DNA of 63,747 bases, filler included, from Ministeria vibrans ATCC 50519 (taxonomy: Eukaryota; Protista; Filasterea), in assembly GCA_943704425.1 (NCBI GenBank). It is 8 parts of 8 records of this genome, joined end to end, with 100 filler letters (N's around TTAATTAATTAA, not from the genome) between each part and the next. Parts side by side here need not be neighbours in the genome. Positions count along the whole stretch, not along the records: positions 12,770 to 41,772 come from CALSCP010000376.1; 7 more parts are not named here. One strand, written 5' to 3'. Below the pieces are notes generated by a model. That model saw only the letters and a list, made by a program, of their open reading frames with translations. It did not search any database and was not told the origin of the DNA. Shown piece by piece: positions 1-63,747 of this stretch (positions are counted from its first letter, which is position 1; each line of letters begins with the position of its first letter). Made by a program: the position numbers and the translations under genes.

Positions 1-118
1 TTCTTTTTTTTTTTTTTTTTTTTACATCATCCACTCTCCATTAACACTCTCCCTCAGTACTCACTCTCTCTCTTCCACCACCACCACCACACCTACCTTG
101 CCTCCTCTCTCTCTATTT

Positions 119-161
<43 letters not shown>

Positions 162-197
162 TTCGCTTTCCGCCTTCCTTTCCTCGTTGTGTCTTAG

Positions 198-812
198 ATG
201 TTCGGCAAGCCGTCGTACGAAGACCTGGAGAAGAAGATCAAGGAGCTCGAGGCTCAGTTGAAGGCTGCGGGCGGTGCTGCGCCCAAGGACAACAAGAAGG
301 CGAAGGTGGAGGCTGCTGCGCCCGCCAAGGCCGAGGCCGAGGCCGAGGACGACTTTGATCTGTTCGGCGACGACGACGAGGAGGCCGCGGCCGAGGCCGA
401 GAAGGTCAAGGAGGAGCGCATTGCGGCGTACAAGGCCAAGAAGGCCGCCAAGCCCACTCTCATTGCCAAGTCCAACATCATCCTCGATGTTAAGCCTTGG
501 GGTGATGACACCGACCTGGTCGAGATGGAGCGCCTGGTGCGCACCATCGAGCGTGACGGCCTCCTCTGGGGTGTTGCTAAGTTCAAGGAGAGTAAGAAAT
601 ACATATATAAAAACACAACAAGCAAGAGATGTGACTGAATGTTTTTTTTTTTTTGTGAATTTCTTTTTTCAGTCGGATACGGCATCAAGAAGCTCGTCAT
701 TGCCGCTGTGGTCGAGGACGACAAGGTCGGCACGGACTTCCTCGAGGAGGAGATCACCAAGTTCGAGGACTACGTTCAGAGCGTCGACGTCGCAGCCTTC
801 CAAAAGGTTTAA
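198..812 (+). CDS. Translation elongation factor 1B (beta/delta-type GEF subunit); an upstream exon may be missing
   Basis: Acidic motif [12 protein letters not shown]; GEF domain [36 protein letters not shown]; GT-AG intron 592-672 joins to IGYGIKKL...[14 protein letters not shown]. Confidence 0.93.
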
Positions 813-921
813 ACCACGAATACAACGAACACATTGTACAATCCAACCAAAAAATGTCACGATTCAAAGATTTCTGAGCATATACTACAGTACGGGGTTT
901 ACATTGGTTATTGGTTCAAAT

Positions 922-1911
922 TTATGGCTGTGGCTGCTGCTGCTGCTGCTGCTGCCTTCGAAGTGCCGCCTGTGCTGCTGCCTCACGCGCACTCCCTGCC
1001 ACATTACTTCCACCTAGTCGATGCGTGCTGCTACTGCCCCCTCCTGCTGTATCGGCTCGCTCGGGCAACGCAGTGCCTGCCGTGCCACCGCCCGTGCTGC
1101 GACCCGAATGCACAATTGCATCAGCTTCGCGTGTCAATGCCGAATTCATCTCCCAAAAGTCTGTGTTGTGCTCCGAGTGAACGATGTGCACCAGCTCGTG
1201 AATGAGCGTCTTGCGAATGATCTGAAACGGACGAAAGCCTGCGAGGTCGTCGGTGCGCAGTCGTAGCTTGATTTCCTGGCCTTTGTTCACGTTGAGACCC
1301 AGCACACACACGTCCGACACCCCCACACGCCCTTCTGGGTACATTTCCGAAAGGATACCAACACACCAGCTACGCTTCTTCATCACTGCCATGATGCCCG
1401 GATCCACCGCCAGCTTCCGCAGTAGATCGTGCGCCTTTGCCTGAGACGTTTCCGAGAATTGTTCGAGCACTTGAAGCGCCGCAAATCCAAAGCCGTCGCG
1501 CGCTGGCGACGGTGCCGGTAGAGCGCGCACGTCCACTGACACCTTGTACCTTTCTCGCATCTCGGCCCCCTTGGCGGCATTGTGAACTGTTTGGATCTGT
1601 GGTGGCGTTTTAGCATAAGGTTGAGAGGAAAATCGCGAACAAACGCGCACAAGACACGCTTGCGTCGTGCGTACCTGTGCATCTGTCGAGCCAACCAACA
1701 TGAGGACGGCCCCATCCGTGATGCCCACATCGCCTATAGCCTCGTCGCCGTCTGGCAGACGGCCCTTCAGCTTCCGTCCCACCAAACGCTGACGGTCGAG
1801 TGGAACTTGTGTGAGTCGAGCGAGCTGTTCTCGTAGCTCGCGCATCGTCGTTGAAGCCGTCAACCCTTTCAATAGAAACACTTCCGTTCCAAATTTGACA
1901 GTGACTTGCAT
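922..1911 (-). CDS. UBL + WLM domain metalloprotease (Wss1-like, DNA-protein crosslink repair family)
   Basis: N-terminal ubiquitin-like domain (QLARLTQVPLDRQRLV); WLM motifs VGILSEMYP, LGLNVNKGQEIKLRLRT and HELVHIVHSEH (HExxH); in-frame 78-nt intron 1597-1674. Confidence 0.88.
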   Translation of the reverse strand: MQVTVKFGTEVFLLKGLTASTTMRELREQLARLTQVPLDRQRLVGRKLKGRLPDGDEAIGDVGITDGAVLMLVGSTDAQVRTTQACLVRVCSRFSSQPYAKTPPQIQTVHNAAKGAEMRERYKVSVDVRALPAPSPARDGFGFAALQVLEQFSETSQAKAHDLLRKLAVDPGIMAVMKKRSWCVGILSEMYPEGRVGVSDVCVLGLNVNKGQEIKLRLRTDDLAGFRPFQIIRKTLIHELVHIVHSEHNTDFWEMNSALTREADAIVHSGRSTGGGTAGTALPERADTAGGGSSSTHRLGGSNVAGSAREAAAQAALRRQQQQQQQPQP

Positions 1912-2147
1912 CGAGAGTGGGTAAATAAGGTAAAAATGAATGGAAGAAGAAGAATAAGAATTAAGTATTAAGAATAAAATCAAATAAATTAATAATGATA
2001 ATCATTTCCAATGCTGAATAATTGAACGTTTTCGAAAAAACCGGCAACCCCAACAGCCTAGAATCACGTTAAAGGCTACAAAAGCATCACAGAGACAGAC
2101 TGGTTGATGACGACACAACATGCATTTGAGCAAGGAACAGACCATCT

Positions 2148-6164
<4,017 letters not shown>

Positions 6165-6483
6165 CAGTATCAAAAAAAAATGAAAGTTGAAACCAGATTA
6201 ACAGATTTACAACACTGAAAGTTGAATCTTCCTTGACCAGCAGGGAGTCTAATGAGAGCCAAGCAGCCCATGTCTCTGTCGGTGTTTATCCGATCAACTC
6301 ATACTTCTGCTATCCAAACTGTGTTTTCCTCTTTGACAAGTCGCACGAGAACAGCAAAATCTTCACACCGAAAAGTCCGAAATGTCAAAAATCCTTAATA
6401 ATTCATCTTAATTCGCATCAAACCAATTCGTTCCGTCGTGTGCAAACTCCTGCAGGTTGGTTAGACCTTGGGAAAGCATTAGA

Positions 6484-9400
6484 ATGGACTCAGGCGAGCA
6501 CTTGGGCGGGTCTCCGCCGGGCGCACAAGACGACGGCGGCAAGTGCGGCGCCCCACACGACTCACAGGGCGCACAAACCGCCCTTCCCCGCGCTCGCCTC
6601 TTCTTCATGAAGGCGTGGGAGTGGGACGAGCAGGGCACGGGGCGCGTTGCGCTGCAGTCCGTTGCGACGCATGCGCCGCAGCACGCGGGGGAAGGCGAGG
6701 AGGCGGGCGCAACGCTGCTCATCAAATTGGTGGAGGAGAGCGACACGCCCGATTCCGTTCTCCTGTCCTACAGCGTTGCGCGCACCACGCAGTTTGCATT
6801 GCAAGATGGTACTCTCGTCATGTGGCGACAGAAAGGCACCGAGGCAAGTCCCAACGTTGCGTTGTCCTTCCTGCAAGAGGACGAGGCGCGAACATTTTTC
6901 ACAACCGTGACAGCTTTTGCGTACGACGCTCCTATCGACCAGGATCACGACGAGACCGCCAGCGGTGGCGCTAGCGGCGACACCACGTCCAATGCGCCTC
7001 TCCACGAAAACGAACAGGGGACGAGCTACGGCCGTTTGGATGCAGCACACCACCGACAACGCGATCTCGGTCTTTTGACTAAAACTTCCTCCAACGCCCG
7101 ACCGGACGGGCAGGGTGTAGCACACAACGACGGCGAGAGGGGCCCTATCGAAGAGGACTCTGGAAGCGGTGAGAACAGCCGGGATACGGACGAGTGCGAC
7201 CAAGAGGAGGAGGAGGAGGAGGAGGAGGAGGAGGAGGAGGCAGAAGAGGACGACAAGGGTGAAGAGGACAACAACATCGACAACGACGATGATGCCGCTG
7301 CGGATCGACTTGCTCGCGAATTTGATGAGAAGCCGTTGTGGACGAGACCATCGCACGAGTTGGAGCGCCTTGACGTTGGGGGCGACACGTCACCGGTGGT
7401 GCACGAGGACGTTGGTCCTAGTTTTCCCAGCCTTGACCTGAGCCAGATGCCCCAGCCTGACTACAACAGCGTCGATGCTCTTGACGAGTTTCTCACCAAC
7501 ATGCTGCATACGATGCCGCCACAGGACCTTTTTACATTCCTTGCCAAAGAGGACTACGTCGGCGCACTGCTCGGCGTCTTCAGCGACTGCGAAGACCTCG
7601 AAGACGAGGCGACCCTCCAACATCTCTTCAATTGCTTCAAGGCACTCATCCTTTTTGGGGACGCCGGTCTTCTTGATCAGATGCTGCGACCCAACACGAT
7701 TGATCGCGTCATTGGCGTTCTCGAGTATGACCCGTCCCTTCCCACACGCCAGCGCTACCGCGAGTTTCTCTCTCACACTGTCGTCTTCAAGGAGGTCTGG
7801 ATAACACGCATCCCTTGCAGTCCTACTCACATAATATTATTATCCACACTGTGATTACACTTGTAGATTGTGCCGATTCGCGACGAGAAGCTGCTTCGAA
7901 TGATTCACCAGACGTTCCGGCTGCAATACATGAAGGATGTGGTGTTGGCGCGCTTGCTCGACGAGCAGACCTTTGGCGCCTTCAACTCGCTCATTTTCTT
8001 CAACAACGTCGAGATTGCGATGGGCCTGGGCCTCGACCAGCGCTTTTGCTGTGATCTTTTTGATATGCTGCGCGATCAGTCTCTCCCGATGGAGTCGCAA
8101 GTCGATTTGGCAAACTTTGTTGATCAGTTTATGTCCCTCTGCAAACAGTACCGACAAAAGAGGGAATGGGTCAAACCAAACGTATATGTTCTGACCCTGT
8201 GTTGTGTGTATGTGTGCGTAGCTGTAAAGATGAGTATATTCACCGGATATTCCAGTCCCTGGTTGATCTGGGGCTGTTTGAGGTGCTTGGGCGGTTTCTG
8301 AGGCATTCGGAGGCGAGTGTGGCGCGCGCAGCGGGCAACTGTTATGTCACTCTCATCAGCTACACTCCACGCCTCATTCGCGAGAAGATTGAGAAGGATG
8401 CCCATGATATGAAGGTATGAAACGTAGAAATGGGGGAGAAAGAAACTCAGAGGAGGGAGAAGGAAACAAAGTGATAGAGAGGAGGGAGAAAGAAACAAAG
8501 TGATACAGAAAGACTTTGCATGGAGATTTACTTTCACGTCATGTAGGATGACCCAAGTCGGGCGATTGAAGAGACCCTGTTGGGACGGGCTGTCACTGAT
8601 ATGTTCGCTTCGACAGACGACTCTGTGCGCGATTCGGTAAGAATTAAAACGTTTTAGTAGTCTGCGCGTGACGCTCTTCTTGTTTGTCTTTTCAAGTTGT
8701 GTGAGTTGGTGCGCAGTGCAACTGAGACGGATAAGGATAATCCGTCGCGAGCATCGGACATTCTTGACTTTTTCTATGAGTACTGTACGCCTTTGATTGT
8801 GCGTCGTGTTGCTTGCATTTCAGAGAACAGTACGCCATGTTAGTTATGCTATCTATACCGCGACTAACACCATTAAATTTTTGTTATTATTGCTGTTATT
8901 ATTATTATTTTAACTTTGGCTTCAGTTGTGGAGGTGTGTCAGGGATCGGTGGCGGTGGACGATGCACTGGTGGCGTATGAGCTGCTGCACGGGTGTTTGC
9001 CACAACACGCGTACCGCATGAAACCCGTGCTGGTGCGCGGTGGACTTCTTATGCACACGGCCGCTCTGCTCAAGGGCCCTCCAGCCTCTGCTCAGCCCAG
9101 ACAGGATACGAACCACAGTGAGAGCACGACCACAGCAAGTGACAGTGATGCCTCTTCTTCGCTGCTCAAGGTCCCTGTTCATCTTGTACTCGCTGCTGTG
9201 CGCTGTCTTAGGGCTGTGCTGAGTCTCAAGGACGAGCTCATTGTGTCCCAAATCACCAAACTCAAGTATGAGAGTGAGAGACTGCAAAACCGAGCGCGTC
9301 TTGCATTTTTTTTCTGTATTTTTTATACTGGATTGTGTTTCGTCTGTGGCTTGTTTGCTTGTTAATGTGTTTGTATGGTTTGTTTTGATTGATTTCTCAT

Positions 9401-10609
9401 TTTTCACTTCTGTGCTTCTCCTTTAGGATTTTTGACTATATTGTTGATTTATTTGAGCGCAATGGCAATCGGTATAATCTGCTCAACTCTGCCTTGATTG
9501 ATCTGTTTGATTTTGTGCGCAACGTAAGGTGTTAAGAAAAAAGCGAAGACGCGTGCTCACAATCGATGTGTTCGGTAGTTGGGAAATAAAGCACTGCTAA
9601 AGTACATTGTGGAGCGATTTCACGAGCGACTGTCGCAAGTGACGTATGTGGACACGTTTCGACAGCTGAAACTTAAAGTAAGGAACGGATAACCATCACT
9701 GTGTTTAACTGTGTGCGCGTGCGTGTGTGTGTGTGTGTGTTTAGCACGATCAAAATGAGGATGTGCGGGAGCGAATGATGGCTGAGGGGCGACTGACAAC
9801 GCCTGAGCGTGAAGAAGCGATGGCACGGAAGCGACAGCGACGGGATGATGGGCAGATGGATGAGTTTGAAGAACGGTACTTTGATGATGATGACGATGAG
9901 GAAGAGGATGGCAGGAAGGGAGATGATGCTTTGTACAGTGGAGTGAGCAACAGCAGCAGAGGTAGTAAGCGAATGCGGGTATTGTCGCCTGAGCAACAGC
10001 AGCAGCAGCGCGATGCAATGGATGAGAGAAGTGATGACGTCGCCAGTGATGGCAATGGTCGCACTGATGGCGATGATGGTGGTGGCGACGATGCAGAGGG
10101 GGAGAGTGGCGGAGGGGCAGGCGATGGCAAGTCGGATGGTAGGAGACGAGGCAGTGAGGATGACGACGGTGACATCTTTGCCGACTCCATTTCAAACGAG
10201 CGTCCCGGTCTGGACGGTAATTGAGAACAATTGTTGCAGCACGTACACTTCCCTGATCACACCCTTCCCTGCCCACTTCAATTGCACACACACTCCCTTG
10301 CTCATACATTCTTTTGCACACACACACTCCCTTGTTTATACGCTTCCTTGCTTATACACTTCCTTTGCACACACACTCCCTTACTCATACACTCCTTACA
10401 CACTTCCTTGCTTGCACACTCCTAACACACCCCTTTTTGGTAGACGACGATGATTCGCGCTTTCTTCCTCCGTCGCGGTTCCGGCGCAACACTTCCGATG
10501 ATGATGACGACGATGACTTTCCATTTGTGGGTATGTACACTTTTCCCGATGTGAGGGTGTGATTCACATGGAAATTTGTTTCATTTTTTTTATAGGTTTG
10601 AAGAAGTGA
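6484..10609 (+). CDS. PPP4R3: Protein phosphatase 4 regulatory subunit 3 (SMEK/Psy2), multi-exon
   Basis: EVH1-like start (WDEQGTGRV); SMK-1 domain CEDLED, VIGVLEYDP, IHQTFRLQYMKDVVLARLLDE, NSLIFFNNVEI; later RYNLLNSALIDLFDFVR; acidic tail. Confidence 0.9.
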
Positions 10610-10678
10610 CCCGACATAACACAAAAACAAAACATAATGCACACAATATAATATATTATTTTCTCTCTTTTTTTACTT

Positions 10679-11627
10679 TCATTGGCTCATGTCAATGTTG
10701 TCGAGTGGACACTTGACGGATCGTTCGGTGAGCCAGGTATCAATGCAGTCGCGATGGAAAACATGGCCGCAGGGCAGGCGACGCACGACAGTCCCTGATG
10801 GAAAGTCGTCCATGCAGACGAGGCAGAGCTCGCTGGAGAGTAGTGTGGCGGCGTCGTCGTTGAGCGTATCGGTGGGAAAAACTTGGAGGCGCGTGGAGGA
10901 GAGGGTTTTCGGCTTGACCGTCTCGTCGAGGCGCAAGAGAAGGTCGTAGTCTGCCGGCGTGGCGTCGCGGTGTTGGAGTTGCTCGAGGAGCTGCGCAAGC
11001 TGCTCGTCGACACCCAACGTGCGTACAAGTCGTCGGGTGTAGCCGGCCGTGGTGGGTCCATTGCGATTGCCACTGTCGATCGTGCTGGGTTCTCTGAGAC
11101 TGAGGCCCATGAGAGAGAGACGCATTGCCAGGGAGGCCAGTCGGTTCTCCTTGGTCCGCTCCGCCTGCTCATCCACAATGGCGCGCTTGGTGATTTTCTT
11201 CTCGTACGTCACCGCACGTACACGGTCTGTCTTTTTCACATGCTTCTTCAGATTGCGGTCGTACACTGTGCCTTTGCCGCCGGACCGTTTTGATTGCTTT
11301 GTTGTTCTGCATGTTTTAGTGCATTTAGATTTGTTCTCTCTACCAAGTCGATTGCATTTCGTACTGTCGTTGGTCCCACAGATCTGCCTCGGCCAGATAC
11401 GCGTCTGTTCGGGGTGTTACTAAGTCGTCGTCGGCTTCTTCTTCGTCGCTGCTGCTGTCGTCGTCGTCGTCCTCCGCAACCGCACTGTCGTCTTCTTCTC
11501 GCGCGCACGCCGAAGGGCCTGCTTCAGCGCCTTCGTCGACACTCCCCGAAGCAATGCAAAAGGGACAGGTACATGGTTGGAGCACGGCGTCGTCGCTGAT
11601 TCGAAAGGAGACTGAGGGTGAAGACAT
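10679..11627 (-). CDS. RING-H2 finger protein (putative E3 ubiquitin ligase); start uncertain
   Basis: TPADYDLLLRLDE followed by CLVCMDDF...LPCGHVFHRDCIDTWL...KCPLD; intron ~11307-11362 links an acidic upstream exon in frame. Confidence 0.8.
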
Positions 11628-11967
11628 GAAGAAGTGTAAAGTGTAAACAAACAAAAATCTAATTGATCATGATCACGGATGCATTGACAACCACCGTAAA
11701 TGTTCCATCGTGGCACACGCGAATAATTCACTCTTACCATTATGATTACAATGCGCTGCTACGCGCTACGGGCCTTCGTTCATGGCAATGCGTCGTATAA
11801 TATTCTGTCAGTGATGAGCCAAAGCTCGTGAAGACACTCGGCCGTATTAAGAAGCATCTCGGTCGTTTCGACGTTGTACAATTTGGTGTATGGTCGCGAA
11901 CTAAGGCGGACTCTTATCCCCCCTTCCTTTAACATAAAATTGCAATAGTAATGAAATAAGTAACAAG

Positions 11968-12548
11968 TTATACATCGAAGAAATAGGTTTGTTGATGCCA
12001 CTCGGGATAGCTGCGCTGCCGGCGACGGGTGGGGAAAACCCAGTGAAGGCCTGGGCGGCTACCACAGGCCTCAGCAAGCTTGTCCTTGAGCGACATGGCC
12101 TTGTCGCGGCGCGCCTGTCCGTCGTCCTCGTCGCCGTCCAGCACGCCGTCCGATACGCCTGTCGGACTGTTGGCTGCGCGCTTCTTCTTGAGTCGGTCAA
12201 TCTTGCTCGAGTCTGTTTCGAGGTTACACACTTGATCCCAGAACATAATACATGTGAAGAGTGCAAAGATAACGCCTTCAAAGGACACAATGCATATGAG
12301 CACAGTCGACAGTGGATTTGCAATGCGGCCGCATCTGCAACGAAGAGAAAGAAGAGGAGAGCAGAAGGCGAGTCAGAAGGGAGAACAAACGCGATGCGTC
12401 AGGGTACTCCTTCCAGTCGGAATCGATGCAGGTGTAGACACGTGATACGACGAGCGAGAGGGCATAGAGACTCGACAGACTGATGTACATGCAGAATTGC
12501 ATAAAAAACTTGAGGTTGAACTCGCCAACACAGTTGTTGACCCAAGGA
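11968..12548 (-). CDS. DHHC palmitoyltransferase, 3' part (5' lost at contig end)
   Basis: PWVNNCVGEFNLKFFMQFCMYI (end of the DHHC cysteine-rich domain), TM segments, and a C-terminal QVCNLETDSSKIDRLK segment. Confidence 0.85.
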
Positions 12549-12568
12549 CTAAAACAACGATAGACAGA

Positions 12569-12669
<101 letters not shown>

Positions 12670-12769
12670 NNNNNNNNNNNNNNNNNNNNNNNNNNNNNNN
12701 NNNNNNNNNNNNNTTAATTAATTAANNNNNNNNNNNNNNNNNNNNNNNNNNNNNNNNNNNNNNNNNNNN
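12670..12769. other. Artificial 100-nt contig spacer (44N-TTAATTAATTAA-44N); same at 41773-41872, 48458-48557, 54998-55097, 57320-57419, 59199-59298, 62445-62544
   Basis: Identical structure seven times; the 12-mer gives stops in all six frames; several genes are truncated at these junctions. Confidence 0.97.
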
Positions 12770-12860
12770 GTCCTATCCAGAGAGAAAAAAGAAATGATAA
12801 AAAATAAAATAGATAAAAGGAGATCAATACTTTCCGTCAGACTCGCCTTCCCTCCATTAC

Positions 12861-15800
12861 CTCGTCTTCCATTCGACGCAACTTGCTGTCACGAATGCGA
12901 TTCACATGATCCTTTTGCAGCACCAAGCGCTTCTCCTCCACCACGTACAGCGGGCGACACACTCGTCCAGCGTCCATGTACCTTTATCATTGAAAAAAAA
13001 AGAAAAGAAAAAATGAGACATTCGAACCGTTATCCGTTTTGTGGTAGAAAGGTACAATCTGATTTCGCGGTTCTGCACGTCGCGCACAATAGACACCTCG
13101 GGTGAAAAATCTCCGCGACGACGACTGCGCATCAAGTCGGTCACGAGCATGTCTGGATCGGCACTGATGCCGTACCAACTGCCGTTCACAAACACTTTGC
13201 TCGCCTACATAACTCATTTAGAAAAACAAATAACAGTGATTATTGGGGGTTAGTCTCACCTGTGTCACCGCTTGTGGATGTGTGTCAAGATCAAGACTAA
13301 CCACGGCAAACTCTTCAAGAAGCTTGATCACCGGGTAGGTTGCCGTGCCCACACTGATGTAGGCCATGAGCGAAAGATTCTTGACCAGACCGCACGCCTG
13401 TCCCTCGGGTGTCTCCGCCGGACAGTTGTGGGTGACAAACCCATTGGATACAAACGTGTGCACATCGCTCACAGTCGTGAGGTCCATCACAACTGGACAT
13501 GAAGCGTGCGATACATTTTCAATGAATTCGACACGGCCATAGAGTGTGCCCGTGTGCACGTCCGCGTCAGCGTCCCTGACAAACTCACTGTACGACATGA
13601 CGGACGTTGTCTTGCCAGGTACCCTTCTCTCGCAGTAGCGCACGTATTCGCCGGCAACGCGCGTTGGATTGGTCTTGCTCTGACACCACGCATAGCCAAT
13701 AAAGTCGACAAAGCGCAATACGTCCGAGTGTGACTGGGCAACAGCGAGTTTGAGGCGTGTCGAGTCCTTCTTCGTGGCGGACATGGTCGTGGTTGTCGCA
13801 ATGTCAAACGTCTCTTGGAGCATCGTCTTGACGTCCAGCAGCAACTGGGTGCTGTCGGGGCCGAGGGAGAGTGTGGGTGGACACATGCGGTCCTCTTTGA
13901 ATGTTAGAGACTTTGCACAGCCGGCAAAGATCGCAGATAGATACGCTGCCTGCACGGCGGGCGTGCCGTGACGCACAAACAAAGGCACACTCGAGTTGAC
14001 GGCCAGTGGCGCCAGGATGCTGTCGAGTGAAACATGATCACTCAACTGTAGCGAAGCAATGGCAGCGCAACGGTCCGCTTCGTCTTGGGGAGTACGTGCG
14101 GCAGTCGGGAAAAGACGAGCCCCCATGAGCTTGGCAATGGTCACAAGACGAGCGTCGTTGGCGGCCAGTGGCTCTGAGTCAAGCACCACGGTGTGCTCAT
14201 TGTCGTTGTTGTTGTTGTTGTTGTTGTATTTTGGGGCGGGCATTGGCAAAACGGCGGTGGGCATAAGAAGAACGCGGTCGCCGACTTTGAGATCACCAGC
14301 AAGATCAAACGAGCCATCGAATGCGGTGCCATGAGGCACGGCAAAGGCATGGTCCTCAGTGGCAATGATGCTGCGGCCCGACGAGGTGCCGATGCGCAAA
14401 ATACGCTTTTGGAACTGTGTCGACTCGAACTGTTGAAAGGCGGCAATACCCGAGGGAGCGCATGTACGGGTGCGCGGATCCACCACAGCAACATGAGGGG
14501 TGATGCGCTGCTGCTGTTGGAGATCGGCAATGCGCACAAGTGAGCCGTCTTGAACAAGGACCGTCGTGTCCGGATGCACACAAACCATGCCCCACTGTGT
14601 GTTGTGCAACTGACGTGGCTTGGCAATCTTTCCACTGCGGTCAATGGGCGAGTTGAGACGACGCAAGTGTGACAGTGTCGACGCAAACGTCAAGCGGTTC
14701 AACACCTGGCTGACACCCGCGGCCGCCTCGTGTGCCTGTAGCAGAATATGAAGTTTTTTTTATTACACCTTCATTCCTCACTTTTTGTTTATAAACGATG
14801 TTTACCTTCGTGTTTTCACCCCAGTTTCCGGTCGCGAGCGAATACTTGAGACCGTCACTGATGGTTTGCAGACGAATGGCCTTCTCGACGCTAAAGTCGG
14901 CACCCCGCTCAATGACCCTGTCGCAGTAGCTGCGCATCTCACCCGTGAGCTTTTTGAAGAGCAGACGAAAGAGAGAGGCGACGAGCGGTCCCGCCATGTC
15001 CAGACGCTTGTTGCCGACGTGATCACGGTCGTCCTGCTGACGGCGTCCCAGCGCACACAACAGAAGGCGGTGCGCCATGTAGCCCAAGAAGTATGCCTAA
15101 GCGCAAAAAAAAAATGCAGATGTAAAAACGAACGACACCAACCTCTTTGTCCGCTACCTTTTTGGCCTCGCAATGGTCGTCGGTACTGACGTGCGGGAGC
15201 ATATCTTTGATAAGCAGCTCGTACGCGTACTTGAGACGCTGAGCTCGCTGTGTACCAGGCTGCAGGGCGCGCTTGGCAATGAAGTCGAGCGCCTGCTGAC
15301 GGTCGTGGATCACACTCGCCTCTGTGAAAATTTCATTGGTTAAGACGCGTCTTTTTTTTCTTTTTTTTTTTTTATTGTCTGTACCTTCGAGAGAGGGACG
15401 CAAGAGATCGACCATTTGCGAGTCGGACATGTCGTAGCAGATGTGCTCCATAATGGTCTGGTCGGGGACAAACGAGAGGGCACGGAAGACAATAGCAATG
15501 GGAATCTCGTCTTTGAGATACGGTAAAGAAGAGCGCAAAAGCGATCCTGACACATTGGTGATGTTGGCCGTCTTGCCGCCCGACAGCATCTTGACGGTAA
15601 GTGCCGACGAGATGCGTGCACCCGTCTCCATACACGAGCGGATCTCGCACACGAACGAGTGCTTAGCCGGCTGCTTCTTCTGAAACACGTACACGTTGTT
15701 GAACGCCATCCGCTCACGCGCAATCAGCACCTAAAGTAAACTAAGTTGAGCAGCATTGCAACAAAATAGTACTACGAATGATTGCACCTTTTCCGAGCCA

Positions 15801-16943
15801 TTGATAATGAAGTAGCCACCTTGGTCGTACTGGCACTCGTTGTAGTCGCTCGGCGCCTGGTTGTACTGTTTGAGAGTGCAACACATGGACTTGAGCATAA
15901 TCGGCACTCGTCCCAAAATCGCTCGTGTTGTGCGTGTCTCTTCCTCTTCGCCATCTGCGCATCGAAGAGAAGAAAAAAAGAAGAGGAAAAAAATTGATCA
16001 GGCTTCGACGTAGGGCGCATCTTTCTCTTACGCTTCTCGACAATCTTGGTGACATCCACCAGCACTTGCGAGGCATACGTAAGGTCACGCAGTCGGCAGT
16101 CATTGGGGAACATGGTGGTGCGTGTGCCGTCGGCCTCCTGCAGCTTTGGCTTGGTCACGTACACCTGACCAAATTTGATTGTGTATTTGGGCTGGAGACA
16201 CAAAACAGGATATACATTGGTTTCGGTTGAGCTTCATATTCTGCACGGGCATTGTATGCGTGCTGCTTACGGGCTTGACCTCGTCGGCGGACATGTGCTG
16301 TCGCTCCTTCTCGATGACAATCGGAGGTGACTCTGTAATGATTTCTTGAATAGTTGTGCGAATAAACTGATCAAACGAATCGAGCTGCTGACGCACGAGA
16401 CCCTTCTCCTCGAAAAAGGAGCTGCAAAGAACCATCGGGTGTGTAGGGTCAGTATCAGAACAAACGAAAGAAGGCTCACAATGCAAAAGACAAAGACATC
16501 ACTTTCACCTTCAAACCTCTCACACAAAACTGCGCAATGAAAAAGGACATCAAAGGAGATTCCCAAGGATGGCAGGGCACAGCAAGGGGCACCATAGGGG
16601 CGGCAGGCGGGGCATGCGCGGGTGCAGCGTGCGTCGTTCAAGGCAAACGCGCCGAGTGAGTGTGTCGACGCCATTTCACTTCGCTTTGGCGCTTTCCCGG
16701 GCGCCCGTGTGGGGTTTTGCGGGACACAGGTCCAACTGGGCGTGTGTGCCGGTGGGGCGGGGAGGGTGGGCGAGAGCGAGCGCGGGCGAGGAGAGACAAA
16801 CGGCGAACGAAAAAGAAACACTCACAAACGGACTGTGGGAGACGCCATAGAGTTGCACATGGGGTGTTGCGACAGCCAGTAGCATGGGGAAGCCGATACC
16901 GGCGGAGGAGACGTCTCGTTTAAGGCAACGAGAGTGAGAAAAG

Positions 16944-16981
<38 letters not shown>

Positions 16982-17175
16982 NNNNNNNNNNCAAGTAAAT
17001 AAAGATAAAGAAATAATAAAGAAATGATAAAGAAATATAAAAAAAAAAGGAAAAGACGAAACGAAACGTTTGACGTTACGTACTCAATCACGGTCCATGA
17101 GTCGTCCTGGGTGATCGGAGTAGACTCCGAGTAGTAGTCGTCTGGCCCCGGGTGGCCGTACTCGTCGTCGTACAT
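12861..17175 (-). CDS. RPB2: RNA polymerase II second-largest subunit, 5' half (3' lost at contig end), intein-containing
   Basis: [124 protein letters not shown]. Confidence 0.97.
13425..14582 (-). mobile_element. Intein (386 aa) with degenerate LAGLIDADG homing endonuclease, in RPB2
   Basis: In-frame insertion splitting conserved [16 protein letters not shown]; block [14 protein letters not shown]; block B IATEDHAF (TxxH); blocks F/G VMDLTT...[12 protein letters not shown]; +1 Cys; endonuclease-like blocks [29 protein letters not shown]. Confidence 0.95.
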
Positions 17176-17391
17176 GTGAACGCAATAAAAAAGTGATTCA
17201 GATTGAGTACAGTGAAGATTCACAGACACACTCACACACACACACAACGGGATTGAAATTTGAAGGCGATTCGGATTCAGGTCTTAACTCTTAAGACTGG
17301 TGTGATAGGTGCCGAGCAGACAAAGATTGCTCTGTGATGCTCAATTCATTGAGTAAAATTTCGGTTCGTTCACACTTAGTTTATTTTGCAA

Positions 17392-20946
<3,555 letters not shown>

Positions 20947-21112
20947 CCTTCAGACGCGACACTCGCTGTACATAATAATCCTGGCTCTCTCTACTATTGT
21001 GTGTCATTCAATTCGAATCTATACACGAGTTTTACGAGACTCGCATTTACGAGTAAAATGAAAAGTCAACAGCAACCGTTTCATTCATTTCTCATTTTCG
21101 TTCGCTTTATCG

Positions 21113-23217
<2,105 letters not shown>

Positions 23218-23582
23218 TTGCAACGAGAGAATATGAAAATGTATGTTAAATAATGCTAATCAATCAGTGCCTCATTGATTGATGGAGGTGATCTTGTCTC
23301 GCGACAACCTGCTAACCAAAATAACTAGTAACTACGACTTAGTACTTGGCCCAACCCAATCTATGGCTGGCGAACCATTGATCATGGTCTCGACTTGTGT
23401 GGGTTCCGCTCACTTCATTTGCGATCTGGATCACAACTCGATTACAGCCCGACCAACTAGCGGGCATTTCTACCAACCCCACTTGAATCACCCTTCGTCG
23501 AATACGTCTCTCCCATTGCCATTTTGCTCCTCAATCACATCTGATCTGTAATTCTTTTCACGAACAACTTAACGAAGGTAAA

Positions 23583-25406
<1,824 letters not shown>

Positions 25407-25674
25407 TGTGGAAAAGTAAGAGAAAGAATGAATTATCAATAATTATGTCTTATGAGTTAACTTGACTTAAAAAATTCTATCACTAATCTTGAACTTCTCA
25501 TAACGCTACACCATAGCCCCAACTGATGATTTATTTATTATATTTACTGATCAAACTGACGAGTGTCAAGTGTCGACTGACGACTGACAACAGCAAAAGA
25601 AAAAAACGTATGACATTTACTCTGTTGTTTGTGTGTTTATTGTCCTTTGTACACTAATAGTTGTAAATATTACA

Positions 25675-26133
25675 TCAATCGACGCGAAGAATCTGACCAA
25701 CTTCACCAACACGGTCGACTACTCCCTCGTATTCACACATGACATCGCCCAGAAGGCCTCGCACAACCTCAGGACTGCGCACCGTAATCTTGAAGGCCCA
25801 TCCAGGTCCGTGGAGCGCCTCCTCATCCTCACCCGCACACTCTCCATCCGTCGTGGCCTGCGGTGGGCGCATACGCGTCTTCGCTGACACTTGCGGCCAC
25901 AACACACGCGGTATCAGCGGCAACCCCCGCATCACAGAGACGTAACGGAGCACATGATCAAACCCAATGAGCTTTGGCTCCGGCACTTGTGCTTCACCAC
26001 TCTCCGGCGCACCCTCTGTCTCTGTCTCATTCGCATACACAGGCACGAGTTCAAACTGGAAACTCAACAATCCCGAGTGCTCCTCAAGCCGGTTTTCCCG
26101 CATCTCTTGTGACGTCTCTACATATCACAGTGT

Positions 26134-26165
<32 letters not shown>

Positions 26166-28125
26166 TGTACAGCACACAGTCAGTGACGTGTTTGTTTTGG
26201 TTGCATACTAAACATCTTTGGTATTCCTTCGAACCCTCGTATCCACACTTCATGGATGCGCGACTTCCACCCAAACGATCTGAGCTTGACGGAAGCCATA
26301 AAGACGCGCGTGTGCTCGTGCTCGTCGGGAAGAGTAATGGGCAGTGGAGTAAGGAAGCGCACAACAAAGCGTCCAAAAGGCGTCAGGGAGTTGCGCAGGC
26401 GCACGGATCCTCTGAGGTTGGTGCTAACCTTGTTTCCGAGACGGTGGAAGCGTTTCATGTCAGGCGAGAGCTGCGAGAAAACGCGGACGCCCAGTATCCG
26501 CTCGTAGAGACAGACATTGTGGCGGACAAGGGCCAAGACAGGGGGAACGTAGTGCCAGCCGAGAAGAAGACGATGAAGAAGGTCAAAAAGAGAGCGACGA
26601 AGGGGTGCAGGGACGGCGAGAATGGAGGCGTCGCGGAGGGTGCAGAGGGTCGGGGAGGCAAGCTGGCCGACGGAGGAGACAAGGTGCGTGGCAGAGCGGA
26701 CAAGGCGCGTGCGCAGGACGCGACTCGTCTCGTGCGCGGCGAGGGCGTCGACGAGCGAACCGTCACCCATGAGATGATCGGCACGGATGTGCTCGGCCAG
26801 CGAGAGGGCGTCTTCGATTGCCAGGCATGCGCCGGAGGCCAGGTTGGGAGGAATGGCGTGCATGGCGTCGCCGATAAGTGTCACTACCAGCGGTGGATTG
26901 TCGCGGCCTGGCTCGTGCTGAGAAGCGGCAACGCGCGCACCCTCGAGCTCATGGGGAAAGATGGGTGCGACTGTGTCGATGGGAGTGCACAAAATGGACT
27001 CGGGAGCAGTCGAGTGCACCAGTGATGCAAGGAGACCCGTGGGAAAGCGCGACTGTAGACCAAGGTCGTCGAGAAGAAACGCAGGGACGCGCTGGGCTGC
27101 TGTTGCCTCGTTGAACTGCTCGTGGAGGGCGTCGTGATCGCCCGAGACGGAGGCGAACCAGAAGACGCGCCCGTGCGTCATGGGCACAACGGCAAAGCGC
27201 GAATGCGGCGCAAACGCCTCAAAGGGTTGTAAGGGTTGATTGAGATCGAGGGATGCGGTGGAGGTGATGGCCCGAAAGTATGTGTACGACTCGCGATGGG
27301 GCTTTGCCTTGTCGGGAAGAAGCGTAGCGCGTGTGATAGAGTGAACGCCTGTCGACCAACGACAATACGATGTGTGAGTAAGGTACACACATTTGCAGGT
27401 AGAATTATCACAAAGACGTACCATCGGCACCGACAAGGCCGCGAAACAGGAGAGGCGTGTCGGACTGGTCGATGGAGATCTGAATGGAGGTCAGGTTGGC
27501 TGCCAAGCCAATGTTGTCGATGCGACTGTTGAGCCGTAGAACAATGTCCGCGCCATTCTTGTGGCGAAAGCAAGCTTTTGGCTCGGTAAAATGGTCATAG
27601 AAGGCGTTGATGGCGTCGGGGTGGTCGAGCGACGACACACGCGGAATGTCAACATTGACTGACTGCGCTGCGATCTCGCTGAGAATCTGCGCGTGCAAAT
27701 GCGCCCGTGACAGCGTCCGGCACTCCGTCAGAGGCATCCGCGGGGTCGGTGAGGGTGCCGCCAGAATGCGATCGTCGACGCCGCGGCGGTAGCCTGAGCA
27801 ACAACAGCACACAAAAGAAGACAAACAGTGTTGGAGGAGGATGGCGAGTGTGTGTCTCTCGTCTGCGTACTGGCACACGACATTCGCTCGCCGACAACGT
27901 CAACACCCACTGACCGGAGGCCCAGGATGGCTGGGCCCCACAGCCCCATGCCCGTCCCGACGTCCGCCCTGAAGCGCGGTGCTGGCAAGGAGGCGGATGA
28001 GGCGCGACAGTGTGTGTGAGTGGCGTACCTTGCTCAATCACACACGAACTCACTCCAATCCGTCGCAGTGCAAGTGCCAGCGTTAAGCCAGCAATGCCGC
28101 CTCCAGATATGGCGATAGCACTCAT
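25675..28125 (-). CDS. FAD-dependent monooxygenase with fused C-terminal DUF4166-like domain
   Basis: IAISGGGIAGL (GxGxxG), LVGADG, TLIGDAMHAIPPNLASGACLAIEDA; the frame continues without a stop into LYERILG..FSQLSPDMKRFH; intron 26118-26208 joins the last exon in frame. Confidence 0.8.
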
Positions 28126-28367
28126 GATCAATGAGACGATAATAAGAAGAAAAAAAGCTTAAACGTAAAAAAAAGAAAGTTTAAAGTACAATACAATTGA
28201 TAATTTTGATATCACTTTCTTTCTGACTGTCCACGCTTAATTTACTTTGTAGTGGTTAGTATAATGTTCTTTTGTATTGTAAAATAAACACAGATATCGC
28301 TCACACACACACACACACTTCTCTCTCGCTCACTTGCTCTTCCGATTCGTTCTCTCAACACTCTCGC

Positions 28368-31300
28368 TCAAATCCTCATTGACGCACGTTCGTTGACAGA
28401 CGCACCGTAGATCGGATTATTGAACTCCTTGACGGACGATTGATACAGAGCTGCAAGAGTGGATGAAAAAGGAAAAAAAAAATCAGAAACAAGAACAAAA
28501 CCAAAACAATCAATCAAAGCACTTACGATTGTTTTGAGCCTTCCAGCGACTCTTCTCGCGTTCCGCCTCAAACTTAGACCACTCGCGTTTGTCCGCAGCG
28601 CCCGTAATGAGTTTGTAGAGGAGCACACAGAGAGCAGTAAGACCAATGAAGCCACCAAGAACACCGCCAACAACGGGGCCCGTAGGCACCGCTGAGCCGG
28701 CCGTCGTCGACACACAGTCCTCGGCAGTGGTGTTGACAAAGATGGGACACGCAGCCAACTGATCAACGCTGTTGACCATACATGCGCCCGTAGACGCACA
28801 CCAGTTGCACGCGTCACCACCCGTGTTCGTAAAGTTGGCAACAAACGTCGTGTAGTTGACGCTCATGCAGTCGTCACAGCTGGTGAGCACCTCGCACGGG
28901 TTAGGCGGTTGGTCCGGTACATTGAGGTTGGTCGCGCAGCGCTCGCCCTCGTAACCATCCTCACAAACACACACACCGCAGTTGCCGCACACACCGTGGC
29001 CCGAGCAGAGAAGGGCCTCACCCTGAATGGCGCACGAGTCGGCGGCCGTGTTACAGTCGCACACGTCACCGGTCCAGCCGGCAGCACACACACACGCACC
29101 GCACGAACATGTGCCAAAGGGTGCGTTGCACTGGATGCCGTTGTACTTGCGGCAGCTGTTGACACACTCGCACGCGGCGCCACTGTAACCAAACTGGATG
29201 CCATTCTCCGGGTCGGCCTGGTTGCACGAGCACTGACCGCAATCACACGAGCCACGGTTGTTGCACAGCTTGCCCTGCCAGTATGGACACGACGTGTCCT
29301 CGCCACCGCCATCACCCGAGCACTGACACAGCGTGCCGGTGAATCCTTCGTCGCAGTGGCACTGGCCGCACGACCAGTAGCCGTTGGAGCATCCTGGGTT
29401 CGCCGGCAACGTACACTGTCCATGACAGTCAAACGCCACCGAGACGGTCAGGTCGATAAACTCGTCGATTCCCTCAATGCGCACCGAAACGGGCACATTG
29501 GTGACATTTTCAAAGGTGTCGGCGCCCAAGGTCACGGTGAACACAAGCTGGTCCGCGGCCTGTACGTCGTTGTAGATTGCCTCGGGCAGACCCACAGCGG
29601 GGGCGTCGACAAAGCCGGGTCGGGTGATCTCCTTGACAAATCGCTGGTTGCCATTGGCAAAGGTGTAGAGACGCACTTGCGCCTGAATCTCTTGGTAAGC
29701 CGTCTCGATGAGTGCCAGAATGTTGGACGAGTCAGACGAGAGAAAGCCAAACTTGCCAAAGCCCCACTTTGCGAGGAGCTGCACATACGCATTGTAGGTG
29801 GTCGAGCCCGAACTGGTGGTGATGGCGAGAATAGGCACCATGGAACGCTCCTCCATCATGTTCTTGAGGATGCCGGCGGAAGGATAGTCGCGCGTGCGCG
29901 TGTCCTCGTAATACAGCTTATTGTTGGAGTAGGCACCACCTGGGTAGTAAATGGGGTCGGGCTGGTTAAGCGCCAGGTGGCAACGGCCGTCGTAGGGCTC
30001 GGTGAGGCCAATGATGGGACCCTCACCACCGAGGTCGTAATCGGCGTCCGACGCGAAGAAGAGCAGCTTGCGCGACGTGTTGCGCCAGCCAAGCTCGTCG
30101 GTACACGCAATGGACTGCGCGAGAGCGTCGGTCGCCGCCTCGGAGTGATGGTTGTTGCCGAGCGTCGACTGGAGGTCGAGCTGCGCCGAGTAGTAGTCGG
30201 TGTCGTTGGTGAGCGTGACGACGTGTTGGAACGAGTAGTTGGGCTGGCTGGTGTAGGGGCGTGTTGTAAATGGGTCGAGATGTTTCTCGACAAAGCCGCC
30301 AAAGCCGACGCGCCAGTCGTCTGAAATGGCGCCCATGGTGGTCGGAAACTGCTTGGCAATGTTAACCATGTTAGCGAGATCGTTGGCAAAGGAGGCCGAC
30401 AGGTCCATGACGAGGTAGAGGTCGAGAGGCGGGCGTTCGGACAGTTGCACGGTGATAGTAATGTCGAGATCCTGGCCGGGACGTAACAGCGCATGCAACG
30501 ACTCGGGCGAAATTTGATTGTCGAGGGCGCCCAAGAGGGGCTGTGTCTCCTGTGAGACAATGGCCGACTGGAAGTAGACGAAGGAGCCGCCGCCGTCGGA
30601 GCAGTGAGCCAGGCCATTGACCTCGCTGACACAGGTGGGTCCAATGCCCGGCATGTTTTCGCACCAGCCGCAGTTGGGCAGTGCCAGGTTGGTGTTGCAG
30701 TCGTGGCAGTTGGTGAAGTCGACGCAGAGGTCGCCGGCGAGAGACGGAACGGTGTGGCATGACTGCACAAGGGTCGCACCGCCATCGAGCGTCGAATTGG
30801 ATGCGTACTGGGAGGTGGAGCAAGACGAGACGCACGTCGTGCCGTTGACGCCAATAAAGAGCGGGTCGGCGCACAGGTCACAGATGACCGTAAGAGAATC
30901 GTCGGTGTGGCAGCGGGTGCAGTTTTGCACGTCAATTCCACAGGTAATGGTGCAGTTGTCGCCCGCATAGCCCGTCGCACAACTACAGGTGAAGCCCGGT
31001 CCGTACATGTTGTTGCAGGTGCCGCCGTTGCCACATACGACGCCAATGCAGTCGTCAATATCGTCGCAATCGCCAGTCGTGACGTTTACGGCGAAACCGG
31101 TGGCACAGGTGGCACACAGTTCGCCCACATACTCAATTTCGCAGGCAGAGCACTTTTGGTCACTGTTGTTGGTACAGTCAGTGTTGGCCTGGTCACAGTG
31201 GGAAATGGGGGTGCACGCGGTGCAGTTGAGATCGTCGGCAGCGGCACCCACAGGCTCGTATGAACCCGTGCTGCAGTTGCCGAGCGTCTCGAAGTAGTCG

Positions 31301-32789
31301 TAGTCGGGATTAAAGACCATCCAGGCAATGACTTCCGAGGTGTGTGAACCCGAGCCCGAATTCACCGTGAAATCCTCTTCGACACGCCAACGCACCGTGC
31401 TGGGCGTCAGAGCCGAGCCTTGCATGTCGGAGGAGTCTCCACCGTCGTGCCTGAACAGCTGTGACAGCACGGACGGATTCGAGCTGTAGGGTCCTTGTGC
31501 GAACGTGACCGTGTACCATGAGTGTGTCACCGTGTCCGGTGAAATGGCCGCCTCGCCGCGGTAAAAAGTGCCCGTATCGATGGCAATGTAGCCAACCTCT
31601 TCGGCCGGATGGGACGTCCGGGCATTCTTCTTGACATGCGACAACTCGAGACTCCACTGAATCTGCGTCGCCGACGTCGACGCACCAATACGCGGGTGCA
31701 CGAAGGCAGGCGAGTTGGAACTTTGAATCTGACCAATGATAGAGGGTGTGGCCGAGAAAGGAGTCGGGAAAGGGAACGCGACATAGTTGGCGTTCTGGTT
31801 GTTCAGACTCAGAGTGCTCGTCGACGCAACAACCTACGAGAAGAAAGAGGGTGTAAAAGCAAGGCCGGAGGGGGGGGGGGGNNNNNNNNNNGGGGAGGGG
31901 TGCAGTGACAGAGAGTAGTGGCGGGGTGCGGAGTGGCCGTTGGCGACAGGTCGCAATGGCTCGTTTCGGCACTTCTCGCTGAGAGTGGTGCCAACGTCAC
32001 GATCGAGCCCTCACAAGTTCTTGTGGGCAATTGGGCGTGTGGCGTGCATGCCAGCGGCGCATGCGCACGCGAGTGTCGCTGGAGTGTAGCCGACGCAGGC
32101 AGGCGCGGATTGGCGTTGAGAGAGGACACAGAGTGGGCAAGTCGGTGCAAGTGTGTAGACGTCACGGCGAAAAAAGAGCAGTCGTGGGAGAGTGTGTCGA
32201 GGAGAGGGCTGGACGGGCGCTGAGAGACTCGGACGCACGGGGAACATGGCGTGGTCGATCGATGCGGGCAAGGCGCGAGAGGATGGGGCGTGTGGAAGAG
32301 ACAAGGAGGAGAGGAAGAGGAAAGTGGATTTTGAAAGAGAGCAGGAAGAGTGAGCCTCCAGACGCGTCTGAGGGGCTGGGTCATGTCGAGGGAAGCAGAT
32401 ACGTGGGGTTGGAGTATGGGTGGGGCGGCGATAGGCATTGGAGAGGACAAGAGAGAGAGAGAGAGAGAGATGCTGTTCTTTTATATATATATATATTCGA
32501 ATGTTACCGTCGCTGAGTGCGCTTCGGGGGTGGTGAGACGCACGTAGAAGCCTGAGAGGGAGGCGTTGCTCATGCGGGTGGAGACAGGGATGTTGAAGTT
32601 GTTGGTCGTGACGGGGGGGCGGCAGACGACGATGGGGACGACAGTGAAGTTGTGTTTGAAGGACACCCACACGTTGGTGCCGGCCGCCGAGACGTCGCCG
32701 TACTCGCCGACAATCACATTCGCTTTGGGGACACTGCCGCCGGCAAGCGCTACGCTCACCACGGCGCTGAGCAAAACAAGGCCGATCAT
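28368..32789 (-). CDS. Integrin beta subunit with long N-terminal extension
   Basis: Signal peptide; PSI domain; beta-I domain with PLDLYLVMDLSASFANDL (DxSxS, 30391-30405), VGFGGFVEK, GWRNTSRKLLFFASDA, DYPS, LSSDSSNILALI; I-EGF repeats; TM; tail DKREWSKFEAER..W..NNPLY..FNNPIY (two NPxY, formed across intron 28451-28526). Confidence 0.93.
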
Positions 32790-32990
32790 AATAATAAAAA
32801 TGAAAATAATTATTAATATTGATTATAGAGTAATCATTGAATAAAGAAACGAATAAATTTCAGGTGTGTGCAAAAGCAAAAAGTTAAGCGTCGATTCAGA
32901 GAATGAAGAGAAAGAACAGGAAGTATGTACAAATGTGAAATGACAATATGCAAAGGACAAAGACACAAAGAAAGTGAGCGAGAGGGCAAG

Positions 32991-33681
32991 TCAGGGTGGC
33001 TGGCTTGCAAGTGCGTCTTCGATGGCGCGGACCAGAGTGGACACGGCCGCAAGGGCGCCCATGCCCGTGTCGCCGCACGCCAGGCGCTTGCTGACTGGGT
33101 CCACCAGAACCGAGCCACGTCGTCGAATCGTCGCCACGTGTTCGGCCGTCACGGGAGCCTCCCACATGAGTGTGTTGGCGGCGGGAGCGACAATGAGGCG
33201 CTGAGGGTTGCCCCAAGCGCGAATAGTGCATGTCTACACACAATGAGCACACTTGGCAGTTGAGTAGCGCTACGGGCCCTGGACGGCTTACCACAAGATT
33301 GTCGCTGAGGCCCAACGCAACCTTCGCCATCGTGTTGACACTGGCGATCACGAGCATGGCGTCGGCCCAGCGACGCAGCTGCAGCGCAAAGAGAGACAGA
33401 CAACGCTCATTAGGGGTTGTGTGTGCGGCAAGTTCAGCGTCGATTGGTACCTCAATGTGAAGCACTGCGTCGCCCATTTGCGTCCAAGTGCTGTACTCGT
33501 CGGCGTCCGTGTGGTACGCAAGGGCGCCAGCATCGCGAACGGCTGTCGCGTCGACAAAGTGACGAGCCGATTCGGTCACGGCGACCTTCACCTCATGGCC
33601 CTGCGCCACCAACTCACGCGTCAGTTCTGCCGTTTTTACAGCTGCCACGGTTCCGCTGACGCCCAGTAAAACGCGAGGCAT
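32991..33681 (-). CDS. PPCDC: Phosphopantothenoylcysteine decarboxylase (HAL3/CoaC flavoprotein)
   Basis: VLLGVSGTVAAVK, VLHIE-LRRWAD, NTMAKVALGLSDNLV-TCTIRAW, APAANTLMW, KRLACGDTGMGAL; two short introns. Confidence 0.9.
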
Positions 33682-33852
33682 GAAAAGAGACAAGGCTAAA
33701 GGAGAGAAGGTTAAGTTATTCTTTCAAGAGATCAAAAATAAATTAATCAAAATTTTCATTCACAAACACCTCTACGCTAGGTGTCAAAGTTAGCTCCTGT
33801 GTGTCGGCAGTAACCTGGATTTTTGGAACATCGGAAGGGAACCAGAGCGCAC

Positions 33853-34600
33853 ATGAGTCGAATGAGCCTGAGTTTACCGGAGGGTGCGCGATTCGTTACA
33901 AGTTCATTTTTGATTGTTGTGGTTTGTTGTGGTTTTTACACGCAGAACTCACCAAACACGAGGCGTGGCATGGGGGCACAGACCGACTGAGAGCCGACAA
34001 CCTGTTGCTGAGTGCACCGGCCGGCGGTTGGCTTCTGCGACAGTCGTCAAAGGTAAACAGTCTTCAATCTCCTCAGCCCTTGCGTTGTGCACGCCCCCTT
34101 CGCTTCCACACCGTCTCGTGTTGCATACGCACATGCTGGAGTCGGGGGTGGCGTGGGAGCCCTCCTCTGCTTCCCGCCTGGCGTCTGTGTTCTCACGCAC
34201 TGCCGTTGATTTCTCCCTCGCACACAGCCCGGCCGCTTCTGCGTCTCATACCGCGACCTGTCGCATTCGGGCAGCTCCATTGCCATCCGCCACATTCCCT
34301 ATGAGTTTGTTTGGCCCAAGGGCAACCTGGTGCCCATTGAAGCGACGGAGGAACACTACGACTCGCTCGATGAACTCACTGCGTGGATGGTACTCCCTCA
34401 CCCACATGCGAGCTCCCGCACCATTATACATTACGCGTAGGTGGTTCAAGGGTACAAGTTGGTCCGACAGACAAACAAGCCGGCGGCGAGTCTTCCCGCA
34501 CCCGAGCACGGTCAGTCGCTCAAGCGCTGTGTCCTGCAGTGTACTCATGATGCAAATTTCTGTTCTTCTAGAGAGAGCACGCACTGCCACCACCTTTTAA
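33853..34600 (+). CDS. Small stand-alone SH2 domain protein (~132 aa, 5 exons)
   Basis: Exons 33853-33883, 33946-34052, 34228-34389, 34441-34510, 34572-34600 give AWHGGTDRLRADNLLLSAPAGGWLLRQSSKPGRFCVSY...IRHIPY...YDSLDELTAW. Confidence 0.78.
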
Positions 34601-34929
34601 AAGCTGAGACGTGTTGCTCTGACTTGCTTTTGAGTTTTGACGTGGGCAGGCGTTGAGCAGCTTCATATTGTTTATAGGCGTACATCATCATACATTTTTT
34701 GATCAAAGAGTTTAAGGACCTTCTCAACTGTCTGACATGAATAGCATCCGGTCATTCCGGTGTCTGAATTCTGAAGCGTCATGCGTGTCGCGTGACGACT
34801 TAATCTTCAATTCTGTGTCAGAAAGTTAGAGACTGACGCCACTTTAGAGTGATATTAGTGATTTTGTAATTTGTTTTGATGATTGCTTTCCTGATATTTT
34901 ATTATTTTATTGATCACTAAAACTTTAAC

Positions 34930-35667
34930 ATGAATGACCAAGTTGTTGCACTTGAGGTAAAGACAATACATTGTGTGTACGAATGGAACAGCGCATTGCT
35001 CAATTTGGTGGTTTCAGCGCGAGGTGCTGCGTCTTCAGTCAGAGTGTCGCCAGAAACAGCAAACACTGACCGGCGTGAGCGAACGCGTGCGTGAGCTCGA
35101 GTCTGAAGTCGCCCGGAACATTTCACAGCTTGAAAACTACCCCAGCACAAGTCAACGGCAACAGCAAAAGTCGCGACGTCTCTCAACCAAAGAAAAGTAC
35201 CAAGTCGGAAATTCAAAAAAAAGGACAATTCAAAATTATTTTGTGACCTGATCTCAAACAGGGCGGAGCTCACGAGCGCCATTGATGGCTTGGCTAAGAC
35301 GACAGAAGAACTGAAAAAGGTGCAAGAGGAGTTGGAGTCGTGGGGTGCGGGAGAGACGGAGGAGCACAGAGTGCTGGCGCAGAAGCGGACTGAAGTGGCG
35401 CAGGTCGAAGAGGCGGCGCGACACGCTGCGGCTGCCTCCCTGCCCGCATCGTCCACAAAGCATCAGCGCAGTCTCTTGGATGAGACGATGCGTCTGAAGC
35501 GCGAAGGCGAGAAGGCGCGTCGCCAGCTGGAGCAGCTCGAGGAGGAGCGGGTTGCTGTGTGTGCTCGCATGGCGGCACTACGACAGTCGCAGCGGAGCAC
35601 GTCGTGCAATTACTACTCGGTGGCGGAGCAGTTTGAAAGCAACTACCTGTCCCGAGTGAGGTGGTGA
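34930..35667 (+). CDS. Hypothetical coiled-coil protein (3 exons)
   Basis: GT-AG introns link E/Q/R/K-rich heptad-like frames; no family recognised. Confidence 0.6.
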
Positions 35668-35713
35668 ACAAATCAAAACTAAACAGCAATGTAATAAAAA
35701 GGGGTTTCTTTCT

Positions 35714-39911
<4,198 letters not shown>

Positions 39912-40015
39912 GTGAAAAGCAAAAGAAAAAAAAAAAAAAAGTCTCTGTGATCACTGATTAGGAGAGACTAAAGAATGTATTAATACTAATTATATTTTTT
40001 TCTTTCTTTTCCAAG

Positions 40016-41703
40016 ATGGCTACAACTTCGAAACGCTCGGCGGCTGCCGCGGCATCTGAGGCTGCGGCAGAGCGAGCGAAAATTCTTGCAAAGAGTCTGG
40101 CGAAATCAGGTTTGGAGAAGCGGAAACGAAACACACTCACCTGCTCACCCCACTGCACTCTCTGCCTCTCTTGCGCGCTCCCATCGTAGGCGAGATCATC
40201 AAGAAGCAGCTGAGTGCCGCGACCAACCCCATGCGCTACCTGGAAGAGTTTCGCGCGCGCAATGCACTTTCGCTTTCCGTCTGCCAAAACGCGTTTCCTC
40301 TCCTCGACGTCCACGGCGTCTCGCGCGCCCGCGTTCACCAGTCCTTGCTGGGCCACTTGAAATCCACATTGCTTGCAAGGGTCACTGAGCTCCCAAGCGC
40401 CAAGTACGGTTTGCACCATCAGTTTTGCAAAACGACTCTCGGACTGAATTGATCTAATTGGTTTCGTTAGACTGGACGAATTGCTGGACAGCTCATTTCC
40501 GTACATCTTCATTCCCGAGCTGAAAGAGATTCCGTTTGCTATCATGGATCATCACCCCAGCATCCCAGTGCGCATTCTCAAGGCTCTCGTCAAGAAACCC
40601 GACGTGATCAAGGTGACGCGACTCAAGTGACTTTGTTCTGTGCTACTTTGACACCCTCGTGGTTGCAGGAACTTCCTTTGAATGCCAAAAGACAACTATG
40701 GAGGCACGATGTGAAGCACTTTGAAGTTGAAGTGATGCCGCTTATTGCGACGGTACAAAATGAAAAAAAGCGGGAGGAGGTTGATTCGTTATCGCGTTTG
40801 TAGTTTGTGTGTGATTCGGATGTGCAGCAGAGCGCACTCAACATGATTTGCGCCAACTCAGTGTCGCCCCGAAAGCGGTACCGATAGTTTTATATATTTT
40901 TATGAAAATATGACACTGAAACGGGAGTGTTTAGACGAGAACACGGATCGATTACTGCGCTAGCAACGATTGTTGCACACTCGAGGACGCTGTATCACAC
41001 GCTGGTGCAGTTGCTGCGAGGTGTGTACTGCAGTGGGGAAGTTCGCATTCTGCAGGGACATGCAGAGGCGCTTCTAAGTGGGATTGAGACGGGTGGGTGT
41101 CGTGTGCGCACTGACACGCTCGGCAGTGGCAGTGAGGGAACGGAAAATGAGCAGCAGGTGACAGTGATTGAATTGGGAAGCGTGGAGCGGGATCTGGTGT
41201 GCGCAGTGCGTGCAGCGGTACTCATGGCATTGCACGATGAAGGGGGTGCGTCTATGGATATAGTGCGCAGTGACGAAGCATACCGTTTTGCATGGTACAC
41301 GTGAATCCATGTTACTCATGTCTGTTTGATTTTAATGCTATTTTTTTTCGTGCGACGTGCTTGTTGTTTAGGTGTCTTAATGCTTGCATTCGCGATGGAA
41401 CTGTTGAAGAAACTCAAATTCAACTGTTGCGTGATTTCTTTGACAATGCCGAAGCAGGTCCAGTCATTGGGTAAGCGAATACAGATTGATTATTGACAAT
41501 CGCAATATTGACCGTCGTTATGTGTGTGTGTGTCTGTATATGTGTGCCTTTTTGTTGCAGTGAAATTGGAATGATTCTGTGCGATCCATTTGCAGCGCAC
41601 ACAATCCACCGGTTTCTATTCAGCATTGTTGTGCAGCTGACTCAGCCGCAGAATCAACTGTTGCCACAGGTCGATGGGTCGCTCGTCTATCTCTCCACTC
41701 TCG
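40016..41703 (+). CDS. NELFB: Negative elongation factor B (COBRA1) homolog, 3' truncated
   Basis: GEIIKKQLSAATNPMRYLEEFRARNAL, FPLLDVHGVSRARVHQSLL, LDELLDSSFPYIFIPELKEI, ELPLNAKRQLW, IGMILCDPF. Confidence 0.82.
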
Positions 41704-42581
41704 TAACACGAAAACCCAAATTACAAATTATACACAGAGAGGAGAGAGAGAAATGAGGGGGAAAGAAAAAAANNNNNNNNNNNNNNNNNNNNNNNNNNNN
41801 NNNNNNNNNNNNNNNNTTAATTAATTAANNNNNNNNNNNNNNNNNNNNNNNNNNNNNNNNNNNNNNNNNNNNATCGAGAGAACAAAGTCAACTTACACGA
41901 AGTGCACGACTGACAGTATTATTACTATGATTATAGGGTAAAAATATAAGCTCTGCAAAACGGAGAATAAATATTTATGTACGTATTAATTATTACTTCT
42001 CTGTTCTCCCAATATGTTACCTCTAGGCTCTAGAGGTTTGGTTGAGTTACAACTCACTTACAAGGGGGTGTGGCTGACTGGCCGTGCTTTTTTAATGATC
42101 CGATCATTAATGCAAGTTAATGCAATAATAAATCTTAATTATTAATTTATTAAATTTTATTTTATTGTTTCTTTTCCTTTTCTGATCTTACTAATATGAA
42201 GCAGACTAGTCGCACAAGGGAGTGACTGTCAGCAACCAGAGACCATGCAAAATTTCAACTGTATATGTCGTTGACTCAATAGTCGAAACGACGTCATCAC
42301 TACAATTGAATGAATTTTGAAGTGACAAGTCCGTGACAAGTTTAAAGGAAGTTCAATGTGTCCCTTGTGACTTTCTTGTGACAACTGGTGAAACGACGAC
42401 GACTGACGAGTTTTCCGGACTGAGTATGAATATATCAATTATAATACAACACACATCGACTTGTCGATTGTGCAACTACCAAGTTCAATTCACTTGATTT
42501 TGATCATTAACAAAACAAATCCGCAAATTTTTTTTCCCTTTTGTCTTTTCAAAAAGAATATATTTTGACGTCACAAGAAAA

Positions 42582-45257
42582 ATGCAACATTCCTGGCGGA
42601 TTCTGTTGGGGGCGCTCCTCGTGTGCGCGGCGCTCATCCCTGTCGAGGCGGAGTGCCCTTCGACCCCCTGTCTGAACGGCAGCACCTGCGACGACTCGGG
42701 GATCTGCATTTGCTCTGCAGGATGGAATGGCGTTTCCTGCGACGAATGTGCGACCGGCTACGGCGGCGCCAACTGCAGCCTTGCCACCGTCTTTGTTGAA
42801 TCGAGCATTGCTGTCAACGACTGTGACCCCGCCGAGTGCTGCTGCCCGGCCCTGCTCCAAGTCAAGGCGCTCAGTGGCAATTTCATTTTTTTGACCGGCG
42901 AAGCGCGCGGCCCGCTCTGCGGCCCCACCGACCGCCTCATGCTCAACACGACCGCCTACGTGTCGCCGCTCACAGCCGTGTACCCTGCTTCGGCGGCCTT
43001 TTCCACGGGCGCCGGCGTCCTGACCATTTCCATGGATGTGCCCAACGGGAATCTTGATGTCGTCATCAATTCGGGCTCGACCGTTTGCCCGAGTTTTTCA
43101 CACTTCATCAACTACTGTGTCAGTGCGCCCTGCCTCAACCATGCCACCTGTACCACGACGCTCAGTAGCTACACCTGTGAGTGCCCTGCTGCCTGGACGG
43201 GACCCAACTGCGAGGTTCCCATTGCGCCGCTGAGCGACGCGTGCGTGTCAAACCCGTGCCACCGTGACGCCGAGTGTTTGTCGGGCGCCACCGCCGGTAC
43301 ATTCTCCTGCATTTGCGACGCCCAACTGACGGGCCCCACCTGTCAAATACCCATCACCGCCTCGTCCCTGTGCGCTTCGTCGCCCTGCAGCAACGGCGGT
43401 GCCTGTACCCTTGACGCCTCCCGACCCACCGGCTTCGCGTGTGAATGCAACGAATTGTGGGCAGGCGCAACGTGCGACACACCACTCGCCAGCAACATTT
43501 GCGAATTGTACGAGCCATGCCTCTTCAACGGCACTTGCATTGTGCAGGACACGGACGTGTACACCTGCGACTGTGGCACCCAAGCCATTGGCACCAATTG
43601 TGAGACGTCACTTCACCCGTGCCTCACCACACCCTGCCTCAACGGTGGCCAGTGCGAGGCAGCCACCGGTCAGTGCGAGTGTCTCTCGGGGTTTGTGGGC
43701 ACACTGTGCGAGACGTTCCTCAGCGAGTGTGCCTCGAGTCCGTGCCAGAACAACGGCGAGTGTGTCGGAGCCGACATTGGTCTGTGTCACTGTCCTGACA
43801 ATGTCTTTGGCACCTACTGCGAGACGGTGATTGATCAGAGTGTGTGCGACTCGTCGCCGTGTCTCAACAACGCCGTGTGCGTCAGTGGTCTCGAATCCTT
43901 CCCAAGCGCCACCTGCTACTGCCCCTTTGGCTTCACTGGCGACCTGTGCGACCTTGCAGTGCTGGCAAACGTGACGGGCGCCGCGACGTTTACGCTCTCA
44001 TTTGAGGGTGTTGATGTGAACACGATGGATCCTCGCGAAGAGCAACTCTTTAAAGATCAGATTGCAATTGAGGCGAGTCGCGAGATTTCGCCGGCCATCA
44101 CGAGCGACAACCTGGTTTTTCTTAGTCTGCAGAACCAAGCGAGTAACGTCCAGGACATTGAGTGTGTGGCGGTGGACAATGGAGGTTTCTACGATGCGAC
44201 ACTCACCAACAGTGTGGGCGACGTGCTGCGCTCGCGCACTATCGCCGACGACTACCAGCTTCAGCTGGGCGATGCGACGCTCGTGTATGTCCTCGTACCT
44301 CAAGTGCCGCTTCCGTCCGCTCAGCCGACCACCTTCATTCCGGAGCCGACGGGTGCCGGTGTGCAGTTTGATCCGGTCACAGGCGAGTTCATTGGACCGC
44401 GCGTGCAATTTACGCTGGCGGCCGCCACCATCGACCAGGATTTTGCGACGGGCTCACAGCAGGACACGCTGCGTCTGGAGATTGCCGACGCAGTCAACAA
44501 TCCGCCCAACATTGAGTTTTACAACATCAACCTGGACGTGATTGCTCCCGGCAGTGTCATTGTGCAGTACCACATTATCGACGCGGCCGGCAACGCCCTC
44601 AACGAGCAGACGATTTTGGCAGCAAGTGGCATGGACAGTTTGGTGGGCGATTTTGAGGTAGTGTCGCTCACGCTCGTGACTACGCCCGGTCTCTCTGTAC
44701 CCCAGAGTACTCCGCTGCCGTCGCCCAGTAATGGTTCGGACAGCAAGGGCATTGTTGCAGGTGTGTGCGTGGGCCTTGTGCTTGCCATTGTGATTGTGTG
44801 TGCCTTGTGGGTGCGTCACTTGCGACGACAACACCGTCGCTACCGTCCCGCAACAGCCTTCATTCGTGACTCGAGTAACTTCCGCGACCAAGACACCTTC
44901 CAAGGCATGGGCAACGATCGCATGAAGGCGGGCGCGGCGTCATCGTTGCGTCGTTCGTCGGATGCACACTCGCTTATGACCGAGGAGGCTTTGCGACAGA
45001 ACATGCATGAGACGTCGACGGATCGTCGACGTGGCTCGGGCGGATCGGGACGCATCGGAGGTGGTAGACGCCCCTCTTTTGATCTGGAACAGTTTGCCCT
45101 GCGACCCATGCGTCTCGTGGAGATGCCCGAGGAGGACGAGACGTCACACTCGCAAAGTGTGCTCGAGGTGCCTTCCTCGCTCGACCCCGCCGATAAACAG
45201 CGTATTCTCACCGACAATCTCTTGCGTGAAATTAGTGATGCCTCGGTCGAGTTTTGA
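42582..45257 (+). CDS. Single-exon type I membrane protein: 8 EGF repeats, two SEA-like domains, TM, cytoplasmic tail
   Basis: Signal peptide; eight six-Cys EGF repeats; APGSVIVQYHI SEA-type motif; TM GIVAGVCVGLVLAIVIVCALWV followed by basic RHLRRQHRR. Confidence 0.88.
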   Translation: MQHSWRILLGALLVCAALIPVEAECPSTPCLNGSTCDDSGICICSAGWNGVSCDECATGYGGANCSLATVFVESSIAVNDCDPAECCCPALLQVKALSGNFIFLTGEARGPLCGPTDRLMLNTTAYVSPLTAVYPASAAFSTGAGVLTISMDVPNGNLDVVINSGSTVCPSFSHFINYCVSAPCLNHATCTTTLSSYTCECPAAWTGPNCEVPIAPLSDACVSNPCHRDAECLSGATAGTFSCICDAQLTGPTCQIPITASSLCASSPCSNGGACTLDASRPTGFACECNELWAGATCDTPLASNICELYEPCLFNGTCIVQDTDVYTCDCGTQAIGTNCETSLHPCLTTPCLNGGQCEAATGQCECLSGFVGTLCETFLSECASSPCQNNGECVGADIGLCHCPDNVFGTYCETVIDQSVCDSSPCLNNAVCVSGLESFPSATCYCPFGFTGDLCDLAVLANVTGAATFTLSFEGVDVNTMDPREEQLFKDQIAIEASREISPAITSDNLVFLSLQNQASNVQDIECVAVDNGGFYDATLTNSVGDVLRSRTIADDYQLQLGDATLVYVLVPQVPLPSAQPTTFIPEPTGAGVQFDPVTGEFIGPRVQFTLAAATIDQDFATGSQQDTLRLEIADAVNNPPNIEFYNINLDVIAPGSVIVQYHIIDAAGNALNEQTILAASGMDSLVGDFEVVSLTLVTTPGLSVPQSTPLPSPSNGSDSKGIVAGVCVGLVLAIVIVCALWVRHLRRQHRRYRPATAFIRDSSNFRDQDTFQGMGNDRMKAGAASSLRRSSDAHSLMTEEALRQNMHETSTDRRRGSGGSGRIGGGRRPSFDLEQFALRPMRLVEMPEEDETSHSQSVLEVPSSLDPADKQRILTDNLLREISDASVEF

Positions 45258-45265
45258 TTAAAAAT

Positions 45266-45297
<32 letters not shown>

Positions 45298-45751
45298 GTG
45301 AGGGATTGGAGAGTGAACAATGAATACAACAACAACAATTAATATTACAAATTATTTTAAAAAAATGTGAGTGTGTGCGTGTGGGTGTGTGGTGAGAGAT
45401 TGGAGAGTGAACAATGAATGCAACAACAATAATTATTATTACAAAAATAATACTAATAATTATTATCATTATAATAATTATAATAATAATTATTAATAAT
45501 TTATCATTTTTATAATTATTATACAATTCGTATCAGCTAACATTTATCCGCTCTCTTATATCTTAAAAGACTTAACCGACAGACTTCACGAATAACGATA
45601 CTTCATTACTTTTTTCTGACTCTTGACTGTCTCCTGTAGCTCAAAAGTTTATCAGAGTTGTGCCGCTATTCGTTTCAATGTCACTGCTCATAAAAATTCT
45701 CAAAAAATAACAATCGTTATTATGAATTACTTACTACAATTATTTATAATT

Positions 45752-46361
45752 ATGCATTATGACAAGTCTCAAATAGCTCTCTTGGTACTTATTATTGCTG
45801 TAGTTGGGGTAGTGGGGGAAAATTCTCCTCTTGTGCCTTGCTCAAATGTGTACGATCCGACGGGCTATATCTTCCGACTCTTCATCTCTGTCTCATGTAG
45901 ACCGGACGAGTTTCGATGGTGCGAGCCCCCTGTACTTGTGGGCACTCATGTGAACTCTTCGCTGGGCTGCAACAAGTTTGGTGGGGAGCGCTACGAAGAT
46001 GTCGAACGAACGCAAACTTGGTGTTCCGTTCTGGACGGTAGACGCAGTTGTGGACGCTCGCCCGGCGTCGCTCACCCTCACTTGGTGTGTAGGTGTGGAG
46101 TGCACGGGCGCACGACGCTTTCTCATCGACAATGTGCCCTGCATTTTCTACAGTGGTCATCGGTTTGTGTCGACCTTTCTCTTCTCGCTCTTCTTTGGCT
46201 GGTGCGGCGTCGATCGCCTGTGCCTGGGCCACACCGCCACGGGCCTGGCCAAACTGTTTACTTTAGGTGGCGTGGGCATCTGGTGGCTTGTCGACATGGT
46301 TCTGCTGGCAACGGGCCATCTGATGCCCGCTGACTCATCCAACTTCGAGCCGCTCTGGTGA
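45752..46361 (+). CDS. TM2D2: TM2 domain-containing protein 2 (amaretto-like)
   Basis: Introns 45850-45900 and 46038-46092 give PCSNVPDEFRWCEPP..GCNKFGGERYEDVERT..CSVLDGVECTGARRF..PCIFYSGHRF..GVDRLCLGHT..KLFTLGGVGIWWLVD..LMPADSSN, closely matching animal TM2D2 as recalled. Confidence 0.85.
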
Positions 46362-46453
46362 ATTCCATTTACCACGCGCCACACACACACACACACAAAA
46401 CGACACAATTGTAATGTACATGTACAACACCATATCGCAGACGAAACAGCCAC

Positions 46454-48394
<1,941 letters not shown>

Positions 48395-48586
48395 GTAGAG
48401 AAAATAATTAATGTGAAATTATTGTGAATTGTGAAGCAACTCATCACTCAAACGCCGNNNNNNNNNNNNNNNNNNNNNNNNNNNNNNNNNNNNNNNNNNN
48501 NTTAATTAATTAANNNNNNNNNNNNNNNNNNNNNNNNNNNNNNNNNNNNNNNNNNNNTTTTTTTCTGATCTGTCTTTGTCCGTTAG

Positions 48587-51500
48587 CGAAACAAGGGAGA
48601 TGTGGAGGCACTGGAACGTGAAGCGCAGGCCAAGTGGGGCGATGACTTCTCCAGCAACGCTGCAGCCGACGTCGAGAAGACGGACGTGGTCGACTCGGAC
48701 GGGCTTGAGAAGCTCACAGGCTACGCTCGCAAATTCGCCTCGGCAATCAAGGATCTCAATTCGGCCTTTCCCGTTCGCGACGCTGACGGCAAAAGCAAGG
48801 TAATTGTAAACCTGTCCACGCCAGCGCCTTGTTGATTGTTACATTCGACTCATGTTCGACCCACTTCTCCGATCAGGTTCTGCGTGCCATGCAAAACGTC
48901 CAAACGTGCATCCGTGAAGTCGGTAGCCAATTCCAGGTGTCAAGTGGACCACCGTTGCGCCGTGGGAAGAAACTTGTCGACATGATCAAGGCATGGGACG
49001 TCGAACAAGAGCCGCTCAAGGTACAACTATTAATTAATAAAAAAGAAAATAAAATAATTATATTATGAAAATGAAACGCCAACCTGACGCTTGTCTGTGT
49101 AGCCTCGTGAGTTCCAAAAGGCGTGCGACGAGCTGGTGGAGACGTACACACGTGTGGTGAGCGAGTGCTTGATTGGATTTAACTCGGGGTTGAGCATGGA
49201 CTTGGACGACGAGTTGGACGCGTACGGCGAGGACCGCGACATTGCCGGCTACTTGTTGCAGGACGCCGTCATCGTGCTCAATCGTCGCTGCAAGGAGTGG
49301 AGCAAGTACGTGGGCGAGATCATCAAGTACCTCAAGGATCGCGTGGGTCACGAGAAGGACTACTACGCCGCCATGACCAAAATTGCGCGTCTCAGCGCTG
49401 ATGCAATGAGTGAAAAGGGCGGTGCCGTCGCCACCGGCTCCTTCCACAACGCCATGTCCATTGTGTTGCGTACGCACGAGAACCAGGCCCAAAAGCGCGC
49501 CGACTTTACCATTAACGTCCTTCAGACGGTCATTGACGTGCTCCACCTCAAGCGTACCGACCACGACAAGAGCCGCAAGCTGCTCAAGGAGCAATTTGTC
49601 GAGCAAGAAAAGAAGCTCCACAAGGCTCTCAAGGCGCTTGAGTCTGCCCGAAGCGTAAACCAAACAAAAAAAAACAGAAAAAAAACTTCGATGCTCTACC
49701 GTTTTTATTTATAAAATTAACATTATTATTTTCGTCTCTAACTTTTTATAATTATAGTCTTACCACTCGGCTTCGAACAACTGGGAAAAGGCAGCTCTTG
49801 CCAAGGATCGCGAGGAGTCGGCGGGGACAGATGCTAAAATTGAGAAGCGCGCCAAGGACGAGGAGACAGCTCGACGCAGTGCGGCCGACGCCGATGACGC
49901 CTACAGAGCCCAGCTGGCAGCCACCAACAAGACTATCACCGAGTTTGAGGCGTATTACAAGACGACGCTGCGCGACTACAAGCGACTCAACGAAGACTGC
50001 GAGGAGGCCACCAAGACGGCAATCATGAAGTTCCTCGAGCTCGAGCGCGACTTGTACACGCCGTTTGCCGGACGTCTGTCGGACGTTATGGTCACCGGTA
50101 GTAAGATTGATCATGTGCGCGACGTTGCTGAGTACGTGCGTGTCGAGAGCGAGGGCAATGCTCTTAGCCACCCCATTCACGAGTACGAGGAGTACCAAAT
50201 GTCGCGTCAGGCCGCAAATTACCTTGGACTCGACTCCATTCGCAAGCCACCTCCGTCCTTTGCCCCGTCCAAAAAGGAACCCGCCAAGGTACGATACGTT
50301 GACGAAATGACAGAGAGAAACAAATAGACGTAGAGAAACAGAAAGAAAGAGATAGAGAGAGAAAATGTTAATTCTTAATCATTGAGCATAAAATTAGCAC
50401 TAATTATTATTATTATTATTATAATAATAATCTTATTGTTTTTATTGTTATTATTTTATAACATGTAGGTGTCGAAGCCGAAGAAGAATCTGTTTGGTCA
50501 CCCGCTGGACGACATTACGGCCATGTCGCCCAACAATGTGCCTCAAGTGATTGTGAGCTGCGTGTCGGAGATTGAGAAGCGAGGCATGGACTGCATTGGA
50601 ATCTATCGTATGGCGGGTGTCAAGAGCCAGATTGAGAACTTGTGCAATGATTTTGATGCGGGCCGCATGATTGATTTGGGAGCACTTATTGACATGCACG
50701 TCCTCGGCAGTGTTGTCAAGCTCTTCTTTCGTCAGATGCCCGAGCCGCTCATCGCCTACGACGTGTACGAGAAGCTCATTGGGAGTGGTAAGGAGACGAG
50801 CCCCTCATTTCTGCGCCAAACCCTCAAGGAACTGCCGACACGCAACCTCGCCACTCTTGAGTACCTTATTGAGCATTTGGAGCGCGTCGCGAGCAAGTCA
50901 GGCGTGAACAAGATGAAGGAGGAGAACCTTGGCATTGTGTTTGGCCCGACGCTGATGAAGGCGCGCAACGAGAACAACTTCAACTCGCTCATGGAAATGC
51001 CCAAGCAGGTGCAGATCGTCACGACTCTCATTAGCAACTTCAACACCGTCTTCCGCACCCAACCTCCCGCACCCAACTCGCCAACGGTAGCGCCCGTCGG
51101 CGGCGTCGCCATGGCTGGTGCTGCCGATGTGGGTTTGCGCAAGAGTCCTCCGCCCACCAGCAAGAAGCCAGTCGTCTCGCCGCCAGCGTCGCATCCCAAG
51201 GCATCCCCGCCTGTCATTGCACCACCAGCAGCAGTGCGCGGACCTGATCCCGTCATGATGCACGATGCGGCCAGCCGTCAAGGCTCGACCGAGGAGGACC
51301 GCGTTGCCGTTGAGGAAGCTCGACGACGTGCGCAGGCGGCCATGACGGAGTTTGGTTCGGGCATGAACAACGGTGCGCCGACCCTTACGCTCGGATCAAC
51401 CGTCACCGCCCCGCCGCGTGTGCCTGAGGAGACACGTGACGAACAGAGCAAGTCAGAGCCACCGACCACGAAGGCGAAGCCGGCCAAGAGACGTCCGTTT

Positions 51501-53394
51501 CTTGCGCGTGGCATGATGGCCGAATCGTCGGACGAGGAGGAAGACGAAGATCCTGCCGCTGCCGAGGCGGCTGCTTCCGCTGCGTTTGCTGAGCGCCAAC
51601 GCGAGGCGGAGCTTGCTAAGGCACGTCGTGTGGAGGAAGAGGAACGCGAGCGTGCGGCTGCGCTCGAGAAACAGAAGCAGCGCGAGCACGAGGAGCAAGA
51701 GCGCGCGCGAAAGGAGCGCGAGGAGGCGGAGCAGCGCAAGGCGGCGCGTGAGGAACGCGAGCGTAAACAGCGCGAGGACGAGGAGCGCGCGGCTGCAGCC
51801 GCACGTGCCGAGCAGGAGGCGCAAGAAAATCGCAAGAGACAAGCAAGTCTGCGTGCGGAAGACCGTCAAGCGCGTCTACGTGATCTTCAGCGCAAGCGCG
51901 AGGGCAAGACGTCGGACGATGAGGCCGATCAGCAACATCAGCATGCGCCTTTGTCGTCGACGGCAAGCTCCGGGAGTGCCGGCGTGCCGGCGGAGCAAGT
52001 TGATCCGGCATTGGCGGCGCAGGCTTCGGAGGCGGACAGAGTGGCGCGCGAGGCTGCCGAAGTGGCGGCGAAAGCCAAGAAGCAGTTGGCGGACACGCCT
52101 CGTCCGCCGGACGAGTTGAAGCAGTGTGTGTGCAACAAGAAGGCGCGTTTCCGCTGTACTATTTGTCGTCAGCAATTCTACTGCAGCAAGGAGTGTCAGA
52201 CTTCTGACTGGCCCACACACAAAGGCGGCTGTTCCAAGCCCAATCCGGAGCAATTGGCGGCCATGAAGCAGCGTGAGGAGGAACGCAAGAAGGCCCTTGC
52301 GCGCTACGAGGAATTGAGCAAGTCTATTGCGCCACTGCAGGCGGCGGCTGATGCGGCCGAGGCTGACGCCCGTCGTGTCAACAGTGAACTGGAGACGTCA
52401 CGTCGCGAGGCGGCGGCGAAGCAACAGCAAAGCCACGCAGCGGAAGAGGAGAAACGTCGGAGGGCGCATGAGCAGCAGCAGCAGCAGCAGCGTGAGGCCG
52501 AGGAACGAGCCGCGGCCGACGCGCGAAAGAGACAGCAGGAAGAGGCGGAGGCGGCGCGCCAGAGAGAAGCGCAAGAGCAGCAACAGGCTGCTCTGCGTGC
52601 ACAGCAGCAGGCTGCAGCAGCACGTGCTCGTGCAGAGGAAGAAGAAGCGGCACGACAGAAGGAGGAGGAGGAGGCCTCGTCGCAGGCGGCTGCTGCGGCC
52701 GCGATGGCGGCTCAACAAGCCGCCGCTGCACGCGCGCGTGCTGAAGCTGCCCAGGCTGCCGAGGCTGAGAAGAGACGGCGGGAGGAAGAAGAGGCGGCCG
52801 CACAGCAGTCGTCTGCTGAACAGGCAAGGCAACAAGCAGCTGCAGCTGCACAGGCACAGGCAGCGGCCGCGGCTGCCGCTGCGCAACGCGCACAGGCGGA
52901 ACAAGCGGAGGCAAAGGCTAAGGCTGAAGCGGAGGCAAAGGCCAAGGCCGACGCTGAGGCAGCGGCTAAAGCACAAGCTGAGGCAGCGGCCAAAGCACAA
53001 GCTGAAGCGGCGGCCAAAGCACAAGCTGAAGCAGCGGCTGCTCAAGCACAAGCTGCAGCGGCGGCGGCTCAAGCGCAAGCTGCAGCGGCGGCGGCTCAAG
53101 CGCAAGCTGCAGCCACTGCCTCCGCTGCTCCCCCTGCTGCTGCTGCTCCTGCAGCAGCAGGGGCCGATGAGCAGCTTCCTGTCGCACTGTACGACTACAC
53201 GGCACGCACTGAAAATGAAGTGTCCTTCCAACGTGGCGACCCCATTCGTGTCTTCCAACAGGTAACGTGTGTGCACAAGTCTTTCCCGTCTCATTTTATT
53301 TCTTCGTATTGTTCAGGTCAATGCCGATTGGCTTCACGGTGAGGTGCGCGGCGCCAACGGGTACATTCCGTGCAAGTATGTGTCGGGCTACTGA
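48587..53394 (+). CDS. ARHGAP29/45(HMHA1)/GMIP-like F-BAR RhoGAP with MYND zinc finger and SH3 (5' truncated)
   Basis: EFQKACDELVETYTRVVSECLIG N-terminal helix; F-BAR start RCKEWSKYVGEIIKYLKDRVGHEKDY; RhoGAP GIYRMAG..KLFFRQMPEPL..NKMKEENLGIVFGPTL; MYND 52125-52232; SH3 ALYDYTARTENEVSFQRGD..DWLHG..GYIPCKYV. Confidence 0.85.
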
Positions 53395-53453
53395 GCGTCT
53401 GCCGTTTGTTAAAGATGTGTGTGTCGAAAAGAGAGAGCATTTTATTAAAAAAT

Positions 53454-53485
<32 letters not shown>

Positions 53486-53639
53486 TTGCTAATTAAAATA
53501 TTCGATGAGCTTTGGTCTCGAAAATTCTCGGAGCGGATGGATAAATCGAAGTGGAAGAAATGGTATTAACAAGAAAAATAACTAATAGAGAGTCGAGAGT
53601 TGTACTCAATGACAACAATCAATATACAAAACAAAGAGC

Positions 53640-53670
<31 letters not shown>

Positions 53671-53884
53671 TTTTAGAATTAATAAAGAAATAATAATAAT
53701 AATTAGAAGAATACAACCCATTTAATAATGATACAGTCACCACGCGAAGAAATAATAATTAGAAAAAGAATACATTATGCAACCCCATTTATTCACCTGG
53801 ATCAACAACAAAAAGCCTAATAATAAATTATTTACTATTATTTCTTTTTCACTTATATTGAATATTTTTATTGCCCTCTCTTGC

Positions 53885-54799
53885 ATGTCCACTCGCGCAC
53901 TTCGACGTGTCTTGGCGCAGCAGAGCCAGGAGAAGCTCGTCGCCGCAGCCGTGGCGGCTGCTAAGGATGATGTGTCTGATGGGGACGTTGCAAGCGGCGC
54001 GTCGGAGGAGGCGAGCGACGCAGAGGGCGTGGAGACGCAGGAGAAGACGACGAAGAAGAAGAAGAAGCCGAAGAAGAAGAAGAATCAGGTTGTGAATGCG
54101 TTTGCGCTGCTTGGGGTGGGCAGTGGCGAGGAGGACGGGGCAGACGATGTGGATGCAGCGTGTGTCAGTGATGCGGAGGAGACGCACGACGCGGAGGAGG
54201 GCGAGCAGCCGCGCAAGACGACGAGCGCAGGTCGAGCGAAGAAGAAGAAGAAGAAGAAGAACAAGAGCAGGGCGCAAACCGCATCGACAACGGCGCTGGC
54301 GGCGAGCACAGCTGTGAACGACGATGACGAGGATGAAGTGGATGCGGCAATACGCGCGGTGCACGCAGAGTAAGTGTGTGCGAGACTGTTTGTGTTCTTT
54401 TGGGTTATGCAACTGAGCAATCCTTTTAGACTGGGTGGACGGCCTGCTTGGAGTGGCCAGCCGTCGGTCGAGGCGTCGGCATCAACGTCGACGAGAGTGG
54501 CGTCACTCCTGGCTATCAACGTCCGCCACTTGCACTCCGAGGCAGAGATGCGACGTCGCTTTGGTGCGGCGGTTCTCAATGCTGCCACGGGCGACGCCGC
54601 TGGTGAGGCCGACGGTGCACCACAGCTGCGAGGACGGCGTGCCCGTCAAATGCAACAGTTTCAGCGGCTACAGCAGCAGGAAGCAAGCAAGTTGAGAAGG
54701 CGCAAGATGTTTTTGGCGGTGCCCAAGGACACATGGCCTCGTGTCGTGGGCGCTGGCATCTCTATGGAGCTCGTGTCATCGCAAGGAGCCATAAGGAAG
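53885..54799 (+). CDS. TCF25: TCF25/Rqc1 ribosome quality-control protein, 5' part
   Basis: MSTRALRRV start, NAFALL, poly-K tracts, LLAINVRHLHSEAEMRRRFG, LAVPKDTWPR...ISMELV. Confidence 0.85.
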
Positions 54800-54925
54800 G
54801 TAATCATACGATCAGAGAGTTAGTTTGAGAAGGAGAGTTTGAGAGAGTTTGAGAGTTTGAGAGAGAGTTTGAGAGAGAGAGAGAGAGTTTGAGAGAGAGT
54901 TTGAGAGAGAGAGAGAGAGAGAGAG

Positions 54926-54997
<72 letters not shown>

Positions 54998-55097
54998 NNN
55001 NNNNNNNNNNNNNNNNNNNNNNNNNNNNNNNNNNNNNNNNNTTAATTAATTAANNNNNNNNNNNNNNNNNNNNNNNNNNNNNNNNNNNNNNNNNNNN

Positions 55098-57319
55098 CGC
55101 CGCCATGGACGTCTCTAGCGACCTTCCCAGCAGCGCTGCACTTGCTGTCGTTGCCGAGTCAACGACGAACAAACTCCTGCGCCCACTGCAAGAGCAAGTG
55201 ACTCGCCTCACCAAACAGCTCGCTCACACTCAACCTGATCACCGTCCACGCGACCGTCCCTCTAAGCGCCCTCGCACACCTGCAACCACGACACGCTCAA
55301 CGTCCTCTACAGCTCGTGCGCCAAAACAACACCGCCCGTCAACGATGCCATCAAAACGCTCGTCGTTCGACAACTCAAGGGCCAAGGGCGCCTCAACCTC
55401 CGGCAACGCCACTTCCATCTCGCGCGCTGCCTCAACGCGGACCCCATCAGCTGGCTCAACACGCATTACTCGGTCACACGATACACGCACGAAGGGCAAA
55501 GGACAAGCCCAACGCTCTGGACACCGTCGGAAATAGTCAACATCTTTGACATTACCGCTCGGTTCCTCTCGTCTCTCTCCTCTTCTGCTTTCGACCTACG
55601 TGTCACATCCCGACACGTCCATTTGCTACCAGCCGACGGGTCCCCCGTCTCCTCGCTCAACATCGACCGTGATCATCTGGACCTCCTTGCGTTAGGTCTC
55701 CACTTCATACCGGCTCTCGTCCCCAAACAACAACAGCAAACTGACAGCCTTGAATCGGCATTCTCTCGTCTCCGCGCCACCGTCCAACGTGCTCATCACT
55801 TCGACAACTGCGCTGACACACGCCGTTTCAAGTCACTGAAGACTCCCAAGTCCCAGTGGCTCCCACCTGCCGAGCCTGATTGCGACCGTGTCATTCTTGA
55901 CGAGCTACACGACCTTGCCTTTGACAAAGTACGCTCTATCTATGACTCTCGTGCTTCTCTCAGTCGCTCTCGGCAACCCTGTCGCGCCAATCTCAGTGCA
56001 CGCCAACACCGTGCATTGTTGTCGCTCGCCAAACGAAACGACATCATTGTCAGCGACGCTGACAAGAACCTTGGCGTTTGCGTCGTTGACAAGTCAGCAT
56101 ACCACCGTCGCGTAATGCTCCACCTCAACGACACCACCCACTACGAACGGCTCTCGCTTACACCACTGACGCCCTCCGCGGTTCTCAACACCGCCTGGAC
56201 TCGTGTCTGCAGGTTGTACACCAATACGACCTTCCTACGGTGCCTTCCAACGCTTCACGCAGATGAACTCCGCAGAAACATCTCAATGTTCATCAAAAGG
56301 CACTCAGAGAACAAGCTCGCCTCATTCCGCTTGCCACGCTTCTACATTATTCCCAAGGTTCACAAGCATCCTTGGGCTGGCAGGCCTATCGCAGCAGCCC
56401 ACTCGTACGTCACCAGCCACCCGTCTACTCTCCTCGGTCTTCTCCTGCGAGAGCACGCAATCAACAATGCCACCGTGGTCCACAATAACTACACTGCTTA
56501 TAACGATGCGCTCGCCAACACTGACTGTCACACAGTCCTGCGCAACTCGGCGCAGCTTGTGGCCCGTCTTGAAACTCTTGTCGTGCCCAACGACATCATC
56601 ATTGCCACAGCAGACGTGGAGGCTCTCTACCCGTCACTCTCGTGGCAGCTCATGCAGACCACAATTGCCGAAATCGCCGACTCCTCCCTCGGCCGTGTTG
56701 GCGTCGTCATTCAAGACTTGCTCAAACTTGTGCTCGAAAACAACATTGTCACCTACGACGACAACCTCTACTGGCAAAAACAAGGGATCCCTATGGGAAC
56801 GAACGGCGGCGTCGACATAGCCAACGCCGTTCTTCAAGTGCTTGAGCTCAAGGTCATCGCCTCGCTCATCAACAGCAACAGGTGGCCTCCCGGTTCCCTC
56901 TACAAGCGTTACGTCGACGATCTGTTTATCATTTGGAACAGCAACTCTCGCGACAGCCTAGATTACTTCCTCGACGCCCTCAGAGCAGCCTACAACGTCA
57001 ACATTGTGCTCACCGGTTTGATCACAGGTCAACCTGGCGAGCACATTGACTTCCTCGACGTCAAAGTGCTACGCTCGCCAACCGCGCTTAAACACCTTGC
57101 AGTGCAGCCACACCAGAAGCTTCTCAACAGCTACCAGTACATCCCGTACAAGAGCCTGCACCGCCGCGAAGTATTCCGCGCCTTCATCAAAGGCGAACTT
57201 ACCCGCTTCGCCACCCTGAGCACTGACGTCGCCCACTTTGCTGCGGCGTCCCAGCTCTTCTACAACCGACTCCGAGCCAGAGGCTACCCACCAGCCTTCA
57301 CGACTCGCTGTTTTGCATC
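55098..57319 (+). mobile_element. Penelope-like retroelement fragment: ORF1 (55105-55536) plus overlapping reverse transcriptase frame (55266->57319)
   Basis: LLALGLHFIP, DADKNLGVCVVDK, PRFYIIPKVHK..GRPI, TADVEALYPSL, QKQGIPMGT, YKRYVDDLFIIW, IDFLDV; thumb YQYIPYKSLH..FIKGELTRF..RLRARGYP; no introns seen. Confidence 0.9.
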
Positions 57320-57735
57320 NNNNNNNNNNNNNNNNNNNNNNNNNNNNNNNNNNNNNNNNNNNNTTAATTAATTAANNNNNNNNNNNNNNNNNNNNNNNNN
57401 NNNNNNNNNNNNNNNNNNNCCAGCTCGCCAAGACTGCCAACTGCATACCTCGTATTTCTGTCTTCTAATTACTTGCTAACGAACGATGAAAGAAATCAAA
57501 GGAAAACGTTTTTCTCAGAACACTCTTGCTTGGAACTTCCTTGCGAACTCCACATTCGCTCACACGTCTCTCTCCCTCTTGGTTAATGGTTATCAGTGTC
57601 GCCATAGATCACACCTGATACCTTACACCTACACAGGCGCACCGAGAACACCCCTCAGACTCCCCTCAGACACACGTTCTCTTTGTTTTTCTTTTCTGAA
57701 GTGCTTGGGGGTTCTTTTTTTCTTTTCTTTTTGCA

Positions 57736-59198
57736 GTTTCGTGGAAGGACGTTGAAGACAGCTCTCCTCGTGTGGATTGTCGTGATTGCGTTCTTGTGCT
57801 TGAAGCGCTTTGTAGCGTCCGACACGCCACAGTTTCAAAGTTATCCTTGGCTCATGTCGCGGCGTGACAACAACAAGAAGGCAACGGTTGCTAACGGGCC
57901 CGTTACCTTTGTAGAAGCCCGTCACTCTCCGCCTCTGCCAGCGTCACCTTTGTTGAATAACACTGAGTGCAAAGTTCGCGTTGCTATCGTTGGCTCGTCG
58001 GGCTTCATTGGATCGCGTCTGCATGTCGAGCTTGCAAAACTCCCTCGTGTGTGTGTCACAGGTTTCGACCGAGCTCCGCTTGCATTGAGCGTACCACAAG
58101 AGCTCCGGACCGTCAACATGAGCAGTCAAGCCATTCCCATGGCCACATTGCACGCCCATGACGCCGTTGTGTACCTTGGCGGGCTCACAGGACGTGCTGC
58201 CTGCGACGCGCTGCCCGACAAGGTGCAGGCAGAGAATGTTGACGATATCGTGGCGCTCGCCAAGCGCATGCGCCACCGCCAGCTGCTTGTGTTCGCGTCC
58301 ACGTCGGCACTCCTTGAAGGCTACGGCAAAAACGCTCAGACAGAGAGGGCACCCCTCTTTGAAACGCAGCTTGACTTGTACACAAGCTCGCTGAGGCGGC
58401 GTGAAGTTGCGTTGGAGGCGCTGAGCAGGCAGGCAGCCGAGACGACGCCGCGCCTTGTCGGTGTGCGCTTTGGCACAGTCGTGGGCGTGTCCCCGAGCCA
58501 ACGCAACGACTTGCTTCACATGGCGCTCGTACGCAATGCTTTTCTCAACGGCTATCTGCGTGTCACACATCCCGAGATGTATCGCGCCATGCTGTGGATC
58601 GATGACCTGGTCCGGGCACTCTCCACAATTCTGCTTACTCCCCTCGACACGATGGGCGCCTCAAAGGGACGCTTTGAGCTTTGTCGGTACCGTGTGTCGT
58701 GTGTGGCTCCCGCGATCTTATGACGGTGCTTGACCTCAAGACGCAGCCGCTGGCCAACGACTTCCGCAAGACCGCTCACGATGCCATGAAGTGCAAGCAG
58801 TATCCGTTGAAACTAATGCGCTGCCGCCAGTGTCAACACTCTCAACTAAGCCACCATGTTGACCGTCGACAACTTTTCAGTAAGTATCTCTACCGCAGCA
58901 GCACGAGCGCCACGCTGGCGGTGTACTTTGCCTGGCTTGCCAACAAGGTAGACAATGAGCGCATTCGTCCATTAATGGTGCGGGGTGAGGCAGCATCGAA
59001 GCGATTGAGTCCTTCGGTGGTTGAGATTGCATGCAACGATGGCACGCAGCTAGACAAGTTTGCCGACATTGGTTGGCGAACGTTTGGCGTTGATCCTGCG
59101 GCAAACATTGTCGAACTGGCGCGTGCCAAGGGCCATAGTGTTTTTGTGGCCTTCTGGGGTCAAGAGGATGTTGCGGGCTTGCCCGAGCCGGACGATGT
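57736..59198 (+). pseudogene. NAD-dependent epimerase/dehydratase plus NDP-sugar C-methyltransferase, out of frame at ~58680; 3' truncated
   Basis: TM anchor; VAIVGSSGFIGSRL, YLGGLTGR, FASTS, YTSSLRRRE, RFGTVVG; then in another frame CVVCGS..LDLKTQPLANDF..YPLKLMRCRQCQHSQL..YLYRSSTS..EIACNDGTQL..GVDPAAN. Confidence 0.7.
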
Positions 59199-60183
59199 NN
59201 NNNNNNNNNNNNNNNNNNNNNNNNNNNNNNNNNNNNNNNNNNTTAATTAATTAANNNNNNNNNNNNNNNNNNNNNNNNNNNNNNNNNNNNNNNNNNNNGC
59301 AGACTCCATTGGACGGCGTGGACGAGCATGCGAGTGACGAGACGCAGGAGACTTGGTCTAAAAAACAAACCAACGTCAGTCAAAACAATACGACTTATCC
59401 AATTGGCCCACGCTGTTAACATGTCACTGGCATAAAAAGGCAAAAACAGCCACCTTATGATGGCGTCTGCTTCAGCAAAGCGATAATATCGAGTTAAATG
59501 AGGGCTTATAAATTGTTGAGGGTGTGGTCGATCTGTGTGCGATCGACTCTGGTTGATTGAAGGCTCATTGAAGGGTCAAAAGCAACAAGAACACAAAATA
59601 TAACAAACAAATGGACGTATGCGGGAGCTCAGACGAAATCCCGTTGCAACTATCAAGTAGAGTATTGAAGCAGTGGCAAAACGAAGCACTCTTTAATTCG
59701 CTCAGACGAAATCTCACTTCGTCTTACTTGCGTCCTCTGTGATCACTGAACGTAAGCGACAACGGTCGCCACATGGCACAGCGGTTGGCGACACGATAGC
59801 ATGGTGCCTCAAGAGTAACAAGACGGCGCACGGGCATGCCGCAGACCGCGTTGGCGGACCCTTGCGAGCGAGGCGCTTTTGCGCGCCCGTCTTGGTGAGT
59901 ATGATAAATTTCGCCGCGACTTACTGTGAGAGTATCCAGTGGCTCCATTGGGTTGCAAGCGGGTGCACCAGTATGGGCTACAACCTTGTATGACATTGTA
60001 TCGGTTTGAGTAGGGGGAGAGGGTAAGAGAAAAAATAATGAATGAAATCGACGATAACAATAATTATTTTGAGGGATCGTATTTCATTTTTGAGGGTGAG
60101 AGAATGATTGAGTTTCTCTTTGATGATTGGAGCCACATCTCATGAAGCACAAGTAGCACAACTTACACAAGCAACACAGCAAC

Positions 60184-60233
<50 letters not shown>

Positions 60234-60521
60234 AGAAGGAGGGAGTCAGGAATGCGATTCGATTGCGAGTGGATTGCGAATGGGAATTTTCTGAACAATT
60301 TCATTGACTTGTGATTGAAGACAGTCTAAAGCTCCAAAGCAGCCGCACTGCCCCTCATTGCCCGACAAGAGCCAAAGCAAAAATTCAACGAGAGTCGCAC
60401 ACACAAGGAAAGCGCCACATCATAATCGTGGACTCTTGGTGGACTCTTGAGTCTTGAAAGTGAATGATCATAATTCATATCTTGTCAGTCACTATGATTA
60501 ACTCTTTGTGGCAGCCCCCAC

Positions 60522-60833
60522 ATGGACGTTGACGTAGCCCTTCTACAAGAGTGTCTCCGCCGCCTTGCCAGCGGCGAAGAGTTCTACTTTGACGAGCGCG
60601 AGAGAGCAGCAAGTGCGAGCAGCAGTACGACGACTGCTGCTGCTGCTGCTGCCCCTGTCCGCACTGCACAGCCACCGCACGCGCCCCCACCGCCAAAGAA
60701 GCGGGGCGACGACGAGCTGGCGCAGTTCAGCGACGACGACGGCGGCTCTGGGGAGGTGGAGCGCGCGCGACGCAAAAAGGCGCGCTTGAAACTGCTCGAG
60801 ACGGAAATCCGGCGGGACAAGGGCCTCGTGTAG
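60522..60833 (+). CDS. Hypothetical 103-aa protein
   Basis: ATG-to-stop GC-rich ORF with host-like codon usage in AT-richer flanks; no recognised motif. Confidence 0.45.
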   Translation: MDVDVALLQECLRRLASGEEFYFDERERAASASSSTTTAAAAAAPVRTAQPPHAPPPPKKRGDDELAQFSDDDGGSGEVERARRKKARLKLLETEIRRDKGLV

Positions 60834-60906
60834 ACCGGGATGGGGGCTGGGTGCGTGTGGGGTGGAATGCGATGAATAATAAAAGAAGATGTACATTGTA
60901 TGATTG

Positions 60907-62444
60907 TTACAAATCAGCGGTCAATTGTGTTTGGAGCGTTTCCTAAAATTGAGACTTGTCAGACGACACTTTGAGTGCGCGTGAGTCGGTTACCAGAGAA
61001 AACTGAGGGGCATCGAAGAACGAGAGAGAATCCAACGGAACAATCTCAGTGATACCATTTACGAGAGTTTCCATTGGGATCATTGGGGCAGTTTCTAACG
61101 GGGAATGTGCAAGACTGTCAACTTGGAGTTGCTTGAATTAGCTGTTACCGGTGTGTTGTGAGTGGAGAAGGGCAATTCGAGACACAATGGGAAACAGACA
61201 GTGCAGCTCAGCAAAAAGTACCATAAAGCGCGGCTGAAAATGACAGAGTGAGAGTGAGTATGACATAGTGAATGACAGAGTGAGTGACTATGACAAAGTG
61301 AGCGAGTATGACAGAGTGAGCGAGTATGACAGAGTGAGTGAATGGCAGAGTAAATAGGATAGAGTCAGTATGACAGAGTGAGTGAATGACAGAGTCAGTA
61401 TGACAGTATGACATTGTGAGTGAATGACAGAGTGAGTGACTATGACAAAGTGAGCGAATATGACAGAGTGAGCGAGTATGACGGAGTGAGTGAATGGCAG
61501 AGTAAATAGGATAGAGTCAATATGACAGAGTCAACATGACAGAGTGAGTGAATGGCAGAGTAAATAGGATAGAGTCAATATGACAGAGTGAGTGAATGAC
61601 AGAGTCAGTATGAAGTGAGCTACCTCGTTGTGTTTTTGGTTTGCGTATGTTTTATCAATGCAAACGCGACGGAAGAGTGCAACCGAGACCAACAGAGAGC
61701 GAAGACACTGCACAAAGCGCATGTCACACGCAAATTCAATCTAAGTGCATAGGGGGAACAGTAACAGAGAATGTGTGAGAGATGTTTTTTTTACGGGAAT
61801 GGAATGAGTGCATTTGAAGTTTGATGCAATGTCATGTAAAATGAAAGCTTAATTATTTTGGTATTGAAACGCGAGACAAAATTTGACCTTACTAGGGGCA
61901 GAGAGACGGGATTGTGAGTAAGAAGAGCGCGAAGAGATTTGACAAAGAAGACAGTGAGAGAGACGGTCCACTCGGAGTGGTGCCAAAGAGAAAGAGAGTG
62001 AGCAAGAGAGACGGAAGGAAGAGAGGAGAGGAGAGGGCGGAGAATAGGGGTGAGGGAAAGGACGGAGGGAGAAGGAGGGTGGGAGGCGGGAAAAAGGGAG
62101 TGGATGTGGAGGAGGCGGGTGAGAAGGAGGGTGTTGAGAGCGGTGGTCGAGGGAGACGGAGTGTGCGCAAGAGTGTGCGTGGCGCAGTGCAGGGCGGGCG
62201 CGTGGGCGGCGTAGGGAGTCGTGGTGAGGAAGGAGGGCAGAGAGTGCGCGATGTGGGCGCTGTGAGGGGTGGTGCTCAGGGAGACGGTGAGGTCCCACCA
62301 GGCACTGGGAGAGCGCAAGAGAGGTGCAAGAAGACCGGCGTAGTGGGTTGCAGTGTCGGAATCGCTTGTAATGGGGGATGGCGGAGGGGGTGTCCATACC
62401 AGAGTGAGATCGTCGCAACTGGCGCTGAGACTGCTGTCCACATT
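60907..62444 (-). CDS. Hypothetical multi-exon protein, 3' part
   Basis: Five exons join in frame through four GT-AG introns (..NPVSLPL|IEFACDMRF..QKHNE|PRFMVLF..HSQHT|ETAPMIP..PQFSL|ETLQTQLTADL*). Confidence 0.55.
61240..61615. repeat. Intronic minisatellite of ATGACAGAGT(G/C)AGT-type units with a higher-order GGCAGAGTAAATAGGATAGAGTC unit
   Basis: Directly visible degenerate tandem array. Confidence 0.9.
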
Positions 62445-62700
62445 NNNNNNNNNNNNNNNNNNNNNNNNNNNNNNNNNNNNNNNNNNNNTTAATTAATTAA
62501 NNNNNNNNNNNNNNNNNNNNNNNNNNNNNNNNNNNNNNNNNNNNTTAAGCTTTTCTTCCACGTCTAACTGCCCCTCTCACTTCTGAGCTCTTAAAAGAAA
62601 AAAGAGAAGTTTTTAACAAAACTTTGTCGACGGAGCTCCGCGAAGTTATCCCAATATTATAGAGTATAAAAGAAGGGAGAAAGAAAGATGGGCAAATATT

Positions 62701-62771
<71 letters not shown>

Positions 62772-62848
62772 GTGTGTGTGTGTGTGTGTGTGTGCGTGTC
62801 TGTCTGTCTTTGTGGTGTGTGCGTGTGTCATGTGTGTGTCGTGAGGAC

Positions 62849-63284
62849 TTATGAGGAGGGAAGAGGAGGGAGGGGAAGCGCAACGGCGGACGATTCAACA
62901 CTGTCGTCGGAGGTGGTGGCGGGAGGGCACTCGGGGAGCGTGACGAGGGTCTGTCGAGAAGAGCGGCGGCGGGCACTGCTGGTGGGCTCGCACACGCAGC
63001 CGTTCTCGGCGATACGGCGGTAGCAGTTGTCGTCGTCCTGGTTGCAGTGTGTCAGTTGTGCGCCAAGCACACTGTTGTTTAGCTCGACTTGAATGGTCGT
63101 GTGGTGAATAGAGTAGATGGAGCACAGAATGTCCCTGCAACAGAGTGAGATATGAGCGATTGACTGAGAGACCAGTGGGTGCTTACTGTGCGGCCTTGAG
63201 CAGTTGGTCATGTGTGCGCGTCCCGTCAGAGGACAGGTGCACTGCAAGTGCAGTCTTACCCACCGTCAACGACCAAATGTGCAG
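62849..63284 (-). CDS. Cation diffusion facilitator (ZnT/SLC30-type zinc transporter), last two exons
   Basis: LHIWSLTVGKTALAVHL and, after a GT-AG intron, YSIHHTTIQVE: the CDF C-terminal domain signature. Confidence 0.82.
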
Positions 63285-63406
63285 CTAAAAACGCCAAAAA
63301 CGAAAAAAAAAAATAAGAATGAGAAAAATAATAATAATAATAATAAAACAGAAAGAAAAAGAGAGAAATTAAATAGAGAGAGACAAAGAAAAAGAGAGAA
63401 ATTAAG

Positions 63407-63747
<341 letters not shown>

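Follow-up and report, generated by a model that had tools for sequence, protein, structure and literature searches.

What would an integrin beta subunit do with lectin-like repeats placed ahead of its PSI domain? A gene at positions 28,368 to 32,789 of the window (the whole 63,747-nucleotide stretch of Ministeria vibrans DNA analysed here) raises this question, having been predicted to encode such a protein. Non-animal integrins serve to reconstruct the origin of cell-matrix adhesion, and we know of no ligand of an integrin in protists.

Gene structure and integrin domains

Translation of the minus strand recovered all of the peptide strings quoted in the original prediction, each at its place. 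As read from the sequence, the predicted gene has three exons and encodes a protein of about 1223 aa (Table 1). Its N-terminal portion comprises a signal peptide (exon 1 residues ~1-17 are hydrophobic and signal-peptide-like), three repeats of ~90 aa each and a Cys-rich spacer that includes one EGF; a PSI-like module comes next, and then the beta-I domain, I-EGFs, a TM helix and a cytoplasmic tail bearing the motifs NPLY and NPIY, the NPLY codons being split by intron 2. Repeats 2 and 3 lie with the whole integrin part in one 1102-codon ORF that contains no N. GC3 was 0.70-0.84 throughout, and relative codon use in the lectin and integrin parts correlated at 0.82. Sequence searches covered exon 1 and exon 2 separately.

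Table 1. Features of the predicted lectin-fold integrin beta gene; positions are those of the window.
Feature	Position	Strand	Description
Exon 1	32508-32789	-	ATG start, 94 aa; signal-peptide-like N-terminus and most of repeat 1 (WVSF...HSAT)
Intron 1	31834-32507	-	GTAACA...TAG, 674 nt as assembled, C/T-rich
Exon 2	31833-28527	-	1102 unbroken codons, no N
Lectin-fold repeat 2	31576-31830	-	Exon 2 residues 2-86; AlphaFold model, HMM
Lectin-fold repeat 3	31306-31572	-	Exon 2 residues 88-176; HMM, six-strand pattern in model
Cys-rich spacer	30730-31299	-	29 Cys; EGF-like module 30955-31035, DIDDC just before EGF
PSI-like module	30622-30726	-	C-x6-C-x2-C-x8-C-GW-C...; Pfam PSI
Integrin beta-I (VWA) domain	29674-30438	-	Pfam Integrin_beta; own-genome match at the same place
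MIDAS DLSAS	30391-30405	-	Exon 2 residues 477-481
Integrin-type EGF stalk	28939-29427	-	Pfam EGF_2, EGF_integrin
TM helix PVVGGVLGGFIGLTALCVLLY	28615-28677	-	Translation
Membrane-proximal tail KLITGAADKRE...RWKAQNN	28527-28614	-	Ends on base 1 of the Pro codon interrupted by intron 2
Intron 2	28451-28526	-	GTAAGT...CAG, 76 nt, AT-rich, phase 1
Exon 3	28368-28450	-	Rest of NPLY, QSSVKEF, NPIY (28407-28418), stop TGA 28368-28370

The integrin part was matched by Pfam Integrin_beta (PF00362) at 186.1 bits against a cut-off of 24.8 (E 1.2e-54) and by Integrin_b_cyt at 31.2 bits against 23.4 (E 1.8e-7), while the stalk matched EGF_2 (E 1.2e-8 to 1.9e-11) and EGF_integrin (E 7.9e-5). The PSI-like module scored 22.7 bits with PSI (PF01437; E 1.3e-4), just under the cut-off of 23.1, and 13 bits with PSI_integrin; its cysteine pattern, including CGWC, is present. 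The motifs SEAATDA and FFASDAD were aligned by eye, and we take them to be counterparts of the E220 and D251 MIDAS motifs of beta3. The protein had been described as a complete integrin beta, and this holds for the beta-I domain with DLSAS, the I-EGFs, the TM helix and the NPLY and NPIY motifs. It does not extend to the tail domain, for which Pfam gave no match (Integrin_B_tail, PF07965); the membrane-proximal Cys-rich module showed just a faint PSI-like match of 13 bits. Similarly, the spacer contains one Pfam EGF (21.7 bits, cut-off 21.5) preceded by DIDDC, as proposed, whereas the labels 'TNFR-like' and 'furin-like' found no support in Pfam. We take the locus to be a real and intact gene, its predicted product being a type I membrane protein, an integrin beta subunit of this protist.

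The genome also encodes talin (Talin_middle and I_LWEQ on contig C12), two integrin beta paralogues, both devoid of lectin-fold repeats, and many FG-GAP genes, one of which is head-to-head with an integrin beta paralogue on contig C2390. The suggested connection to talin agrees with the presence of talin in the genome and of two NPxY motifs in the tail; talin is recruited by protist NPxY tails (PMC6450878). Genome searches with Kindlin_2_N (PF18124) and Integrin_A_Ig_1 (PF08441) gave no match and, having been run without a positive control, say nothing on absence. The genome lacks a 29-nt segment of the published DNA for a Capsaspora integrin beta2 antigen.

Three lectin-fold repeats and their relatives

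Family HMMs built from homologues matched exon 2 at residues 21-89 (E 1.5e-27) and 102-174 (E 1.2e-28), and exon 1 at residues 42-90 (E 5e-7, or E 5e-9 with a triplet HMM). Pairwise BLASTP gave a weak match between repeats 2 and 3 (E 2e-4) and none between exon 1 and the remaining repeats. Pfam H_lectin (PF09458) reached 13.1 (E 0.11) to 15.2 bits on exon 1, below its cut-off of 24, and had no match on repeats 2-3 at E<=10; no PDB sequence matched the family profile at E<=10. Residues conserved in the family are partly kept, the Arg being absent from repeat 3 and the Glu of H..E from repeat 1. The three ~90-aa repeats predicted between the signal peptide and PSI are thus present, with HMM support for each, and at the profile level the similarity among them, judged from the sequence, exceeds chance. 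Since Pfam-based scans miss the repeats here, similar fusions may have been overlooked in other protist integrins.

An AlphaFold model of repeats 2-3 had a pLDDT of 87.4 and a pTM of 0.82. When compared with solved structures (VIA), this model matched HPA (2ccv) at Z 9.0, over 79 of 99 residues at 2.4 A, discoidin I (2w94, residues 158-252) at Z 8.7 and LKA1 gp49 at Z 9.6. Each of the best 11 structural matches was either an H-type lectin or a gp53-like fibre tip (Z 7.2-9.6), the next match falling to 5.8, and Foldseek probabilities for the same set were 0.75-0.99. Homologues found at E 1e-31 to 1e-44 matched PF09458 at 32-73 bits; all seven of the best relatives that were scanned exceeded its cut-off, and one of the seven also matched Gp53-like_C. 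The H-type-lectin or gp53-like fold originally proposed is borne out by the structural match together with the homologues passing PF09458. We conclude that the repeats have, as modelled, an H-type-lectin-like fold.

For repeats 2-3, 952 relatives were found (best E 6.8e-44); identity to the bacterial proteins is 30-42%. Relatives that could be placed were mostly bacterial surface proteins; those with names include proteins of Roseimaritima, Myxosarcina and Crocosphaera, and the best match sits in a bacterial gene context. A search for related loci with a single protein turned up three Planctomycetota MAGs. Modules neighbouring the repeats in relatives are proteases, FG-GAP and dockerin. One relative is an Echinococcus protein. 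The proposed kinship with bacterial tandem repeats is consistent with closest relatives that are bacterial surface proteins, but the family is not purely bacterial. In the Atlas, the whole protein fell into ordinary integrin clusters and residues 1-180 into mostly bacterial H_lectin clusters. Word-based protein searches with the whole of exon 2 and with the beta-I region returned ordinary integrins and one H_lectin protein, none combining both. Among 159 proteins, including the best 150 of the 952 lectin relatives, an integrin beta domain was found in only one, an ordinary integrin.

Repeat number was 3, 6, 9 or 18 in 52, 58, 26 and 1 of 157 relatives, respectively (137/157). Three in tandem is the unit of the repeat family in these relatives. 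A model of a bacterial triplet formed a compact single unit (pLDDT 90.8, pTM 0.89), and its only whole-length alignments, at low Z (2.6-3.7), were with single-chain adiponectin, C1q, Cbln1 and APRIL-BAFF trimers. Repeat counts in multiples of three suggest that the family, large and mostly bacterial, makes the H-type lectin trimer in single-chain form; no description of such trimers in it was found in the literature searched.

Role of the triplet and alternative readings

The reading that we favour, as a probable one, is that this integrin beta carries a lectin-fold pseudo-trimer as an extra, probably glycan-binding head that signals via the same chain. The ectodomain would open with one H-type-lectin-fold triplet, not with PSI. 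The triplet would be carried on a Cys-rich, EGF-containing stalk of ~190 aa, followed by PSI, a hybrid/beta-I region with an intact MIDAS, I-EGF, TM and tail. The three repeats most likely pack round a pseudo-threefold axis as a single-chain counterpart of the homotrimer; to our knowledge, every solved member of the H-type-lectin fold is a homotrimer. Packed in this way, the repeats would form as many as three pockets between them, at the position at which H-type lectins bind sugars of the GalNAc type. In these lectins GalNAc is bound at trimer interfaces (PMC6048534). The triplet is likely to act as an additional head for ligands, probably glycans carried by prey, substrate or other cells, and ligand engagement would be relayed to talin and actin by that same beta chain. 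The pseudo-trimer had been proposed before, and it is favoured by the triplet unit in relatives and by the compact bacterial model; for the integrin's own triplet we infer it. Sugar as the ligand of the lectin head, and the coupling of that head to integrin signalling, are likewise presumed. A lectin-fold head fused in cis provides a testable candidate ligand class, glycans, for a protist integrin, and the fusion is a natural experiment in which a second binding module has been added upstream of PSI.

Rather unlikely, in our estimate, is that the triplet is lectin-folded and yet no glycan receptor, serving instead as a protein or peptide binder or as a rigid cap or spacer in the structure, with a parallel in CofB. 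This pilin has a repurposed H-type lectin domain that does not bind GalNAc and takes a peptide in the same pocket (PMC6048534). The partial retention of family-invariant residues in repeats 1 and 3, and the lack of a sequence-level match to any solved lectin, point in the same direction. All other solved matches, however, are sugar-binding lectins or polysaccharide-recognising phage and pyocin tips, and the relatives occur in bacterial surface proteins beside proteases, FG-GAP and dockerin, a neighbourhood typical of carbohydrate-binding accessory domains.

Beyond the extra glycan-binding head that we prefer, the pseudo-trimer may be the primary ligand head: one beta chain would catch glycans of prey or substrate and pull directly on talin and actin, leaving the alpha/beta-I ligand site little or no part to play, and the module may have been acquired horizontally. 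We consider this unlikely; if true, a module otherwise mostly bacterial would have given rise to a 'lectin-integrin', a receptor for phagocytosis or adhesion.

The junction between repeats 1 and 2 bears on whether the 5' end of the gene is correctly modelled. About 18 residues separate the conserved His of repeat 1 from beta2 of repeat 2, as compared with 29 at the repeat 2/3 junction, a difference of ~11 residues or one strand, and with 33-40 in the bacterial triplet. In 233 homologous units the first linker had a median length of 30 aa, the shortest being 13 aa. The spacing is short, so that one strand seems to be missing or shared, and the original concern that intron 1 may hide an exon completing repeat 1 is, on the sequence, a legitimate one as regards a putative missing piece. 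Intron 1 also differs from intron 2, at 59% GC, 42% C and 674 nt as against 32% GC and 76 nt, and the link between exons 1 and 2 spans an assembly gap. This gap (N at 31882-31891) falls within a poly-C run of intron 1, 617 nt from the donor, with 48 nt left to the acceptor; since the exon 2 frame is closed by an in-frame TAG at 31836-31834, the gap is not crossed by any coding frame of the model. Read past the donor, the exon 1 frame continues for eight codons (VTFEYIYI) to its single stop, giving a 102-aa ORF.

These features would fit a 5' gene model that is incomplete or wrong in one of two ways: the gap or some unassembled stretch holds a short junction exon, or exon 1 makes up a small secreted lectin gene by itself, the integrin's own first exon being missing. 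We regard this, too, as improbable. Exon 2 has neither a start codon nor a signal peptide of its own, and the in-frame TAG is directly upstream of it. Exon 1 supplies the sole signal peptide and exactly the one repeat that a triplet needs. No GT other than the donor occurs ahead of the stop, and a strong pyrimidine tract precedes the acceptor. Three-frame translation of intron 1 gave no match to the triplet HMM. Read-through of exon 1 past the donor was considered as a source of the missing strand and rejected, the gain being only 0.5-2 bits; in a fixed register, the last strand scored -5 bits in the spliced sequence and -17 bits in the read-through.

That the lectin part is bacterial contamination, or was joined to a eukaryotic integrin gene by chimeric assembly, is extremely improbable and was rejected on the uniform GC3 and codon use across the two parts: the nearest relatives are bacterial and no other copy of the repeats occurs in the genome, but repeats 2-3 share an unbroken, N-free ORF with the integrin, exon 1 requires a spliceosomal intron, and identity to bacterial proteins is only 30-42%.

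Comparison with known systems

The Ministeria protein has in common with the integrin betas of animals and unicellular Amorphea (Capsaspora ITGB1-4, amoebozoan Type I/II ITGB) a PSI-like module, a DxSxS beta-I domain, I-EGFs, a single TM, KL..D.RE, a Trp before NPLY, a distal NPIY and talin in the genome. It differs from them in ~445 extra N-terminal residues, made up of the H-type-lectin-fold triplet and the EGF-containing Cys-rich stalk, and in having no Integrin_B_tail match. Extended protist ITGB are already known, with LamG3, vWD, Ig-like, EGF and cNMP-binding domains as the reported additions (10.1101/2020.04.29.069435). The word 'lectin' is absent from that survey, and no description of an integrin beta combined with an H-type-lectin-fold triplet was found. 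It is this predicted triplet on an integrin beta that is new here.

The repeats share a six-stranded beta-sandwich with H-type lectins, namely HPA (2ccv), the C-terminal domain of discoidin I/II (2w94) and coral SLL-2 (3wmp), at Z 9.0, 8.7 and 7.8, respectively, and rmsd 2.3-2.7 A over 79-81 residues. Identity is 10-16%, the Ministeria protein scores below the Pfam threshold, and the likeness is one of predicted fold. Whereas the H-type lectins are homotrimers of separate chains, the integrin has three diverged repeats in one chain.

The bacterial H_lectin/Gp53-like_C tandem repeats of Planctomycetota and Cyanobacteria (for example the Roseimaritima ulvae 'H-type lectin domain protein') belong to the same repeat family, with common P, R and H..E motifs, acidic EEE/EED runs and triplet organisation. 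In the bacterial proteins, 3-18 repeats accompany proteases, FG-GAP, fn3, dockerin or YD repeats; the Ministeria integrin, a eukaryotic protein, has just one triplet at its N-terminal end. Unlike in bacterial triplets, the first repeat of the integrin resembles the middle (A) type instead of the usual first type, and the linker between repeats 1 and 2 is short.

The same fold (Z 7.2-9.6) is found in phage fibre, tailspike and R-pyocin tips (AP22 gp53, 4mtm; LKA1 gp49, 4ru4; phi297 gp61, 4ru5; 6cxb/6cu2), which are trimeric and recognise polysaccharides. In those systems it forms homotrimeric knobs at the C-terminal end of a fibre, whereas in Ministeria the repeats are N-terminal and lie in the single chain of a membrane receptor.

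Lectin-fold repeats upstream of the integrin domains

All searches and models took the exons of the window gene separately. A Pfam scan of these exons returned Integrin_beta (1.2e-54), four EGF_2 stretches and Integrin_b_cyt, together with a PSI match slightly under threshold (22.7 bits as compared with a cut-off of 23.1). The MIDAS motif DLSAS, followed by SEAATDA and SDAD motifs, was readable in the exon 2 translation, in which a transmembrane helix and a membrane-proximal KLITGAADKRE motif were also visible; the tail sequence RWKAQNNPLY...NNPIY was directly legible from exons 2 and 3. The original prediction included a tail domain, but the scan detected no beta-tail domain, and the membrane-proximal Cys-rich module at this position has a faint PSI likeness.

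Pfam by itself is almost blind to the three repeats: exon 1 (repeat 1) scored 13 bits against H_lectin, and repeats 2–3 (exon 2 residues 1-178) gave nothing against it at E<=10. An exhaustive HMMER search with residues 1-178 found 952 related proteins at E<=1e-3, eight of them at E<=1e-30 (best, 6.8e-44). HMMs built from these relatives and then run on the exons detected all three repeats, with E-values of 5e-7 to 5e-9 for the exon 1 repeat, 1.5e-27 for repeat 2 and 1.2e-28 for repeat 3. The H_lectin gathering score was passed by all seven top matches scanned, one of which also matched Gp53-like_C; in these relatives the repeats stand beside modules of the subtilase, matrixin, FG-GAP, fn3 or dockerin kind. 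The best match is bacterial, because its gene neighbours encode DNA polymerase I, CoaE and ribosomal protein S20; the proposed kinship of the repeats with bacterial tandem repeats is upheld.

Named family members come from Roseimaritima ulvae, Myxosarcina and Crocosphaera, and MAGs of marine Pirellulales contain relatives of a short member. The distribution is patchy, since only 5 of 151 sampled Planctomycetota genomes gave a match. Neither is the family exclusively bacterial, as an Echinococcus granulosus hypothetical protein (P0016; 1677 aa, on a 12.5-Mb contig) has 18 repeats. With P0016, this mostly bacterial family has an animal representative. No further copies of the repeats were found elsewhere in the Ministeria genome.

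Modelling exon 2 residues 1-178 with AlphaFold2 and 25 homologues gave two six-stranded sandwiches (pLDDT 87.4, pTM 0.82). In a VIA-align run against 48,161 PDB representatives, the top 11 matches were all H-type-lectin or gp53-like domains, among them LKA1 gp49 (Z 9.6), Helix pomatia agglutinin (9.0), Discoidin I residues 158-252 (8.7), phi297 gp61 (8.4), SLL-2 (7.8), R-pyocin fibres (7.2-7.8) and AP22 gp53 (7.5); the following entry had Z 5.8. Foldseek listed the same structures (probabilities 0.75-0.99, E-values weak), and this agreement on the predicted model indicates that the fold was assigned correctly from the outset. The sequence profile of the repeat family found no PDB entry.

Contamination or misassembly is excluded for repeats 2–3 and the integrin part, because they share one ORF, GC3 is uniform across the gene (0.70-0.84) and relative codon use in the lectin and integrin parts is correlated (0.82). 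Exon 1, which requires a spliceosomal intron, has the highest GC3 (0.84). The spacer (exon 2 residues 179-368) contains 29 cysteines and one EGF above the Pfam cut-off. Just before this EGF stands DIDDC, reminiscent of a signature of calcium-binding EGFs, but the spacer scan reported no EGF_CA; the TNFR-like and furin-like labels are without Pfam support.

A possible single-chain pseudo-trimer

Among 157 relatives, repeat numbers of 3 (52 proteins), 6 (58), 9 (26) and 18 (1) were found with a recurring order (divergent, A-type, B-type), which argues that the three-repeat unit is under selection. A model of a bacterial triplet of 278 aa (pLDDT 90.8, pTM 0.89) indicates a rigid three-domain body, every repeat of which matches the lectin/fibre-tip fold. 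Among PDB chains, only engineered single-chain trimers (adiponectin, C1q, Cbln1 and APRIL-BAFF) aligned across all three repeats (174-204 residues), at low Z (2.6-3.7). Solved members of the H-type-lectin fold are all homotrimers with ligand at protomer interfaces (PMC6048534). The repeat counts, the bacterial triplet model and the homotrimeric solved members together favour the predicted single-chain pseudo-trimer, which is a putative arrangement for the window protein's own triplet. In the mostly bacterial homologues P0003-P0151, lectin-fold repeats nearly always occur in multiples of three and in fixed order; the mostly bacterial relatives are suggested to form a widespread single-chain pseudo-trimer module, which Pfam shows merely as weak, fragmentary H_lectin matches.

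The integrin beta N-terminus would enter at PSI, next to the hybrid domain, so that the stalked triplet would project as a separate arm, outside the alpha/beta head. If glycans are bound at the inter-repeat pockets, force would be transmitted along the same chain to the NPLY/NPIY tail and talin. Talin has been demonstrated to bind NPxY tails in a protist, Capsaspora (PMC6450878), and in CofB an H-type lectin pocket is repurposed for peptides (PMC6048534). An intact MIDAS speaks for a functional classical site as well, and independence of an alpha chain is therefore unsupported.

Gene model and the repeat 1/2 junction

Coordinates of features in the window and of a gene pair on contig C2390 of the same genome
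Feature	Coordinates	Strand	Remarks
Exon 1	32789-32508	minus	ATG start, then hydrophobic signal-like segment
Exon 2	31833-28527	minus	1102 codons, no stop, no N
Exon 3	28450-28368	minus	finishes Pro of NPLY; carries NPIY and stop
N gap	31882-31891		in poly-C run, 48 nt upstream of exon 2 acceptor
Flavoprotein-family gene (PF02441)	32896-33693	minus	
Rpb2-type gene with intein	13218-14705, with 15023-15730	minus	Pfam
FG-GAP gene/beta paralogue pair	G000:C2390:37148-38847 and 40791-42446	minus and plus	locus numbering L003 3149-5199 and 6792-8447

The predicted product is ~1223 aa. Exon 1 ends in phase 0 (ACG/GTAACA). A pyrimidine tract and then TAG/G lead into exon 2 (from 31833), whose frame is closed upstream by the in-frame TAG at 31836-31834. 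Intron 2 is 76 nt long (donor AAT C/GTAAGT after 28527). In this model the N gap falls within an intron, so that no exon depends on the frame being continuous across it. Three-frame translation of intron 1 gave no lectin-repeat signal with the family HMM; its long spurious open frames reflect its composition (42% C). Long, strand-asymmetric, non-coding C/T-rich or G/A-rich tracts (31834-32507, also e.g. 35770-36769 and 19770-20769) carry (CT)n and (TA)n microsatellites and spurious ORFs >200 aa in several frames. The open frame of the PF02441 gene, probably phosphopantothenoylcysteine decarboxylase-like, stops only ~100 nt upstream of the integrin ATG, making the locus very compact.

Each repeat needs six strands in the models, with the first preceding the Pfam core. 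The stretch from the conserved His in repeat 2 to the second strand (beta2) of repeat 3 is 29 residues long, and the equivalent in the bacterial triplet is 33-40 residues; the stretch from the repeat 1 His (exon 1 residue 91) to the second strand of repeat 2 has only ~18. Residues 3-10 of the exon 2 model form the first strand of repeat 2, to which they are assigned because the HPA alignment begins at model residue 2, and repeat 1 is thus left without an obvious last strand. Either the junction is truly compact or a short exon, such as was suggested might lie in intron 1, is absent from the gene model. Reading exon 1 through its donor gives VTFEYIYI, then a stop, and gains only 0.5-2 bits. As a last strand of repeat 1, VTFEYIYI was rejected, its fixed-register fit being worse than that of the spliced sequence.

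Genomic setting and comparison with known integrins

Two integrin beta loci besides the window gene are present in the genome (29.7 Mb, 2860 contigs). Their beta-I domains begin 69-116 residues into the ORF, and the paralogues therefore have no comparable N-terminal extension in that exon. The beta paralogue on contig C2390, with an ordinary short N-terminus, lies head-to-head with a gene for FG-GAP repeats that is a candidate integrin alpha; the two may form an alpha/beta pair with divergent transcription. As regards predicted partners, a profile search found talin, and FG-GAP genes are numerous, but searches that lacked a working control matched neither the kindlin N-terminal domain nor the Ig-like domain of integrin alpha (PF08441, Integrin_A_Ig_1) in this genome.

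Elsewhere in the window, an RNA polymerase second-largest-subunit gene (Rpb2 domains 2 and 3) contains a ~395-aa intein at the conserved GMV/CPAETPEG motif. Its first residue is Cys (CVHPDTT...), and its end, ...VTHN, is followed by Cys; Pfam reports Intein_splicing (E 1e-6) and Hint (E 0.011). Nuclear inteins are rare in eukaryotic RNA polymerase genes.

No protein uniting integrin beta and H_lectin repeats appeared in protein and cluster searches of limited scope, and limited full-text literature searches combining integrin and H-type lectin or H_lectin brought up unrelated papers only. In a survey of non-animal integrins, ITGA is listed with an added WSC carbohydrate-binding domain, and the additions to protist ITGB are LamG3, vWD, Ig-like, EGF and cNMP-binding, with no lectin mentioned (10.1101/2020.04.29.069435); the window integrin beta, in contrast, has a lectin-fold triplet.
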